A DNA stretch of 64,000 nucleotides from Candidatus Latescibacterota bacterium (GTDB lineage Bacteria; Latescibacterota; UBA2968; UBA8231): positions 1,216,001-1,280,000 of the forward strand of contig CBDAOB010000004.1 of NCBI GenBank assembly GCA_965197905.1. Direction: 5' to 3'. This document shows positions 1 to 64,000 of this stretch, piece by piece; the first letter of the stretch is position 1, and each line of letters starts with the position of its first letter. Below the pieces are notes generated by a model. The model was not told the origin of the DNA. It did not search any database and saw nothing but the letters and a program-made list of their open reading frames with translations. The translations under genes were made by a program, and so were the position numbers.

Positions 1-1
1 G

Positions 2-763
2 GCCAGGGTATGGCGCGCCCGCGACGGTGCGTTACTGCTTGAGGACCTGGACCAGCTGATAGGACCTCAGACCCGCCTGGTAACGGTATCGCTGGTCAGT
101 TTCTTCAACGGATTCCGCGTCTCCGTTCCCCAGATCGCCGAACACGTGCACACCCGGTCGGCCGCGCTGCTCGCCGTCGATGTCACCCAAGCCCTGGGAC
201 GAATCCCCCTGCGATTGGAAGGAGCCGACTTGATCGTCAGCTCGACCCACAAATGGATCCTCTCAACCCACGGTGGCGGACTGGTGGGCGTGCCAAAAGC
301 ACGCACAAAGGAGTGGACGGTGCCGGCGGGAGGTTGGTTTAATCTGGACGATCCGTTTCTGCGCGAAGACCGACTCGACCGGGCGGTCAGCCTCCCCGGC
401 GCCGACAGCTTTTCGGTGGGCATGCCCAACTATGGGGCCATATACGCAGCCAACGCCGCGCTGGGTTACATCCAATCCGTGGGCAGCGAGGCGATCGATG
501 CCTATTGCAAACCGCTGGTCGAGGCTTGTCTGCAAGGGATCGCCAAACTTCCGGTGGAGCTACTGACACCGCTTCAGCCCGAAGCGGTGGCCGGCATTCT
601 AGCGTTTCGCCACCCCGATGCGGAGAAAATCAACGGAGCTCTGCACGACCAGAACATCCATATCATGAGCCACGCAGGCCGTCTTCGGGTGGCCATCCAC
701 GGATACAACACCATGGACGATATAGATGTCTTGCTCGGAGCGTTACGCAGGGTGATAGGTTAA
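2..763 (+). CDS. Aminotransferase class V / cysteine desulfurase-like PLP enzyme (5' partial)
   Basis: Frame is open from base 2 (ARVWRARDG...LVTVSLVSFFNG). Motifs VDVTQALG, SSTHKW (PLP Lys) and LRVAIHGYNT. Confidence 0.85.
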   Translation, partial: ARVWRARDGALLLEDLDQLIGPQTRLVTVSLVSFFNGFRVSVPQIAEHVHTRSAALLAVDVTQALGRIPLRLEGADLIVSSTHKWILSTHGGGLVGVPKARTKEWTVPAGGWFNLDDPFLREDRLDRAVSLPGADSFSVGMPNYGAIYAANAALGYIQSVGSEAIDAYCKPLVEACLQGIAKLPVELLTPLQPEAVAGILAFRHPDAEKINGALHDQNIHIMSHAGRLRVAIHGYNTMDDIDVLLGALRRVIG

Positions 764-767
764 GTCT

Positions 768-1079
768 CTAGCTCGCCATCCCCAGAAGTGCGTCCAGCTT
801 TCCCGCCCGATCCAGATCGAACAGGGTGTCGTCGTCGCCGACATGCTCGCCGTTGACGAAGATCTGTGGGACTTCGTATTCACCTTGGGTCCGGCGGTGC
901 ATTTCGCGAAAGTTTCGCGTGGGAGGTTTCCATCCCAGTATCATCCATACATGGGTCTGCTGGTAGGGAATCCCCTTGCGGTTCAGCAACCACTTCACTT
1001 TCCAACACCACACACACATGGGAGACCAGTAGATCTGCACGTGGGCCGCGTTCGCTGTCTGTTCACGTGGAGTGGTCAA
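768..1079 (-). CDS. Glutaredoxin-family protein
   Basis: CVWC dithiol, EVPQIFVNGEHVG, C-terminal GKLDALLG. Start uncertain; TTG at 1079 chosen to avoid overlapping the permease. Confidence 0.75.
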   Translation of the reverse strand: MTTPREQTANAAHVQIYWSPMCVWCWKVKWLLNRKGIPYQQTHVWMILGWKPPTRNFREMHRRTQGEYEVPQIFVNGEHVGDDDTLFDLDRAGKLDALLGMAS

Positions 1080-1090
1080 AAAACAGCGCC

Positions 1091-2269
1091 TCAGCGCCCG
1101 TAGATGATGTTTTCCCGGCGAAACAGTCGAGCCGTCACCGCGACGCACACAAACCCGATCACGAGTGAGGAAAATCCCGCCAGGATAAAAAATCCGAAGC
1201 TTGCCGTTTCCCCTTGGAGGACCTTGGTCATCAGGGCTTGTTGGCCGAGCACGGGTATGGGATACATCCAGCTCTCGACGCTAGCCGCTTTTACGAGGAA
1301 CGCAATAACCGGAATCATCGGCACCAGCATCATTAGCGATAGGTAGGTCTGGGCTTCCTTGAAAGAGCGTGCGAAGCTGGAGATGAGAATTTGGAGCCCG
1401 GTTGCCAGCAACGCCATCGGTAGCGTGGCCGCCAGTACCCCGACGACTTCGAACGTTCCGAGGTTGAAACGCAGCCCCAATTCGGGAAGCGGCACGAACC
1501 GCAACGCGACGACCATGCCCGCAAACGTCAAGGCGATGCCGGATACCGAGAACGCGACGGCGGCCAGCCATTTGCCTAGCACGATAGCCAGGCGCGGCAC
1601 GGGGTTCACCAGCAGGCTCTCCAGGGATTCCCGCTCCCGCTCCCCTGCGGTGGTGTCGATGGCGACGTTCATACCAGCCATGAAGGCGGCCATCAATACG
1701 TACATGGGGATAAACAGCAGGATCCGCGCCGAGAGTTTCTGGGCGCTGGCGATTTCAACCTTGTTCAGTGCGATGGGTCGCACGATCTGCGGGCTTACGC
1801 CGCGCGCGATGAGCCGGAGTGTAGCTATGGTCTTCTCGTACGCTGTAATAGCTTCGCGAAGCTTTCGTTTCTCCGGGTCGCCTTCATCGTGTGAGCTGTC
1901 GACGATCATCTCCAATTCGACAGTGCGGCCCCGGGCGAATTTCTCGGCGAAATCCTCCGGGATAACCAGCACGTGGTCCACCTCGCGCTCACGCACAGCG
2001 AGATACGGATCGGCGGGACCTTGCACGGCGTGAATGTCTCTTTGCTGCAGCCAATCAATCAGCGCCGGCGCGTATTGGGCTCCCACTACGGGCACCTCCA
2101 CGCGGCCGGGTTCGCGCGTCTTGTCGGCCATCAAGTCGAACATGAAGATGATCATGGCCGGGATCAGCAGCGGGAACATGAGTGTGGAGAAGACCGAGCG
2201 TCGATCGCGCAGGCCGTCGATCAGCTCCTTGCGCAAGACCACGAGAACGAAGGAGGTGAGGGAGCTCAT
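1091..2269 (-). CDS. ABC-2 type permease (NatB-like)
   Basis: KELIDGLRDRR N-terminus, AGERERESLESLLVNPV, ARSFKEAQTY, multiple TM segments. ATG overlaps the ATPase stop. Confidence 0.88.
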   Translation of the reverse strand: MSSLTSFVLVVLRKELIDGLRDRRSVFSTLMFPLLIPAMIIFMFDLMADKTREPGRVEVPVVGAQYAPALIDWLQQRDIHAVQGPADPYLAVREREVDHVLVIPEDFAEKFARGRTVELEMIVDSSHDEGDPEKRKLREAITAYEKTIATLRLIARGVSPQIVRPIALNKVEIASAQKLSARILLFIPMYVLMAAFMAGMNVAIDTTAGERERESLESLLVNPVPRLAIVLGKWLAAVAFSVSGIALTFAGMVVALRFVPLPELGLRFNLGTFEVVGVLAATLPMALLATGLQILISSFARSFKEAQTYLSLMMLVPMIPVIAFLVKAASVESWMYPIPVLGQQALMTKVLQGETASFGFFILAGFSSLVIGFVCVAVTARLFRRENIIYGR

Positions 2270-2997
2270 TCCACCGCCTCGTCGATTCCGGTGAGTACCA
2301 CGAAGGCGTCCTCGAGGTTGCGGTGTCCGGTCTGTTCTAGCAGTTCTTCCGGGGCTCCTTGGGCGGCGATAGTGCCGCCGGCCATGATCACGATGTGGTC
2401 GCAGAGGGTCGAGACTTCCTGCATGACGTGGCTGGAGAACAGCACGCAATGGCCCGCGTCCCGCAACGTGCGGATCAATCGCCGCACGGCACGGGTGCTC
2501 TGTACATCGAGACCATTGGTGGGCTCGTCCAGCATCAGGTTGTTCGGCCCGTGCACCAACGCCCGGGCGAGAAAAACCTTCATGCGTTCCCCGTGGGAGA
2601 ACCCCTGTGCCCTACGGTCGGCGATTTCGTTCATCTCCAGAAGCTGGATCAGTTCCTCTATTCTCTCTTCCAGGTCGGCGCCGGCCAATCCGTGCAGCTG
2701 ACCGAAATAGCGTATGTGCTCGCGGGCCGTCAGCCGTTGGTACAACCCCTGAGCGTCCGGCAAAACCCCGATGCGAGACTGTGCCGACAACGGTTCGAGA
2801 CCAACATCGATGCCGTCGATACGCATCTGACCTGCGTCCGGTTCGATGAGGCCGTAGAGCATGCGCAAAGTCGTGGTCTTGCCGGCGCCGTTAGGTCCCA
2901 GGAGCCCGGTGACAGATCCGTTCGCAGCGGTAAAGCTGGCGCCATCCACCGCGACGATCTCGCCGAAACGTTTTCGCAGCTGCTCGACTTCGATCAT
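2266..2997 (-). CDS. ABC transporter ATP-binding protein (NatA-like)
   Basis: Walker A GPNGAGKTT, signature FSHGE, Walker B LMLDEP, SSH switch. Confidence 0.92.
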   Translation of the reverse strand: MIEVEQLRKRFGEIVAVDGASFTAANGSVTGLLGPNGAGKTTTLRMLYGLIEPDAGQMRIDGIDVGLEPLSAQSRIGVLPDAQGLYQRLTAREHIRYFGQLHGLAGADLEERIEELIQLLEMNEIADRRAQGFSHGERMKVFLARALVHGPNNLMLDEPTNGLDVQSTRAVRRLIRTLRDAGHCVLFSSHVMQEVSTLCDHIVIMAGGTIAAQGAPEELLEQTGHRNLEDAFVVLTGIDEAVE

Positions 2998-4475
2998 TTG
3001 TTCTCGGACACCACAGGGCCCGTAGGGCTGTTGAAGAACGGCATTCGGTGCAGGTCTTCGACGCAGCTGGTATCGAGACTGTCGGCACTCGCCGCGTTTA
3101 CGAACTCGAGAATGAGCTCGGGGACACACCCTTTAGCCAGGGTTCCATGGGCAACCCCTGGTACGATAACGTGGCGCGCGTTTGACAGGTGTCCGGCTAC
3201 CTGCTCGCCCCATCGGGGTGGCGTAACCGGATCGACATCGCCGGAAAGCACCAGGGCAGGAATCTCCGAACCGATCGGCTCGTGATAACCTTGTGGCAGC
3301 TCTCCCCGCGGCCAGTTTCCGCAGGACTCGCGGAAGCGCTCGACAAGCGCACCCTTCAGAAAGCTTTCGGGGTGCGTCTCCACCGCGACCCGGGGGAAGT
3401 CCTCGGAGCACAATACCGAAAGGAGCATTCCGGTACTGAACTTTTGTTCGATGCCGTCAAAAGCGGAGGACATGGTAATCAGAGGTTGAAAGTCTCCGGC
3501 GTAAGCACGGTCGATCAGAAGGGGCAGCAGGGAAGTCAATTCCGCGTTGTAAAGGACGGCGCGGACGAGGGTGGCGACAATCTCCCGCTGCATGACGGTG
3601 GTGGTTTCCTCGCCAGAAAAAGGATCAGCCAGGGAAACCTTCTCGGGATCCTGCTCCAGTCTATCTAGAAGGTCGTAAAACTTGGCTTCGAGATCGGGGA
3701 AGGTTTTGTTGCAGTTGGGGTCGCGCTGGCAATCAGCAAGCATCTTGTCCAGGGCACGTTGGCTGTCCTCGCCGAAATGTTCGGGAATAGCCATGTCGGT
3801 CGGGGCTACACCATCTAGGACTGCCGAACGCACCTGCTCTCCGTGACGGCGCATATACTCCAGCCCTGCCCGCGTCCCGTAAGATCCCCCGTACAGGTTT
3901 ATCTTTTCATAGCCCAGCGCCACCCTCACCTCGTCCAGATCGTCCATCGCAATGGGTGTGGTGTAGAGCTTCAGATTTGCATTGGCAGCGAGGCTGTCGG
4001 CACAAGCCTGTAGAAATCCGAGGTCGGGCTGGACCTCGAAGCGAGCCGCAAAATCGAGATCGTACTCGCAGTTCAAGGGATTGGAGGATCCGGTACCCCG
4101 TTGATCCACCAGAACGATGTCGCGCTCGCGATTCAGCTTCTTAAAAACCTTGCGGATCCCCTTGACCAAGTCGGTTGCTCCCATTCCTGGTCCGCCGGCG
4201 AGGAAGAAGAAGGGATCCGGCTTAGAATTGCTTTTTAGTGCGGGTAGAACAACTACGTTCAGCGAGATGGTGCGACCGCTGCGGCTCTCGCGGTCCTCGA
4301 ACACCTCTACCTGGCCGCATTGAGCTATGGATACACCCATTTCTCGAGCGCAATCGGTCAGCTCAACAGTGGGTGTTGGTTTCGAGACGGAGGGAGCGGT
4401 GCAACCAACAACGGCCATCACCACCGCTGCTCCCAGTGGGATCATCATCGACATGGTCGGACGCAGTGCAGTCAA
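2994..4475 (-). CDS. Alpha/beta hydrolase lipoprotein (TAP-like peptidase)
   Basis: Lipobox VVGC, GGPG, DQRGTG, nucleophile GGSYG, DPVTP, GVAHG. Start uncertain. Confidence 0.85.
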   Translation of the reverse strand: MTALRPTMSMMIPLGAAVVMAVVGCTAPSVSKPTPTVELTDCAREMGVSIAQCGQVEVFEDRESRSGRTISLNVVVLPALKSNSKPDPFFFLAGGPGMGATDLVKGIRKVFKKLNRERDIVLVDQRGTGSSNPLNCEYDLDFAARFEVQPDLGFLQACADSLAANANLKLYTTPIAMDDLDEVRVALGYEKINLYGGSYGTRAGLEYMRRHGEQVRSAVLDGVAPTDMAIPEHFGEDSQRALDKMLADCQRDPNCNKTFPDLEAKFYDLLDRLEQDPEKVSLADPFSGEETTTVMQREIVATLVRAVLYNAELTSLLPLLIDRAYAGDFQPLITMSSAFDGIEQKFSTGMLLSVLCSEDFPRVAVETHPESFLKGALVERFRESCGNWPRGELPQGYHEPIGSEIPALVLSGDVDPVTPPRWGEQVAGHLSNARHVIVPGVAHGTLAKGCVPELILEFVNAASADSLDTSCVEDLHRMPFFNSPTGPVVSENK

Positions 4476-4479
4476 TCCG

Positions 4480-4626
4480 TTACTCGGTCCAGAAAGCGAA
4501 GAGGTCAGCGTTGCGAAGCTGGAACCGCAGTCGCACGGTCTGACCGATCTGCGCGTAGGTCGTGTGGTTCAAGTACCCGATGGCCCGGGCGACAATCACC
4601 GATAAGATGTATCTGCTCCTTCTCAT
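4480..4626 (-). pseudogene. Probable internally deleted gene remnant (48 codons)
   Basis: Signal-peptide-like MRRSRYILSVIVARAIG joined directly to GQTVRLRFQLRNADLFAFWTE, which resembles the terminal strand of secreted glycoside-hydrolase-like proteins. Confidence 0.35.
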
Positions 4627-4732
4627 TCCATTCTCATTGGAGATGGCTGTCTGGGTCCTGGCAAACGTGCCCGTGCCTTCGACGCTTGTGCCCCAGGGGC
4701 ACTCGATAGCTCTATAGAGCAATGTGAGGATT

Positions 4733-5143
4733 TCAGTTCGAATCGCGAGATTTCTCGTCGAAATCAAGTGACGCGGAATTCATGCAGTAACGTTGACCGG
4801 TAGGCTGGGGACCATCCGGAAAGAGATGCCCGAGATGGGCGTCGCATTTGCTGCAAAGCACCTCCGTGCGTGTCATGCCATGGCTGCGGTCGGTTTTCTC
4901 CGCCACGCAATCGTCGGCGATCGGCTTCCAGAAGCTTGGCCACCCGGTGCCAGACTCGAACTTGGCGTCGGAGGCGAACAGGGACTGGCCGCAGCAGACA
5001 CAGGTGTAGGTGCCGGCCTGTTTGGAGTCGTGGTATTTCCCCGTAAACGGCCGCTCGGTCCCCTTTTGGCGGGTGACATGGTATTGCTCATCCGTCAGCT
5101 GCTGGCGCCATTCTGCTTCACTCTTCTCGATTTTATCACTCAC
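4733..5143 (-). CDS. msrB: Peptide-methionine (R)-S-oxide reductase
   Basis: GTERPFTG, two CxxC Zn ligand pairs, [24 protein letters not shown]. Confidence 0.97.
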
Positions 5144-5159
5144 AGTATCATGGATTCCT

Positions 5160-6488
5160 TCAGCTCACGAGCCGGCGGAATACGTCCTGCTTGGTGTCGC
5201 ACTCCAAAAGGCGGTCCAGATCGCCGCTGTCGAGACCGGACTTGATCACTTCCATCGACTCTTTGGCCGCTACCACGGTTTCCTGGATGTCTTCGTCGGT
5301 GTGCGCCAGGGTGGAGATGAAACTCAAGCCGAAACAGCCGCGCTTGCACATCTCCTGCATGAACAGAGTCGATACCTTGGGTGCGAGAGACGGATCGGGA
5401 GGATCGAAGGTGATCGCCGGGTGCAGACCTGCGCACCGACCCTTCAAGCCCGACGCCTCGATCGCGCCGTTCAACGCATCGGTCACCTTCTTGTTGAGCT
5501 CAGCGAAGCGCTCTGTGGAGTTTCGCCGTTTGAGCTCGCGAATGGTGGTGACGGACGCGGCCAGGCCAACATTGTCGCTCCAGTAGGAGCTGGACAGGAA
5601 CATGCGTGCGGCCGGCTCCATCGCTTCGCGTGAACCGACGATCGCTCCCATCGGATAGCCGTTCGATATCGCTTTCGCCAACACCGTCATGTCGGGAGTG
5701 ACCCCAACGACCTCCTGAACGCCACCCAGCGAGATCCGCCAGCCGCAGGACACCTCGTCGAAGATCAGTATGACATCGTGCTCGCGCGCAAGTGCTTGAA
5801 CAGCTTCGAGGTATCCGGGCTCGGGCAGTTTGGAGCGCGCCGGCTCCATCATGATGGCAGCCACCTCGCCATGGTTCTCTTTCAGCAGATTCTCCAGCAT
5901 CTCCAGGTCACCGTAGACAAACGGAATCGCCGTGCCGGCCAGCACCCGCGGAACACCGATGGGCTCGATGCCTGAGAAAGGGAACTCTCCGCTGTCGGGA
6001 TCCACCAGATAATTGGCCGATTGGTACCAGTCATGCCAGCCATGATACCCACAGAAGAGAATCTTGTCTCGATTCTTGGTGCCGCGGGCGATGCGCACGG
6101 CGACGGCGCACGCTTCACCGCCGCTCCGCGTGTAGCGACACATCTCCGCACTCGGGATGGTCTCCACCAGCAGTCGCGCCAGTTCCACCTCAAGGGGATT
6201 GTTCACCGAAAAAAGGCTGCCGCGGTCGATCTGTTCTTTTACCGCGGCATTCACGACCTCATCGGCATGGCCGAGAATGACGGCGGTAAAACAGCTGAGC
6301 CAGTCGATATATTCGTTGCCGTCCACGTCGACAAAGCGCGATCCTTTGGCACGTTCGGCGTAATTCGGGCTGACACCGCTGGCATACATGTAGGCTCGGC
6401 GCCCAATGAGCTGGGTGTGGCCCGGTATGAGCTCTCCGGCCTCCTTGTAGATCTCGGTGGAACGTGCTATCCCTTTGTACCCAGACAA
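5160..6488 (-). CDS. Class III aminotransferase (GSA aminomutase-like), paralogue 1
   Basis: [31 protein letters not shown] (PLP Lys). Confidence 0.9.
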
Positions 6489-6519
6489 TGCTGACTCCTT
6501 GATTTTAGGGTTTCGCTTG

Positions 6520-7857
6520 TTACGTGACTTGCCGGCGAAACGGATCCTCTTTCGTGTCGCAGACCAACAGACTCGCCACGTCGCCTTTGTCGAGCCCCGC
6601 TTTGATTACCTGCAGCGCCTCCGTGGCCGCGCGGGCGGTTATCTGCAGGTCCTCGTCGGTGTGGGCCATGTTTGCCTTGAACCCCATGTGGCAGTGAATT
6701 CCACGGCGCGCCATCTCCTGCACAAAGAGGGTCGAAATGGTCGGCTGCAAACTCGGATCAGGCAGTTCGAGCGAGATATTGACGTTGACGTGCAGGCCGG
6801 TGCAGTTCCCCGACAGGCCGGCGTTGGCGATCGCTTCATTCATCGCCGCACGCACCTTCTCTCCGTACTCCTGGAAGAACTGTTCGGAGTTTCTCCGCTT
6901 CAGTTCGCGGATCGTGGTGATAGCCGCCGTGAGACCTACATTGTCGCTCCAGTACGAGCTGGAGATGAACATGCGCGCGGCCGGCTCCATAACCTCCCTG
7001 CTGCCAACCACAGCCCCCATGGCGTAACCGTTTCCCATTGCCTTGGCCAGCGCCGTCATATCGGGGGTCACGCCGACAGCTTCTTGAATGCCGGCGATTC
7101 TGTAGCGCCACCCGCACGAAACCTCGTCGAAGATCAAAAAGGCATCGTTCTTGTGAGTTATCTCTTTCACCGCCTCCAGGTAGCCAGGCTTGGGGAGCTC
7201 GGAACGCGCCGGCTCCATCATAACCGCCGCCACTTCGCCTTTGTTCTCCTCGAACAAACGCTCCAACATCTCCAGGTTGCCATCACTGAACGGAATGGCC
7301 GTTCCCGCCAGCACCTTCGGTACTCCCGTCGGCTCGATTCCGGCAAAGGGGTACTCACCGCTCTCCGGATCGACCAGATAGTTGGCCGATTGGTACCAGT
7401 CGTGCCAACCGTGGTATCCGCAGAACAGAATCTTGTCTTTGTTGGCGGTGCCGCGGGCGATGCGCGCAGCCACCGCGCACGAGTCACCGCCGCCTTTGGT
7501 ATAACGGACCATCTCGGCGCTGGGAATCGTGGCGATCAGCTCTTCTGCCAGCTCCACCTCCAACGGATGGTTGACGGTGTAGAGGCTACCGCGATCGATC
7601 TGCTCTTTGACGGCCGTGTCCACAACTTCGTCCGCGTGCCCCAGGATGACGGCACCGACGCAGTTTATCCAGTCGATGAATTCGTTGCCGTCCACATCCA
7701 CGAATCGGGACCCCTTCGCACTCTGGGCGTAGACCGGATTGACGCCGTTGGCAAACTGGCTGGCGCGCCGGCTGATGAGCTGGGTCCAACCGGGTATGAT
7801 CTCGCCGGCCCTCTTGTAGAGCGCCATGGATTTCGATACATCGGGAAAATCGGACAT
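6520..7857 (-). CDS. Class III aminotransferase (GSA aminomutase-like), paralogue 2
   Basis: [31 protein letters not shown]. Colinear with 5160..6488. Confidence 0.9.
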   Translation of the reverse strand: MSDFPDVSKSMALYKRAGEIIPGWTQLISRRASQFANGVNPVYAQSAKGSRFVDVDGNEFIDWINCVGAVILGHADEVVDTAVKEQIDRGSLYTVNHPLEVELAEELIATIPSAEMVRYTKGGGDSCAVAARIARGTANKDKILFCGYHGWHDWYQSANYLVDPESGEYPFAGIEPTGVPKVLAGTAIPFSDGNLEMLERLFEENKGEVAAVMMEPARSELPKPGYLEAVKEITHKNDAFLIFDEVSCGWRYRIAGIQEAVGVTPDMTALAKAMGNGYAMGAVVGSREVMEPAARMFISSSYWSDNVGLTAAITTIRELKRRNSEQFFQEYGEKVRAAMNEAIANAGLSGNCTGLHVNVNISLELPDPSLQPTISTLFVQEMARRGIHCHMGFKANMAHTDEDLQITARAATEALQVIKAGLDKGDVASLLVCDTKEDPFRRQVT

Positions 7858-8047
7858 CGCAGGACTCCTTTCAGTTCAGTATCTCGCTGTAAATGGCAAC
7901 GGCATTCTCGGTTTCGAGCTCCACCGGATTCTGGCTCAGCAGGCGGTCGACACTCATGCCGATCTCCACCATCCGCGGAATGTCCTCCTTGCCCAAACCG
8001 GAAGATTCCAGCGACCCGAAGGGGGTGTGCTTGCGTCTGAGGTCTCT

Positions 8048-8663
8048 CTTGGAGGTTTCCACCATCCAGCTCCCCGCCAGGACGCGGAAGTCATTCGCGT
8101 TCCCAGTTCCGATCTTGGCTGCGCGCCGCAACCATTTGTACCACGCCCGTTGGGCGTGGTTGCCGAAGTCGCCTCAGCCTCACGAGGGCGGCGTGTTCGC
8201 AACCGGCTCGGCCGCACCAGTCGACGCCACGATCCGTCGGCGGCGCGACGTCCGCGTACATACGGCTCCGCCGCCAGTACCAGGTGAAACCGAGCAGGTC
8301 GAAGGTCCCAGGGCCTTTGCCCCTCACTTGCGTCCTCGATGGACGCTGGAAGGAGACCAGCCGGGTTTTGTTCGGCTGCAGCCTCAGGCCGAAGCGGTCC
8401 TGCCGAGCACTCTCACCCGCTCAGCGTCTTCGCGTAGCTCGAAACCAGTCATCTCGCGCCCCGGGGCCGAATCAGATCCTCGAACCACGTCATTTACCCA
8501 GCAGCGGGGAAAGCCCCGAGCCGCGTCCGGAGTCACAAACCCCATGTCTTCGCGACGAGCCGGTTGATCCTCGCAGATTGCAGTCCCGAAACAGGGGCTC
8601 GTACACTGCCTCCAACACCTCTCGTAGCGCCCCCTGCACAAGCTTGTCCTCGAAGCAGGAGAT
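8048..8663 (-). mobile_element. Degraded group II intron (RT/maturase fragments plus partial domain V)
   Basis: Fragments in shifting frames: ISCFEDKLVQGALREVLEAVYEPLFRDC, SGLSPLLG, GFELREDAERV, RFGLRLQPNKTRLVSF, GPGTFDLLGFTWYWRRSR, RAWYKWLRR. Domain V-like GAGCTGGATGGTGGAAACCTCCAAG at 8072-8048. Confidence 0.85.
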
Positions 8664-9062
8664 GCGCCTCCGGCAGATTGTGCCTCATGACGCCGGGAAG
8701 CAACAGGGCCACTGCAGCGCCGTGGGGAACAGGACGCCCCTTCTCCTTGGAAACATTCTCGATGCCGTACCCCAGGGCATGTCCTGCGCCAGTGTTTATG
8801 TGACTCAGAAGGAATCCGGCAAGCATGCTGCAGAGCGCCATCTGGTGTCGCGCTTCGGGGTCATCGGCGCCGCGCTCGACAGCGCGCTCGAAACACGGAC
8901 ATCCAACCTTCAGCGCCTCCCGCGCCACCGCATCCCCAAGCGGGTTGCTCTTCTTGGAAGCGGTGCATTCCAACGCGTGACCGATGGCATCCAGACCGGT
9001 CACCGCCGTCAGTAGGGGCGGCATAGAAGCGGACAGTTGAGGATCGACGATGGCAACCCGGG

Positions 9063-9100
9063 GCCACTGCTTCTCGCTCATGCCACTGCTTCTCGCTCAT
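9063..9100. repeat. Perfect 19-bp tandem duplication
   Basis: gccactgcttctcgctcat twice (9063-9081, 9082-9100); duplicates MSEKQW and shifts the frame. Confidence 0.95.
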
Positions 9101-9837
9101 GACCCCCTTCTTGCCATCCTTGCCGACGAATACAGCGCCGCGACTAACTTCGGCGCCGGTTCCCGCCGTGGTGGGAATCCCGATCAATGGCCATCGCGCC
9201 GGCGCGGGAAAGAGCTCGAATCCGAAATAGTCGGTGACCGAGCCGCCGACGGTCGCCACGCACAGTCCAGTCTTGGCGGTGTCCATGGTGCTGCCGCCGC
9301 CCAGGGCGACGAAGGCGTCGCACTCGATGCCGTTGGCGTACGCGGCAAAGCGGTCAACGCTTTCGATGGTGGGGTTCGGCACGATGTCGGTGTAGACATC
9401 CACCAGCTCGATGCCCGCCCCCTTGAGAACTTCAGCCACCGCTGCTTCCAGCGGTTTGATATCGGCGTCGCGGACCAGCACCACTCGACTCGCATTGAGC
9501 CTGGCGCACTCGGCACCGAGCTCCGACAGGGCCCCACCTCCGAAGAGAACCCGGCGGGTGTCGAACTGGAAGAAATCGGCAAGCTCGGCCAATCGCTGCT
9601 CATTGGAGAAATACTCCATGCCAGCGAAGATCTCCTGGTTTACCTGGAGTTTCGATTTTTTCAAAGTGCGCGTTTTCCTTTGGCGGATGCGGGTAGACAA
9701 GGTACTCATAATGAAAAAGACAGCCAATACGTTGAACTGAAGTGCGCCGGGAAGCAGATACAGATTGTCGACGGCGGGATTATGGGATAGTTTCGTGCGC
9801 GCGTTCGCCCGTAGACAGATCATAGAGGAGCGTGTTC

Positions 9838-10521
9838 ATGGCCCAGTTCGATCGACTGACCGTACTCAACGCGATGGTCGACACCGGTCTCATCCCGGTG
9901 TTTTATCACCGAGATGCTCAGACCACCATCGCCATCGCCGAGGCGTGTGTCGCCGGCGGCGTTCGCGCGGTGGAGTTCACCAACCGCGGCGACCTCGCCC
10001 ACAAGGTGTTCGCAGCGACCGTTGAGCATTTCCTGGGGAGTGACTCCGAGGTGATGTTGGGGGTGGGTTCAGTAGTTGATGCGCCCACGGCCGCCCTCTA
10101 TATCGCCAACGGCGCCAACTTTGTCGTCGGCCCGTTGCTCAACCCGGATGTTGCCCGATTGTGCAACCGCCGCAAAGTGGCCTACTCGCCCGGCTGCGGC
10201 AGCATGAGCGAAATCGCACAGGCGGAAGAGCTGGGAGTGGAGATCGTCAAACTCTTTCCAGGAGCCGAAGTGGGTGGCCCGGCCTTTGTGAAGGCGGCGC
10301 AAGGTCCCTGTCCTTGGACCCGAATCATGCCCACCGGCGGCGTCGACGCCACCAGAGAAAGCATGGAAGCCTGGTTTAGTGCGGGCGTCTCCTGCGTCGG
10401 CGTTGGCTCGAAGCTTATCACGAAGGAGATCGTCGAAACCGGTGATTACAAGTCGCTGACCGAGAATGTCAGGCAGCTGATAGGATGGATCCGTGAGATT
10501 CGCGAGGGAATAGAGCAGTAA
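9838..10521 (+). CDS. eda: KDPG/KHG aldolase
   Basis: VEFTNR, GVGSV, VKLFPG, IMPTGGV. GAGGAG RBS upstream of ATG 9838. Confidence 0.9.
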   Translation: MAQFDRLTVLNAMVDTGLIPVFYHRDAQTTIAIAEACVAGGVRAVEFTNRGDLAHKVFAATVEHFLGSDSEVMLGVGSVVDAPTAALYIANGANFVVGPLLNPDVARLCNRRKVAYSPGCGSMSEIAQAEELGVEIVKLFPGAEVGGPAFVKAAQGPCPWTRIMPTGGVDATRESMEAWFSAGVSCVGVGSKLITKEIVETGDYKSLTENVRQLIGWIREIREGIEQ

Positions 10522-10537
10522 GGGTCGCAAAATGGAA

Positions 10538-10566
10538 AGCCCGCCACCGGAATACGGCAGCGGGCT
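10538..10566. terminator. Hairpin between convergent eda and ahcY, probable terminator
   Basis: AGCCCGC/GCGGGCT stem with inner CCG/CGG, followed by TTCCATTTT on the minus strand. Confidence 0.5.
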
Positions 10567-10595
10567 CTGCTTCCTGACCTCGATCGTAGGCGTCG

Positions 10596-11942
10596 CTAGT
10601 ACTTGTAATGTTCCGGCTTGAACGGCCCTTTCGTCGAAACCCCCAGGTAGCTCGCCTGGTCCTTGCCTAGTTTTTCGAGCTTGATCCCGAGTTTCTTCAG
10701 ATGTATCCGCGCCACCTGCTCGTCCAGCTGCTTCGGCAACCGGTGTACTCCGAGGTCGTATTTCTTGTTGAACAGCTCGGTCTGCGCCAAAACCTGATTG
10801 GCGAACGACATGGACATCACAAACGAGGGATGTCCGGTGGCGCAGCCAAGGTTCACCAGGCGGCCCTCGGCCAGGAGGATCAGGCATCGACCGTCGGAGA
10901 AGGTGTATTTGTCCACCTGCGGTTTGATTTCTGACTTTTTCACTCCCTTCACATTTCCCAGAGCCTCCACCTGAATCTCCACGTCGAAGTGGCCGATGTT
11001 ACAGACGATGGCACCGTCTTTCATTTTCTGCATGTGATCGACGGTGATGACATCCTTACAGCCGGTGGTGGTGACGAAGATATCGCCTTCGCGCACCGCC
11101 TGATTCATCGGCATGACCTCGATGCCTTCCATCGCCGCCTGCAACGCACAGATCGGATCCACCTCGGTCACAATCACGCGTGCTCCGAACCCCTTCATCG
11201 ATTGGACGCACCCCTTTCCCACATCTCCATAACCGGCCACCACCGCGACCTTGCCAGCGGTCATGATGTCGGTTGCCCGCTTGATACCGTCCAGCAGCGA
11301 TTCTCGACAGCCGTAGAGGTTGTCGAACTTCGATTTGGTGACGCTGTCATTGACGTTTATGGCGGGGATCTTCAAGGCGCCGTCATCAAGCATGCGATAC
11401 AGATTATGGACTCCGGTGGTGGTTTCCTCCGATACACCGCGAATCCCGGAAAGCAGATCGGGGCGTTTCTCGTGGACCCAAGCGGTTAGATCGCCGCCGT
11501 CGTCGAGGATCATGTTGGGTCCCTCACCTTTGGGCCACAGCAGCGTTTGGTCGGTGCACCACCAGTACTCTTTTTCCGACTCGCCCTTCCAGGCGAAAAC
11601 GGGCACTCCGGCTTTGGCGATCGCCGCCGCAGCGTGGTCCTGGGTAGAGAAGATGTTGCAGGAAGCCCAGCGCACCTTCGCCCCGAGGGCGATCAAGGTC
11701 TCGATCAGCACCGCTGTCTGGATGGTCATATGCAGTGACCCGGCGATCCGCGCGCCCTTGAGCGGCTGCTTCTTACCGTAGTCTCGACGCAGGGCCATGA
11801 GACCGGGCATCTCCTTTTCCGCCAGCAGGATCTCCTCGCGGCCCCAATGGGCTTGGGAAATATCCGCTACCTTGTAGTCGGCTTTACCATTTCTCCCTGC
11901 CCGGGTTTTATTAGAAACGGAAGGGGCTGTTTTTGTCGCCAT
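10596..11942 (-). CDS. ahcY: S-adenosyl-L-homocysteine hydrolase
   Basis: [55 protein letters not shown]. Confidence 0.98.
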
Positions 11943-12865
11943 CGTTTTTGTCCTTTGAAGGTTATGAGTTTGAGCGCAGCCGCCTCTCCGACGACCTCGC
12001 TTTCGGCAATGGTGAATCGCAGTCGCTTGAGCCAGCCTGAGACCTCCTCCGGATGGAACCCCAGCCAGAGATCTGCCAGCTGCTCCCGCAAGCTTTCATC
12101 GGTATGTTGGTGAAGATCGACAATGGTGATCCAGCCGCCTGGCTTGAGCACCCGGTGGGCCTCGGCGAGGGCGGCGGCAGGTCGAGACAAATGGTGCAGC
12201 ACCATGCACAGGACCACCGCGTCGACCTCCGCGTCCGCCACCGGCAGCTGTTCCAGATCTCCCAGGCGGAAATCGCACCGTTCCCGTTGCCCACCGAGGG
12301 TTTCGCGAGCCAGCTCGAGCATGGTTGGGGAAGCGTCCACGGCGATCACCTGCCGCGCTCGCTGAACCAGCGCGGGCAGTAAAAGGCCGGACCCGGCGCC
12401 CATGTCTAAAATCGCGTCGCTCCGTTCCGGCAGCAGGGAAAGCGCGACGCGACGGTAATATTGGCCGTTCAGGCTGCGATGTTCGAGATCGGTCGGCTCG
12501 CTGATGTTGTCGAAAAACTGTCGCGTCTGCTCTTTTCGGCGTTCGATAGCCCCCTCGAGACGCTGGAGGTCCGCTTCGAAGTCGGGCACCGTGCGTTCGT
12601 GGCGTTTGAGATGGACGAGGGTATCGCCGACGAGGCCGGCCGTGTCCTGGTCGTTCCATTGATAATAGATCCAGGTCCCTTCTCTCCGGTTATTGATGAG
12701 CTCAGCGTCAGCGAGAATCTTCAGATGCCTGGAAACCCTGCTTTGCCCCATCTGGAGAATATCCTGGAGTTCGTTTACGTTGAGCGCGGCGCGTGACAAT
12801 AACCGCATGAGGCGCAGCCGGGAATTATCGGCGAGCGCTTTATAAAGCCGAAGAGAATCGGTCAT
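11867..12865 (-). CDS. sahR: ArsR-HTH / SAM-methyltransferase-domain regulator (SahR type)
   Basis: N-terminal ArsR HTH (KALAD...[14 protein letters not shown]...REGTWIYY) plus LDMGAGSG and MVLHH methyltransferase motifs; directly upstream of ahcY. Confidence 0.85.
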
Positions 12866-12888
12866 AGGTCGATAAAATAAATAATGAA

Positions 12889-12921
12889 TTGACAAATGTC
12901 AATATCAAGATATATTGATAT
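12889..12921. promoter_or_regulatory. Divergent promoter with SahR-type operator
   Basis: Palindrome ATATCAA-GATATA-TTGATAT at 12902-12921; back-to-back TTGACA hexamers TTGACAAATGTCAA at 12889-12902. Confidence 0.75.
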
Positions 12922-13034
12922 ATCGTCCGTTTTGGGAAGTTCGCCCCGAGGAATCTGCCCATGTTCGCCGTCTCGACTCGCCGTCGCAGAAGGGAACCCA
13001 GGATTGGGAGCTTGCACGCCTACAGGAGGGGATC

Positions 13035-14033
13035 GTGAAACCGTTGTCGGAACGAATGGAGGATTCTCAGCCGCTGGTATATGACGGGGGATTTGGGGCC
13101 GGGCTTTTCGATCGGGGGGTTGAATTGACCAACAGCTCGTTGGCAAATCAACTACATCCAAAAACCGTGGTTGACATCCATCGCGACTACATCGAGGCCG
13201 GGGCCGAGGCCATAGGCACAAATACCTTCGTCGCCTCGGCATTACATCTCGAGATGGCGGGGAAGAACGAAAATGACGTGGAGCCCATCGTGTGCACGGC
13301 CATCGAGCACGCGCGGCTGGCCGTCGAGCAGAGCAAGAAGCAGGTCTACGTCGCCGGCTCCATCGGACCCTCCCCAGGAGCCATCGAAACAGACGCTGGG
13401 GACACCGTATTCGGCATTGCCAATGACAAAGCCCGTGCGGCGCACGAGAAGGTGGCAGCGGTCATGGCGGACAGCGGCGTCGATTTTTTTTGCGTTGAAA
13501 CCCAGTTCTCGGCCAACGAAGCCGCCCTCATTGTCGACGTTTTGCGGCAGTTCGAGCTGCCCATTGCGGTCAATCTGACCTATAAACACACCAAGAATCG
13601 TAAGACGGGAGAGATTGTCTACAAGACGGATTGGGGTCACGGGCCCGCCGATCTGGTCGAGATTCTAGGCCAGGGCGAGTGTGCCGGGGGGGTCGATCTG
13701 CTGGAATACGTCGACATACTGGGGACCAACTGCGGGGCCGAATCGACCCTGGTCGAGCACACCGGAATGCCGTACGCAGTCCTGGCAACGGTTCAGTTGC
13801 GGGAAGCGCTGGAGGGCCGCAGCATCGCCGGCAAGAGAATCATGGCGTACCCGAATGCCGGGGTGGCTCGCCTGGACAAGGTGACGCGGCGCACCTATTA
13901 CGCGCAAAGCCCCGAAGAGATGGCGAGGCACATTCCGGCGCTAGTGGATGAAGGCGCGTTTGTTGTGGGGGGATGTTGCGGCACCGGTCCGGAGCATATC
14001 AGCGCGTTCTGCGGTGCTTTGACCACCTCCTAG
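13035..14033 (+). CDS. Homocysteine S-methyltransferase family protein (stand-alone MetH Hcy-binding-like domain)
   Basis: YDGGFG, IHRDYIEAGA, AGSIGP, GTNCG, YPNAG, GGCCGTGPEHI. AGGAGG RBS before GTG 13035. Confidence 0.88.
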   Translation: MKPLSERMEDSQPLVYDGGFGAGLFDRGVELTNSSLANQLHPKTVVDIHRDYIEAGAEAIGTNTFVASALHLEMAGKNENDVEPIVCTAIEHARLAVEQSKKQVYVAGSIGPSPGAIETDAGDTVFGIANDKARAAHEKVAAVMADSGVDFFCVETQFSANEAALIVDVLRQFELPIAVNLTYKHTKNRKTGEIVYKTDWGHGPADLVEILGQGECAGGVDLLEYVDILGTNCGAESTLVEHTGMPYAVLATVQLREALEGRSIAGKRIMAYPNAGVARLDKVTRRTYYAQSPEEMARHIPALVDEGAFVVGGCCGTGPEHISAFCGALTTS

Positions 14034-14053
14034 GGTGGGATCTGGCGTCCCCG

Positions 14054-15214
14054 TCAACCGTTTTCCGTTATGCGTGCCAATGTCTGCCGCAGCTGCTGCA
14101 AGGTGATCGGCTTGCCCATGATCACATCGATCGCTGCTTGGGGTCCGTCGTCGGCGGTCATGGCGTCTTTGAATCCGGTCAGTAAGACCACCGGTTTTTC
14201 CGGGACGATCCTCTTGATCGACAGGGCCAGCTGCGTGCCGCTCATTTGCGGCATCGCCTGATCCAGCATCACGACGTCGAAGTGACCCGAAAGAAACTTT
14301 TGCAACCCCTCGCGTCCGTCGTTGGCGAGCTCGACCCGGTGTCCGTCAGCGACCAGAAATCCGTGTATTAGGTTGCAGAATTTGGGTTCGTCGTCCACCA
14401 CCAGCAGGCTCAGAGGTTTAATCGGTACCGCGGTATCGCTGACTTCCTCGACAGTGGCGTCATCGCTGGGTTTCGCCGCCGGCACCGTGACCGTGACCGT
14501 GGTGCCGGCGCCGATCTCCGAGGCGATGTCAATGCTGCCTTCGTGCCGGCGTACAATGCCGTAAACGAGTCCCAGTCCCAGTCCCGTGCCCTGATCACCC
14601 TTGGTGGTGTAGAATGGTTCCATACACCGCCGTCGGGTTTCTTCGCCCATCCCGACTCCAGTGTCTGCAACGGCGAGCTTCACCGTGTCATTCGCCGCAA
14701 AGGTAGACACCGTGATGGTGCCGCTATTCTCCATGGCGTCTACAGCATTGAAAATCAGGTTGGTCAGCACCTCGCGGAGCTCGACTTGGTTCCCTTCTAC
14801 GACGGATTCGTCCGTCAGTTCCGTTTTCAACTCAATGGTCAGTCCGTTGGCCCGCGCCTGTTCCGCCCATCTGGGACGGGTTAGGGACACTACCTGATTT
14901 ACCACGTCGCTCAGTGCTACCGCACTGAACTCTTCACCACTGTCGCGGAAACGGTAGAAGGAGCGCAGCCGGCGCACGATCTCGGCGGCGTCCTGGGCGG
15001 CGGTCTTCATTAGCTCGAGGTATTCAGTGGTCAGGGTCCGGTTGTCGAGCGTGCCTGCATCCATAAGGAGCAGGTCGCTGTAACCCAGGACCATGGACAG
15101 CTGATTGTTGAAATCGTGGGCTATGCCGCTGGCCATTTGGCCGAGCGCACTCAAGCGTTCCGTGCGAATGAGTTCGGAGTCGGAACCAGCCGTGCCCCTT
15201 GAGCTGCCGGGCAT
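14054..15214 (-). CDS. Hybrid histidine kinase/receiver lacking an input domain
   Basis: GIAHDFNN H-box, NLIFNAVDAM, DTGVGM, GTGLGL; receiver VVDDE...LDQAMP...KP. Confidence 0.85.
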   Translation of the reverse strand: MPGSSRGTAGSDSELIRTERLSALGQMASGIAHDFNNQLSMVLGYSDLLLMDAGTLDNRTLTTEYLELMKTAAQDAAEIVRRLRSFYRFRDSGEEFSAVALSDVVNQVVSLTRPRWAEQARANGLTIELKTELTDESVVEGNQVELREVLTNLIFNAVDAMENSGTITVSTFAANDTVKLAVADTGVGMGEETRRRCMEPFYTTKGDQGTGLGLGLVYGIVRRHEGSIDIASEIGAGTTVTVTVPAAKPSDDATVEEVSDTAVPIKPLSLLVVDDEPKFCNLIHGFLVADGHRVELANDGREGLQKFLSGHFDVVMLDQAMPQMSGTQLALSIKRIVPEKPVVLLTGFKDAMTADDGPQAAIDVIMGKPITLQQLRQTLARITENG

Positions 15215-15236
15215 CAAGTACCTCGATTCGGTTGAA

Positions 15237-16625
15237 TCAGGATTCCTTCAACGCCGCCACCAAATCCATGATTGCCTCCTTGCCACTGCCGAAGAACATC
15301 AAGGTGTTGTCGGCTGCAAAGAGTGGATTCGGTACGCCGGCAAATCCGGGACTCAAGCTGCGTTTTATCACCACAACGGTGCGCGCTTTGTCTACGTCGA
15401 GAATGGGCATGCCGGCGATCGGACCACCATCGTTTTCCCGCGCCACCGGGTTCACCACGTCGTTGGCGCCGATCACCAGCGCCAGGTCGGTTTGTGTGAA
15501 GGTGGAGTTGACCTCCCGCATCTCTTTCAGCTTCTCGTAGGGCACCTCAGCTTCAGCAAGGAGAACGTTCATATGTCCAGGCATGCGGCCGGCGACGGGA
15601 TGGATGGCGAAGTCCACTTCGGTGCCGCGGCTCTCCAGCAGATTGGCGAGGTCGCGGACGGCGTGCTGCGCCTGGGCAACCGCCATGCCGTATCCGGGGA
15701 CGACCACCACGCGGCGTGCCGTTTCGAACAACATGGCGACCTCCTCAGCAGAGGTCGATTTCACCTTGCCGGCGTAGATATCCCCTCCCGGCTCTCCACT
15801 CCCAACAGCACCCACGGCGGCAAAGAACACATTGCCGATGGAACGGTTCATCGCCCAGCACATGATTTGGGTCAGAATCAAACCCGACGCCCCGACCAGC
15901 GAACCAGCGATGATCAACACGTTGTTGTCGAGCACGAAACCGGTTGATGCAGCTGCCAGACCCGAACAAGAATTCAACAGGGCGATGACCACCGGCATGT
16001 CGGCTCCGCCAATGGGTGTTACAAGCAGAATTCCCAGGGCCGACGCGACGGCTGCCATGATCCAGAACCAGTCACTGTTTGCAGGTTCCAGGACCAGGAG
16101 CACCGCCGTTGCGATGCTGGCCACGGCGAGCAGTAGGTTCAAGACGTGGCGCCCGGGGAACACGTGAGGGTTTCCCGATATCAACTCCTGGAGCTTGGTA
16201 AAAGCGACCAAGCTACCCCAAAAGGTGATGGCGCCTATGATGCCCGACGCAGCGGTGGCTATAGAAACCTGGGTGGTGATCGTGGTGGCCGTAGAGTTAC
16301 TCTCCACCAAAGCGGCACCCGCAACCAGAACCGAAGCCACACCACCAAATCCGTTGAACAGTGCCACCAGTTGCGGCATCGCCGTCATTTGAATCTTGAG
16401 AGCGAACAGGGCACCGATAGCACCGCCGACGACCAGCCCAACAAGGATCAGCTCGAACTCGAGGATCCTCGAATCGACAACCGTGGCAACAACCGCCAGA
16501 AGCATTGCCAAGGCGCCGAGCAGATTCCCGCGCACCGCGGTCCGTGGATGGGTGAGTCCCTTGAGACCGAAGATGAAGAGTGCGGACGCCACCAGATACG
16601 CGGCGTTGATAAGTGTCGAGCTCAT
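15237..16625 (-). CDS. pntB: NAD(P) transhydrogenase beta subunit
   Basis: PGYGMAVAQAQ, HPVAGRMPGHMNVLLAEA, GANDVVNP. Confidence 0.97.
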   Translation of the reverse strand: MSSTLINAAYLVASALFIFGLKGLTHPRTAVRGNLLGALAMLLAVVATVVDSRILEFELILVGLVVGGAIGALFALKIQMTAMPQLVALFNGFGGVASVLVAGAALVESNSTATTITTQVSIATAASGIIGAITFWGSLVAFTKLQELISGNPHVFPGRHVLNLLLAVASIATAVLLVLEPANSDWFWIMAAVASALGILLVTPIGGADMPVVIALLNSCSGLAAASTGFVLDNNVLIIAGSLVGASGLILTQIMCWAMNRSIGNVFFAAVGAVGSGEPGGDIYAGKVKSTSAEEVAMLFETARRVVVVPGYGMAVAQAQHAVRDLANLLESRGTEVDFAIHPVAGRMPGHMNVLLAEAEVPYEKLKEMREVNSTFTQTDLALVIGANDVVNPVARENDGGPIAGMPILDVDKARTVVVIKRSLSPGFAGVPNPLFAADNTLMFFGSGKEAIMDLVAALKES

Positions 16626-16630
16626 GCCGT

Positions 16631-16915
16631 TTAGTTTCGCCTCTTGAACATGCCCAGCATTCGATGGGTGACCAGAAACCCGCCAACCACGTTCACGGTC
16701 GCGAATATGACAGCGGCGAGACCGAGCCAGGTGGTGAGCTCGGGCCGGTCGACCCCGGCGGCCAGGAGCGCACCTATCAGTGTGATACCGGAGATGGCAT
16801 TGGAGCCGGACATGAGGGGCGTGTGCAGGGTGGGCGGAATCTTGGTTATCACCTCGAAGCCCACGAATACGGCGAGGATGAAAATCGTCAATGTCGTCAC
16901 GAAGGTTTCCATCAT
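16631..16915 (-). CDS. pntAB: NAD(P) transhydrogenase alpha subunit part 2
   Basis: LHTPLMSGSNAISG, NVVGGFLVTHRMLGMF. Confidence 0.95.
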   Translation of the reverse strand: MMETFVTTLTIFILAVFVGFEVITKIPPTLHTPLMSGSNAISGITLIGALLAAGVDRPELTTWLGLAAVIFATVNVVGGFLVTHRMLGMFKRRN

Positions 16916-16925
16916 TCCTCCTCTG

Positions 16926-18065
16926 CTAACTGTGTATCAGTGGATGGACGATCTTGCCACCGCGCGCAACAAGAGTTCCTGATGTTATCTCATCCTCCTC
17001 ATCGAGGGTCAGCTCTCCCTCCCTCAATAGATGCTGCACGAACGTGGATAGATTGTGGGCAAACATCTGGCTCGCGTGCTTGGGAATGGTAGAAGGCAGA
17101 TTGGTGGGACCCAGGACGATGACACCGTCGTGTTGAATCCGTTCATCAGGTCGGGTCGATTCGCAATTCCCCCCGCGCTCGGCTGCCAGGTCAACGACGA
17201 CCGATCCGGGAGCCATGCGGCTCACGGTTTCGGCCGTGATTAACAGCGGCGCCGGCGTGCCCGGAACAGCGGCGGTGGTAATCACCACATCGCTCTCTGC
17301 CACTACCTCACCCAGGGCTGCCCGTTGGCGCTGGTAAAACCCCTCGTCTTGCGCCACGGCGTATCCCCCGGCGTCCTCGCTGTCGGCGGCGTCGAGGCCG
17401 AGGTCCACGAAGCGAGCACCGAGACTCTCCACCTGTTCCCTCACTGCGGGCCGTAGATCGTAGGCTTGGACAACCGCGCCGAGACGGCGAGAGGTGGCGA
17501 TCGCCTGAAGTCCGGCAACACCCGCCCCCACCACTAGGACCTTGGCGGGGGTCAGCGTGCCCGCGGCCGTCATCATCAACGGGAAGATGCGCGGCAATTC
17601 CGTGGCAGCCATAAGCACCGCCTTGTACCCGGCCAGAGTTGCCATGGCCGATAGCACATCCATGCTCTGTGCCCGGGTGATGCGCGGCATGAGTTCCAAT
17701 GCCAGAAGGGTGACTCCGGTTTCCGCGAGCTCCCGAATCTCCCTCACGGCGGAGAGCGGTTCGCACATGCCGATCACCACCTGTTCGGCGCGCATGTGTT
17801 GCAGATCCTGGCGTCCGGCATCCGGATTGGCGCCGTAGGTCCGCACCTGCAGAATCATATCAGCTTGCGCGAAGAGTTCCGTTCGGGAAGCGGCCAGCGA
17901 CGCACCCTTTTGCTGGTACGCTTCGTTTGGAAACCCGGCCCGCAGACCGGCATCTGCCTCCACCATAGCATCTATCCCGGCCTCGGATAGGGAAGGCAGT
18001 GAGTCGGGTATGAGAGCTACTCGGAGTTCTCCGGAATAGGTCTCGGCGGGAATACCTGCGATCAT
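16926..18065 (-). CDS. pntAA: NAD(P) transhydrogenase alpha subunit part 1
   Basis: PRITRAQSMDVLS, MMTAAGT, GAGVAGLQA, DLAAERGGNCE. Confidence 0.95.
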   Translation of the reverse strand: MIAGIPAETYSGELRVALIPDSLPSLSEAGIDAMVEADAGLRAGFPNEAYQQKGASLAASRTELFAQADMILQVRTYGANPDAGRQDLQHMRAEQVVIGMCEPLSAVREIRELAETGVTLLALELMPRITRAQSMDVLSAMATLAGYKAVLMAATELPRIFPLMMTAAGTLTPAKVLVVGAGVAGLQAIATSRRLGAVVQAYDLRPAVREQVESLGARFVDLGLDAADSEDAGGYAVAQDEGFYQRQRAALGEVVAESDVVITTAAVPGTPAPLLITAETVSRMAPGSVVVDLAAERGGNCESTRPDERIQHDGVIVLGPTNLPSTIPKHASQMFAHNLSTFVQHLLREGELTLDEEDEITSGTLVARGGKIVHPLIHS

Positions 18066-18180
18066 CTAATTTTGGTCTTGTAGGAGTACGGTTAGGCGGA
18101 AACAACCAAGCTGGATAAGATAGGTAATGGTTTGCGAGTGACCACCCCGTAACGTGGCAGAGGTGAAACTGCCGGTGCAC

Positions 18181-18207
18181 AAAAAAACCGCCACATCGCT
18201 GAGCGGT
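18181..18207 (-). terminator. Second (weaker) intrinsic terminator
   Basis: ACCGC/GCGGT stem followed by a U-tract on the minus strand. Confidence 0.5.
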
Positions 18208-18231
18208 CGAAAGGAATAAACATTGAGGCAC

Positions 18232-18276
18232 AAAAAAACGGCTGTGACGGGAACGCTCTAGAATCCGTCACAGCCG
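18232..18276 (-). terminator. Intrinsic terminator
   Basis: Perfect 12-bp stem CGGCTGTGACGG/CCGTCACAGCCG followed by T7 on the minus strand. Confidence 0.85.
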
Positions 18277-18520
18277 CAGGCAGTTGTCCGGCGGCATTGT
18301 TCCCTCCTCTTTGGGGTGCCTGTAACGGTCTATCAACCCACGTCCGCGGCCCTGTGTTACTCGGTAACAACCATTGCCTGCGCCATTCACCTCGTGCGGG
18401 ATGTGCATCCCAGGTCAGGTGAACTGCCTGACATCTACTTACGGGTCCAATGTCACGCAGGCTACGGTTGAACGGACCCTTTCGGACGGCGACCGTTCGC
18501 GTGATAGCTTTGCGGCTACA
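18232..18520 (-). ncRNA. Candidate structured non-coding RNA or cis-regulatory leader (family not identified)
   Basis: Promoter upstream, terminator downstream, no substantial ORF, and about ten perfect 6-9 bp complementary pairs, two of them crossing (see findings). Confidence 0.7.
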
Positions 18521-18525
18521 TGTTT

Positions 18526-18554
18526 ATTCTAGCGGGTTGACCGGCAAGAGTCAA
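18526..18554 (-). promoter_or_regulatory. Sigma70-type promoter
   Basis: TTGACT (18554-18549), 17-nt spacer, TAGAAT (18531-18526). Confidence 0.75.
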
Positions 18555-18636
18555 GAAAATAATCATCGATTTTCGGAAAACGAGTGAGCCGCTTCGCCCT
18601 TGATCGTCGGGATTGTGCACAGCGGTGCTGATCTAC

Positions 18637-19488
18637 TCATCCGGCGATCTCGAGGTTCGCCATTTCGTCGCAGCGGGCAGGATCCCTGAGCTTGCTGAGC
18701 GCCCGCTCTTTGAGCTGGCGCACGCGCTCGCGAGTGAGGTCTAGCGAAACGCCGATCTGCTCGAGCGTCATCGGCTCCTCTCCGTTCAGACCGTAGTAGG
18801 AGCTGATGATGTAACGCTCGCGATTGTCCAGACAAAACAGCGTGGATTCTATCTGTGTGCGGACCTCTACGGTCGCAACACCGGCGTCGGGAGCTGCTTG
18901 CGTCTCATCTACGAGCACGTCCATCAGGCTGCGATCGTCGTCCGCTTCGAAGATTTCGTCGAGCGAACAAACATCCCGACCCCGGTGAATCGTATCCATC
19001 ACATCCGCGGCCGACATATTCAGTTCCGCCGCAACCGCTTCGATATCGGGCGCGCCTTCTTGCCCCTGTCCCAATCGGTTGGACACCTTGGCGATCTCGT
19101 TGAGCAGGGATATCCGATTGGTCGGCAAACGTACTGTGCGCGACTGTTCGGCCAGGGTCTGGAGTATGGACTGGCGAATCCACCAAACGGCGTAGGAGAT
19201 GAATTTGAACCCCCTCGTCCCGTCGAACCGATCGGCGGCGGTCAGGAGACCGAGGTTGCCGGCACTTATGAGTTCGGGAAAGCTGAGACCTCTGCCCTGA
19301 TACCCTTTTGCCACGTCGACGACAAAACGCAGATTGGCGTTGACCAGCTCATCGCGCGCCGCGCCATCCCCCCTTTGGATTTTGGCGGAGAGCTCTACCT
19401 CGCGCTCCCGCGTAAGCGGTTTGGAATCGACGATATCATCGAAATATAGCCTGAGGGAATCCGCGTCGTTCTTTGAATGCTCTACCAA
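18637..19488 (-). CDS. RNA polymerase sigma factor, RpoD/RpoS-like without region 1.1
   Basis: ANLRFVVDVAK, GFKFISYAVWWIRQSI, region 4 TLEQIG...LTRERVRQLKERAL. Confidence 0.92.
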   Translation of the reverse strand: MVEHSKNDADSLRLYFDDIVDSKPLTREREVELSAKIQRGDGAARDELVNANLRFVVDVAKGYQGRGLSFPELISAGNLGLLTAADRFDGTRGFKFISYAVWWIRQSILQTLAEQSRTVRLPTNRISLLNEIAKVSNRLGQGQEGAPDIEAVAAELNMSAADVMDTIHRGRDVCSLDEIFEADDDRSLMDVLVDETQAAPDAGVATVEVRTQIESTLFCLDNRERYIISSYYGLNGEEPMTLEQIGVSLDLTRERVRQLKERALSKLRDPARCDEMANLEIAG

Positions 19489-19586
19489 AGAGACCGTCCT
19501 GTGGAATGATGGTGGCGCCTACGTCGGCCGTGGGACCGACGAGTTTAATATTCACAACGTCCAACGGGCGATAATGGTTCCGCAGG

Positions 19587-19928
19587 TCATTCTCGAGGAT
19601 TCTCCTCTGAGGGGGTTGGGTCGATCGCGTCTCCCGCCCAGCAGAAAGCGGCCACGGTAGAAGGCAGACCCAGGGTTCCGGCAGCGAGAGCCACGACCTG
19701 TTCAACCTCCTCAGCGCTTATGCCCAGTCCCAACGCCTTGCGCACGCTGGAGTGTACCGCCCCTTCGCGCATGGCGCCGATGGCAATACCCAGCTTCACC
19801 AGGCGGCACGTGCGATCGTCGAGAGGACCGTCGTGGCCGGCGGCGGCAATGGAGTTCCACGCTTCCCCGAGTTTTGGATAGCGGGCGACGAATTCGTTAT
19901 ACGCTTTGGGCGGTTTGGGTGCAGTCAT
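19587..19928 (-). CDS. Carboxymuconolactone decarboxylase family protein
   Basis: GPLDDRTCRLVKLGIAIG, VHSSVRKALGLG, GTLGLP. Confidence 0.8.
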   Translation of the reverse strand: MTAPKPPKAYNEFVARYPKLGEAWNSIAAAGHDGPLDDRTCRLVKLGIAIGAMREGAVHSSVRKALGLGISAEEVEQVVALAAGTLGLPSTVAAFCWAGDAIDPTPSEENPRE

Positions 19929-20024
19929 GGGGTAAGACTCCTGTAGCGTTGTGGTTAACGTCTTGCGGTGGCTCGGATCGGCCCGTCCTCCCTGCAAAAA
20001 CTGTCGACGCGATCAGAACCCGGT

Positions 20025-22895
20025 TCACTTCTCGATCAAGCTGTGGATGCTGGCCACCGTGGCAGGCGACCATCCGGAGTGAACTTCGGCAATCCGGCCG
20101 TTCCGATCGATTATGTACGACACCGGAATGAATATTTCGTCGCCGGAGAACAGGTATGCGAAAATGCTCCGGTCGGTAGTGAAGATGGGATAGGTAATCT
20201 TCATTCGTTTTAGGAAACCGGGAATCCGCTCTCGTTGTTCGTCCATGTCGAGGCTGACTCCGAGCAGTTCGACGCCGGAGTCCCCAAGCAACGGTGCCAG
20301 CTTTTGCAGCTGGGGCATCTCCTCGCGGCATGGGGCGCAGTAGGTCGCCCAGAGATTGACCAGATATCTGCGATCTGCGCGCCGAAAACTGTGGAAATCG
20401 GTGTCGCTTCCCGTTGCGTCGACCAGGGGAATATTGGGGAAAATCTCGCCCGGCCCGAACCTCAGTGCCCGTAGAATCGGATCTTCCGCCGCCATGGGAT
20501 CGGGGAGCGTAAACCGGTGCTCTTCCCGGGCAAGGTAGCCCGCTTCGCCTTCCACCAGCAGGATGGAAGATTGCGCCGCGATATTGGTCAGGCGTCGTCG
20601 TTTGCCAGAGGGCCACTTTACCTCGATCCACTCCGCCTCCACGTCCGCGCCCAACCCGAACAGCAGGCGCGGATCGCTCTGTGAAACGAAACCACTACCC
20701 CCTGCTTTGATCTTGGTGAGCACCCCCTGCGAAGTCTTGACCCGCACCTCGGTACCGTAGGCATCGCGCCCGCTCTCCCTCCCGTCCAGGGAGACACGTA
20801 GAAACGCTGCATCCTGACCCACGTTGTTTCTGAAGAGGTGGTGTATCTGCCCCTGCAACGTGGTGAGGAAGATGTCGTAATCCCCGTCATTGTCGAAGTC
20901 GGCATAAGCGGCGCCCCGTCCATCCGTAACCGAATCCAGACCGGAAAGTCCGGAGATATCCACAAAACGCTTTCCCGAATCGTTGAGATAGAGCTTGTCG
21001 CGTTCGAATCCGCTGAACGAAAACCCCTCCTGAAAGATCTTGCCCATATGATCGTTCTGGTAGAGGTCGTTGCCTGCGGCCTCCATGCCTACCGTAGACG
21101 CCAGCACGTGGCGCCAAAAGAGGCTTCAGGTGTCCCTTAGGGATTTGCCGGAGATAAATCCGTTGGGGGCATGGAGATCCTCCCAACCGTCGTTGTCCAC
21201 GTCGATGAAACCACCCCCGAAAGCCCAGCCGGCACCCAATCCCCCGACCTCCTGGCTCACGTCGGCGAACCGCCCCCCTCCAAGGTTCCTGAAGAGGGTG
21301 TTGCCGGCGGCCAGCTTGAAAAGCACCCGGGTATCGGTCAACTGATCTGGCTGCTGGGGAAACAACCTCTTGAGGATCCGTCGACCGGCCGTGGAGGACA
21401 TGTTGGTGACGTGCAGATCGAGGCGACCGTCGTTGTCAAAATCTCCCATGGAAACGCCCATCCCATTTCCCGGATCGAGCAACTTGCGTTCAGAAGCGGC
21501 ATCGAGGAATCGGTTTCCCTGGTTGAGGAACAATCCGTTTTCACCGAAATCATTGGCGACGTAGAGATCCATTCGACCGTCATCGTTCAGGTCGCCGAAT
21601 TGAGCGGCGTAACTCCAGCGCCCGTCGGCGACGCCCCAGGCAGCGCCGCGTTCTTGAAATCTGCCGTCGCCCTGATTCACAAATAGTAGGTTGGGGGTAC
21701 CGTTCGTCGCGCGCGCCCAGGAATCGGGCATGATGACGCCGTAACGATTGTAGGAGGCGACATAGATATCCGGCAGACCATCGTTGTTGACGTCGCTGGA
21801 GACCGCGCTGAACCCCTGGGCGGCATGGTCGACTCCCGCTTCCACAGAGATGTCGATGAACTCCAGGTTGCCGTCCGGGACCAACCGATTCTCGAACAGC
21901 ATCTGAAAACCGGTGGCGGCCAGGAACAGATCGCTGTCTCCATCGTTGTCGAAGTCGAGAAAAAGCGGCGCCGTTGCCGTGGGTGTAATCTCCACGGCGG
22001 TTTCAGCGGCCACTTCCCGGAAGATGCCGTCCCCGCTGTTGATGTAAAGAAAATTGCGCCCGACGCCGGTAGTGAAAACGTCCAACAACCCGTCCCGGTC
22101 CACGTCGACGACGGCAACCCCGTGGGCGACGAACTCTTGGTTGCCGGGCTGGCCGAAACGGGGGACCGAATGGTACACGCCGGCGGAAGAGCTGACCTCA
22201 CTGAAGAGATCGACGCTCGCCGAGCTCAGATGCAGCTCCTTTATCTCGAATAGATCGATACGCCAAACCCCGTTGTCATCGACGGTGGCCTCGATCTTGG
22301 CTTTGGCCTGCAACCAGACCCTGAGTCCTTCCTCGCTGCGACCGACCACGAAGAAGAATATCCGTGCAAAGGCGCGCTCGTTTTCTCCACCCGCATCCGC
22401 CTCAAAATGGGCCTGTTTGACCTTGAACCGAACATCCTCGATGGAGCTGAAGCGGTCTAGAAAGCTCGACCACTCCTGCACAAACGCCGCCTTGTCCAAT
22501 CCTGTCCGGAGCGGAAGCGCGGGCTCGTCGCGGATCCATTTGATCGCGCCGACGGGGGCTGCGGTTTCGGGTATGCTCGTGGCGCGAAGATTCTCGGAAA
22601 AATGCGTGGCCAAGCTGTCCACCTCGCGTGAGAGTAGGAATGTGGACAGACGATGCAGCTGGTTGGCCAGGGATTCGGAAAGATCCTCGATCCGCTCCAT
22701 CCGCGGGCGATCGACCGTCGTCGCCGCGTCCGAGCGATCAACCCCCACGCAGGCGAGGGTCAGCACGGTCAAAAAAAACGCCGCGATCACTAGTTTTCCA
22801 AGAGCTTTCGGGCTACCGGCTTGAAATCGGCCCGTTGGGCGGTGTTCGACGGCAGGGTACGGGAAGGGTTGGGAATTCGTGCCATGGTTGGTCAA
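20025..22895 (-). CDS. FG-GAP/CRTAC1 + ASPIC/UnbV + TlpA-like thioredoxin fusion, putative selenoprotein (TGA at 21128-21126)
   Basis: ORFs 21126..22895 (DxDxDGxxD repeats) and 20025..21107 (ASPIC/UnbV; WATYCAPC) share a frame and are separated only by a TGA (...SLRDT-U-SLFWRHV...). Hairpin 10 nt downstream. Confidence 0.75.
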
Positions 22896-22955
22896 AGTAG
22901 GAGTGATGACACTGGAAATCTACGCGGTTTGCTGACCGTCTACAATTCAGCGGCG

Positions 22956-24035
22956 CTACCTGTCACTCGGCAGACACGGATTCGCGTTCTGCGTCAGGAA
23001 AACCAGCAGGAGGGCCCCAACAAAAATTGCGATTGCAGTTCCCTGGTGGAGAGAGGCTATCGCGGGAGGAACGTGATGAACCACCACGGCAATGCCGAGA
23101 GCCGCTTGCACCGCCATGAGCAGCAGAACGACAGCGCTGGAGAGGCGCAGGATTTGGGCCGGCTCCGGGCCGCGAAGTCGCATCCACAGAACCACCGCCA
23201 GAACCAACGGCACCAAGGCGAACCAGCGATGCTGGAAATGCAGGGTAACGGGATTCTCGAACAGGTTCAGCCAACCCGGCGTCGATGTTCCCAGGCCAGA
23301 TGGAATCCATTGTCCGAACATCTTCGGATAGGTTGCCGAGATGAAGCCGGCCTTCAGACCCGCAACCAGGCCACCGGCGGCGATCTGAACGCTGACCGCG
23401 ATCCACAGTCCGAAAGCAACCCCTCGCGCGGCCGAGCCGGCGATGTCGATTCGTCGTGGCAGCGAGTTTTCGAACGCCAACCACAATACCGCCGCAAGGA
23501 GCGCCAGCGCGCATCCCAGGTGCACTACGAGGCGGTAATGACTCACCTGCGGCCGGTCTTCCAGTCCGCTCTTGACCATCAACCAGCCAACCAAACCCTG
23601 GACGGCAAACAACAGTCCGATGCCGAGATAAGCCCATATTCGGCCCCTGGGTATCGCCCTCCGAAGGAGCAGAAGTACCAACGGCGCCACGTATGCCAGT
23701 CCGGTGACGCGGCCAAGCAGCCGGTGAGTGAACTCCCGGTAGTAGATCTCCTTGAACGCCGGCAGAGAAATTCCCCGGTTAACTTTTTTGTATTCGGGAG
23801 TTTTTCGGTATTTGGTGAACTCCTCCTGCCATTCCGCGTCACCTAGCGGCGGCAACACACCCGTTACCACGTTCCACTCTACGATCGACAATCCCGATCG
23901 CGTCAACCGAACCCAGCCACCGTAGACAATCAGGAGGATGATCAGCAGGCTCACCGCATAAAGCCAAAGTGCTATCCGTGGAATAACTGCAGCGGGCGGT
24001 GGGATTGCGACCCGGGTTTGATCTACAGCCGGCAT
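22956..24035 (-). CDS. ctaA: Heme A synthase (COX15/CtaA)
   Basis: GGWVRLTRSGLSIVEW, EFTHRLLGR, VSHYRLVVH, FQHRW, LHQ. Confidence 0.92.
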   Translation of the reverse strand: MPAVDQTRVAIPPPAAVIPRIALWLYAVSLLIILLIVYGGWVRLTRSGLSIVEWNVVTGVLPPLGDAEWQEEFTKYRKTPEYKKVNRGISLPAFKEIYYREFTHRLLGRVTGLAYVAPLVLLLLRRAIPRGRIWAYLGIGLLFAVQGLVGWLMVKSGLEDRPQVSHYRLVVHLGCALALLAAVLWLAFENSLPRRIDIAGSAARGVAFGLWIAVSVQIAAGGLVAGLKAGFISATYPKMFGQWIPSGLGTSTPGWLNLFENPVTLHFQHRWFALVPLVLAVVLWMRLRGPEPAQILRLSSAVVLLLMAVQAALGIAVVVHHVPPAIASLHQGTAIAIFVGALLLVFLTQNANPCLPSDR

Positions 24036-24047
24036 GTCACCCGAAGC

Positions 24048-24896
24048 TCAAGCCGGGAATTCGGACAACCGCAGCTTCATCCAGAATTTGAAGGGGTCCC
24101 CCATGCCGCTGCCGCCGGGCCGTGCACTGCGGTCTCCACCCCCTGGCCCACGGCCACCGAAACCGCCACCGCGTCCTCCACCGAGACGGCCACCCCTACC
24201 GAACCCACCACCACCGAAACCACCCCTTTCCCGTCCACGCGCCCGGTCGAATTCTACCGTCTCAAAACCCAACCCAACCTCGTCTCCGGGATAGACACCC
24301 AGGGCGTACGGCGCCTTGGGGCCGTGGATAAGCGGTATGCGCAGCTCGTAGACCAGCCGTCCGGCGGAGTAGCTGGCACGCAAGAGAAGATCACCAGCGG
24401 CAGCTCTCGGCATGCGGCGGCCGTACTCCTCACCGCGGCTGTAGATTTCCATCTCCCCCGTCTCCAGGGTCTCTTGAATCATCGCTGCCATGCGCTCCGC
24501 ATCGGGCGCACCAGCTTCTGAACCTCGCCGACCCCTTTCGCCTCCCCGGTTCACGTCACCAACAGGGAAACGTACCCCCAACTCCTTGTGCTTCTTGCCT
24601 GCGGGATCGAACCAGACGGTGAAACCCATGCGGATCATCTGCATCTGAAGGGTCCGGTCATTCGATCCCAGAACGAGATACAGATAGTTCTCATCGTTGA
24701 AGATTCCGAAGTCGACGTGCGCCCGTTCGATATTCAGCTTGGCGCCCTGCCAATCGGCATCCGCGCCGTCGATGACGATTTCCCGATCGAGCCATTTGCT
24801 GTCGACCCTGGCGGTACAGCCGCTAGTAGCGACGAGCAACAAGGAAGCAGCGAGCCGAATCCCGGCGAGGCGTTTTCGGTGTGTCAGTGCATGCAC
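24048..24896 (-). CDS. Hypothetical lipoprotein with Gly/Arg-rich segments
   Basis: Lipobox TSGC, IDGADADW, RGG/GGF low-complexity C-terminal region. Confidence 0.7.
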   Translation of the reverse strand: MHALTHRKRLAGIRLAASLLLVATSGCTARVDSKWLDREIVIDGADADWQGAKLNIERAHVDFGIFNDENYLYLVLGSNDRTLQMQMIRMGFTVWFDPAGKKHKELGVRFPVGDVNRGGERGRRGSEAGAPDAERMAAMIQETLETGEMEIYSRGEEYGRRMPRAAAGDLLLRASYSAGRLVYELRIPLIHGPKAPYALGVYPGDEVGLGFETVEFDRARGRERGGFGGGGFGRGGRLGGGRGGGFGGRGPGGGDRSARPGGSGMGDPFKFWMKLRLSEFPA

Positions 24897-24906
24897 GGCG
24901 GTCTCC

Positions 24907-27489
24907 TCAGCGCAACAACATCAGCTTGGAGCTACTCTGCCGTCCGCGACTACGCAAAACCGCTACGTAGATGCCGCTGGCCACGTCGTCGCCGTGGTCG
25001 TCGGTACCATCCCAGGTGACCGCATAACTTCCGGCTGCTCGGAGATCGTTTTCCAGAGCACGTACTTGCTGTCCCATGGCGTTGAACACCTGCAATCTCA
25101 CCTCGACGGGAGCCGCCTGCGACGGGTCGACGGTGTAGCGAATGAGCGTCTGGGCGTTAAACGGGTTCGAATAGCTCGGCAGCAGGGTAAACGCCGACGG
25201 TAAAACCGTACTGACTTCACCAATAGCGGTCGCAACGGGTGGATTGACGATGGCGATGGCGATGCCGCGCGGGGTGCCCGCTGCCGAATACACCTCCAGA
25301 ACGTCATCGCTTTGCGCGTCCAGTACGAAGATCTCGTTCGACGCGGCATTGGTCACAAAGATGCGGTCGCCCCTTGGCGAGATCGTGATGTCGCGCGGGT
25401 TGGATCCGATCTGGATCGTTTTTGCCACCTCGTTTCGCCGCGCGTCCAGGACGATCAGAATCCCCTCCTCGTTGGCCGTGAGGTAGACCTTGCGTCCGTC
25501 CGGACTGGGTTCGACGGCAAACACCGCCGCCACCGGCAGGGTCACCGTGGCGACGATCTCGTTTTCCGGAATGCCTATGATGGTCAGTTCACCGACACTC
25601 AGGCTGGTGACGTACAGCCGCGTGCCGTCGGGGCTGACGGCCAGCGAACGCGGTACATCGGGAACGTCGATGCGCTGCAGCTCGCGACCGGTGCCGTCGA
25701 CGACAACGACTTGGGCACGTCCGATATCGGTGACGTAGACGTTCGAGCCGGTGCCCGCCGCGGCGATTCCGTAAGGTCCCCGCCCTATCTGATTGAGGGA
25801 CAGACCTCGGGCGGCGTGGGTGGCAACATCAATAGCGGTAATCGAAGCGGCCCCGGAGTTGGAGACATAGATGGTACGACCGTCGCCGGAAAGCGACATG
25901 TCCAGCGGTTGCAAAGCCACGTCGATGCGATCCAACAGGCGAAAGGTGTTGGTCTCCAACACCGCGATTTCGTTGGAACCGAGGGTCGATACGAACAGCT
26001 TCAGTCCATCGCGGCTCAGCAACACCTGGATCGGCTCGTCTCCCACCTCAACGCGGGCAAGTTGGCGCTGGTTACCGGTATCGATTATTTCGATCCGATC
26101 GTCATCTCGCAGGGCAACAAAAGCCAACGGACTGCCGCTCAAAGCCACCACCTCGAAATCGATAAACCCTGCTCCTTGGGGGAAGAAGGTGGTATTGCCC
26201 GCGTCATCAGCCGCGCTAATCTGGTAAGAAATCTCGGTACCGGTGGGTTGACCGGGAATGGCCGATTCGTAGACCCCTTGACCGATGGGCTGCATCGCGA
26301 TTTCCCGCAAGGCGCCGCCGCCTGCTCGGTACTTCATCAGAACCTCGCCGGCATCCTCCACCTCAACCCGTACGACGTACGGCCCCTGGGTATCCGGGGT
26401 GTTGGAAGGATGGATCACCGATGCCAGAAAGGGAAATCCGGGGCGCCGGAAACCGGTTATGAATTCGACCTTGGTGCGTCGCCGGCCGGGCGTGACCACA
26501 ATCGGCTGAGAAAGATCCTTGTTGTCCACGTTGCCGAAATATTCGGTCGGAAACCCGGTACTGAAGTTTCGAAATACGCCCCCGAAATTGGATTCGTTGA
26601 TCGAACCTTCGATCGGTTCGATGCGCACCACGTACTCACCGGGCGCGAGTCCGAAGATGGTAAACTCTCCCCTACCCGTTCCCGGAATTGCGCCGGTAAC
26701 GCTTCCAATGCGATCCCCGTTGGTAATGTTCTCCGCCACCACGTGCACCCCAAATTGGGGAGCGCCCTCGATATCCGTCACCTCGCCGGAAATGCTGCCG
26801 AAATCGAGCTGGGATGACCTGTCGGGATACAGGAATCCGGCTCCAGCGCGGTCATCTGCCTCGAGAGTGGCACCCGCTCCACGCACGGGACTGTAGAACG
26901 GAATCATGGTCGGGGTCGAGGCCGGCAGGTCGTTGAGCGGCGTGTGATCGAGGCCCAGAAGGTGGCCGATTTCGTGGATGGCGACATCCCCCAGGTCGAC
27001 GGTGTTGCTGGAGCCAGCCGTCGTGCCGAAGCGGAAATCGCGCCCGTTGAATACGATGTCAACGTCGGTTATTTCTCCGCTACGCGGCTTCGTCTCCACG
27101 AAAGCGGCGGCGATGATCCCGGAACCCCGAGGCGCTTGTAGCCAGCGGTTTGATTCGTCGAAGATGACCAGATTGTTACCGTCGGTCTCCGACGGGACCA
27201 GAACAGAGGTCAGACCCTGGTCGACGAAGCTGATATCGGCGATCGGTACTTCCTCCCACACCCGAAAGCTATCCCGCAAGATGCGGAACGCGGTTTCAGG
27301 AGGCAGATCGTCCGACCCGGCTTCGTGGATGACAAACGGGATGGCGCGGCCCGAATCCCAGACCTGCTGCACCGGTCCCCTGGGGCCGTTCACCGTTTGC
27401 ACGAGAAAAGCGTGAGCCAGCTCTACTCGCGCGAATGCCGCGACGCAGATCATCGCCGTGAGTGCAACGGACGATCTACGGGACATCAT
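24907..27489 (-). CDS. Secreted matrixin-family metalloprotease with YVTN beta-propeller and FlgD/T9SS-like C-terminal domain
   Basis: HEIGHLLGLDH plus Met-turn TMIP, SPDG YVTN-type repeats, NPFNAQT...WDGTD...ASGIY...KLMLLR. Confidence 0.85.
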   Translation of the reverse strand: MMSRRSSVALTAMICVAAFARVELAHAFLVQTVNGPRGPVQQVWDSGRAIPFVIHEAGSDDLPPETAFRILRDSFRVWEEVPIADISFVDQGLTSVLVPSETDGNNLVIFDESNRWLQAPRGSGIIAAAFVETKPRSGEITDVDIVFNGRDFRFGTTAGSSNTVDLGDVAIHEIGHLLGLDHTPLNDLPASTPTMIPFYSPVRGAGATLEADDRAGAGFLYPDRSSQLDFGSISGEVTDIEGAPQFGVHVVAENITNGDRIGSVTGAIPGTGRGEFTIFGLAPGEYVVRIEPIEGSINESNFGGVFRNFSTGFPTEYFGNVDNKDLSQPIVVTPGRRRTKVEFITGFRRPGFPFLASVIHPSNTPDTQGPYVVRVEVEDAGEVLMKYRAGGGALREIAMQPIGQGVYESAIPGQPTGTEISYQISAADDAGNTTFFPQGAGFIDFEVVALSGSPLAFVALRDDDRIEIIDTGNQRQLARVEVGDEPIQVLLSRDGLKLFVSTLGSNEIAVLETNTFRLLDRIDVALQPLDMSLSGDGRTIYVSNSGAASITAIDVATHAARGLSLNQIGRGPYGIAAAGTGSNVYVTDIGRAQVVVVDGTGRELQRIDVPDVPRSLAVSPDGTRLYVTSLSVGELTIIGIPENEIVATVTLPVAAVFAVEPSPDGRKVYLTANEEGILIVLDARRNEVAKTIQIGSNPRDITISPRGDRIFVTNAASNEIFVLDAQSDDVLEVYSAAGTPRGIAIAIVNPPVATAIGEVSTVLPSAFTLLPSYSNPFNAQTLIRYTVDPSQAAPVEVRLQVFNAMGQQVRALENDLRAAGSYAVTWDGTDDHGDDVASGIYVAVLRSRGRQSSSKLMLLR

Positions 27490-28042
27490 GCGTCCCCGTT
27501 TCGCCCAGAATCGATCGTACCTGACGCAGAAATCCGTCGAGGCTCCGGTCGGCCAACGGTCCTTCAATCGAGGTTTTCTTGGCGACACCTCCGCCGGGAA
27601 ACGAGATTCCGCTCAGATCCTGGAAAACCTGTGCCTGCTTTGAAAGACCATGGCGTTCGACACGAAATTTTCCCTGCGCCAGACCCAATGGCCAGGCACC
27701 GTAGCTGGGGTCTTCCTCGGTGAGGAACAACACCACCTCTTCACCGGGCACGAACGTGGGCATGCCCGCGACGTATAGCCGGCGACCGTTTGCCTCTCCG
27801 CCCGGCAGCCGCAAGACGACCTCTTCGGTCTCGACGCCTTTCACCACCTCTTCAACCGCGACTACAACGCGGGTGAAGAGGCCTCCCCGTACCACCTCGG
27901 TGGCACTGGCGGTACACCGACCGACCAATATGCGTTCGGATTGCAGCGCGAGTGATTCCAGATCATAGCGCCACACCGTCGTTCCAGAGACGACGCTGGC
28001 AGTCGTCAACAGGGCTACCAGGAAAGGAAGGAACATGCGCAT
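27476..28042 (-). CDS. Hypothetical secreted protein co-transcribed with the metalloprotease
   Basis: Signal peptide, LPGG...GMPTFVPGEEVVLFL...GLAQGKF; overlaps the protease start. Confidence 0.75.
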   Translation of the reverse strand: MRMFLPFLVALLTTASVVSGTTVWRYDLESLALQSERILVGRCTASATEVVRGGLFTRVVVAVEEVVKGVETEEVVLRLPGGEANGRRLYVAGMPTFVPGEEVVLFLTEEDPSYGAWPLGLAQGKFRVERHGLSKQAQVFQDLSGISFPGGGVAKKTSIEGPLADRSLDGFLRQVRSILGETGTHDVP

Positions 28043-28359
28043 GTTAGCTGTCTCGATCGGGGCTGCGGAAGCGGTGCAATTTGGCGCTCCATTAGATGCC
28101 AACGGGTGCAAAGACGTTTAAGACTGAATAGAGTTTCCACTGACTCGACTGCAACAGTGATGAGGCATGAGGCATGCTGGGTTAACCCCGCGGTTGCCCC
28201 CCAACCTGTTTGGAATCAGATTCAATATACCATTTGCAGGTACCCGTGATAGCTTGGACTCTACCCTGGAGCGCCACGTAGCCGGCGCCAGGCAAGCGAA
28301 AAAGCGACAGACTCCAGCAGACGAAAACCGGTGAAATCCGGATAGAAAGGTAAGAGACC

Positions 28360-29280
28360 ATGAGAAGGCGAATTCGCGAGATCCTCAGCTGGTACGGCAG
28401 CGACAATCCCGGCACCCTGACCAATCTGACTCGCATTCTGAATCACGGGAAGCTGGGAGGGAGCGGCCGTGTGGTCATTTTGCCCGTCGATCAGGGCGTG
28501 GAACATGGTCCGGGTCGCAGCTTTGCCCCGAATCCTCCCGCCTACGACCCGCGGTACCACTTCGAATTCGCCATCGAAGCCGGGTTGAACGCCTACGCGG
28601 CACCCCTTGGCTTTCTGGAGGCGGGGGCCAGGGATTACGCCGGCGAACTGCCGCTGATCCTGAAACTCAACAACCGGGAGAATCTGTTCGGTGAGAAGGA
28701 CCCCAACATGTCAGTCACCGGCTCCATCGAGGCGGCGCTGCGTTTGGGCTGCGTCGGCATTGGTTACACGGTCTATCCGGGGTCTGCCTTTCGCACCGAG
28801 ATGTATGAGAAATTGCAGGAGCTGGCCGAAGAGGCGAAATACAATGGGCTAGTCGTCGTGGTTTGGTCCTACCCGCGCGGCTCCGATCTAAGTAAAGAAG
28901 GTGAAACCGCGCTGGATGTTTCCGCTTACGCGGCCCAGATCGCCGCGCAGATGGGAGCCCATGTAATCAAGGTCAAGCCGCCCGGCGCGAACATCGAGCA
29001 GGAGGACGCCCGCAAGGTCTACGAGAAAGCCGGCGTGCCGTCCGAAACCCTGGCACAGCGGGTGGAACACGTAGTCCAGTCCGCTTTCAATGGGCGACGG
29101 GTCGTGATTTTCTCAGGAGGAGCCGCCAAAGGCGAAACGGAGATCTATGACGAGATCCGCGGCATTCGCGACGGTGGTGGATTTGGCTCGATCATCGGGC
29201 GCAATGCGTTTCAACGGGAACGAGCGGAAGCGCTGGAACTGCTGAAGAACGTCATTCAGATCTACGCCGGTAAGCAGTAG
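28360..29280 (+). CDS. fbaB: Class I fructose-bisphosphate aldolase (DhnA family)
   Basis: ILPVDQGVEHGP, WSYPRG, GAHVIKVK, SIIGRNAFQR. Confidence 0.9.
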   Translation: MRRRIREILSWYGSDNPGTLTNLTRILNHGKLGGSGRVVILPVDQGVEHGPGRSFAPNPPAYDPRYHFEFAIEAGLNAYAAPLGFLEAGARDYAGELPLILKLNNRENLFGEKDPNMSVTGSIEAALRLGCVGIGYTVYPGSAFRTEMYEKLQELAEEAKYNGLVVVVWSYPRGSDLSKEGETALDVSAYAAQIAAQMGAHVIKVKPPGANIEQEDARKVYEKAGVPSETLAQRVEHVVQSAFNGRRVVIFSGGAAKGETEIYDEIRGIRDGGGFGSIIGRNAFQRERAEALELLKNVIQIYAGKQ

Positions 29281-29305
29281 CGTGCCAGCGCTACGGTGAA
29301 GCCCG

Positions 29306-29447
29306 CTAACCGGTGCGCGCCAAATACGGAAATATGATGCCGTAGCTGAGCAGTGTAATGAGCGCGATGCTCGGCAGTTGCAAAGGCCAAAAGCGGCCCC
29401 AACGGCAGACCCGCCCACTGTATGGAAGTACGGTTCAAGTCTGACAA
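29306..29447 (-). pseudogene. Possible remnant of a membrane transporter (N- and C-terminal ends only)
   Basis: MSDLNRTSIQWAGLPLGPLLAFA followed, in another frame, by SIALITLLSYGIIFPYLARTG*; both resemble ends of DASS/SLC13 transporters. Confidence 0.3.
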
Positions 29448-29701
29448 GGTTAGAGGGATCTGGTCCAGCTGTCAGCCGGAATTGACCTTGGCGAAAAATG
29501 CTGTTACACCTCAAACCCTCAAGCTAGACGGACCCACCACGAACCGCAAGGCGTCTGTGAAGCCGATCGAAACGGGAGCATCCGCTTCGGGCGGCCTGCC
29601 CCAATGTGAATCCAGTCGGTTCGAGGTTGTCTCATGGGGATCTATTCGGTATTAGTACTGCGTGCAGGAACGGTTCTGAGGCGCTAGCCGGAGGATTGAA
29701 G

Positions 29702-32107
29702 ATGGTTGACGAATTGGCGGCCGCGCAGGCGCGCAATCTCTGCGATCCGGATAGCCTGGGGTTCGAAAACACGGGCGAGCTGGAACCACGGGAAGGAATC
29801 ATTGGACAATCTAGAGCGCTGCAGGCGTTGCAGTTCGGTCTGGAGATGCCAGGTAGCGGTTACAACATCTATGTCGCCGGCGTCGCCGGCACTGGTCGCA
29901 CCACCGCTGTGAAAGCCTACCTGGAGGACCGCGCCCTCCATCAAGAGGTCCCGTCGGACTGGTGTTACGTGAACAACTTCGCCGATCCGTACCGTCCCAA
30001 ATCGCTGCGTCTGCCCGCTGGCCGAGGGGCGGAGCTCCAACGCGACGTAAAAGCGTTTGTCGAGCGAGCGCACACCGACATTCACCAGGCCTTCGAGAGT
30101 GACGAGTACCGCGATCGCAAGGAGGCTGTCCAGGTAGAGTTGGAGCGGGAGCAGCAGGCGTTGTTCAAACCGATGAAAGAACGGTCAGAGGAGGCAGGCT
30201 TCTTATTGGAGATCACCCAGATGGGCATGGCCTTCGTGCCCCTCGAGGATGGCAAGCCGATCGACCAAAAGGCCTTCCTGGCCCTGGATGCCGAAGCTCG
30301 GAAGGAGATGGAGCGCCGGCGCGACGAGCTACAGGAGGAGATGAAGGACACCCTCACGGAGATGCGCTCCATTGCCAAGAATCTGGTGGAGCGGGTACAG
30401 GAGCTGGACCGCGGCGTCGCCCTCTATGTCGTCGAGCTACTTATGGAGGATCTGGTTGCCAGCTACAGCAAGCTCCCAGAGGTTTCCGCCTACCTCCAAA
30501 GCCTGCAGGATGACATTCTGGAAAACATCGACGCCTTCCGCTCGAATGGCGACGAAGGCGAGGGCGCGCCGAAACCCCCCTGGCTCGCGGAAGCTCCGTT
30601 GCGCAAGTACGAGGTCAACGTGGTTGTGGATAACAGCGCTTTGAAGGGAGCGCCGGTGGTCATGGAGTTGAATCCGACCTATAGCGATCTCTTCGGACGC
30701 ATTGAAAAGGAGTCTCAGTTCGGTGCGCTGCACACCGATTTCACCCTCGTGCGGGGTGGTTCGATCCACCGCGCCAACGGGGGATACCTGGTGCTGCCGG
30801 TTGAGGAGCTCCTGCGCAACATCTTCGTATGGGACGGCCTCAAGCGCTCCCTGCGTAACAACAAGATCGAAATCGAGGAACTGGGCGAACGGCTGGGATA
30901 CATCACGACTCGCGGACTTAGACCGGAGCCGATTCCGCTGCAGGTCAAGGTAGTCCTCATCGGCAACCCGATGCTCTACCATCTGCTGCACCAATGGGAC
31001 AGTGATTTCACCGAACTCTTCAAGATCAAGGCGGATTTCGACACCCGCATGAAGCGAACCGATGCCAACATCCAGGTCTATTTGGCGTCCATCTCGCGCA
31101 TGTGTAAAGCAGAGGATCACCGCTGCCTCGACAACACCGCGGCGGCGAAGTTGATCGAGCACAGCTCGCGATTGGCCGACGACCAGGAAAGGTTGTCGAC
31201 CCATTTCGGAGACATGGCCGACTTGATCCGCGAGTCCGATTTCTGGGCCGCCAGCGAAGGGGCTGATTTCATCAGCGCATCCCATGTGAGCAAAGCGATC
31301 GACAAGAAGATCTACCGCTCCAACATGATTCAGGAGCGCGTGCAGGAGATGATCGAGCGCGGCACCCTGCTCATCGACACTCAGGGCTCGGTGGTGGGCC
31401 GGCTCAACGGGCTGGCGGTAATATCCCTGGGGGATTACGCCTTCGGACGGCCGAACAGGATCACCGCCAGCATCGGCCTAGGTCGCGGCGGCATCGTCGA
31501 CATTGAGCGGGAAGCGAAATTGGGCGGTCCACTGCATACCAAGGGGGTGCTGATTCTCAGCGGTTATCTGGTTCAGAAATATGCCCAGGACAAGGCCCTG
31601 CCCCTTTCAGCTCGATTGGTGTTCGAGCAGAGCTACGAGGGGGTCGAAGGCGACAGCGCCTCCAGCGCCGAACTCTACGCCTTGCTCTCCGCCCTTTCGG
31701 GATTGCCCATAAGACAGAGTATCGCGGTCACCGGGTCGGTTAACCAACAGGGGGACGTGCAGGCCATCGGTGGCGTCAACGAAAAGGTAGAGGGGTTCTT
31801 CGAGGTGTGCAGAGCGCTTGGAGACCTCAGCGGTGAGCAGGGCGTCATGATTCCCTTCAGCAACGTTCAGAACCTCATGCTCAAGGAGGAGGTGGTGCAG
31901 GCGATCGCCGAGGGACAGTTCCATGTCTGGCCGGTCAGGACCATTGACGAGGGGATCGAGTGCCTAACCGGCGTCGCAGCCGGCGAGCGCGATGCCGCCG
32001 ACCGTTATCCCGAGGATTCGGTGCACGGTCTTGTTGACCAGCGCCTGTTCGCGTTGGCGGAATGTTTGAAAGAAGGCGAAAACGACGATCGCAAAGAAGA
32101 GAACTGA
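29702..32107 (+). CDS. Lon-like protease (LonC/AAA_32 type)
   Basis: IIGQSRA, GVAGTGRTT, GSIHRANGGYL, catalytic EGDSASSAE and GGVNEK. Confidence 0.9.
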   Translation: MVDELAAAQARNLCDPDSLGFENTGELEPREGIIGQSRALQALQFGLEMPGSGYNIYVAGVAGTGRTTAVKAYLEDRALHQEVPSDWCYVNNFADPYRPKSLRLPAGRGAELQRDVKAFVERAHTDIHQAFESDEYRDRKEAVQVELEREQQALFKPMKERSEEAGFLLEITQMGMAFVPLEDGKPIDQKAFLALDAEARKEMERRRDELQEEMKDTLTEMRSIAKNLVERVQELDRGVALYVVELLMEDLVASYSKLPEVSAYLQSLQDDILENIDAFRSNGDEGEGAPKPPWLAEAPLRKYEVNVVVDNSALKGAPVVMELNPTYSDLFGRIEKESQFGALHTDFTLVRGGSIHRANGGYLVLPVEELLRNIFVWDGLKRSLRNNKIEIEELGERLGYITTRGLRPEPIPLQVKVVLIGNPMLYHLLHQWDSDFTELFKIKADFDTRMKRTDANIQVYLASISRMCKAEDHRCLDNTAAAKLIEHSSRLADDQERLSTHFGDMADLIRESDFWAASEGADFISASHVSKAIDKKIYRSNMIQERVQEMIERGTLLIDTQGSVVGRLNGLAVISLGDYAFGRPNRITASIGLGRGGIVDIEREAKLGGPLHTKGVLILSGYLVQKYAQDKALPLSARLVFEQSYEGVEGDSASSAELYALLSALSGLPIRQSIAVTGSVNQQGDVQAIGGVNEKVEGFFEVCRALGDLSGEQGVMIPFSNVQNLMLKEEVVQAIAEGQFHVWPVRTIDEGIECLTGVAAGERDAADRYPEDSVHGLVDQRLFALAECLKEGENDDRKEEN

Positions 32108-32125
32108 ATCGAGAGGTGTTGTGCG

Positions 32126-33574
32126 ATGGCTCTGAGAACAGCGACCGAGTTCAAGACCGGCCTCCAGGATGGTCGCGTCGTTTTTTGCGGCGGTGAGCGT
32201 GTCGAAGATGTGACCCACCACCCCGACCTGGGTATCGCGGTAGATCACGTGGCGCTGGATTTCCGGCTGGCGGAGGATCCCGAGCATCTCGAGCTCATGA
32301 CCTGGCAGGATCCCGATAGCGGAATCACCTGTAGCCGCTATTTCAAGGTCCCTGGCAGCAGCGCCGACCTCTTGGACCGGCGGGAGATGATCGAACGTTC
32401 CACCCGGCTCGGAAGTGGCGTGGTGCTGCTCGTCAAGGAGATCGGATCCGACGCGCTCTTGGCGCTGGACCTGGTGGCGCGCCAGCTCGACCTCCAGTGT
32501 GGCACGGAATACACCGCCCGCGTCGGCGCCTTTCACCGCCACTGCATGGAATCGGACCTGACCATGGCGGTCGCCCAAACCGACGTAAAGGGGGATCGCA
32601 GTCTCCTGCCCTCGCAGCAGGAACACCCCGACTATTTTGTGCACATCGTCGAGGAGCGGTCCGACGGCATCGTGGTGCGCGGGGCGAAGGCACATACGAC
32701 CTGTGCGCCCTACGTCGACGAGCTCATCGTCCTACCCACCCGCGCCCTTGGCAGCGACGATTCCGCCTACTCGGTGGCGTTTGCGGTTCCGCTGGATACG
32801 CCCGGATTGAAACTGATTGCCAGTCCGCTGGGCGCGGCGGACGAAGACACCTTCCACTATCCGGTGAGCTCGAAACATCGCATGGTGGACAGCCTCACGA
32901 TCTTCGACGACGTCTTCGTACCGTCCGAGCGGATCTTTCTCAAGGGAGAGTGGCAGTTCGCCGGGCCCTTGGCCAACGCCTTCGTAGAATTCCACCGCTT
33001 CACCGCCGTATCTTACAAACCGCCACTGTGCGATCTGTTCATCGGGGCCGCCGCGTTGTTGGCCGAGCTCAACGGGATCGAACGCGCCAGCCACGTGCGC
33101 GAAAAGCTGACCAAGCTCATCACCTACGCCGAGACCGTTCGAGGCTTGAGCCTGGCGGCCGCCCATGAATGCCGCATCTCCGACGCGGGCACTGCCGTCC
33201 CCAACGTGGTCTACACCAACCTGGCCAAGCACTACTTCGCCAGCAACTACCACCAGGCGGTCGCCTGGGTGCAGGATATCGCCGGTGGCCTGGTGGTTAC
33301 GGGACCCTCCAGCGCAGATCTGCAGAATCCGGAAACGCGGCAGTACGTCGACCGCTTTTTCGGCGGCAAAGCGGGTACGTCTGCCGAGACGCGCCTGCGC
33401 GCGTTCAATTTGGTGCGCGATCTGACCGCGTCCGCCTTCGGGGGGTATAACCAGCTCCTGGCGATCCACGCCGAGGGTTCGCTGGAAACGCAGAAGATCA
33501 CCATTCTCCGCGACTACGATGTAGAGCGCTGTAAGGCATTGGCGAAAGCCGCGATCGAGGCGGGCGCTTCCTAG
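32126..33574 (+). CDS. 4-hydroxyphenylacetate 3-hydroxylase / 4-hydroxybutyryl-CoA dehydratase family flavoprotein
   Basis: AQTDVKGDRS, GIVVRGAKAHTT, IFDDVFVPSERIFL, HAEGS. Confidence 0.85.
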   Translation: MALRTATEFKTGLQDGRVVFCGGERVEDVTHHPDLGIAVDHVALDFRLAEDPEHLELMTWQDPDSGITCSRYFKVPGSSADLLDRREMIERSTRLGSGVVLLVKEIGSDALLALDLVARQLDLQCGTEYTARVGAFHRHCMESDLTMAVAQTDVKGDRSLLPSQQEHPDYFVHIVEERSDGIVVRGAKAHTTCAPYVDELIVLPTRALGSDDSAYSVAFAVPLDTPGLKLIASPLGAADEDTFHYPVSSKHRMVDSLTIFDDVFVPSERIFLKGEWQFAGPLANAFVEFHRFTAVSYKPPLCDLFIGAAALLAELNGIERASHVREKLTKLITYAETVRGLSLAAAHECRISDAGTAVPNVVYTNLAKHYFASNYHQAVAWVQDIAGGLVVTGPSSADLQNPETRQYVDRFFGGKAGTSAETRLRAFNLVRDLTASAFGGYNQLLAIHAEGSLETQKITILRDYDVERCKALAKAAIEAGAS

Positions 33575-33660
33575 GCCGTCCGCCGGCTGCCTGCTGATGA
33601 CGTTGTTAGGCCTCGGTGGCCGCTCGCGGTAGTTGCGGGTGCTAAAACCTCTGGAAGTGG

Positions 33661-35103
33661 CTACTTCTTCCAGAATTGCGGCGACAACAAAACAATCACC
33701 GTAAAGATATCCAGCCGGCCGATCAGCATCAGGGCGGAGAGTATCCACTTCCCGAAGAAAGGAACCTGGGAATAGCCATCGGTTGGACCGACCATTCCCA
33801 GGCCGGGTCCGATGTTGCCCAGGGTCGCCGCGACCGCGCCCATTGAGGTGGTAAAGTCCAATCCCATCGCCGCCATCACCAGGACCCCCGCGACAAAAAG
33901 ACTCACGAAGAGGATCGAATAACCGACCACGTTCGTTACCACCTCCCGGGGAATCGCGGTCGGACCCAGACGTACGGGAACCACGGCGTGAGGGTGCACC
34001 AGTCGGATGACCTCGGTGAGAACGAATTTCAGCAGCAAGTGCACGCGCATGATCTTCATGCCGCCGCAGGTCGATCCGGCACACCCCCCCACAAACATCA
34101 GCACAAACAGCAGAAGTTGTGAGCTCAGCGACCATTGTTCGTAGTCAGCGGTCGTGAAGCCGGTGGTGGTGAGAATAGAGGCCACCTGAAACAGGCTCTT
34201 CTCCGCCGTCTCAGCCAGATTCTGGTAGTTGTTGTAGTAGGTATCGAACCCGATGAGCAGGGTTATCACCGCGGCAATGGCCAGAAAGAGCCGGAACTCC
34301 CCGTTGCGGAGATGGGCGGTGAGGTCGCCGCGCAGGAAGCGGTAGTGCAACGAGAAGTTGGTCCCTCCAAGAATCATGAAGAAGATAATGACGTAGCGAA
34401 TAAAAGTGCTGTCGAAGGCGCCCACGCTGGCGTTGCGCGTTGAGAAACCGGCGGTTGCCACCGTTCCGAAAGCGTGGCAGAGGGCGTCGAAGAACTTCAT
34501 GCCACCTGCCAGGAGCAGCACGACCAACGCGGCGGAGATCAGCAGGTAGACGCCGGACAGAATCTTGGCGGTCTCGGTAATGCGCGGTGTCAGCTTGTCG
34601 ACCACCGGTCCCGGGATCTCTGCTTTGAACAACTGCATACCGCCAACGCCGAGGAACGGCAGGATGGCGAGCGACAGCACGATGATGCCCATGCCTCCGA
34701 TCCAGTGGGTGAGACTGCGCCAGAACAACACGCCGTGGGGCATCCCCTCGATATCGACGAGGATGCTAGCTCCGGTGGTAGTAAATCCGGAAACCGTCTC
34801 GAAAAAGGCGTCGGTGACCGACGGTATGCTGTTCGAGAAGAGGTATGGAAGGGTGCCGAACGCGGAGAAGCTGAGCCAGGCCAGGGTCACTACCGCGAAT
34901 CCCTCTTTGGGGCGCAGGTCCTGTTCCAGCTTGTAGGAACGGAAGGCGAGGAGCCCGGCGAAAAACGTCACCCCGGCGCTCATTAGAAATGCCGAGTAAT
35001 CTCCGTCACCGTAATATATAGAGAAAGGTATCGGCAGCAGCATGGTCCCGGAAAGGAAGACCAGCAGGAATCCTATAATGTGGATTACACCGCCGAAACG
35101 CAT
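33661..35103 (-). CDS. trkH: Trk potassium uptake membrane protein
   Basis: [38 protein letters not shown]. Confidence 0.95.
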
Positions 35104-35119
35104 CGCCCCTGTTTCGCGC

Positions 35120-36463
35120 CTAACTGCTGAACAGCTTTTCCACTTGTTCCAACGCCTGGGGCAGGGTAAAAACCACCGCCTTGTCGCCGGACTGAAGTTG
35201 GGTGACGCCGGTCGGAATGATCAGTTGATCGTCGCGCAGCAAAGCCCCGATAATGCTGTGTTTGGGAATCTTGAAGCCGCTCAACGGTTTGCTCGTAATC
35301 TTGCTGCCTTCGAGAACGCGGTACTCGATGCAGTGGGCGTCGATGCCCGGAAAGGACGCGATGGAAACGACCTCCTGGTGCTGGATGTGTCGCTGCACAG
35401 CGTTGACCGTCAGTAGCTGTTTGCTGATCACCGCATCCATGCCAATAGTGGGCGTGATGGGCAGGTATTCGACCTTGTTCACCAGTGCAATCGTCCGGGC
35501 CACTTCCAAATGGTGCGCCATGAGGGTGGCGATAATGTTGGTTTCGTCGTCCCCGGTAACCGCCACGAAGGCATCCATCTCAAGGATGCCCTCACTGGCA
35601 AGCAGATCATAGTCCATGCCGTCGCCCTGAATGATCAGCGTTTCCGGCAGCTGGTCGGCGATCTCCCACGATTTCTCTACTTTGCTCTCGATCAGCTTGA
35701 CGTTGACCCCGGGGGTGAGAGAGCTGGCCACGAACTGTCCGACCAAACCACCGCCGAGGATCATAACATCTTCGATCACCGTATCCTTCTTGCCGGCGGC
35801 GTTGACGAACGTTGACAAGTAGCTAGGGTCGCACATGGCGTAGATCTGATCGCCGGCCACCAGAACGTCGGGTCCGCGTGGAATTAACGTATGTTGTTTC
35901 CGTTGGACCGCGACGATGCGCACAGGCGGATAGTTGTGCCGCACCCACAGCTCAGCCAGCGGCGTGTGCAGAAGTCTAGAATCCTCTTCGAGGCGAATAC
36001 CCAGCAACTGTACCTTGCCGCCTTCGAACTCGGTGATATCGGTGGCGCTCGATTGACGGATGAGGCGCACGATGGCATCCGCGGTTTCGCGTTCGGGATG
36101 GATGATCAAATCGGTACCCAGTTCTTCGGCGGTGAGCGGATATTCGGGAAGGGTGTACTCGGGATTGCGAACGCGGGCGATGGTGGAGGCCGCGCCCAGC
36201 CGCTTCGCCAGTCGACACGCGAGAAGATTCGCTTCCTCGTTGGTGGTCATGGCAGCCACGACGTCGGTCTGACCGATATGGGCTTCGCGCAAGGTACGAA
36301 CGCTGGTACCGTTGCCGGATACGACCAGAACGTCGAGTTGTTCGCCGGCGCGGCGGGCGCGGCGCGGGTCGATCTCGATTAAGGTGATATCGTGATCGTG
36401 CCGGGACAGCTGCTTGCACAGCTGGAAACCGATGGCGCCGGCGCCTATGATGAGAATGCGCAT
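35120..36463 (-). CDS. trkA: Trk potassium uptake NAD-binding protein
   Basis: Two RCK units (GAGAIG; GGGLVG), IARVRNPEY, DDETNI; upstream of trkH. Confidence 0.95.
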   Translation of the reverse strand: MRILIIGAGAIGFQLCKQLSRHDHDITLIEIDPRRARRAGEQLDVLVVSGNGTSVRTLREAHIGQTDVVAAMTTNEEANLLACRLAKRLGAASTIARVRNPEYTLPEYPLTAEELGTDLIIHPERETADAIVRLIRQSSATDITEFEGGKVQLLGIRLEEDSRLLHTPLAELWVRHNYPPVRIVAVQRKQHTLIPRGPDVLVAGDQIYAMCDPSYLSTFVNAAGKKDTVIEDVMILGGGLVGQFVASSLTPGVNVKLIESKVEKSWEIADQLPETLIIQGDGMDYDLLASEGILEMDAFVAVTGDDETNIIATLMAHHLEVARTIALVNKVEYLPITPTIGMDAVISKQLLTVNAVQRHIQHQEVVSIASFPGIDAHCIEYRVLEGSKITSKPLSGFKIPKHSIIGALLRDDQLIIPTGVTQLQSGDKAVVFTLPQALEQVEKLFSS

Positions 36464-36622
36464 GTACCGTCTCGCTAGCTGATAGAACAGACAGTAGTCA
36501 AACCAGCCACCCCCGCCGGCCCCAAAATCGTCGCCTCTGTCTGCACGGGGACAGTACGGCATCCGGACGGTTGCGTCCAACCTGATCGACTAGGTAGAGA
36601 AAGCACCATGGTAGCGCATCGG

Positions 36623-37723
36623 TCATTCGTCGTCTTCGTGATCGTGATCCTCGACGTCACCGCCGTGACCGGTGCGCAAATGGAGGAGGTATTGGATCAA
36701 GGCGTTGCGGTCTTCAAGTGGTTGTTCATCATAACTTCCCGCTCCCCGCTCCGTTCTGGTTTCCCACATGAAGCGGACCTTTTCCCCCAAGTCGCCCTCC
36801 GCCAGCGCGCTTGTGCGGAGGTCATGGGCTTGAGGATCCGCCGGTTGGAATCCGTCCGCATCAAGAAACCCTTCGGGACCGTGGCAGGATTGGCAGGCAA
36901 GACCAGCGGGACTTTCGGCGCTGAACAGCGCCAACCCCCTCCGAATGATTTCGGCGTCATCTGAAACAGTGAACCCTTCGATTTGCTGAACGAATCCCAG
37001 CGAAAAGATTGATGTGCCGTTTTCCTGTAGCAGGGTCTGGGCATCGGCATTGCCCATGATGCCACCGCGCCCGGCGAAGTCGTAGACGTTTGGTTCGGTA
37101 AACCACTCGTTGATGTCCATGACCACCTGGATCGCCCACTCGTCGCCATCGAGGTGGAGCACGATCGGTAGGTGCAAGTCGATGGAATAATCGATCCCTC
37201 CCGATGGTCCGGTGTGTACCAGGAAAGCACCCTCCTCGTCGCCGGCCGCAAAATTGCCTTCGAGCTTCATGTAGTGATAACCGCCGCCAATGACATCGGG
37301 CCAGGCCATGCCGTTGTAATCCGCCTCGTTCGGCAGCGCGCCGGTAAGGTTGTCCTCTCCCGTGATGCCGAACGTGAACGCCAGTGCGGTATAGTCGCCG
37401 GCCGGCATCTTCACCGCGGTGAATTTTTGCGTCGCGGGACGTGCCGCATCGCGGTAATGCCGATTCTCGATCAGGACAGCGCCGCCGTCAGCATCTATCA
37501 ATCTGAAATCGCTAGTGATGTATTCAAGAGTCAGAACCTCGTACCGATTACCGGCGGCATTGGCGTACTCGTCGCTGTGCAGAGTGAGATCCTCGCCGTC
37601 AACCACATGTTCCAATGAGACCGTGACCGTGCCGGCATCATCCTTGTCGTCGTCCCCACAGCTATAGAGCGAGACCAGCAAAAGTGCGAGGACTGAAAGG
37701 ATTGATCGATTCAGGGGAGGCAT
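36623..37723 (-). CDS. MbnP-like lipoprotein fused to a c-type cytochrome domain
   Basis: Lipobox LYSC, LEYITSDFRL, FTFGI, MAWP...GGGYHYMKLEG, CQSCH, His/acidic tail. Confidence 0.7.
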   Translation of the reverse strand: MPPLNRSILSVLALLLVSLYSCGDDDKDDAGTVTVSLEHVVDGEDLTLHSDEYANAAGNRYEVLTLEYITSDFRLIDADGGAVLIENRHYRDAARPATQKFTAVKMPAGDYTALAFTFGITGEDNLTGALPNEADYNGMAWPDVIGGGYHYMKLEGNFAAGDEEGAFLVHTGPSGGIDYSIDLHLPIVLHLDGDEWAIQVVMDINEWFTEPNVYDFAGRGGIMGNADAQTLLQENGTSIFSLGFVQQIEGFTVSDDAEIIRRGLALFSAESPAGLACQSCHGPEGFLDADGFQPADPQAHDLRTSALAEGDLGEKVRFMWETRTERGAGSYDEQPLEDRNALIQYLLHLRTGHGGDVEDHDHEDDE

Positions 37724-37787
37724 TGGCGCTCGATTACATCAGGAGTTGCCGCGCGGAGCGGATCGCCAAGGACGCCAGTGCTTTGGC

Positions 37788-38732
37788 TCAATATCCTTTG
37801 GACTTGTCGATAACCGCCAGCAGCGGTTCGCCGGACCGATACCGTCGCAGGTTTTCGCAGAACAGATCTGTGGTTCGGCGATTTCTTTCCGGTGAGGCTC
37901 CGGCAGTGTGCGGGGTGATGACCACGTTTTCCATCTGCCACAACGGGTGATCGTCGGGCAGCGGTTCCTGGGGCGTTACATCGAGACCTGCACCGCCGAT
38001 CGATCCGGTTTCCAACGCTTCGACCAGCGCCTGTTCGTCAACGATTTTTCCCCGGGTCACGTTAAGGAGCAGGGCGTGGGACTGCATGTGATTAAACGCC
38101 GAGCGGTCGAAGAAACCTTCGGTTTCCGGCGTCAGCGGTGCACAAATGGCGACGACGTCCGCTCGCTCCAACAGATGCTGGAGCCGGTCCATGCCCCAGC
38201 ACGCTTCGACGCACTCGGGGAGATCCATCGATTCCGGGTCCACGGCAATGACGTTCATCCCGAACGCCGCTGCCCGGGTCGCCAGCTCTCGTCCAGTACC
38301 ACCGAGACCCACGATACCCATCACCCGACCGGGTAGCTCCCACGAGCGCTTGCGAATGGCCATCTTCACGGTCCAGTTGCGGGCGCGGATTGCAGTTCCG
38401 AGGCCGCGGGTAAGAGCTAGGAGAAGGGCCATGGCGTGCTCAGCGAGATGCACCCCGACGTTTCCCTTGGCGCTGGTGATGACAACGTCTGAGGCAACGC
38501 ACTCCGGCGTCAGGGCGCCATCCACCCCGGCAGAAGGGAACTGGATCCAGCGCAGCTTCTTAGCGCTGCTGTAGAGATCGGGGTCGAAACCTCCGAAGAC
38601 GATCTCTACCTGCTCAACAATCTCGGCTATCTGCTCCTGGCTTTGGCGCGACAGGACCTCCACATCCGCTCCCACCGCGCGTATCTGGTCGATCAATTGC
38701 TCTTCCAGGTCAAACGTCAACAGGATCTTCAT
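37788..38732 (-). CDS. D-2-hydroxyacid dehydrogenase
   Basis: GLGGTG, NVTRGKIVDE, LDVTPQEPLP, TPHTAG. Confidence 0.92.
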   Translation of the reverse strand: MKILLTFDLEEQLIDQIRAVGADVEVLSRQSQEQIAEIVEQVEIVFGGFDPDLYSSAKKLRWIQFPSAGVDGALTPECVASDVVITSAKGNVGVHLAEHAMALLLALTRGLGTAIRARNWTVKMAIRKRSWELPGRVMGIVGLGGTGRELATRAAAFGMNVIAVDPESMDLPECVEACWGMDRLQHLLERADVVAICAPLTPETEGFFDRSAFNHMQSHALLLNVTRGKIVDEQALVEALETGSIGGAGLDVTPQEPLPDDHPLWQMENVVITPHTAGASPERNRRTTDLFCENLRRYRSGEPLLAVIDKSKGY

Positions 38733-38928
38733 GGTTTCGCCCGTAGCGCCCCAGGTCGGCGCGGATGAATTCCAAAGTCGTGAGCAGCTTTGAAGCTACC
38801 GGCCGTCGAACCGCACGACGTGAGAAAGTATTTGAGCAAGGGGTGCGTATTCGGTATACATATAAGCGAAATAACAGCCAAGATAAATGAAGTTAATAAC
38901 TGAGGATTTGCAATCGAGGAGCTGCGAG

Positions 38929-40107
38929 ATGCCGACGAGTCCATTGAAGGTTTCAAGCGTGTTATTCTGCGCTGCAGCAGTCCTGTTGGTGGGCGGAATC
39001 GCCAGGGTCGATGCGCAACCGGTCATGGGCGAGGTTCCGCAGGCGGTGACCGACCAGTTCTTGTCCGATGTGAAAGGGGTCAAGGTCGAAACCTGGGTCC
39101 AGGATCTCGAGGTCCCCTGGTCGCTGAAGTTCCTCCCCAACGGAGATGCCCTGGTTGCCGAGCGACCCGGCAGGATTCAGCGCATACCGAAGGGAATGGA
39201 CCAGGCGGAACTCTACGCCGAAATAGAGGTGGCTGCCACCGGCGACAACGGTCTGTTGGGCATGACACTGCATCCCGATTTCGCCAGTCAACCGTTTGTC
39301 TATGCCATGCACGGTCATTACCCGACCGATAACAGTTTTTCGATGCGCGTCATTCGGTTACGTCACGAAGGCAGGAAAGCTCGATTCGACCGGGTGATCA
39401 TCGACGGGATTCCGGGTGATCCGATTCATATCGGCGGCAGGATCGCCTTTGGTCCGGATGGGTTGCTTTATGTAGGTACCGGCGATCTTTGGAATCAGGA
39501 GGTGTCCCAGGATCTGAATTCGCTGGCCGGCAAGATCCTGCGCGTCACCCCTGAGGGAAAAATCCCCGACGACAACCCGTTCCCGGGCTCGCCGATCTAC
39601 TCCTATGGTCACCGAGTCGTCCAGGGACTAACCTGGGATCCGGAAACCGGCGTCATGTTCAATTCCGAACACGGGCCCTCCGGCGAATGGCCCGGGGTCT
39701 TACACCGGGACGAAATCAATATCGTCGAAAAAGGGGGCAACTACGGCTGGGCGAAGGTGGTAGGCGCACCAAGGTTGGCCGAATACAAAGATCCGATCGC
39801 CATGTGGCGGCAAGAGTCCGTCCCGCCGGCTGGCATGACCTTCTTTCGGGGCGATCTCTTCGTGGCCACCTTGGGAAGCCAGGCGCTGTTGCGCATTCGG
39901 TTCGAGGACCATAGCGAATACAAAGTGGCCGAGATTCAGCGTTGGTTCGGCCACAACCTTAACTACGGACGCTACGATCGGTTGCGCGATGTGACGGAAG
40001 GACCGGACGGCAACCTGTACGTGCTTACCAGCAATCGGGGCGGGCGCGCCGCGCTGCGGGCCAACGACGACAAGATCCTGCGGTTGATAGTCGCGACGCC
40101 AGAATAG
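38929..40107 (+). CDS. PQQ-dependent sugar dehydrogenase (GSDH/YliI family)
   Basis: PWSLKFLP, HIGGRIAFGPDG, YSYGHR, EHGP, NYGW, RLRDV; GAGGAG RBS. Confidence 0.88.
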   Translation: MPTSPLKVSSVLFCAAAVLLVGGIARVDAQPVMGEVPQAVTDQFLSDVKGVKVETWVQDLEVPWSLKFLPNGDALVAERPGRIQRIPKGMDQAELYAEIEVAATGDNGLLGMTLHPDFASQPFVYAMHGHYPTDNSFSMRVIRLRHEGRKARFDRVIIDGIPGDPIHIGGRIAFGPDGLLYVGTGDLWNQEVSQDLNSLAGKILRVTPEGKIPDDNPFPGSPIYSYGHRVVQGLTWDPETGVMFNSEHGPSGEWPGVLHRDEINIVEKGGNYGWAKVVGAPRLAEYKDPIAMWRQESVPPAGMTFFRGDLFVATLGSQALLRIRFEDHSEYKVAEIQRWFGHNLNYGRYDRLRDVTEGPDGNLYVLTSNRGGRAALRANDDKILRLIVATPE

Positions 40108-40125
40108 CCCGGAATCGCCTGACCG

Positions 40126-41838
40126 TCATTTCAATATGCCCGACACATCGGCGATCCAGATGCTCGGTTCCGTGCTTTTGTAGCTCAGATACAGGATCTT
40201 GCGGCCGTCCGGGGACCAGCGCGGCGATGCGTCGCCGAAATTGATCGCCAGCAACACCGACGGACTTCCCCCCGTCAACGGAACCGTGCAGACATCGTTT
40301 TGCCAGATGTAGGTGATCGTCGTCCCATCGGGAGACCAGTGCGGGGAATGACCGGCAGCGAGCCATCTTGCATTGCCGCCCGCGGCTGGAATAACCCAAA
40401 GATTCCACTCTTTGTCCGTCTGTCCTGCGAACGGCCGGTCGGAAGCAAAGACGATCTGGCTCCCATCCGGGGACCAGGACGGGTCAGTGTCGACGCCCGG
40501 TGACTCATCTAGTGCACGAGGCGATCCGCCCCCCGCAGGCACGATCCAGATATCTGCCTCTTCGTCGGTTCCCGAGGCGATCGCCATTAGCTGGCTGTCG
40601 GGAGACCAGGCCATCGCCAGGTCAGCGCTCGCATCCATACTCGCCTGACGCGGTTCCTCACCATCAGCCGCAACCGTCCAGTACTTCCCGATCTCACCCT
40701 TGCGAACGAAAGCCACCGTCGTGCCATCTGGGGACCAACGTACATCCGTTTTACCATCGTCCAGGATGCCGCCTTGAGTCAGCGCCTTCTCCCCGCTGCC
40801 ATCCACTTTCACCCGCCACAGATCGGGGCCCTCGGCACCGAACCTGGCAACAGCCACCTCTCCCCCGTCGGGGGACCAGCTGGCCCCCTTGCCGGGAGCG
40901 ATGTCCAGATCGCCGCCAATGGTGGCGGCCTCCCCTTCTTCCAGGTCGATCGCCCACAATTCGTTCAGCGTGATGTGCCAGGTGAAGCTGATGCGGCGGC
41001 CGTCTGGTGACCAGGAAGGCCAAACCTCATACGAAGGGGTATCGGTCAATTGAATCTCGGCGCTTCCATCAACGGCTGAGAGATATAAGTCGCGGACCCC
41101 GGTGCGGCTGGAGTTGAAGGCGATCCACTTGCCATCGGGCGACCAATCGGGCGAGCCAGCGCGGGGATGTTCGGTAAGCCGGCGCGGAGAACCTCCCGTC
41201 GCGGGAATAACCCACAGGTTGTTGTCCTTTCTATCCTCTGTCGAGCCTGTAAAAACGATCCATTCGCCGTCGGGCGACCAGGCGGGATTGTTGCTGCGCG
41301 GAAACCCGGTCTCGAGGGTTCGGATAGCTCGGGTGCTGACATCGAGGATTCGTAGTACCGATCCCTCACCCTTCTTCGCCTCGTAGATGAGCTCCCTTCC
41401 GTCCGGCGACCAGCCGAACTGGCCCCGCATGACCGAATCTGCCGCCGTCGTTACCTGCCGCACGGTTTCCTCCGCCGGCCCGAAGGGATCTACGGAGTAC
41501 AGATTCCAACAGTCGGCCCGGTTCGACATGAAGGTGAGCAGATTGCCGTTCGGTGACCATTCGAGATAGCGGTCGTAATTCGGGTCGGTCGTGAGCTGCC
41601 GGGCGTCGCCTCCTGCCGCCGGTTTGATCCAGACATCGCGGCTGCCGCCTCGGGTTGAAATGAAGGCGATCCATTCGCCATCGGGCGACCAAACTGCCGT
41701 CTCATCCCGTTCCGGAACGTGAGTATAGCGTACGATATCGATCGGTTCGGTCGGTCGCGTGGCCGTCGGTAGTTCCTGAGCCGTGGTGTCTGCCGATATC
41801 AACGCGAAAACCAGGAAAAACAAGGTCCGTCGTTTCAT
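40126..41838 (-). CDS. Secreted TolB-like PD40 (WSPDG) repeat protein, paralogue 1
   Basis: Signal peptide and about 12 WSPDG repeats. Confidence 0.88.
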   Translation of the reverse strand: MKRRTLFFLVFALISADTTAQELPTATRPTEPIDIVRYTHVPERDETAVWSPDGEWIAFISTRGGSRDVWIKPAAGGDARQLTTDPNYDRYLEWSPNGNLLTFMSNRADCWNLYSVDPFGPAEETVRQVTTAADSVMRGQFGWSPDGRELIYEAKKGEGSVLRILDVSTRAIRTLETGFPRSNNPAWSPDGEWIVFTGSTEDRKDNNLWVIPATGGSPRRLTEHPRAGSPDWSPDGKWIAFNSSRTGVRDLYLSAVDGSAEIQLTDTPSYEVWPSWSPDGRRISFTWHITLNELWAIDLEEGEAATIGGDLDIAPGKGASWSPDGGEVAVARFGAEGPDLWRVKVDGSGEKALTQGGILDDGKTDVRWSPDGTTVAFVRKGEIGKYWTVAADGEEPRQASMDASADLAMAWSPDSQLMAIASGTDEEADIWIVPAGGGSPRALDESPGVDTDPSWSPDGSQIVFASDRPFAGQTDKEWNLWVIPAAGGNARWLAAGHSPHWSPDGTTITYIWQNDVCTVPLTGGSPSVLLAINFGDASPRWSPDGRKILYLSYKSTEPSIWIADVSGILK

Positions 41839-41862
41839 AACAACCCTCCCTCCGCTGTCCGT

Positions 41863-43584
41863 CTATTCATCCAGCACATCGCCCACGTCGGCGATCCACA
41901 CATCGGGCTCCGATGGCTTCCGCGCCAGATACATGATCTGCCGACCATCCGGAGACCACCGCGGCGAGGCATGTTCGTAGTTCACTGCCAACAGCACCGT
42001 CGGCACCCCTCCCATCACCGGAATCGTGCAGATATCGTTTTGCCAGACGTAGGTGATCTGCGTCCCGTCCGGGGACCAGTGGGGGGAATGTCCTTCGGTG
42101 AGCAGAGCAGCGTCGCCGCCGGCCGCGGGCACGACCCAGAGATTCCTCACTCCTTCGGTTTGCCCTTCACGAGGTCGGTTGGAGGCGAAAACGATCTGGC
42201 TGCCGTCCGGTGACCAGTCCGGATCTGTATCGACACCGGGAGCCTCGATCAACAACCAGGGCGACCCTCCGTTCAGCGGCACAACCCAGATGTCGACCTC
42301 TTCATCCGTTCCGGAGGCGATCGCCATCTGTCGACTGTCCGGAGCCCAGGCCATCGCCACGTCGTTCCCGCTACCGACGCCAAGCTGTTTTGTTTCGCCG
42401 CCCTTTGCCCGTATGACCCACACCTTCCCGTTCTCCTTTGAAACGAAGGCAATCTTCTTTCCGTCCGGTGACCAGCGCACGTCGCTTTGGCCCATATCCA
42501 GAGGGGCGCCTTCGGTCAGCGCCTTCTGGCTTTCGCCATCGACCGCGATTCTCCAGAGGTCGGCTCCCTGCGGTCCGAACCTGGCAATAGCAACCTCATC
42601 ACCGTCAGGCGACCAGCTGGCCCCCTTCCCGGACACGATGTCGACATCACCGGCAATCATGCCAGCTTCGCCCTCTGTTACCTCCATTGCCCACAGCGCG
42701 CTCAAGGGTATGTGCCAGGTGAAGCTGATCCGCCGGCTGTCTGGCGACCAACTGGGATGGACCTCGTACGAGCTCGGCGTGTCGGTAAGGTGAATCTCGG
42801 TGCCACCCGAGGCTGGCCCGATGTAGAGGTCCCTGATTCCGCTCCTTGCCGAATAGTAGACGATCCATTTGCTGTCGGGGGACCAGTCCGGAGAGAAATC
42901 AGCGCTGGTATGTTCGGTCAACCGGCGCAGTGGACCTCCTGCGGATGGAATAATCCACAGGTTGCTCTCCTTTCTGCCGTTTTTACCCCCGCCCTTGAAG
43001 AGGATCGACGTGCCGTCGGGTGACCAGGTGGGGCTGTTGCTGTGCAGAAACGGTGTCTTCAGCGTTCGCCTCGCACCACTGTCGAAGTCGGCGACGTGCA
43101 GTTCGGTGCCTTCGCCGTTCTTCGCTACGTAAACGATCTCGCCCCCGTCGGGTGACCAATCGAACTGACCCCCTTTGACCGAATCCGCCAGCGTCGAAAG
43201 CTGAAGCAGGGTCTCCGGTCCACCAGAGGGATCGATTGTCCAGAGATTCCACTGGTCGCCCCGCTCGGACATGAACGCAATCCGTTTCCCGTCGGGTGAC
43301 CATTCCGGACTGCGGTCATAGGCAGGATCGGTGGTCACCTGCCTGGCGTCGCCCCCCGCTACAGGTTTGATCCAGATATCGCTATTGCCGCTGCGCGAGG
43401 ATACGAACGCAGTCCACATGCCGTCGGGCGACCAGACGGCATTCTCTTCGCTCTGCGGATGGGTCGTATAGCGGACAATATTGATCGGCTCGGTCGGGCG
43501 AACGCTTGGCGGCAGGTCCTGCCCGCGAGCGGAGAAGGATGGCGCAAGCGTGAGCGCCGCAATAAGGAAGGCCAATCTTTTCAT
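41863..43584 (-). CDS. Secreted TolB-like PD40 repeat protein, paralogue 2
   Basis: Signal peptide, WSPDG repeats; colinear with 40126..41838. Confidence 0.88.
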   Translation of the reverse strand: MKRLAFLIAALTLAPSFSARGQDLPPSVRPTEPINIVRYTTHPQSEENAVWSPDGMWTAFVSSRSGNSDIWIKPVAGGDARQVTTDPAYDRSPEWSPDGKRIAFMSERGDQWNLWTIDPSGGPETLLQLSTLADSVKGGQFDWSPDGGEIVYVAKNGEGTELHVADFDSGARRTLKTPFLHSNSPTWSPDGTSILFKGGGKNGRKESNLWIIPSAGGPLRRLTEHTSADFSPDWSPDSKWIVYYSARSGIRDLYIGPASGGTEIHLTDTPSSYEVHPSWSPDSRRISFTWHIPLSALWAMEVTEGEAGMIAGDVDIVSGKGASWSPDGDEVAIARFGPQGADLWRIAVDGESQKALTEGAPLDMGQSDVRWSPDGKKIAFVSKENGKVWVIRAKGGETKQLGVGSGNDVAMAWAPDSRQMAIASGTDEEVDIWVVPLNGGSPWLLIEAPGVDTDPDWSPDGSQIVFASNRPREGQTEGVRNLWVVPAAGGDAALLTEGHSPHWSPDGTQITYVWQNDICTIPVMGGVPTVLLAVNYEHASPRWSPDGRQIMYLARKPSEPDVWIADVGDVLDE

Positions 43585-43653
43585 GATAGCTCTCCGCGTA
43601 TTCGTTTCTGGTTTTTGGAAACTCCTCTGCGCCCCAGCAACAACCTTCACAGA

Positions 43654-44901
43654 TCAGCTCTTGCCCTCGATGTCGAGGGAGACGATCTCTTCCAGATTCC
43701 TCAGATACAGACGGCCATTCGCCAGGCTCGGCGCCGTCCAGCAACGCCCGCTCAATACCTGGGAGCTGGTTATTTCCTTGTGAGCGTTCGGATTTGCTTC
43801 GACCAGTGCCAGCTTACCGTCCTCGCTCAGCACCACGAGATGGCCATCTGCGTAGAGGAGGCTACCCTTGCCGTATCCCCTCGCCTTCCATTTCACCTCG
43901 CCGGTCTTGGCGTCGATGCAGGTCAAAATGGCGTTGTCGAATCCGTAGAGCATACCCTGATGGTATACCGAGCTGTTGAAGTGGTTCTTCATCTTCTTGG
44001 TGAACCACAATTCCTGGACGCCCAATCCAGAATCAGCTTGCGTAATCTGCACCATGGCCCCACCGATGCCGTATGAGGAGGAGACAAAAACGCGATCGGG
44101 CGATATGAAGACGGGCATGGCCGGATTGATGCTGTTGGGCCATTCGTGACGCCAGTACGGCTCTCCGCTCGATGGATTGAGGGATACCAGCGCCGCACCT
44201 GTGAAAAACAGAATCTGCCGCGAGCCAGCGGAGTTGACCGCGATCGGCGAGGAATAACCGATGGGGTCTTTGCCGCTGCCCCAGACAACCTCGCCCGTAT
44301 CTTTGTCGAACGCCATCAACGATCGTTCGTTCGAGCCGCCCGCTTCGATCAACACTAGGTTGCCCTCGATCAGCGGGGAGGACGTGAACCCCCATGTCGG
44401 CCTCTTGCTGCCGAATTCCATGCGCAGATTGCGCTTCCAGATGACCTTGCCCGTAGCCGCGTCCAGGGCGAAGAGCTCACCGCTGGCTCCCATCGTGTAC
44501 ACCCGGTCTCCGTCCAGCGTCGGGGTGCAACGTGGTCCGTTGCCGTGACTCTCCATGTATTTGGCGCCGCTGCGGACCTTCCAGATCTCGCTGCCGTCGA
44601 CTGTGTTGAGACAGACGGCATACTCGTTCGTCCCTTTGGCGTACATGGTGTAAAGCCGCGAGCCGGAGATCGACATACCCGAGAACCCCTCTCCCAGCGG
44701 CTGCCGCCACATCTGAGGCGGTCCGGTTTCAGTCCATTCTTTGTTCAAGGGGACCAGGGACGACATGCCGTCGCGATTCGGACCTCGCCATTGTGGCCAC
44801 TCGGTACTACCGTCCGCCGGCTGGGCAAGCGCCGTTTCGGCAGCCCAGAAATAGCTCAGCGCCAGGATCGCTGACGCGTAGTAGAGATATCCAGGTTTCA
44901 T
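43654..44901 (-). CDS. PQQ-binding-like beta-propeller protein
   Basis: WPQWRGPNRDG, GPRCTP, GYSSP, CWTAPSLANGRLYLR. Confidence 0.88.
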   Translation of the reverse strand: MKPGYLYYASAILALSYFWAAETALAQPADGSTEWPQWRGPNRDGMSSLVPLNKEWTETGPPQMWRQPLGEGFSGMSISGSRLYTMYAKGTNEYAVCLNTVDGSEIWKVRSGAKYMESHGNGPRCTPTLDGDRVYTMGASGELFALDAATGKVIWKRNLRMEFGSKRPTWGFTSSPLIEGNLVLIEAGGSNERSLMAFDKDTGEVVWGSGKDPIGYSSPIAVNSAGSRQILFFTGAALVSLNPSSGEPYWRHEWPNSINPAMPVFISPDRVFVSSSYGIGGAMVQITQADSGLGVQELWFTKKMKNHFNSSVYHQGMLYGFDNAILTCIDAKTGEVKWKARGYGKGSLLYADGHLVVLSEDGKLALVEANPNAHKEITSSQVLSGRCWTAPSLANGRLYLRNLEEIVSLDIEGKS

Positions 44902-44998
44902 AGTCGCATCTCCTTCTCGTTGCGCTCAATAATTGATTGCGAATATCTACCTGCAATGTTCACGCCTGTAGATAACGCGCATGATCGTCTTGGTGTCA

Positions 44999-45952
44999 TC
45001 AAGCCCCTTGCACCAGGTCCCCGAGCGCCTGGTGGATGTCCGCTGGCAAAGGACCGGCACTCGCGGCCTCCACGTCCTGCTCGACCTCCTCCGGTGTTTG
45101 GCAGCCGAGCAGAGCGATCGTCACGGCCGGATCGGCCATGACATACCTCAGGGCCAGCGCCGGCAGCGAAAGGCCGGTATCACTCTGAATCTCGTAGAGC
45201 CGCTTGAGGGAAATCTTGAGCTCCGGTGTCATCCACTCGGGCGCCGACACGAACCACTCGTCGTTGCGCTCGGCGAGCCGTCCCACACGGAGCACGCCTC
45301 CCAGGATCGTCGCCACCCCCTTCTTCTGGGCTAGGGGCAGGGCCTGCTTCTTCGCCTCCCGTTCAAGTGGGTTGTAGCTCATGGCCAAGAGATAGGTATC
45401 CACCTCCACCTGCTGTAAGACGCGAGCCGTTCCCGCGGGAGTGTTTCCGGTGATTCCGATCGCGTCGCAGCGGCCTTGATCCCGCGCCTCGGCAAGGACG
45501 TGCATAACCGGAGCGTCTCTGAAGTTGTAGTCTTTTCCATTCTGCAGATCACGATCATCGCAGGGTTCGTCTGACCACCACTGGTGCCAGTCGGCTTCAT
45601 GAATCTGGAGCACGTTCACGTGCTTTCGCTGCAGCAGCCGCAGGTTTTCGTCCAGCTGGGCACCAATGGCGTCGGCGGAGCGGAAATGGGAGGGGGTGGC
45701 GAAATGCCCGACCTTGGTTGCCAGCACGTACTCCTCGTCCCGATCGCGGAGCGCTGTCCCGAGAATCCCCTGGGAAAGACCTTTGCCGTAGTGGGGTGAG
45801 GTGTCGAAGTAACGTACGCCCAGTTCCAGAGCCCGCTGGACGGTCTCCACACCGGTGGCGAAGGACTGCACGTTGAGGGAGCCACCGCCCAAACCGAAGG
45901 TGGTGGTGGAGAGATCGGTGCTTCCCAGATTGGTAGTTGCTAGCGCGGCCAT
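44999..45952 (-). CDS. Aldo/keto reductase
   Basis: GVRYFDTSPHYG, LATKVG, LQIHE. Confidence 0.85.
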   Translation of the reverse strand: MAALATTNLGSTDLSTTTFGLGGGSLNVQSFATGVETVQRALELGVRYFDTSPHYGKGLSQGILGTALRDRDEEYVLATKVGHFATPSHFRSADAIGAQLDENLRLLQRKHVNVLQIHEADWHQWWSDEPCDDRDLQNGKDYNFRDAPVMHVLAEARDQGRCDAIGITGNTPAGTARVLQQVEVDTYLLAMSYNPLEREAKKQALPLAQKKGVATILGGVLRVGRLAERNDEWFVSAPEWMTPELKISLKRLYEIQSDTGLSLPALALRYVMADPAVTIALLGCQTPEEVEQDVEAASAGPLPADIHQALGDLVQGA

Positions 45953-46205
45953 AATCTTGGCACTCCTTCCGAAATCGGACTGACTGCTTAGCCGGCAGAC
46001 ACTCAACCTATCCTATACTATACCACATCCGAATACCATGGGAAATGAGCGAGCGAAAGAACTGCCCGGCAGGACGAATACGGCATCGATTGTTGACAAA
46101 CTGCGGAGATATAACCGTATTCCCTTACAGACCGTGTGAATACATTAGAAGGCGGCACGCCGAGACAACCGAAGCTGATCAAACCTACCTCATCGGAGAG
46201 CAAAA

Positions 46206-48521
46206 ATGGCTGATTCCCGATCTACCTATCCGGATTTTACCAGCGATGGAAAATACAAAGTCATCGGTACTCGCCCGGTCCGTCACGACGGTCTCGACAA
46301 GGTAACGGGTCGCGCTATCTACGGCGCCGATGTCCGCATACCGGGGCTGCTCTACGGAAAGGTTCTGCGCAGCCCCCATGCTCACGCCCGCATCATCTCC
46401 ATCGACACCACCAAAGCTATGCAGCTCGAAGGGGTGCGCGCCGTGGCAACGGCGGATGATCTGGTGGAGACGGTGGATAAGTTGTCGACGTTTGGCGAGT
46501 CGATCGTCAACATCCGCGAGCTCGCCAAGAATTCGCTCGCCTCCGACAAGGTGCTCTACAAGGGCCACGCCGTTGCGGCGGTTGCCGCCACCAACCCGCA
46601 TATTGCCGAAGAAGCGCTCGACCTGATCAAGGTCGAATACGAACCGTTGCCGGCCGTCCTCGATGTTCTAGATGCGATGAGAGAAGGCGCACCCCTGCTG
46701 GACGAGAGCCGCACTACCAAGGCATTGGGGGAGGACACCGGAAAGAAAAGTAACATCGCCTCGCACAACCGCAGTGAGATGGGGGATGTCGACAAGGGTT
46801 TTGCCGAGGCCGATGTCGTTGTCGAACGAGAATTGCGCACCGCGACAATCCACCAGGGATACATCGAACCGCACAATACCACCGTTCACTGGCGCGATGA
46901 CGGATCGGTCACCGTCTGGGTCAGCACTCAAGGTTCCTTCGATATTCGCGCTCAGGTATCGGAGGTGTTACAGGTGCCGGTGTCGAAGGTGAAGGTGATC
47001 CCGTGCGAGATCGGCGGCGGATTCGGCGGCAAATTCTCCATCTACCTGGAGCCGGCAGCGGCGGTCATGTCGCGAAAGACCGGCCATCCCGTGAAGATGG
47101 TGATGTCCAGAACAGAGGTGTTTGAGGGTAGCGGACCGGCACCCGGATCGTACATGAAGGTAAAGATGGGGGCCACGAAAGACGGAACCATTGTGGCTGC
47201 CGTGGCCTATCTGGCGTACGAAGCCGGAGCTTATCCCGGCTCGGCCGTGGGCGCTGGCGCCTCCTGCCTGTTGGGTCCGTACAACATCGCCAACGTGCGC
47301 ATCGACGCCTACGACGTGGTCAACAACAAACCCAGGTCAGCGGCCTATCGCGCACCCGGAGCGCCCAACGCGGCCTATGCTTCCGAGACCGTCATCGACG
47401 AATTGGCCGAAAAGCTGGGTATCGATCCCCTCGAGTTGAGGAAAAAGAACAGCGCTCACAAAGGCACCCGACGCGCCGACGGCACTGTTTATACGGACAT
47501 CGGCTGCATAGAGACCGCCGAGGCGGCGATGAATTCCGCCCACTATCGCAGTCCCGCCCCGAACGGTCCGTACCAAGGGCGTGGGGTGGCCTCCGGCTTC
47601 TGGTTCAATGGCGGTGGGCAGTCCGCGGCGACGTTGAGCGTTAATCCCAACGGCACCGTCAATCTGATTGAGGGCTCCCCCGACATCGGTGGCACTCGCG
47701 CCTCGATGGCGATGATCGTTGCCGAGACGCTTGGCCTGGCCGCCGCCGACGTCAACCCGATGGTCGCCGACACCGACTCCATCGCCTACACCGATGGAAC
47801 CGGCGGCAGCCGCGTCTGTTACGCAACGGGTCACGCATGTTACCTCGCTGCCGAGGACATCAAGGAAAGGATGTGCATCCGCGCCGCCAAACAGATGGAG
47901 CTGGAAGAAGGTGACGTGGAGTTCGTCGACGGCAACTACGTCGCCAAATCGGACAGCTCCAAGAAACTCACCTTCAAAGAGATCGCGGAGCAGCAAGGCA
48001 GCACGGGCGGTCCCATAGAAGGTTGCGGTACCATTAACGCTCCCAGTCCCGGCAATGCCTTCGCCACCCATATCGTCGATGTCGAGGTGGATCCGGAGAC
48101 CGGCAAGGTGACGATACTGCGCTACACCGCAGTCCAGGACGTAGGAAAAGCGATCCATCCCAGTTACGTGGAAGGTCAGATACAGGGTGGTGTCGTTCAG
48201 GGAATCGGCTGGGCTCTTACTGAAGGGTATTTCTACAACGACGACGGCACGATGGCCAATCCCACGTTTCTGGACTATCGCATGCCCACGACGCTCGACC
48301 TACCCCTGATCGAAACCGTGCTGGTCGAGGTACCTAATCCTGGCAGCCCACACGGGATTCGCGGCGTCGGCGAAGTGCCGTTGGTGCCTCCGATGGCGGC
48401 CATCGCCAACGCCATCTATCAGGCCACGGGTCAGCGCATGGGAGAACTTCCCATGACTCCGGAACGGGTCGTGGCAGCGAGTCAGATGAGCGAGTCGAAG
48501 TTCCAGGAGGCGGCAGGCTAG
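46206..48521 (+). CDS. Xanthine dehydrogenase-family molybdopterin-binding (large) subunit
   Basis: KVTGRAIY, RSPHAHA, GGGFGGK, AYRAPG, EGQIQGG, GIRGVGE. Confidence 0.92.
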   Translation: MADSRSTYPDFTSDGKYKVIGTRPVRHDGLDKVTGRAIYGADVRIPGLLYGKVLRSPHAHARIISIDTTKAMQLEGVRAVATADDLVETVDKLSTFGESIVNIRELAKNSLASDKVLYKGHAVAAVAATNPHIAEEALDLIKVEYEPLPAVLDVLDAMREGAPLLDESRTTKALGEDTGKKSNIASHNRSEMGDVDKGFAEADVVVERELRTATIHQGYIEPHNTTVHWRDDGSVTVWVSTQGSFDIRAQVSEVLQVPVSKVKVIPCEIGGGFGGKFSIYLEPAAAVMSRKTGHPVKMVMSRTEVFEGSGPAPGSYMKVKMGATKDGTIVAAVAYLAYEAGAYPGSAVGAGASCLLGPYNIANVRIDAYDVVNNKPRSAAYRAPGAPNAAYASETVIDELAEKLGIDPLELRKKNSAHKGTRRADGTVYTDIGCIETAEAAMNSAHYRSPAPNGPYQGRGVASGFWFNGGGQSAATLSVNPNGTVNLIEGSPDIGGTRASMAMIVAETLGLAAADVNPMVADTDSIAYTDGTGGSRVCYATGHACYLAAEDIKERMCIRAAKQMELEEGDVEFVDGNYVAKSDSSKKLTFKEIAEQQGSTGGPIEGCGTINAPSPGNAFATHIVDVEVDPETGKVTILRYTAVQDVGKAIHPSYVEGQIQGGVVQGIGWALTEGYFYNDDGTMANPTFLDYRMPTTLDLPLIETVLVEVPNPGSPHGIRGVGEVPLVPPMAAIANAIYQATGQRMGELPMTPERVVAASQMSESKFQEAAG

Positions 48522-48567
48522 GAGCCGATACCACGTTGCGAGGATCGCGCCTGTCAGATTCGTACCG

Positions 48568-49872
48568 TTAAGGTTTGTTGCCTTTGATCGTGACCTCTCC
48601 CGCGGAACCGCTCGAGACCATCTTGTCCGCAAGGCCCTGAGCTGAACGGGTTGGTAGATCAGGGTTGTTACTGATTGTCACATCCCGCCCGACGGCTTCG
48701 AGGTTGTTCAACCCATCCAGGTTGGCCAGAGATCCATTCCAGCTGATTCTCAAACTCCCGGCAACGCCGTTGAGGTTTTCCAGACCTTCAATAGTACTCA
48801 GTCTCGCGTTGTTCTGAATAGCCAGTCTGCCCTCGACTCTTTTGAGTTTCCCCAGTGCTGCCAGGCTGGTTAAAGACCCATTGAACTTGATATCCAGGTC
48901 GCCGGCGATGCTTTCGACGTTATTCAACCCCTCCAGGCTCGTTAGAGCGCCAATGTTTTCAACGACCAGGTCCCCTCCTAGCGTTTTGAGACCATGTAGT
49001 CCTTCCAGGCTCGTCAGGGCACTGTCGTAGTTAAAAACGAGATTGCCACCAAGACTGTCTAGTCTGCTCAGTGCCCTCACGCTGACCAGGGAGCCATTGC
49101 CGAAGACAGCCAGGTCACTCCCAACCTTTTCGAGTTTATTCAGCCCATCGAGGTTCGCAAGAGACCCGTTGGAGGAGATGATCAGCCTCCCGCCGACACG
49201 TTTGAGGTTACTCAGTGCTGCCACACTGGTCAAAGCGGCGTTGTTATCGATTTCCAGACGCCCATCGACGCTGGTGAGGTTGTTTAGGCCTTCCAGCGTG
49301 CTCACACCGATCCAGCCAATAGCCATGCTCCCGACGCTGGTCAGCTTACTCAAAGCCGCCAGACTGGTCAGACCCGGATTGTCGACGATATGCAGATGTC
49401 CCAAGACCTCCTTGAGGTTGCTCAACGCCGCCACACTTTTCAGCACGGGATTGCCCTCGATTTGCATGAACCTTTCCACCCTGGCGAGGTTATTCAGGCC
49501 ATCCAGGTTGGTCAGAGAATCATTCGTCCGAACATTCAGTCCTACGATGCTTTTTATATTTCTCAGTGCCGCCAGGCTGGTCAGAGCGGGATTGCTCTCG
49601 ATAAACAGAAAGTTTCCAACGCTGATCAGGTTCTCCAAACCTGCCAGTGTGGTGAGCGGAGAATGATCTATTATCAGGTTACCGCCAATCGCGAACGGTC
49701 CGCCCCCGCTCGCCGCTATCAGCCGGTCAAATTCCTCTTGAGAACCAACCTTATAATCGCCTTCCAGAACGACATCCGCCGATATCGTATCGTCCACCTC
49801 GGCGGCGCTCTGTGCCCAGACGAAGGAGCCGAAAACGCCGCTCAGCAGCAGGATTTTTAGCCGAAGTTTCAT
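48568..49872 (-). CDS. Secreted receptor L-domain / LRR-like repeat protein
   Basis: Signal peptide followed by ~25-aa repeats LxxLxGLxNLxxVxGxLxIxxN. Confidence 0.8.
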   Translation of the reverse strand: MKLRLKILLLSGVFGSFVWAQSAAEVDDTISADVVLEGDYKVGSQEEFDRLIAASGGGPFAIGGNLIIDHSPLTTLAGLENLISVGNFLFIESNPALTSLAALRNIKSIVGLNVRTNDSLTNLDGLNNLARVERFMQIEGNPVLKSVAALSNLKEVLGHLHIVDNPGLTSLAALSKLTSVGSMAIGWIGVSTLEGLNNLTSVDGRLEIDNNAALTSVAALSNLKRVGGRLIISSNGSLANLDGLNKLEKVGSDLAVFGNGSLVSVRALSRLDSLGGNLVFNYDSALTSLEGLHGLKTLGGDLVVENIGALTSLEGLNNVESIAGDLDIKFNGSLTSLAALGKLKRVEGRLAIQNNARLSTIEGLENLNGVAGSLRISWNGSLANLDGLNNLEAVGRDVTISNNPDLPTRSAQGLADKMVSSGSAGEVTIKGNKP

Positions 49873-49886
49873 GTGCGCCTCCTCTT

Positions 49887-51155
49887 TCATGGCTTTTCTC
49901 CCATCACGTTCAGGCAGATCATCTCCTTGTGGTTGCGGATATACAACCTGCCGCCCGACAGGGTAGGAGCGGTCCAGCATTTGTCCTCGAGTATCTGTAC
50001 ACTGGCTATTTCCCTGTATTCTTCAGACGTGGCTTCCGCCAGTGCCAACTTCCCCTCGCCGCCGAGCACGATCAAATGTCCGTCGGCGACGATCAACGAA
50101 CCCTTTCCGGGGCCCCGGCTCGCCCACTGCTGAGCCCCCGTGCTGGCATCGATACACTTTAGAATCGAGCCGTCGAAGCCGTAGAGATAGTTTCCGTGCA
50201 ATACCGATGAGCTGTAGTGATTTTCCATCGCTCGATTCTTCCAACGTTGCTCTACGACAAGGCCGTCACCAACCGCATTAATCTGAAGAAGTGCACCGCC
50301 GTAGTCGTACGAGGAAGAGACGAATATCCTGTCATCGGGAACGTAGATCGGAGTGGGAACGGCGATCCCGTGGTGCACCAGCCAAGGATAGGTCCAGAAC
50401 ACCCGACCATCCCGCGGTGAGACGGAGACGAGATTCTCCGAGGTGAGAAAGATGATTTGTCGATGGCCCTTGGAGGAAATCGATATGGGTGACGAATAAG
50501 CGGCCTTATCGGAGTGCGTTGTCCACCGCACCTCCCCGGTATCTCGCGCGAACGAGGCAATCGATTTTTCACCCTCACCCCCCACTTCCACAATGAGCTG
50601 ATCGCCCTCAATGAGAGGCGAGGTGGAAAAGCCCCACCGTGGTACGGTGCTCCCGAATTCCTGGACGAAGTCGCGCTGCCACAGCGTTTCACCCGACTCG
50701 GCGTTCAGGGCGTATAGCTTCCCGTACGAGGAAAGCGCAAACAACAGATCTCCGTCTACCGTCGGCGTCGATCGCGGACCGTTGCCGTATTCTTCGAGAA
50801 AGGTGCTGTCGGCGTGAACGCGCCATTTCTCCTCCCCGCTGGAAGCATTAAAACACACCACGAACTCGGCGGTACTATCCGCCAGCATCGTATACCCGCG
50901 GCCCCCAGAGATGGAGATGCCGGAGAATCCGCTTCCGAACGGAATTCGCCAGAGAACCTCCGGGCCCTCCTTTGGCCAGCTCTTGAGAAGCCCTGTTTCG
51001 CGGGAATTGCCGTCGCGGTGCGGACCGCGCCATTGCGACCATTCAGCGAGCGGCTCTCGGGGATCGGAGTCACCGCCCGCCCCGCAAGAAGCCCAATACA
51101 ACGGAGAGGTTGCGACAAAACAGATTAGAACCAGGAAATGTGTTTTCCTACACAT
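49887..51155 (-). CDS. PQQ-binding-like beta-propeller lipoprotein
   Basis: WSQWRGPHRDG, GPRSTP, AYSSP, CWTAPTLSGGRLYIR. Confidence 0.88.
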   Translation of the reverse strand: MCRKTHFLVLICFVATSPLYWASCGAGGDSDPREPLAEWSQWRGPHRDGNSRETGLLKSWPKEGPEVLWRIPFGSGFSGISISGGRGYTMLADSTAEFVVCFNASSGEEKWRVHADSTFLEEYGNGPRSTPTVDGDLLFALSSYGKLYALNAESGETLWQRDFVQEFGSTVPRWGFSTSPLIEGDQLIVEVGGEGEKSIASFARDTGEVRWTTHSDKAAYSSPISISSKGHRQIIFLTSENLVSVSPRDGRVFWTYPWLVHHGIAVPTPIYVPDDRIFVSSSYDYGGALLQINAVGDGLVVEQRWKNRAMENHYSSSVLHGNYLYGFDGSILKCIDASTGAQQWASRGPGKGSLIVADGHLIVLGGEGKLALAEATSEEYREIASVQILEDKCWTAPTLSGGRLYIRNHKEMICLNVMGEKP

Positions 51156-51349
51156 AATTACCTCCTTCAACGCCTACGTCCTCAACAAGCACGGACAAAC
51201 AGAGCAGGCCAGTGGGCGTCGATATATCACGGGTAGAAAACGGCGCCAAGAAAGCCGAGATTTTAAGGGTGTGACTGTTTTGTGGAGATGATGTTGTAGT
51301 CGGTTCATTTTGGAATCGGCTGGGCTTGAGATTGAGTTCATGAGGGAGA

Positions 51350-52270
51350 ATGGCAATGGCAATGGAGAAACGCCCCTTCGGTCAGACCGGCGAGGAAGTA
51401 ACCGTCATCGGCCTGGGCGGGGCCGGCCTGTACAAGCACTCCTTCGCGGAAGGGGTCGCCACCGTGCATCGGGCCCTGGAGCTCGGGGTCAACTATTTGG
51501 ACACCGCCCCTCATTATTGCAGGGGAATGAGCCAGCCTATCTTCGGCGATGCACTCAGGGATCGGCCCGAAGACTTCCTATTCGCAGCCAAAATCGGAAT
51601 GCTTCCGTACTCGCCCAGGTTCCGTTCCTACGATGCGCTGCGAGCCCAGCTTGACGAAAACCTGCGCCTCCTGCGGCGAGAGACGGTGGACGTTCTCCAG
51701 GCGCATGACGTGGATGCACACCGGTGGTGGACGGACACACCGCCTGAGGACAAGCGGGCGCCGGGAATTCGGGTGCTGCGCGAAGCCAAGGAAGAGGGTC
51801 TCTGCCGGTTCACTGGCGTTACAGGTGGTCAGTTCGCCGGCGTCGCGAGAGTCTTCAACGACGTGGATGTCGATGCCTGCCTTCCCGCGTTCCATTACGA
51901 CGTCCTGCGAAGGGGCGCACGCCGCGAGGTGATCCCTCTAGTACGTAGCAGGAACGCCGCGGTAATATTAGGTGGGATATTCAGGCTGCTACCCATTTTC
52001 GCAGACATCACGAACTGGTTGAGCTCGCCTCCCGACGGGACCACTCCGGAGCTCGTGGACCGCATAAAGCGTCTCTATGCAGTCCACAGCGACTCGGGCC
52101 TTTCGGTAGTGGAGTTGACGATTCGGTACCTGGTAGCTGATCGAGACGTGAGCACAATACTGGTGGGCGCCGCGACGCCGGGCGAGATAGAAGAGAGCGT
52201 TGCGGCGGCCGAGAGAGGCCCACTCCCGGCGGACCTCCACGCCGTCATCGAAGACCTGGAGTTGCCGTAA
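51350..52270 (+). CDS. Aldo/keto reductase
   Basis: GVNYLDTAPHY, AAKIG, LQAHD; paralogous to 44999..45952. Confidence 0.85.
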   Translation: MAMAMEKRPFGQTGEEVTVIGLGGAGLYKHSFAEGVATVHRALELGVNYLDTAPHYCRGMSQPIFGDALRDRPEDFLFAAKIGMLPYSPRFRSYDALRAQLDENLRLLRRETVDVLQAHDVDAHRWWTDTPPEDKRAPGIRVLREAKEEGLCRFTGVTGGQFAGVARVFNDVDVDACLPAFHYDVLRRGARREVIPLVRSRNAAVILGGIFRLLPIFADITNWLSSPPDGTTPELVDRIKRLYAVHSDSGLSVVELTIRYLVADRDVSTILVGAATPGEIEESVAAAERGPLPADLHAVIEDLELP

Positions 52271-52382
52271 GGGGGTCGACAAAGCGAACCGAGACGGGCC
52301 TGCGAGATCCATATCCTTAAAGGTGCCACGAGCACCAGCTGCTCACCCCTATCGTCTCTGACACGTTCACCCTCCGACGAAC

Positions 52383-52522
52383 TCACGGTATATCGCAACC
52401 TCGCGATATACCGTGATCATTCCACCTAGAAGCCGATAAATTTTCAGGGCAGCTTCAAAGCCTTAACATATTGTTATGTATACTCTTACGAGCATTTCTA
52501 CGCCACTGGCACGGTTGTTGAT
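52383..52522 (+). promoter_or_regulatory. Candidate sigma54 promoter with IHF-like site and upstream inverted repeat
   Basis: TGGCACG-GTTG-TTGAT at 52507-52522, TAACATATTGTTAT at 52464-52477, perfect 14-bp inverted repeat at 52383-52416. Confidence 0.5.
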
Positions 52523-52583
52523 TGGGGATTGGTAGCGAGACACTCAGCCTCCATCAAAATGAGCGCGAAAAAGGAGACGACCG

Positions 52584-53849
52584 ATGTCAAGAATCTCTGT
52601 TTCAGGAATGATAGCGATCCTGGTTATGTCCTTCGCCGGCTGCGGCGGCAGCGAGGACAAATCACCCCTGGCATCTCCCACGCCGTCGACCCCATCATCG
52701 GGAAGCATCGCGGAAGATTCGACGACGCCTGGAAACGATGGGGAAAGCGCCCAAGCAGGTACGGATGCGTCGACCGACTCGTCGCCTATCTTGGGTGGCG
52801 GGACCGGGATGGGGTCTGCGACCTCATTGCCTTCCCCGAGCGGACTTAATCCTTCGTTCGTGGGCAACTTCCTCGACGTAAACAGCTTTCCCCTCAATCT
52901 GATTCTGTCCGGCGGACCACCCAAGGATGGTATTCCCGCACTGACGAATCCGACGTTTGCGGCGGATGCCACGTATTTGTTCGACGAAGATCTGGTCCTG
53001 GGCGTGGTGATCAATGGCGTGGCCCGCGCCTACCCGCACAATATCGGTTGGTGGCACGAGATTGTGAACGACGAGATCGGCGGCGAGTTCATATCCGTGA
53101 CCTTCTGCCCCCTCACCGGCACCGGATTGGTATTCGACGCCACCGACGAAACCGGTGAGCAGTTCGAACTCGGCGTCTCCGGCCTGCTCTTCAACACCAA
53201 TCTGATCATGTATGATCGCCGCGACGGCACGACCCTTTATCCGCAAATGACCTTCACGGGCCTGCAGGGCTCCCGTGAAGGCCAAGCATTGAGCCTGCTA
53301 CCGGTGGTGGAGACTACGTGGAGCACCTGGAAAAGACTACATCCAGATACGCAGGTTGTAGCCGAGGGGCCGTACTCCGTTACCAGGTATGGCAGTTATC
53401 CCTATGGCAACTACCGCAGCAACGACGGCCAGTTTCTCTTCCCTCTGACGCCCCCCCTGCAATCCTTCGACGGCGCTAAGGATATGGTCCTGGGGGTGCG
53501 GCTGGACGGCGAAGCCAAGGCGTATCCGTTCGAGAAGATGGGGCAGCAGGCGATCATCAACGACCAGGTAGGAGGTGTGGACATCGCGGTGTTGTGGGAT
53601 CGGGGGAGTTCGCTCGCCATTCCGTACGCCCGCGAGGTGGGCGACCAGGTATTGAGCTTCGAGCTCCAGACCGACGACGGCTTCCCGTTCCTGTTGAGAG
53701 ACCGGGAAACGCAAAGCCTGTGGAATGTGAACGGACAGGCCATCGAAGGTCCCCTGGAAGGCCAGCAGCTAACCCAGATTCCCGCCCACAATAGCATGTA
53801 TTTCGCCTGGATAACATTCTGGCAGAATAGTGAAGTGTGGAACCCGTAA
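52584..53849 (+). CDS. DUF3179 family lipoprotein
   Basis: Lipobox FAGC, Ser/Pro linker, GGPPKDGIPAL, HEIVND, TFCPLTGT, GVSGLL...MYDR. Confidence 0.85.
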   Translation: MSRISVSGMIAILVMSFAGCGGSEDKSPLASPTPSTPSSGSIAEDSTTPGNDGESAQAGTDASTDSSPILGGGTGMGSATSLPSPSGLNPSFVGNFLDVNSFPLNLILSGGPPKDGIPALTNPTFAADATYLFDEDLVLGVVINGVARAYPHNIGWWHEIVNDEIGGEFISVTFCPLTGTGLVFDATDETGEQFELGVSGLLFNTNLIMYDRRDGTTLYPQMTFTGLQGSREGQALSLLPVVETTWSTWKRLHPDTQVVAEGPYSVTRYGSYPYGNYRSNDGQFLFPLTPPLQSFDGAKDMVLGVRLDGEAKAYPFEKMGQQAIINDQVGGVDIAVLWDRGSSLAIPYAREVGDQVLSFELQTDDGFPFLLRDRETQSLWNVNGQAIEGPLEGQQLTQIPAHNSMYFAWITFWQNSEVWNP

Positions 53850-53882
53850 GGACAAGCCAAGGCGGTCGGGACGAGGGACGGC

Positions 53883-54773
53883 TCAGCTCTCGGGAGTTTC
53901 CCCGATATTGGCCAAGCGCTCTTTTGCCTGTGTGTAGGTCTCGTCGGGCAGCGGCCCTGTTTGGGCTGTAGCCGCATTGGCGTTGAGATGATCCACATCA
54001 GCGGTGCCCGCAATGGTGGTATGACATGCTGGGTGCGTCAGCGTGAAGCGAAGCACAAACTCGTAGCGGTTCATGCCTTCAGACAATTCATCGAGATGGG
54101 CATTGTCAAACTTGCCCCAGGTTTCCTCGCCGGCCATATGACCCTTGGCGACGCCCCCGCGGATAATAATGCCCGCTCCCAGTTCCGCGGCTTCGAGAAT
54201 CATATCTTCATGTTTTCTGGCCAGCGCTGAATACGGAATCTGAAACGTGTCGAAAACGCCCATGCGGGCGAAGGTCATCAAATCCGGTGCCATTGATGAA
54301 ACACCTATGAAACGGGTCTTGCCCGCCTGCTGAATCTCCTGCAGAACCGCGACGAGTCCGCCTTTCTCGACGTCCTCCACGGTTGGATTGTGCATCTGCA
54401 GCAGGTCCACCTGATCGGTCTTCATCCGCTCCAAGCTCTGATCGATGTTCCTGTGCAATCGATCTGCCGTCCATATGTGACGCGGCTCCCGTCTCACGTG
54501 GTCCGAGCCGACGTTGCAGCCGCATTTGGTTGCTAAGAAGAACTCATCGCGCCGCTGGCTGATATACTTGCCGATGCGCTCCTCGCTGAAGCCGTAGTCT
54601 GGCGCCGTATCAATAAAGTTGATACCCGCATCAAGCACTCCGTTGAGTACTCGTTCGGCCTGCTCTTCGGTAATTTCTTCCCTCGTGCCGCGCAGCTCCA
54701 TGGCACCAAAGCCGAGCTGGGTTACCTCCAGGCCCGTGCGACCAAGCGTTTTCTTCGGCAAATCCGGCGGCAT
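53883..54773 (-). CDS. Aldo/keto reductase
   Basis: LGFGAMELRG, GINFIDTAPDYG, LATKCG, LQMH. Confidence 0.9.
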   Translation of the reverse strand: MPPDLPKKTLGRTGLEVTQLGFGAMELRGTREEITEEQAERVLNGVLDAGINFIDTAPDYGFSEERIGKYISQRRDEFFLATKCGCNVGSDHVRREPRHIWTADRLHRNIDQSLERMKTDQVDLLQMHNPTVEDVEKGGLVAVLQEIQQAGKTRFIGVSSMAPDLMTFARMGVFDTFQIPYSALARKHEDMILEAAELGAGIIIRGGVAKGHMAGEETWGKFDNAHLDELSEGMNRYEFVLRFTLTHPACHTTIAGTADVDHLNANAATAQTGPLPDETYTQAKERLANIGETPES

Positions 54774-54830
54774 GTTCAACCTCCATTCAAGGGATACTGC
54801 AGTTCAAATCGTTCGGCCAACGTGTCCCGA

Positions 54831-55799
54831 CTAGCTCGGCACATTGCTCTTGTAGTCGAGGGGTAACTCGAAATCGATCAGTTCCGGAAAGTAACACTCG
54901 TGCGCGTCGCAAGCCTGGAATCGCAGACGCGCCTGTACTGTAAACGACTCTTTGCGATGGTTGCGAATCGGCGCCGTGAGCAGAATGCGGCCATCGTAGA
55001 TCGGCAGGGTCTCGCCGAGACCTTCCAAGAGAAGGAGTCTTGGCTCGGGATAGGCAACATCTCCAAAGTGGACATCCCCGACCTCCTGAAAGGTGAGCGT
55101 GGTCGGAACGTAGTTCTCCGGGAGCGGACGGCCATAGAGATGGCTGCCTTCTCTGACCTCGATCTCAGCGGTGAAGGTCAGCACCTGGCCTGGGCGGACG
55201 GTTCGCGCGGAGAGGTAAGCGGTCGCATCCACCCTTTCAGAGCTCGAAGTCTGCACCACGCCGCGGCTGGCATCCTCGATTCGAAAGACATCCCCGAGCA
55301 TACGAGAGACCGCATCCCGGACGCCGTGATTGGCGTAGAAGGAACGATCGATAACGGTGCCATGTTCGTCGGCCACTATAGTACCGGGAAAAGGGACCCC
55401 GTACCAGGCATGATCCACAGGGATGTGGGTGTTGAAAATACCGAAACGACGGATGACAGCGCTATCGGTATCGGCCAGTAGCGGATATGAGATATCGTGT
55501 TTCTCCGCGAATTCGCCAAGAACCTGCACCGTGTCATAGCTGATGGCGCAGACCCGGATGGCGTTGTTCTCGAATTCCGCTTCGCGTTCCTGCAGTTCGA
55601 CCAACTGCGTTCGGCAGGGAGGTCACCAGGAAGCGCTTCGATGAAAAAGGATCAGAGCCTTATTCGTCCCATCCGGCTGGTAGCGAAACGGCTTGCCGAA
55701 CTGATCGGGAAGGGTGAATTCGGGAATCCGCTCGCCGACCTCGGGACCCTTGGCAAACTCTTCGCTGGTGGGATCGCCGGAATTTTTCAGCTCTGCCAT
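54831..55799 (-). CDS. Peroxiredoxin-like (AhpC/TSA) selenoprotein with DsbD-N-like C-terminal domain; Sec at TGA 55625-55623
   Basis: AAGGAG RBS and ATG 55799 read MAELKN...GPEVGERIPEFTLPDQFG...HRSASW-U-PPCRTQLVELQ in frame with ORF 54831..55604; SECIS-like hairpin. Confidence 0.88.
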
Positions 55800-55863
55800 T
55801 TCTTAGAAACTCCTTCTGGCGATGTAACCGAGTCGCTTGGATTCCCTGGCTCGAACCGAAGAA

Positions 55864-57073
55864 TCAAGCGTACTGTTCCATCCTCTCGCTGACCGCTTTG
55901 CCCTTGCCCCTTACGATGTCGTCGCGTTGCCAGGTCGCCGCAGCGCGATAGATGTCACTCTCTTCGCCGACCGTCTTCTGAAGCTGTGCTGGCGTGAGCC
56001 ACTCAGCGCGATTTCCGTTTTCGACCAGCGATGCAGCCAGGGATTCTTCGGGTGAGTAACCGTAGACTCGACAAATGCCATCGTCCTGCTCGACGTCTTC
56101 GATATAGGACATCCACGGGACCTCGATCCCGATCTGCTGCTGCGTGAGCGCTTGCAGCGACCCGATCCGGGCCCCAACGTCCCAGCCGACACCCTCCTCT
56201 TCCTCCCAACCTTCGCCCCCGGGCAGTTCAAGCCGATCATTCTCCTGGTCGTGCAGTACGAGAAACTTAGACTGATCTCCCACCGAGTCCTCGATCAGTA
56301 AACGCGTTGTAGAGATCGGTTTGTCGAACCAGACCGGGATCAACCGCTTACCGAAGTCGCTGAGCGCTTCGAGGGCCGCCGGATCATATGGGTAGTAACC
56401 TGCCGCCGGCGGCGCGTTGACCGCACAGTACTTGTTGAAGATGCCGCAACGATCCTTGTCCGTTGTGCCTGGGGGAGCCTTGTGCCAGGTATGACCGTGC
56501 ATGAGTAGCAGGTCCCCGGCCTTGAGTTCAGAATCGATGAAATCGGGGAGCCGCTTTTCGTCGGGCCGCGTAACATCCCATATCGGACCAGTGGTATCCC
56601 ATTCCGACAGCCGGTGCGATCCAGGCGACACGAGAAGCGGACCGTATTCGGGGTTGAAATCCGTCAGCGGGATGATCGCAAACAGCCAGTTCATCGACGA
56701 GCCGACCGGTCGCCAGCGTTTGTAATCGCAGTGTGCGCCGCCCCCTTTGTCCCCGGGGACTCCGGAGATAAGCAACGTACGCGGTGAGGTGGGCAGGTTG
56801 TCCGAGCAACGCTTCCACGGCATCGACAACAACTGGATGTTCCGCGATCGGGGCCAGACCCGGCGCGGAAATTCGGTTGCCGCTGATGGTGTATTTGCCG
56901 GGTTCGGGATAAGTCAGGGTAGAGGGATATCCCATATGAGGGGTGTATTCCACTACGGTGCGGCGAAGATCGTCGGCTTCCCCTGAAGACAGCACATCGC
57001 GAATGATCAGGTAACCCTCTTTCTGGTAATCCGCGCTCTGCTGATCCGTCAAAGCAGCGGTCATTGTGGCCAT
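55864..57073 (-). pseudogene. Phytanoyl-CoA dioxygenase-family protein with one frameshift (~56755)
   Basis: EGYLIIRDVLS...AYLRSP (frame A) continues as GDKGGGAHCD...PGSH...GDLLLMHGHTWH (frame B); one extra base in GTCCCCGGGGAC. Confidence 0.8.
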
Positions 57074-57106
57074 GGTCGTGTCCTTGGTATTATCGCGCCG
57101 AGCGCA

Positions 57107-57400
57107 TCATTTCTCGCTGGCAACCTCAAAACGTTCGGAATCGGTCGGTTTGGACCAGAGGTCGGGAGCCCCGCTCATGACGGCCTCGCGTTCCGGACTG
57201 GCTTTCCATGCGTCGTAGATCTCGTTGCTCTCCCACGTCACAAGGGTTGTGATCTTCGTCTCGTCAGTCAGAGAATACAGCGTTTCCCGGCTGATGAACC
57301 CGGGTGCTCTGCTCTGCGCCAGGCCATTTCGATCCAGGAGCTCCCTGGCTGTGCCAAGCTGATCCTTCTTCGCCCAATGGTGTGTTAGTACGCCGATCAT
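57107..57400 (-). CDS. Antibiotic biosynthesis monooxygenase (ABM) family protein
   Basis: APGFISR, TWES...AWKASPE; 97-aa dimeric alpha-beta barrel pattern. Confidence 0.8.
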   Translation of the reverse strand: MIGVLTHHWAKKDQLGTARELLDRNGLAQSRAPGFISRETLYSLTDETKITTLVTWESNEIYDAWKASPEREAVMSGAPDLWSKPTDSERFEVASEK

Positions 57401-57451
57401 CGATTTCCCCGTCTGTGTTCGGTTTCGCGATTTCTTGCCGAACCCTTACTA

Positions 57452-57601
57452 ATCGATCCTCAATTCTTTCAGTGCCTTGAGAACGGTAACTCCATCAACA
57501 CGATCGTGGACCCGGTCGAGCCATTGAGCTCGGATAATACTGTTTGAATCGATCAGGTAGGTGCTGGTAATGCCGTATTTGTCGACGACATTCAGTCGAT
57601 C
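57452..57601 (-). pseudogene. C-terminal fragment of a peroxiredoxin/redoxin-like gene
   Basis: DRLNVVDKYGITSTYLIDSNSIIRAQW...VLKALKRI with no start codon or N-terminal half. Confidence 0.45.
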
Positions 57602-57628
57602 GTGTGCCGGTTTTCGCCCAGGATTCGC

Positions 57629-58876
57629 TCATCCTCCCGCAGCTTTGACGTCATAGGCGAACAGCAATTCCTGGTCGCGCATGAAGAGCGTCCCGTTGGC
57701 AACCACCGGGGAAGCCCAGATGCCACCATCCGGTTTTCGCAGCTTTGACAGCGGAGTGAGCTTGAAGCGGCCGTGCTCAGTGTATTTGTCCGGTCGAGCC
57801 TCGATCAGCGCCACGTCTCCATCCTGGCCCAAACAGTAGAAGCGGCCGTCGGCGAAGGTCAGCGAACCTTTTGCCGGTCCGTTCTGCTCTTCGTTCCACA
57901 ACAGTTTGCCGGTGTCGAACGCCTGGCAAGCCCATCCGACCTTGTCGGAATAGCCGTAGATGTGATTGTCCAGAAGAAGGACGCCGCCGTGGTGATTCTT
58001 CATGACCTTGTTGGAGTAGACTTCTGTCGGCTGTTGGTCGGGGCCGATCTCCACCACCTTGCAGCCGACGCCATACCCGGCGGTAACGTAGACCCTATTG
58101 TTCCGCGATATCGGAGTGGGAGCTACGGCCACGGCGCCGGGAAACTCAGCGCGCCAAAGGAGCTTTCCGGATGCGGGTTCGATTCCGACAACGCTCTTCA
58201 TGGTGAGCTGAACGTATTGGCGGGCGCCTTGAATCAACGGAGCAATCATGGAGGTGTACTGGGCTTGATCGGTGAATTCCTTGGACTGCCAGATGAGCGC
58301 GCCAGATTGCGCATCCAGAGCGGCGATCGCACCGTTTGCACCCCCCGGTGTACAGAGTACTCTGCCGCCGTCGACCAGGACCGACTCCGTATAGCCCCAC
58401 CTAGGGACCGTACCTCCCAGCTCAGCGAGATTCTGCTGCCAGATCAGGGAGCCGTTCTCAACGTTGAGGCAAACGAGGTTGCCACTCGCGCCCAGGGCGT
58501 AAACGCGATTCTCATATACCGTTGGCGTCGATCGCGGGCCGTTTCCCCAGTGGTTTTCGAACAAAGTACCGATCTCGGTCGACCAAACCTCAGCCCCGGT
58601 CTCGACGTCTACCGCGATAGCAAACTCGGCATCACCCCGGGAACCCATGGTGTAGAGCCGCCCGCCGGCCACCGCGAAACTGGAATAACCGAGACCGGCG
58701 TCGCGGAAGAGCCACTTGAATTTGGGTCCGCCTTCGGGCCAATGCTGGAGCAATCCTTTTTCAGCAGATATGTTGGTCCGATCGGGACCGCGCCACTGGG
58801 GCCAGTCCGTTCCGGCTGAGGGTTGGCAACCAACGACCCCGGCCAAAACGAGGAGGAGACATTTTCGTTGTTTCAT
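57629..58876 (-). CDS. PQQ-binding-like beta-propeller lipoprotein
   Basis: Lipobox VVGC, WPQWRGPDR, GPRSTP, NHHGG, WASPVVANG. Confidence 0.88.
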   Translation of the reverse strand: MKQRKCLLLVLAGVVGCQPSAGTDWPQWRGPDRTNISAEKGLLQHWPEGGPKFKWLFRDAGLGYSSFAVAGGRLYTMGSRGDAEFAIAVDVETGAEVWSTEIGTLFENHWGNGPRSTPTVYENRVYALGASGNLVCLNVENGSLIWQQNLAELGGTVPRWGYTESVLVDGGRVLCTPGGANGAIAALDAQSGALIWQSKEFTDQAQYTSMIAPLIQGARQYVQLTMKSVVGIEPASGKLLWRAEFPGAVAVAPTPISRNNRVYVTAGYGVGCKVVEIGPDQQPTEVYSNKVMKNHHGGVLLLDNHIYGYSDKVGWACQAFDTGKLLWNEEQNGPAKGSLTFADGRFYCLGQDGDVALIEARPDKYTEHGRFKLTPLSKLRKPDGGIWASPVVANGTLFMRDQELLFAYDVKAAGG

Positions 58877-59076
58877 GGGGCTTATCCTTCCACTTTGTGG
58901 CTTGCTTGAATACCAAACTCAATCTATCGAAAAACAGCCCTAACTGAAAAACAGAAGCTCTTGATTTGAGGACTGCGCACGGCGTCGATGAGGACCGCCG
59001 CCGGCACGCGCGACTCGGCTGAACTCCTGTCGGAAGCAGAGGGTCTGCACTATTATCTGAGACCGGAGGAACCTGG

Positions 59077-60048
59077 ATGAACCTCAAACCATACACGCAC
59101 GTCATCTATGCCGCTGCGGCCTTGTTTGCAATCTCGAGCTGCGGCACGGAGGGGGACGGTCGCCGCTTTCTCAGTGTCGGCACAGCCCCGCCAGGTGGCG
59201 CGTTCTTTGTCGTCGGTGGCGCCATTGCCCAGGTGGTCGGCGCTCACTCGGCCGACCGCGTTTGGCAAATCTCGGCCGAGGCCACCAAGGGTACGCAGGA
59301 AAACATACGAAGGTTGAACCGTGGCGAGTTGCAGTTCGCCCTGGCGAACGCGGCCATCACCTTTTTTGCGGTGCGCGGCGAGGGGGCCTGGGGCGAGAAG
59401 CAGAACGTCAAAACGGTGGCGACACTTGCCCCTAACGTCGCTCTTTTCATCGCGCCCGCCACAGAGGAGATCGAACGCATCGGCGATCTCAAGGGCAAAC
59501 GTGTGGTCGTGGGCCCGGCGGGAGCTGGCTTCGAATATTTCCTCGAGCCGATCCTCGCCGCACACGGTGTCACCTACAACGACTTCACACCGTTGCACAA
59601 CACCCAGGCTGGCGCGGTCGACATGCTTGCAGATGGCTCTGCCGGCGCTGCGTTTCTGGGGGGCGCCGTGCCCACGGCTTCCATCACCCAGGCATCAGCG
59701 AGCCAAGAAATCCGCTTCGTGCCCTACGAGACCACGGCATTGACCCAGCTGTTCGAGCATTACCCCTTCTTTAACAGCGCGACGATCAAAGCCGGCACCT
59801 ACCGCGGTCAAGCCGAGGACTTTCACGGAATGAATGTGGGCGCCATGCACCTCATCGCCGGAGCCAGTCTAGACGAAGACACCGTGTATTACTTCACCAA
59901 GACCCTCTATGAGAATCGCGCCGAGGTGGTCAAACACCACCCCGCCGGCAAAGCGATCAACCCCAAGAACGTAGTTCGCGATACCGGGACTCCATTCCAT
60001 CCAGGGGCCGAACGCTATTATCGGGAGATCGGCATCTGGCCCCGGTGA
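59077..60048 (+). CDS. TAXI-family TRAP transporter solute-binding lipoprotein
   Basis: GTAPPGG, ATKGTQEN, DLKGKRV, PFHPGAERYY. Confidence 0.92.
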   Translation: MNLKPYTHVIYAAAALFAISSCGTEGDGRRFLSVGTAPPGGAFFVVGGAIAQVVGAHSADRVWQISAEATKGTQENIRRLNRGELQFALANAAITFFAVRGEGAWGEKQNVKTVATLAPNVALFIAPATEEIERIGDLKGKRVVVGPAGAGFEYFLEPILAAHGVTYNDFTPLHNTQAGAVDMLADGSAGAAFLGGAVPTASITQASASQEIRFVPYETTALTQLFEHYPFFNSATIKAGTYRGQAEDFHGMNVGAMHLIAGASLDEDTVYYFTKTLYENRAEVVKHHPAGKAINPKNVVRDTGTPFHPGAERYYREIGIWPR

Positions 60049-61967
60049 TTCCGGCGGCTGAACGGCGAATCTTTGGCGTCGGTGCAGCGCTGTTGTGTCT
60101 GTTCCTGCTGGCCGAAGTGAACTACCCCCAACTCCCACCCCAGAGCCAGTTGTCCCTTTTTGCACTGCTCGGTCTGGTTCTGGTTTTCCTGAAATTTCCT
60201 TCCTCGCAGGCCACTCGCACGCGCCGTTGGCGTGTTGTCGACGCGCTCCTGTGTGCACTCACGATACTTTGCTTCGGCTACGTGTTCACCCAGGTGGAGC
60301 CGACGTTGAGCATGGTGTGGTTAGACGGGGTTGCCCTTGGACATCGGGCCGGGGCGGAAAACCCCCTCGATTTCTGGGTCGGTTTAGCGGGTCTGGTTTT
60401 GATTCTGGAAGCGGCGCGACGAGCTGTGGGTCCGGCGCTACCGGCCCTGGCTTTGCTTTTTGTGTTGTATGCGGCGACCGGCCCGCTGATGCCCGACTGG
60501 CTCTTTCCCCACCGCGGGTATTCCTGGCAACGGATCGTCAGCCAGACCTTCCTGCACAGCCAGGGTGTGTTCGGCGTGCCCCTGCGGGTGATGTTCACCT
60601 ACGTATTTCTGTTCGTGCTGTTCGGTGCGTTGCTGGAGCGAACCGGCGCCATCGGTTTCATCCTCGGCTTTGCGCGGCGATGGCTGGGACAGAGTGCTGG
60701 GGGGCCGGCCAAGGTAGCGGTGGTAGGCAGCGGTCTCATGGGATCCCTCTCCGGCAGTGCCGTGGCCAACACGGCGACCACGGGGACCTTTACCATCCCG
60801 CTGATGCGCGCCGTCGGCTTTCGGCGCGAGATCGCCGCTGGTGTCGAAGCTGCGGCCAGCTCCGGCGGCGCGTTGGTTCCACCCATCATGGGAGCTGGGG
60901 CCTACATGATGCTGGAGTTGGTGGACCCGCCCGTGACCTACCTTCAGATCGTGCGAGCCGCGTTGCTGCCCGCCGTGCTGTATTACCTGTCCTTGCTGCT
61001 TGTGGTACACCTGCAGGCACGTCGTCAGGGATCCGCGGGTGAATCGCAAACCCATAAAACCTCCGGCGTTTGGCCCGGCATCGTTTTTGGTGGAGCCTTC
61101 GCTACGTTGCTGATTTTCCTGTTGTTGGGCTACACGCCATTCCGCGCCGTGAGTTTGGGCTTGTTAACTACAGTGATCCTCGCCGGCTGCGGCAGCGATA
61201 CTCGAGTGGGCCCCCGGGGGCTTCTGCAAGCAGCGGAGCGAGCGGCTCACAGCGGCGTAGCGTTGGTCGCGGCAGCCGCGTGCGTGGGAACCATCATCGG
61301 CGTCGTCACCCTGACCGGCATCGGGTCGAAACTGCCCGGGCTGTTGTTGCCGCTAGCCCAGGACAACCTTCCCGCGGCGTTGGTGCTGTTGATGGTATCG
61401 ACCATCATCCTGGGCCTCGGGCTGCCTTCGGCTGTCTGTTATCTGCTGATGGCCACGTTCGTGGGGCCGCTGCTGGCAGACCTAGGACCGACACCGCTGG
61501 CCGGACACCTTTTCATCTTCTACTTCGGGATGATGTCCATGGTGACGCCGCCGGTAGCGCTGGCGGCCTACACGGCCGCAGCCATTGCCGGCAGCCAGAT
61601 TTTGAAGACCGGGCTGGCTGCGTTTCGTTTTGCGTCGATCGGTTTTGCCTTGCCGTACGCTTTTGTGTTGCGCCCCGAACTGCTGATGCTGGCGCCAACC
61701 GGGGGCACGGCTTCCCTTGGAGCCGTTCTGATCAACTTTGGGACCACGGCGATCGGCGTCGGAGCGTTAGCAGCCGCCGTTGCGGGTTATCTGCGCACCC
61801 CGCTGGGGGCCGCTCCCCGTCTGTTGTTGGTGGCGGTGTCTGCCGTCTTCCTGTTCGTGGGACCGAACCTGAACAATCTTGCCATGTTTCTGGGGGCCGC
61901 GATGGCGGGAGTGGCCGCCCTGCTCCTCAACCGTCGAGTTCAAATCGCACAGTCGCCGCCGCCCTAG
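60045..61967 (+). CDS. TRAP transporter fused 4TM/12TM permease
   Basis: GGPAKVAV, GSAVAN...TGTFTIPLM, PPIMGAGA, TPPVALAA. Confidence 0.92.
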   Translation: MIPAAERRIFGVGAALLCLFLLAEVNYPQLPPQSQLSLFALLGLVLVFLKFPSSQATRTRRWRVVDALLCALTILCFGYVFTQVEPTLSMVWLDGVALGHRAGAENPLDFWVGLAGLVLILEAARRAVGPALPALALLFVLYAATGPLMPDWLFPHRGYSWQRIVSQTFLHSQGVFGVPLRVMFTYVFLFVLFGALLERTGAIGFILGFARRWLGQSAGGPAKVAVVGSGLMGSLSGSAVANTATTGTFTIPLMRAVGFRREIAAGVEAAASSGGALVPPIMGAGAYMMLELVDPPVTYLQIVRAALLPAVLYYLSLLLVVHLQARRQGSAGESQTHKTSGVWPGIVFGGAFATLLIFLLLGYTPFRAVSLGLLTTVILAGCGSDTRVGPRGLLQAAERAAHSGVALVAAAACVGTIIGVVTLTGIGSKLPGLLLPLAQDNLPAALVLLMVSTIILGLGLPSAVCYLLMATFVGPLLADLGPTPLAGHLFIFYFGMMSMVTPPVALAAYTAAAIAGSQILKTGLAAFRFASIGFALPYAFVLRPELLMLAPTGGTASLGAVLINFGTTAIGVGALAAAVAGYLRTPLGAAPRLLLVAVSAVFLFVGPNLNNLAMFLGAAMAGVAALLLNRRVQIAQSPPP

Positions 61968-63340
61968 CCGGCGTCTTGCGATTCTTCCCCCGACTGATTC
62001 CCACTTTCGGGGGGTGTCTCCGCAGGGTGCTCTCGGCGTGCCGGCTGCCCCCCCTCGAGTCGCCCGATGAGCTGTTCAGCGGCGGCCAAGCCCCGACTCT
62101 TGCTGCCGATCTCTAGGTAGATCTGTTTGGCTTGGGCCAGTGATTCCAATGCTTCAGCGGTTCGTTTCTCCCGCGCGAGGAGGCTGCCGATGTTGGTGAG
62201 CACGTGCGCACGCCCCAGCAGATTTCCCACCCGGTCGTGTTGCTCTAGCGCCTGGTCGTAGGCGCGCAGAGCTTCTTCTCGCTGGCCTTCCTTGAAGTAG
62301 ATGTTCCCCATGTTGCTCAGCGCAGTGGCCACCCCGATCAGATCACCCAACTCTTGGTGCAGGTTGTGCGCCGCCTGGTATTCGGTGAGGGATTGTTCAA
62401 GTCGCTCCTGGCGAAAGTAGACATTCCCCAGGTTAGTGCGCGCGCTTGCCCGGCCTAACTGATTGTCCGCCTCATCGTGAATCTCCAGCGCCGTGAGATG
62501 CAGCTTCATCGCTTCGTCCAGTTCACCCTGGGAAACGCGCAGGTTGGCAATACCACCGATGGCGTTGGCGCGGCCCAGTCGGCTCCCCAATTTCTGAAAC
62601 ATGGTCAACGCGGACGCATAGGTCCGGTCCGCCAGTTGGACGTTTCCCTGCTGCGCCGCTACGTTGCCCATGTTGAGCAACATGTCGGCGGCACCCCGCT
62701 CATCACCGAGACTGCGGAAACCGTTAAGCGCCGCTTCGTAATGGCTCGCCGCGCGCTCCAGGTCTCCTTTGCGCAGTTCGACGACGCCCAGATTGGCTGC
62801 GAAGGCCGCGAGAAACTCGCGGCTCTCCGCCTTTCGCGCCCGTTGGAGGCCCCCGTTGAGGACATCCTCGGCGCCCTTGATGTCGGACAGGACCAACCGC
62901 GCCAATCCCAGATTCAGATGAGCGGCCAGCGTGGGAGCGGCATCCACCGACTGCTCGAAATGATGCGCCGCGGCGGTGAACCGACTCGCACGCAGATGCC
63001 GCTCGCCCAGCTTGAATGCCCGCTCGGCGGCCCCGTTGGCTACCTCCGGGTCAACCCTTCGCAGGCTCCCCGCGGTAGCCTTTTGAATGAGATTCCCGCC
63101 GGATCCCTGCGCCGTAAGGATCGAAAAAACGGTCAGGGGTCGACGCCAGTACCAAGCGAGATAGAAGAATCCCCACGAAAACACGGCGGCAAACAGCAAC
63201 GGAAGGATTGTGTGCTTAAGGAATGCGAGGATTTCGACGACGGAGAGAGCAACACAGAGAACTAGAAGAACGGTAGCGAATATGGCGAGGTTGCGCGCCA
63301 GCCCGTAGAAATCGACGGCAATGCGTTCTCGAATCGACAT
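61964..63340 (-). CDS. Membrane-anchored tetratricopeptide repeat protein
   Basis: Two N-terminal TM helices, then ~40-aa TPR repeats (NLGNVY, NMGNIY). Confidence 0.82.
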   Translation of the reverse strand: MSIRERIAVDFYGLARNLAIFATVLLVLCVALSVVEILAFLKHTILPLLFAAVFSWGFFYLAWYWRRPLTVFSILTAQGSGGNLIQKATAGSLRRVDPEVANGAAERAFKLGERHLRASRFTAAAHHFEQSVDAAPTLAAHLNLGLARLVLSDIKGAEDVLNGGLQRARKAESREFLAAFAANLGVVELRKGDLERAASHYEAALNGFRSLGDERGAADMLLNMGNVAAQQGNVQLADRTYASALTMFQKLGSRLGRANAIGGIANLRVSQGELDEAMKLHLTALEIHDEADNQLGRASARTNLGNVYFRQERLEQSLTEYQAAHNLHQELGDLIGVATALSNMGNIYFKEGQREEALRAYDQALEQHDRVGNLLGRAHVLTNIGSLLAREKRTAEALESLAQAKQIYLEIGSKSRGLAAAEQLIGRLEGGQPARREHPAETPPESGNQSGEESQDAG

Positions 63341-63403
63341 TGACGGCCCAAGCCTAGCAGCGGGTGTTAGACCATCGCCAGTGCAGGGGGTCGAGCATGA
63401 CGA

Positions 63404-64000
63404 CTATTCCAAACCCAGCAGTTTGCGGGCAAGACCCCAGCCGCTGAGCGCCGCGAATACTAGGAGAACTGCTGACGACAGCACCGAGCCGATCAGCACC
63501 GGCGCGCGAGTCCGGTAGGAGCTCGGCAGCTTGAAGTTGAGGTAGAGGGCAACGAGCATAATCAGGGCAATGGCAAAATTTGCGAACAAAAAACCGGCGA
63601 TTTGGATGAGGGTGTTGAACGGAATGTTGAGCCAGACGAGGACCATGGTGATGCCAAAGATGTAGAGGCACACGGTTTTCTTTATCCCACCGTATGACCA
63701 GGTGCGCCGCGGCCAGATAGACTGGAAGAATTCCTGCGTGACCCTCGCGTAGATTTCCGGCAGCGCCTGCAACGAGCCCCACAAAGCGGCAATCACGCAG
63801 ACGTAATAGATCCAGACTAAGGTGGGATGGATGGTGCGCCAGACGTGCGCCTGATTGGTCAACAAGCTCCAGCCTTCGAAACGACTCTCCAGGGGCATCA
63901 GCACCGCCGCACCCGAAAGCATGAAAGCGGCCGTCACTATAAAGAGTACCACCGCACCCATCGTCACGTCCCATCGCAGCGGGGCACACAGTTGCCGCAG
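63404..64000 (-). CDS. Nramp-like membrane transporter (5' partial)
   Basis: Open hydrophobic frame from the window end; TAAFMLSGAAVL, ALWGS, LYLNFKLP. Confidence 0.65.
   Translation of the reverse strand: MRQLCAPLRWDVTMGAVVLFIVTAAFMLSGAAVLMPLESRFEGWSLLTNQAHVWRTIHPTLVWIYYVCVIAALWGSLQALPEIYARVTQEFFQSIWPRRTWSYGGIKKTVCLYIFGITMVLVWLNIPFNTLIQIAGFLFANFAIALIMLVALYLNFKLPSSYRTRAPVLIGSVLSSAVLLVFAALSGWGLARKLLGLE

What the first reader, a model, noticed from the sequence alone, without database searches (positions are those of the whole stretch)
18232..18554. Unrecognised ~290-nt double-pseudoknotted RNA with its own promoter, upstream of the transhydrogenase operon
Seen: a TTGACT-N17-TAGAAT promoter points into a minus-strand region with no substantial ORF that is packed with perfect complementary pairs. 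Nested pairs: AACGGUC/GACCGUU (18497-91/18330-24), GCCUGCG/CGCAGGC (18462-56/18382-76), UGACAU/AUGUCA, UUCACCU/AGGUGAA, GGGAUG/CAUCCC, UGUUAC/GUAACA. Crossing pairs: GGGUCC (18479-74) with GGACCC (18448-43) in a hairpin loop, and CGUCCG/CGGACG interleaved with UCAACC/GGUUGA. It ends in a 12-bp terminator. I could not match it to tmRNA, RNase P, SRP, 6S or common riboswitches. Short words (GAAAG, CGUAAG, GUGGG...AGACC) loosely recall the raiA motif RNA, from memory only. Inference: a large structured ncRNA, ribozyme-like element or new riboswitch. Its position before pntAA-AB-B raises the possibility of pyridine-nucleotide sensing, although it may be a stand-alone RNA beside the sigma factor gene.
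Basis: partly seen in the sequence, partly recalled or inferred. Interest (0 to 1): 0.85.

Follow-up and report, generated by a model that had tools for sequence, protein, structure and literature searches.

The report
Structured RNA with Met-Pro-Pro mini-ORF
This is a real, separately transcribed, folded RNA of about 290 bases from an uncatalogued family in uncultured Latescibacterota; it always carries a tiny reading frame starting Met-Pro-Pro that runs into a hairpin, so it looks like a sensor of ribosome performance and not a switch for the neighbouring transhydrogenase genes.

Summary
The promoter, the 12-bp terminator and most nested helices are real. Rfam 15 has no match. The core, about 175 nt, is conserved with strong covariation in 22 members: 92.3% of cells paired against 78.7% in shuffles, and 26 of 33 pairs changed on both sides. 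The two proposed pseudoknots are not supported.

A GGAGG ribosome site is followed by a 9-codon ORF, MPPDNCLRL, at window 18297-18268. Its last codons and stop form the 5' arm of the terminator. Of 14 homologues found by structure alone, 13 have an SD-preceded ORF starting Met-Pro-Pro. Pro codons vary synonymously, and start codons vary among ATG, GTG and TTG.

The unit is single-copy here. It was found in 44 of 151 genomes of the phylum, all in one class, including 27 of 30 genomes of one family. Neighbouring genes vary and are often convergent, so it is not a pnt or NAD(P) riboswitch. Four RNA libraries each hold a 228-248-nt contig identical to it.

My best reading is a free-standing leader-peptide attenuator that reports Pro-Pro translation (EF-P or prolyl-tRNA). 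The mechanism is inferred. This scan has noted the same family before in other genomes.

The parts
18526..18554 (-). Sigma-70-type promoter: -35 TTGACT (18554-18549), 17-nt spacer, -10 TAGAAT (18531-18526). The predicted start is near 18517-18520.
   Evidence: 10 of 12 matches. Comparable TTGACA-17-TAnnnT promoters were seen by eye upstream of homologues. The 5' ends of the RNA contigs lie at 18506-18512.
18323..18498 (-). Conserved structured domain (the match to covariance model R1). P1 18496-18491 with 18330-18325; P2 18488-18483 with 18346-18341; P3 18478-18474 with 18352-18348; P4 18462-18456 with 18382-18376; P5 18452-18449 with 18387-18384; P7 18411-18407 with 18402-18398.
   Evidence: 163 bits, E 1.2e-37; covariation; the minimum-energy fold reproduces P1-P4 and P7.
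18331..18340 (-). Conserved unpaired 10-nt loop between P2 and P1 on the 3' strand (UGGGUUGAUA here; family consensus about UGAGUUGAYRG). Truncated members also keep it.
   Evidence: Alignments. Short forms L023, L026 and L027 keep P1, this loop, the SD and the ORF.
18303..18307 (-). Shine-Dalgarno GGAGG, 5 nt before the start codon and unpaired in the predicted folds.
   Evidence: G of the SD is invariant or nearly so across 27 sequences.
18268..18297 (-). Mini-ORF ATG CCG CCG GAC AAC TGC CTG CGG CTG TGA = MPPDNCLRL*. Codons 8-9 and the stop lie in the 5' arm of the terminator.
   Evidence: 13 of 14 structure-found homologues start Met-Pro-Pro. Pro codons are CCG, CCA or CCT. Start codons are ATG, GTG or TTG.
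18232..18277 (-). Intrinsic terminator: stem 18277-18265 with 18250-18238 (12 pairs plus one G-U), 14-nt loop, T7 run 18238-18232. The stem begins 21-22 nt after the A of the AUG.
   Evidence: Folds. In homologues the 3' arm varies while the 5' arm (coding) stays fixed.
18181..18207 (-). Second, weak terminator-like hairpin (ACCGC...GCGGU) with a T7 run, between the RNA and pntAA.
   Evidence: Read. It is identical in the sister genome. Similar second hairpin-T runs were seen by eye in L008, L013 and L026. Not tested further.
15237..18065 (-). Context: pntAA (16926-18065), pntAB (16631-16915) and pntB (15237-16625), downstream on the same strand.
   Evidence: Pfam: AlaDh_PNT_N/C, PNTB_4TM and PNTB.
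18637..19488 (-). Context: RpoD-family sigma factor gene upstream on the same strand.
   Evidence: Pfam Sigma70 regions 1.2, 2, 3 and 4.

Best explanation
Window 18554-18232 (minus strand) is a free-standing gene for an RNA of about 290 nt from an uncatalogued family confined, as far as searched, to one class of Latescibacterota.

Shown: a near-consensus promoter; a 175-nt domain in which the 5' and 3' ends pair through three stacked helices (P1-P3) closing further helices (P4, P5, P7); an open GGAGG ribosome site 19-25 nt after P1; a short ORF that begins Met-Pro-Pro; and a stable hairpin that starts 15-22 nt after the AUG. Here that hairpin is the intrinsic terminator, with the stop codon inside its 5' arm.

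Inferred mechanism: the single-stranded gap of about 40-45 nt between P1 and the hairpin holds one ribosome. Met-Pro-Pro makes the ribosome's departure from the start slow and dependent on EF-P and prolyl-tRNA. A ribosome held at codons 2-3 ends at the foot of the hairpin, so the terminator forms and the short, stable RNA is released. A ribosome that clears Pro-Pro quickly enters the 5' arm and stop codon, melts or prevents the terminator, and lets RNA polymerase read on. In this genome it would read towards a second weak terminator and then pntAA-AB-B.

On this reading the unit is a ribosome-mediated attenuator that reports translation capacity at Pro-Pro. The role of the large upstream domain is not known; it may bind a ligand, a protein or the ribosome platform.
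For: The RNA is real and structured. Alifold on 8 members gave 48 pairs, 18 of them with compensatory change. On 22 members, 92.3% of cells were paired against 78.7 +/- 0.9% in shuffles (0 of 500 reached it). 26 of 33 pairs changed on both sides (14.8 in shuffles). The covariation score was 0.428 against 0.205, and 0.05-0.14 with slid partners.

There is no Rfam match. The element is single-copy in its genome, and it is the only SD-ATG-Pro-Pro short ORF with a terminator among 11 such short ORFs genome-wide.

Distribution: model R1 hit 16 of 151 phylum genomes. Model R2 hit 44 of 151: f2 27/30, f1 11/63, f4 4/19, f3 1/2, and 0/36 in ten other families.

Translation of the ORF is supported as follows. 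13 of 14 loci found by the structure-only model have SD + ATG CCN CCN. Codons 2-3 use CCG, CCA and CCT. Start codons are ATG, GTG (L105, L110) and TTG (L103). The terminator's 5' (coding) arm is fixed while its 3' arm varies through G-U pairs. CCC was not seen, which fits the reported avoidance of frameshift-prone CCC/CCU in Pro-Pro motifs (PMC8129111, passages read).

Geometry: P1 to AUG is 19-25 nt, the SD spacer is 5-8 nt, and the hairpin starts at nt 15-22 in nearly all 22 members.

Precedents: a polyproline stall placed before the pyrL terminator raised termination in an efp mutant (PMC5021804, passages). mgtP in the Salmonella mgtCBR leader has consecutive Pro codons at the base of a stem-loop and responds to proline limitation (PMC3641672, passages).

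RNA: 4 of 4 RNA libraries laid (one study) each hold one contig of 228-248 nt with 0 differences, lying wholly within 18264-18512.
Against: No downstream gene is constant, and in at least seven distinct loci the next gene is convergent (L013, L037, L043-L045, L048, L050, L053 and L054). A classical attenuator therefore has nothing consistent to control.

I found no conserved antiterminator or SD-sequestering pairing; this was checked by eye only, and the candidate pairings did not covary.

A 9-codon ORF leaves very little time for coupling unless RNA polymerase pauses.

In family f2 the ORF is 18 codons and spans a first hairpin without a U-run, and the terminator lies about 30 nt beyond the stop. 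The simple 'stop codon in the terminator arm' picture does not hold throughout.

One structure-found copy (L048) and a paralogue type in genus g25 (L107, L111) lack Pro-Pro.

The attenuator model gives no job to the 175-nt domain. Contigs cannot show RNA ends, strand or level, and one study is not independent replication. The alignment used for covariation was fitted to the model's structure.
Confidence: 0.42

Rival explanations
1. It is a riboswitch-like sensor. The 175-nt domain binds an unknown small molecule, ion or protein and sets how well the adjacent mini-ORF is translated. The Met-Pro-Pro frame and hairpin are only the expression platform that turns this into termination or read-through.
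For: The domain has the size, helix covariation and conserved unpaired nucleotides (a GAAAR bulge and a 10-nt loop) typical of aptamers. It sits at a fixed 19-25 nt before the AUG.
Against: The downstream genes belong to no single pathway. The SD is unpaired in the predicted folds, and I saw no conserved alternative pairing (by eye). Truncated members (L023, L026, L027, L109) lose most or all of the domain yet keep the SD, the Met-Pro-Pro ORF and the hairpin.
Confidence: 0.2
2. It is a trans-acting or protein-sequestering small RNA, possibly this class's divergent 6S-like RNA. The domain is the active part, and the mini-ORF only modulates the RNA's stability or availability, making it a dual-function sRNA.
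For: It has its own strong promoter and terminator, is single-copy, and has variable neighbours. It is nearly universal in one family (27/30). RNA-library contigs cover just this unit. Its overall shape is rod-like, with paired ends, and the domain is about 175 nt. RF00013 (6S) gave no hit in 0/114 genomes of families f1-f4, whereas sub-threshold full-length hits occur in f12 (5/6) and f11 (1/1) of the same phylum.
Against: There is no 6S hit even at E <= 10 on this stretch. No large central bubble is evident. The conserved nucleotides lie in the closing stem, not in a central loop. Truncated members keep only P1, the loop and the ORF module, which a promoter-mimic could not tolerate. RF00013 also misses many control genomes (it rings in 4-5 of 14), so its silence says little. 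I did not search for mRNA targets.
Confidence: 0.18
3. One reading: an NAD(H)/NADP(H)-sensing riboswitch or ribozyme-like element that controls pntAA-AB-B in cis.
For: In the window's genus (3 genomes) the RNA lies directly upstream of pntAA on the same strand. No consensus promoter was found between the terminator and pntAA. Several downstream genes elsewhere are NAD- or FAD-dependent enzymes.
Against: pnt follows the RNA only in this genus. Downstream genes vary and are often convergent. Two terminators separate the RNA from pntAA. Such oxidoreductases recur in these loci, so adjacency is weak evidence.
Confidence: 0.05
4. The mini-ORF encodes a functional 9-residue peptide and the RNA domain is simply its 5' UTR.
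For: A strong SD and a conserved start.
Against: Only Met-Pro-Pro is conserved. Length runs from 6 to 28 codons and the rest of the sequence varies freely or follows the hairpin.
Confidence: 0.03

Closest known systems
Salmonella mgtCBR leader with the proline-codon ORF mgtP (and the mgtA leader ORF mgtL)
   Same: A long structured leader RNA; a short SD-preceded ORF with consecutive Pro codons placed at the base of a stem-loop; the ribosome's position on the ORF decides which structure forms; the peptide itself is not the effector (PMC3641672, passages read).
   Different: mgtP is 17 codons with the prolines at positions 10-12 and always precedes mgtC. Here the prolines are codons 2-3, the unit has no constant downstream gene, no alternative stem-loop pair was found, and the upstream domain is unrelated (no Rfam hit).
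pyrBI (pyrL) and pyrE-type attenuators: a ribosome following RNA polymerase suppresses an intrinsic terminator
   Same: The leader ORF runs into the terminator, so a translating ribosome prevents the hairpin. A polyproline stall upstream raises termination when EF-P is missing (PMC5021804, passages). Termination is repressed when a terminator lies a few bp after a stop codon (PMC4824070, abstract in the listing).
   Different: Those leaders sense UTP-dependent polymerase pausing and precede pyrimidine genes. They have no 175-nt structured domain and no conserved Met-Pro-Pro start.
Orphan large structured bacterial RNAs in Rfam (raiA, HEARO, OLE and similar) and riboswitch aptamers
   Same: Size, own promoter and terminator, helices supported by covariation, conserved unpaired nucleotides.
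   Different: No match to any of the 4227 Rfam models. An obligatory translated mini-ORF is not part of those families.
6S RNA (RF00013)
   Same: Abundant, single-copy, free-standing, about 175-185 nt, with paired 5' and 3' ends.
   Different: No model hit. No central bubble is evident. It carries an SD and ORF. Truncated members exist.

Membership tests
Any Rfam 15 family (incl. raiA, 6S, tmRNA, RNase P, SRP, riboswitches) | Score at or above the family's gathering threshold with its covariance model | tested here: not met
   0 matches in the whole 64-kb window; at E <= 10 on 18000-18700, only mir-2 at 15.8 bits (cut-off 45.5), on the terminator hairpin.
6S RNA | Match to RF00013; a long irregular helix with a large central bubble | tested here: not met
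   no hit. In the folds no large central bubble is evident; the internal loops are small or asymmetric. RF00013 misses 9-10 of 14 control genomes, so this is not proof.
tmRNA | tRNA-like domain plus a tag frame without SD or start codon | tested here: not met
   A canonical tmRNA lies elsewhere in the genome (214.5 bits). This RNA has an SD and an AUG.
Ribosome-mediated leader-peptide attenuator | Short SD-preceded ORF in a leader, with evidence of translation | tested here: met
   The SD is invariant or nearly so. Met-Pro-Pro is present in 13 of 14 structure-found loci. Pro codons vary synonymously and ATG, GTG and TTG starts occur. Translation itself was not measured.
Ribosome-mediated leader-peptide attenuator | The ORF overlaps or abuts a terminator so that the ribosome's position governs the hairpin | tested here: met
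   The hairpin starts 15-22 nt after the AUG in nearly all 22 members. In the window the stop codon is in the 5' arm. In family f2 the first hairpin has no U-run and the terminator follows later.
Ribosome-mediated leader-peptide attenuator | Alternative antiterminator structure | tested here: inconclusive
   None found by eye. The candidate pairings did not covary. No systematic search was made.
Ribosome-mediated leader-peptide attenuator | A constant regulated operon downstream, functionally tied to the signal | tested here: not met
   the downstream genes are variable and often convergent.
Riboswitch | Conserved aptamer fold with covariation | tested here: met
Riboswitch | Association with genes of one pathway, and an expression platform with mutually exclusive pairing | tested here: not met
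   (contexts). The SD is open in the folds.
Riboswitch | Direct ligand binding | not testable with these tools
   Needs in-line probing, SHAPE or ITC.

The most novel reading that the evidence does not exclude
This is a free-standing 'ribosome-gauge' RNA. It parks one ribosome in a fixed slot between a conserved folded domain and a hairpin, uses Met-Pro-Pro to make release depend on EF-P or prolyl-tRNA, and gives an RNA-level output (its own 3' end, stability, or the activity of the folded domain) instead of controlling a particular operon. Earlier notes of this scan (unchecked here) describe other structured RNAs with Met-(x)-Pro-Pro mini-ORFs in other phyla. If those hold, this would be one instance of a widespread, undescribed class of translation-status sensors.
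Probability: 0.3. Interest if true: 0.88.

Novelty: new variant of a known kind. Interest (0 to 1): 0.72.

Why it matters
If the reading holds, this is a new, class-wide structured RNA family. Its defining feature is an obligatory coupling of an aptamer-sized fold to a Met-Pro-Pro mini-ORF and a hairpin, with no dedicated target gene.

It would be a natural reporter of Pro-Pro translation, the step that needs EF-P. That would make testable how uncultured bacteria monitor translation capacity. It would also add a design, a ribosome-sized slot between two structures, that is not among described attenuators or riboswitches.

It further shows that gene annotation of these genomes misses an RNA that is assembled in RNA libraries and present in nearly every genome of one family.

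For this window, it removes the suggestion of an NAD(P) riboswitch for the transhydrogenase.

Tried and rejected
1. One search used my pattern with one N too many and found nothing, not even in the window's genome. It was corrected; ignore.

2. Pseudoknot UCAACC/GGUUGA (J3/4 with the conserved loop). The best complementarity was no better than shuffles in most of 22 members. Rejected. By eye, the 3' part of J3/4 instead pairs with the 5' part of J4/3 as a nested extension of P4 (for the window; examples read's output). I did not count this formally.

3. Pseudoknot GGGUCC/GGACCC. The middle box did not follow the changes of the 5' strand in L035 and L039 (by eye). Rejected in favour of P3.

4. 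Pairing of the ORF start with the P1 or P2 5' strands, and of the terminator 5' arm with the 5' box. Checked by eye across members; no consistent covariation.

5. A general Met-Pro-Pro leader device in this genome. There are 11 SD-ATG-Pro-Pro short ORFs, and only this one has a terminator.

6. An operator in the promoter. The AT-rich palindrome in the window is absent from the sister genome.

7. The 46-codon in-frame extension (18408-18268). It is not conserved; for example, L039 has an in-frame stop just before the AUG.

8. Model R1 misses divergent and short forms (L008, L015, L023, L027-L029 and L034 score under 21 bits).

9. In the four RNA libraries no contig lay on the sigma gene, on the terminator loop and 3' arm, or on pntAA.

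10. Literature searches found no description of this RNA or of a Met-Pro-Pro leader. The three papers that hold both 'Latescibacter' and 'riboswitch' have unrelated titles and abstracts in the listing; I did not read them.

11. L108 and L112 look like false positives (inside high-GC coding sequence, or no Pro-Pro and no hairpin) and were dropped from all descriptions.

Full report
**What is there**

On the minus strand, a TTGACT-17-TAGAAT promoter lies at 18554-18526. It is followed by a region without a long ORF that folds better than shuffles: z = -2.33 for 306 nt and z = -3.08 for the 178-nt core. The region ends in a 12-13-bp hairpin with a T7 run at 18277-18232. The simple terminator scan listed nothing, because this loop is 14 nt and the scan allows 3-8. 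Upstream lies an RpoD-family sigma factor gene. Downstream lie pntAA, pntAB and pntB. Rfam 15 gives no match at gathering scores in the whole window. At E <= 10 the only hit is a chance mir-2 match on the terminator. The element is single-copy in its 6.69-Mb genome.

BLAST against 61 related genomes hit 9 of them. Outside the genus the conserved stretch was the 3' end. It consists of GGAGG, five or so bases, then ATG CCG CCG GAC AAC TGC CTG CGG CTG TGA (window 18297-18268, MPPDNCLRL*). The last codons and the stop form the 5' arm of the terminator.

A pattern built on this found 7 of 168 genomes of the phylum. It also found 7 stretches among one genome per species of all prokaryotes; their record titles read Latescibacterota or, for some, Gemmatimonadetes. 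It found 10 stretches in public metagenomes. All of these ORFs have nine codons, of the form MPP....R[L/P]*. In the terminator, the coding 5' arm is constant while the 3' arm varies through G-U pairs. That pattern is what a coding constraint predicts.

**The fold**

Eight full-length members gave an RNAalifold consensus of 48 pairs, 18 of them with compensatory changes. I set a structure of six helices:

- P1: ACGGUC/GACCGU
- P2: CGUCCG/CGGACG
- P3: GGUCC/GGGCC
- P4: GCCUGCG/CGCAGGC
- P5: CAUU/AAUG
- P7: GGGAU/AUCCC

I built covariance model R1 from it (173 positions, 33 pairs). R1 found 16 of 151 phylum genomes.

On the 22 credible matches aligned to the model:

- 92.3% of cells are standard pairs, against 78.7 +/- 0.9% in shuffles (0 of 500 reach it).
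- 26 of 33 pairs show changes on both sides, against 14.8 in shuffles.
- The covariation score is 0.428, against 0.205 in shuffles and 0.05-0.14 when partners are slid by 1-3 columns.
- P3 is paired in 100% of cells and P2 in 98.5%.

One caveat is that the alignment was fitted to the model.

The pseudoknot GGGUCC/GGACCC is displaced by P3. UCAACC/GGUUGA is no better than shuffles. The most conserved unpaired elements are a GAAAR bulge between P2 and P3 and a 10-nt loop (about UGAGUUGAYRG) between P2 and P1 on the 3' strand.

**The mini-ORF is part of the family**

R1 contains no ORF sequence. Even so, 13 of the 14 new loci it found carry, 19-25 nt after P1, a GGAGG site and an ORF beginning ATG CCN CCN. 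The exception is L048, one of two copies in its genome; the other copy, L056, has Pro-Pro.

ORF length ranges from 6 to 28 codons, and only Met-Pro-Pro is constant. Pro codons are CCG, CCA and CCT. Start codons include GTG (L105, L110) and TTG (L103). Synonymous change and start-codon exchange argue for translation, not for an RNA-level word. The absence of CCC fits published selection against frameshift-prone CCC/CCU in Pro-Pro motifs (PMC8129111, passages read).

The stable hairpin begins 15-22 nt after the A of the AUG in nearly all 22 members. Together with the fixed P1-to-AUG distance, this leaves a single-stranded slot of about 40-45 nt, roughly one ribosome footprint (the footprint size is my own knowledge).

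Truncated members keep P1, the loop, the SD, the Met-Pro-Pro ORF and the hairpin but lose most of the domain (L023, L026, L027). L109 keeps only promoter, short leader, ORF and hairpin. Genus g25 also has a paralogue type without Pro-Pro (L107, L111).

**Distribution**

A sequence-only model of P2' through codon 4 (R2) found 44 of 151 genomes:

- family f2: 27 of 30, including 20 of 20 in one genus
- family f1: 11 of 63
- family f4: 4 of 19
- family f3: 1 of 2
- ten other families of the phylum: 0 of 36

R2 contains the ATG CCN CC words, so Pro-Pro in its hits is not independent evidence.

Within the window's genome there are 11 SD-ATG-Pro-Pro short ORFs, and this is the only one with a terminator. 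It is therefore a unique locus and not a general device.

**Context**

Pfam on 56 neighbouring ORFs, together with the ORF tables, gave the following.

*Upstream, same strand:* ferritin in L033, L035, L038, L039, L043 and L044 (and by eye in several more); a sigma factor in the window's genus; TauE, a phosphoribosyltransferase or other genes elsewhere.

*Downstream, same strand:*
- pntAA, only in the window's genus (3 genomes)
- FAD_oxidored (L033)
- 2-Hacid_dh (L046)
- a CBS protein (L049, L055)
- a sigma factor (L056)
- a 284-residue protein with a Rossmann-like N-terminus (L023, L027, L034, L038; by eye, not run through Pfam)

*Downstream, convergent:*
- MR_MLE (L043 and L044 tested; L045 has an ORF of the same length and position, not run through Pfam)
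- a xylose-isomerase-like barrel (L037, and L013 by eye)
- a BFN-domain gene (L048)
- ORFs of no family (L050, L053, L054)

**RNA evidence**

Four RNA libraries of one study each hold a single contig of 228-248 nt, identical to the window, lying wholly within 18264-18512. That is from a few bases after the predicted start to the stop codon region. Contigs cannot give ends, strand or level, and DNA carry-over cannot be excluded, so this shows presence in RNA libraries and no more.

**Mechanism (inferred)**

The fixed geometry, the Met-Pro-Pro start and the hairpin at the ribosome's leading edge fit a ribosome-mediated attenuator. A ribosome delayed at codons 2-3 leaves the terminator intact. 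A ribosome that passes enters the 5' arm and stop codon and suppresses termination.

There are precedents. A polyproline stall before the pyrL terminator raised termination in an efp mutant (PMC5021804, passages). mgtP has consecutive Pro codons at the base of a stem-loop and responds to proline limitation (PMC3641672, passages). Terminators are repressed when placed a few bp behind a stop codon (PMC4824070, abstract in a listing).

Against this reading:

- There is no constant target gene.
- I found no antiterminator.
- In family f2 the ORF spans a first hairpin and the terminator lies about 30 nt beyond the stop.
- The large domain has no assigned role.

**Rivals**

The rivals are a ligand- or protein-sensing domain that gates the ORF, and a trans-acting or sequestering RNA.

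For the 6S idea, RF00013 gives sub-threshold full-length hits only in two other families of the phylum (6 of 7 genomes) and none in 114 genomes of the class that has this RNA. Those 6S-like RNAs have no similarity to this RNA and no ORF. The truncated members and the absence of an evident central bubble speak against 6S. A canonical tmRNA exists elsewhere in the genome.

**Novelty**

There is no Rfam family. Five full-text searches found no paper describing it.

This scan's own earlier notes describe the same family in other Latescibacterota genomes, and other structured RNAs with Met-(x)-Pro-Pro mini-ORFs in other phyla. They agree with my reading but are unchecked AI notes and do not count as independent support. 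I reached the reading before seeing them (see my statement).

**Verdict**

This is a real, conserved, new RNA family. The pnt/NAD(P) riboswitch idea is not supported. The function is inferred, not shown.

Noticed in passing
L015 (sister genome G002, second locus), about 1501-1619: A second, partial copy of only the 5' half of the RNA (query positions 15-129, 82% identical) has its own TTGACA promoter. It diverges after the ...CACCUGACC word and is followed by a cold-shock protein gene (MADRETGTVKWFN...). The window's genome has no such copy. It may be a recent duplication of the promoter and 5' module used as a csp leader.
   Followed up: partly
window 18555-18574 (-): A perfect AT-rich inverted repeat, GAAAAT-N8-ATTTTC, abuts the -35 box. 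It looks like an operator but is not conserved in the sister genome.
   Followed up: partly
window 18181-18207 (-): A second weak hairpin plus T7 run lies between the RNA's terminator and pntAA. Several homologues also show a second hairpin-T run, and family f2 has a two-hairpin arrangement with a second SD and a 4-6-codon ORF abutting the terminator.
   Followed up: partly
L033, L035, L038, L039, L043, L044 (upstream of the RNA): In family f1 a ferritin gene lies directly upstream on the same strand in at least six Pfam-tested loci. This may be a conserved neighbourhood or a functional link to iron. It is unexplained.
   Followed up: no
L106 (G119), L048 and L056 (G097), L103 and L104 (G059), L055 and L111 (G120): Some genomes hold two copies. 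In G119 they are in tandem, 244 nt apart, and the first has a frame-disrupted start (MHRPDT*). In genus g25 a second paralogue type has a different conserved leader (V-A-[HN]-L-N-D-x-[RK]-x-P-R) without Pro-Pro.
   Followed up: partly
L065-L070 (families f11 and f12 of the phylum): Typical 6S-like RNAs (own promoter, paired ends, T-run) score just under the RF00013 cut-off (22.7-43.2 bits against 46.4). They sit next to what looks like a tRNA gene on the opposite strand. No 6S was found for families f1-f4.
   Followed up: partly
window 18268-18408 (-): A 46-codon ATG ORF is in frame with the mini-ORF. It is not conserved in homologues (in-frame stops occur just before the AUG, e.g. in L039) and is probably spurious.
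   Followed up: yes
window 17900-18700; runs X1-X4: The RNA libraries that hold the sequence are labelled sponge metagenome, so this bacterium or a near-identical one occurs in samples with that label.
   Followed up: no
L008 (G001, same genus): This copy looks degenerate. It reads MSPDNCLPL*, has a weaker SD (AGGAAGG), shows poor P2/P3 complementarity by eye, and scores only 12.9 bits with R1.
   Followed up: partly

Follow-up and report, generated by a model that had tools for sequence, protein, structure and literature searches.

Bacterial selenoproteins that depend on SelB and a SECIS element are marked by an in-frame UGA, a hairpin, host machinery for selenocysteine (Sec), and conservation of the UGA as TGA only. 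The gene described here is like them in all of these and differs in that its predicted Sec lies outside any UxxC or CxxU motif. For almost all selenoenzymes, passages of PMC13188914 state, Cys homologs greatly predominate, whereas they are rare in the present family.

As in the CRTAC1/ASPIC-UnbV family, the body of the protein consists of seven FG-GAP blades that carry DxDxDG loops, with UnbV_ASPIC next, and its database homologs are named "CRTAC1 family protein." It is set apart from CRTAC1 by a SnoaL-like N-terminus, a TlpA C-terminus, and the helical inserts that blades 5 and 6 contain. At the sequence level the Sec region does not align to CRTAC1, and the portion of PMC10477339 covered here mentions no catalytic role for CRTAC1. 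The enediyne cassette protein E4 (UnbV) has the same FG-GAP plus UnbV_ASPIC architecture. Matches named "enediyne biosynthesis protein E4" are distant (34–45% identity over less than half of the C-terminal query), and the recurring neighbors included no polyketide synthase cassette.

The C-terminus shares the WATxCxPC thioredoxin-like domain of the TlpA/ResA/DsbE oxidoreductases and has Foldseek matches to ResA and TlpA, but the domain is here fused to a propeller and scores ~60 bits against NCBIfam equivalogs with cut-offs of 170 (ResA) and 230 (TlpA). In UGC-containing TlpA selenoproteins (WAxxUGC), Sec is part of the thioredoxin motif, whereas the motif here is WATYCAPC, with two Cys; the score against the UGC-containing TlpA model is 30 bits (cut-off 300). 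Single-thiol enzymes, such as 1-Cys peroxiredoxin and methionine sulfoxide reductase fusions (Neisseria PilB), depend for their recycling on a thioredoxin that is either fused to them or a partner. The likeness to these enzymes is in the proposed logic only, in which a helix begins with a lone nucleophile and the CxxC reductant is separate; the fold is unrelated, with no sequence or structure match outside the thioredoxin domain.

In the portion of PMC13188914 (2026) covered, Table 1 (119 selenoprotein families and subfamilies) carries no FG-GAP, CRTAC1, or ASPIC/UnbV label. NCBIfam 20.0 likewise has no model scoring over its cut-off for the two halves, the read-through protein, or nine homologous pieces. 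No description of the family as a selenoprotein, or of its function, was found in a literature search that covered subscription journals thinly and included one BSepDB supplement (~4 million characters, possibly incomplete).

Architecture of the predicted read-through protein

The window, as the whole 64,000-nucleotide stretch of DNA analyzed is called here, carries the gene on its minus strand. A prior interpretation, made from the letters of this DNA and hereafter called the sequence-only reading, had described, with no strand given, two open reading frames in the same frame split by a lone TGA. Translation bears this out: the frame running from 22895 to 20025 has 956 codons and a single internal TGA, codon 590 (21128–21126), in the context GKSLRDT-TGA-SLFWRHVLAST. 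The 956-amino acid product given in that reading agrees with the length of the frame, but the true start, judged from those of close relatives, is probably the GTG at 22790, for a protein of ~921 amino acids. Residue numbers below count from the TTG of the full frame.

20025..22895, minus strand: whole read-through coding sequence, 956 codons from TTG, terminal stop TGA at 20027–20025
22722..22790, minus strand: putative signal peptide, residues 36–58, hydrophobic core with the end D-A-A (hydropathy and relatives' starts)
22218..22709, minus strand: candidate SnoaL/NTF2-like domain, residues ~63–226 (Pfam in homologs, model topology)
20823..22211, minus strand: seven-bladed FG-GAP/VCBS propeller of CRTAC1 type, residues ~229–691 (Pfam, motifs, model)
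21126..21128, minus strand: in-frame TGA, predicted Sec590, in the motif NGFxSGxxxxD-T-U-S-x-F-W-R
21097..21115, minus strand: hairpin of the bacterial SECIS type, with a stem of 7 bp and the 5-nt loop CGUGC, which begins 18 nt past the UGA
20553..20807, minus strand: ASPIC/UnbV domain, residues ~697–781 (Pfam PF07593, E 3.6e-17; model)
20028..20450, minus strand: TlpA/ResA-type thioredoxin-like domain, residues 816–956 (Pfam Redoxin, E 1.5e-14)
20328..20339, minus strand: CxxC motif C853-A-P-C856, the only Cys conserved in Sec-type homologs

Scans of the locus for promoters and terminators gave results no better than chance. An N-terminal hydrophobic stretch occurs in 76 of 85 truncated homologs, with a lipobox in five and a Tat motif in none. 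Together, hydropathy and the relatives' starts suggest a cleavable signal peptide instead of a membrane anchor; of the earlier suggestion that the protein is membrane-anchored or exported, export is thus retained and the anchor is not.

The predicted structure of the whole protein has a pLDDT of 93.8 and a pTM of 0.89. Pfam detects FG-GAP upstream of the TGA, and FG-GAP, UnbV_ASPIC, and Redoxin/AhpC-TSA downstream of it. Of the seven DxDxDGxxD motifs, candidate sites for calcium, six precede the TGA and the last (DFDNDGDYD, residue 666) follows it, with the UGA falling between propeller blades 6 and 7 and blade 7 encoded past it. Pfam and the model agree here with the sequence-only reading, which had the FG-GAP series resuming after the UGA and leading into ASPIC/UnbV. 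The propeller and ASPIC/UnbV domain are matched to murine CRTAC1 (9etn_A) with a Z of 39.4 (rmsd 2.3 over 450 residues, 27% identity). In the model, Sec590 is the first residue of a predicted helix (590–601) located in the helical insert of blade 6. Asp588 is invariant among the loop residues, and Met479, Met499, and Glu631 are conserved; a survey of conserved columns near the Sec site revealed no second conserved Cys or His. The motif WATYCAPC spans residues 849–856, and the Cys of its CxxC are present in 60 of 64 thinned Sec-type sequences, with Cys in at most four at every other column.

The domains named in the sequence-only reading (propeller, ASPIC/UnbV, and thioredoxin-like end) are all present, but it missed a probable SnoaL/NTF2-like domain at the N-terminus. 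Residues ~63–226 have a helix-plus-long-strand topology in the model. SnoaL_4 (Pfam) was over its cut-off in one of 10 homologs scanned (P0045) and weak in another (P0033), and a Pfam scan of the host protein itself gave no SnoaL match. A fold search with this domain placed NTF2-like chains at the top with a Z of only 6–7, and the single-sequence model had a pLDDT of 48.

Decoding of the UGA

The sequence-only reading had proposed scoring the conservation of TGA at this column. Among column-aligned genome loci, TGA occurs in 73 of 90 and TAA or TAG in none, down to ~33% identity. A codon-agnostic motif scan of metagenomes found TGA in 118 of 120 among the matches listed, and its TAA/TAG version, run over the whole collection, found none. 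Places in Planctomycetota have one TGA in 41 of 51 cases, no stop in 10, and TAA or TAG in none; the TGA was at exactly the same column in 18 of 20 Planctomycetota loci checked. In all, the same TGA occurs in hundreds of loci belonging to at least three phyla. Sec-type carriers make up 24 of 151 Acidobacteriota and 25 of 121 Planctomycetota genomes sampled, with up to five copies each, and the genome of the host contains no paralog with the Sec motif. Gene callers split such genes at the UGA: 85 of the best 120 database homologs stop precisely at residue 589. A single TAA flagged at the site (G013) was rejected, the copy being frameshifted and its site codon TGA, and TGT or TGC codons in L080, L089, and L093 were rejected as evidence of Cys homologs, these being misaligned distant paralogs. 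The codon following the UGA encodes Ser (AGC in 44, AGT in 19, and TCG in 4 of 70 loci), and those at +3 and +4 remain Phe and Trp.

The hairpin that had been noted 10 nt past the UGA (GGCGCCA-CGUGC-UGGCGUC) is there, with an energy of −9.7 kcal/mol. The bacterial SECIS model, as given in passages of PMC13188914, has a loop of 3–9 nt with G in its first two positions, a stem of 4–16 bp, a distance of 16–37 nt from the UGA, and an energy of −7.5 kcal/mol or lower, and the hairpin falls within all of these limits. On comparing sequences, the hairpin alone is weak evidence. The host genome has 4097 TGA-ended frames with 200 codons or more, and similar hairpins accompany 209 of them, in 46 cases with a similar loop distance; the folding z of the 79-nt region is −0.71. 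Hairpin energy does not discriminate, since five of six uninterrupted loci also fold at −7.5 kcal/mol or lower; one of the uninterrupted loci retains a full SECIS-like hairpin. Covariation across homologs, on the other hand, is real evidence. One stem pair is C-G in 30, U-A in 30, and G-U in 7 of 70 homologs, and this pair is kept in 118 of 118 TGA-containing metagenome matches among those listed. Overall, 92.4% of alignment cells are able to pair, as against at most 68% for slid partners. Similar hairpins, with loops GGUC and GGUCG, are found at the SelD and peroxiredoxin-like selenoprotein genes of the host.

The machinery for Sec, which the sequence-only reading had wanted confirmed, is encoded by the host genome (selA, selB, selD, and tRNA-Sec). 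The second canonical selenoprotein which that reading had placed in the window is real as well (TGA at 55625, minus strand; W-U-P-P-C; AhpC-TSA and DsbD_N). SelA is present in 55 of 56 carrier genomes and 186 of 253 noncarrier genomes, a comparison for which Fisher p values overstate the association because the background is high (69–80% of noncarriers) and the genomes are related; the one carrier without a selA match has selB and tRNA-Sec. In one set, a selA match occurs in 58 of 58 TGA-carrier genomes, and among all 60 genomes of the set, selA is over the cut-off in 59 and partial, at a contig end, in one. From these comparisons of sequences, UGA590 is very probably decoded as Sec.

Sec, CxxC, and possible functions

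Uninterrupted homologs have mostly Ser, Arg, Ala, or Glu at the site and Cys in three of 35. The sequence-only reading had counted non-Cys residues here against Sec; such residues do predominate, but the forms that have them mostly lack CxxC too. CxxC is present in 86 of 90 Sec forms, one of three Cys forms, and two of 31 other forms (leaving out L011, L017, L103, L105, L107, and short-flank loci), a comparison in which ascertainment differs because the Sec rows are genome loci and most non-Sec rows come from the protein database. The three Cys homologs (P0002, P0007, and P0014) fall at two places on the tree, and two of them are without a thioredoxin domain. In nine independent pairs on a tree (FastTree, midpoint root; P0130, a false motif match, and P0125, the same gene as L070, were dropped beforehand), a mean of 6.7 changed in the same direction and none in the opposite direction (median p 0.016), weakening to p 0.06 when Sec and Cys were scored as one state. 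Sec and CxxC thus tend to disappear jointly, as judged from the tree. Many homologs whose site residue is Ser, Arg, Ala, Glu, Asn, or Asp retain the whole conserved pocket, indicating that the fold is of use even where both Se and S are missing.

The earlier proposal of a lone Sec serviced by a fused thiol reductase gains support from CxxC being the sole conserved Cys and from this joint change. We give about an even chance to a mechanism in which one gene, its UGA read as Sec, yields an exported four-domain protein having a redox-active Sec recycled by its own C-terminal CxxC. SelB would bind the hairpin and bring Sec-tRNA to UGA590, and the signal peptide would export the protein, which would fold into a SnoaL-like domain, a seven-bladed CRTAC1-type propeller, an ASPIC/UnbV domain, and a TlpA-type domain. 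At the helix start beside invariant Asp588, Sec would occupy a position favoring the selenolate, which could attack an oxidant or oxidized substrate among the conserved loop residues to form an Se-OH or Se-S adduct. Since the propeller is without a conserved resolving cysteine, reduction of the adduct would then fall to the fused CxxC, that of the same or of a second molecule. Extracytoplasmic CxxC motifs are re-reduced by membrane systems of the DsbD/CcdA type, and such a system could serve here.

More tentative is the broader possibility that a large clade within the CRTAC1/ASPIC-UnbV propellers consists of exported selenoenzymes whose active site would be of a new kind, with a lone Sec that begins a helix in a loop insert and is recycled by a fused TlpA domain, and with Sec plus CxxC as the older state. 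If true, these would rank among the more common selenoproteins hidden in the genomes of Acidobacteriota and Planctomycetota, redox chemistry would be implied for propellers treated as adhesin-like scaffolds, and the older state would have given way repeatedly to forms with Ser, Arg, or Ala. Such decay would run opposite to the usual course in bacteria, in which Sec arises from abundant Cys forms. The family would be a widespread one with a fold new to the selenoprotein catalog, carried by abundant, mostly uncultured bacteria of soil, freshwater, and sea. It would also mark a candidate active site for the CRTAC1/ASPIC-UnbV family, including the human protein and the enediyne-cassette protein, and the natural Sec, Cys, and Ser variants with or without a reductase domain make function directly testable.

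It is rather unlikely that Sec is real but the two sites have separate jobs, the TlpA domain reducing other periplasmic proteins while Sec depends for its recycling on some other reductant or on a local Cys. Sec forms without the thioredoxin domain do occur (four of 90 loci and, among Planctomycetota, five of the 17 that are intact). The DNA around them, which is shorter than 4 kb at several loci, showed no separate gene for a CxxC protein. Some of these forms have a Cys close to Sec, as U-x-C in L012 and L013, or as U-x4-C plus a Cys 13 residues past U in L264 and L265. In addition, two non-Sec forms (P0005 and L121) retain CxxC, and, by the titles of PDB entries 4txo and 4txv, solved structures of TlpA include mixed disulfides with protein partners. 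The repeated joint loss of Sec and CxxC argues against separate jobs, including as it does nine of the 31 other non-Sec forms, in which the thioredoxin fold is retained without its cysteines.

Alternatively, Sec might be a ligand on the propeller surface for capture, delivery, or sensing of a soft metal or metalloid, with CxxC only keeping it reduced, which we consider unlikely. For ~20% of selenoprotein families, binding of atoms or moieties, in most cases metals, is predicted (passages of PMC13188914), and invariant Asp588 along with Met479, Met499, and Glu631 could contribute ligands. However, no second Cys or His is conserved near Sec, and the Asp and Met residues are identical in non-Sec forms. 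A heme A synthase gene directly upstream in the window, with a homolog in two regions of relatives examined, would suit a metal-related role, but the link is restricted to the genus and family of the host. Clustering of neighborhoods (75 loci and the window) found no neighbor common to different phyla and no conserved context that would hint at a substrate.

Less probable still is halogen chemistry, either deiodinase-like dehalogenation or the scavenging of hypohalous acid from an exported haloperoxidase. In eight related Acidobacteriota loci, mostly labeled Pyrinomonadaceae, the next gene downstream is vanadium-haloperoxidase-like (DUF6851, VCPO_2nd, PAP2); this linkage is inside a single bacterial family and may have arisen just once, and the haloperoxidase-like gene of the host itself is ~320 kb away on the same contig. 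Enediyne iodination reportedly passes through a diiodotetrayne intermediate, in a pathway in which E4 is said to have a part, but the relatives bearing the E4 name are remote.

Rival readings of the UGA: a stop, a leaky codon, or an error

In contrast to these readings, all of which take Sec as real, the TGA might be a true stop between two coupled genes, with a GTG restart seven to eight codons on, or a hairpin-tuned site of leaky Trp or Cys read-through. A GTG or similar codon does stand at +7 or +8 past the UGA in most loci, and most uninterrupted homologs have neither Cys nor Sec. But an ordinary stop codon should have been replaced by TAA or TAG in some homologs, and neither was found; the codons between the UGA and the GTG are constrained at the amino acid level. 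A split at this point would separate blade 7 from the rest of the propeller, and the second half would have no signal peptide. Carriers also track Sec machinery, and no Trp was observed at the site in uninterrupted homologs. Taken together, these points make a stop or leaky read-through highly improbable.

Sequencing error had been named in the sequence-only reading as a way for Sec to be refuted, and the assemblies speak against it. An independent assembly contig, which may be the source of this DNA, covers 20700–21600 with 0 differences, and two contigs from a second study cross the TGA region with 1 and 10 differences; none of the differences listed (40 of 115 rows) is at 21126–21128. Two related loci (L011 and L273) are frameshifted near the UGA site, indicating that broken copies or misassemblies occur, but with contigs of two studies in agreement and the same TGA so widely shared among phyla, a sequencing error or recent nonsense mutation can practically be dismissed.

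An in-frame TGA within the propeller

The gene runs from 22895 to 20025 on the minus strand and has a single internal TGA, codon 590 (21128–21126). The sequence-only reading had proposed this in-frame codon, a hairpin behind it, FG-GAP repeats resuming past it before ASPIC/UnbV and thioredoxin-like domains, and a second selenoprotein in the window; translation bore out the first in its expected context, and the others were found as well. Pfam finds FG-GAP repeats before as well as after the TGA, followed by UnbV_ASPIC and a redoxin domain, with six of the seven DxDxDGxxD motifs ahead of the TGA and one beyond it, and the hairpin begins past a 10-nt spacer. Close relatives suggest that the start codon is the GTG at 22790 and that the stretch after it resembles a signal peptide. 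The second selenoprotein, for which NCBIfam had no model above cut-off, is the following.

54831–55700, minus strand: peroxiredoxin-like AhpC-TSA protein with TGA at 55625 in a W-U-P-P-C motif, a fused C-terminal DsbD_N domain, and a GGUCG-loop hairpin

Among the top 120 protein homologues, 85 stop precisely at residue 589 and 35 continue through. Of 93 genome loci examined, 90 could be aligned at the TGA column: 73 have TGA and none has TAA or TAG. Among the other 17, two belong to the family and have Ser or Gly, and 15 are distant repeat proteins whose sequence around the column is unrelated. Counts for genome loci here and below (record titles, column, codons, covariation, selA in individually tested genomes, tree, CxxC, pairs and neighbors, haloperoxidase-like genes, conserved residues) include L046 and L068, whose genomes (G066 and G079) are marked unpublished; a third genome so marked, G113, is in the Acidobacteriota background sample. 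None of the three is decisive. By record title, the loci belong to Acidobacteriota, Planctomycetota, and Ca. Latescibacterota. Even samples of the first two phyla had TGA forms in 24 of 151 and 25 of 121 genomes, respectively, with the column verified in 30 + 5 Acidobacteriota and 20 Planctomycetota loci and the rest counted as one TGA within the match. A metagenome motif scan gave zero matches with TAA or TAG at the site; with any codon allowed, TGA occurred in 118 of 120 among the matches listed, the other two having a context unlike the family. Two loci (L011 and L273, in G013 and G264) have an intact TGA and hairpin with a frameshift nearby, reflecting decay or assembly error.

Across 70 distinct loci, the first codon after the TGA (+1) encodes Ser in 67 (AGC, AGT, or TCG), +3 encodes Phe in 68, and +4 encodes Trp in 68. 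Because these codons precede the first possible restart codon and agree with homologues having no stop at the column, they are constrained at the protein level. Termination at the TGA would yield only a six-bladed propeller, and a true stop or read-through by a residue other than selenocysteine is very improbable. The probability of a sequencing error or a recent nonsense mutation is very small; assembled contigs match the window at the TGA, two from another study and one possibly the source of the window DNA.

Probable selenocysteine decoding

The hairpin fits the bacterial SECIS model given in PMC13188914 on all four of its constraints. In the genome holding the window, 4097 long frames end in TGA; 209 of them pass a similar test, 46 at a similar distance, and five of six uninterrupted homologous loci fold as stably. 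The fit to the model is thus modest evidence by itself, and covariation is stronger. The wobble position of an Arg codon pairs with codon +9 at its first base (C-G in 30, U-A in 30, and G-U in 7 of 70 loci), such that Ala, Thr, and Ser replacements track synonymous change. The covariation score was reached by none of 500 shuffles, a control that ignores relatedness, and the structure scored had been taken from the window hairpin; the pair is kept in 118 of 118 TGA metagenome matches among those listed.

The sequence-only reading took the host to decode selenocysteine, and its genome indeed has selA, selB, a Sec-containing selD, and tRNA-Sec. A selA match was present in all 60 individually tested genomes, 58 of them TGA carriers. 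In three samples, excluding centre genomes and genome G089, selA occurred in 55 of 56 carriers versus 186 of 253 non-carriers, a comparison inflated by relatedness; the single carrier without selA nonetheless has selB and tRNA-Sec. On these sequence grounds, the TGA is very probably decoded as selenocysteine, and the reality of the selenoprotein family is strongly supported. In one genome (G111, L128:7324–12340), the family gene and selA share a strand, the family gene being ~440 nt upstream.

Predicted structure and possible redox mechanism

An AlphaFold2 model of residues 55–956, with Cys in place of Sec and 136 aligned sequences (pLDDT 93.8, pTM 0.89), has an N-terminal domain of helix and long strands, tentatively SnoaL/NTF2-like, followed by a seven-bladed propeller, an all-β ASPIC/UnbV domain, and a thioredoxin-like domain. 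The propeller and ASPIC domain superimpose on murine CRTAC1 (Z 39.4; rmsd 2.3; 450 residues), with the runner-up at Z 26.8. In the model, Sec590 opens helix 590–601, part of a two-helix insert in blade 6 that has a similar counterpart in blade 5. Conserved nonrepeat residues in equivalent loops (Tyr382, Arg426, Asn448-Asp449-Phe450, Met479, Met499, Ser501, Arg506, Trp557, Asp588, Glu631, and Arg660) may, from propeller geometry, make up a single pocket on the ligand-binding face. The only conserved cysteines are the CxxC pair of the thioredoxin-like domain (C853-A-P-C856), present in 60 of 64 thinned Sec-type sequences. One planctomycetotal form (L077:4876–7068) has a long hydrophobic N-terminal fusion, apparently multi-pass membrane, and its motif past the TGA is divergent.

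In 124 full-length rows, with Sec rows from genomes and non-Sec rows mostly from the protein database, CxxC occurs in 86 of 90 Sec forms, one of three Cys forms, and two of 31 other forms; 20 of these 31 have no thioredoxin domain, and nine retain it minus the cysteines. Five longer TPR-bearing TGA forms outside this table all have CxxC. Non-Sec forms are scattered among Sec forms in several separate places in the tree, and across nine independent pairs CxxC changes with Sec in a mean of 6.7 and against it in none (median p 0.016; with Sec and Cys scored jointly, seven pairs, p 0.06). A strict dependence is disfavored, since five of 17 intact Planctomycetota Sec loci have no thioredoxin domain; two of the five have local cysteines instead. 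Independent action of Sec and the thioredoxin-like domain is unlikely.

A redox mechanism is plausible, in which the protein would be exported, its lone selenolate would attack an oxidant or oxidised substrate on the propeller face, and the oxidised Sec would be returned to the reduced state by the fused CxxC. PilB, 1-Cys peroxiredoxin, deiodinase, and DsbD provide analogies. We give this whole chain an even chance of being correct, and consider a metal-ligand role for Sec quite unlikely. Halogen chemistry by Sec is improbable; it is favored by a vanadium-haloperoxidase-like gene directly after the family gene in eight related loci. This secreted protein (DUF6851, VCPO_2nd, PAP2) is encoded at L032:7545–9086 and in L033, L035, L039, L054, L064, L065, L068 (C-terminal fragment only), and L108. 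No neighboring gene is common to loci across phyla, and thus gene context does not indicate the substrate.

Among Sec forms without the thioredoxin domain, L012, L013, L264, and L265 have a close cysteine (U-x-C or U-x4-C) that could serve instead as the resolving thiol. Some longer paralogues carry C-terminal TPR repeats (L129–L133, L119–L123); their TGA forms retain CxxC, and of the five uninterrupted forms, whose site residue is Glu, Ser, or Ala, four no longer have it.

Relation to known families and neighboring genes

The protein would operate in the standard manner of bacterial SelB/SECIS selenoproteins and belongs structurally with CRTAC1/ASPIC-UnbV proteins. The entire 119-family selenoprotein table of PMC13188914 has no entry for this family. 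It is likewise absent from passages of the deep-Sep paper (PMC12013277), whose filter is described there as requiring Cys homologues, and from terms in four of its supplements, as well as from terms in the main text and one possibly incomplete supplement of BSepDB (PMC13326102). NCBIfam 20.0 has no model above cut-off for it, and our literature search found no description of a CRTAC1/ASPIC-UnbV selenoprotein or its function. Background on CRTAC1, on ASPIC proteins of sponge symbionts and Solibacter, and on the enediyne cassette was drawn from portions of PMC10477339, PMC3909097, PMC3174227, and PMC9682884. The protein lies outside every catalogued selenoprotein family checked and is apparently uncatalogued; its fold would be new among selenoproteins.

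Three further genes of note lie nearby in the window.

19587–19997, minus strand: AhpD-fold/carboxymuconolactone-decarboxylase gene without CxxC, directly downstream
22956–24035, minus strand: heme A synthase (COX15-CtaA), same-strand neighbor 60 nt upstream
24907–27588, minus strand: secreted protein of 893 aa whose domains are a matrixin-like metallopeptidase, a YNCE-type propeller, and, at the C-terminus, a FlgD Ig domain

Homologues of the AhpD-fold gene occur in three other loci (L026, L137, and L138), the last two of which also have a heme A synthase homologue. About 20 other FG-GAP or ASPIC/UnbV-like genes on contigs C2–C5 of the same genome have no Sec motif, and several occur as tandem pairs.
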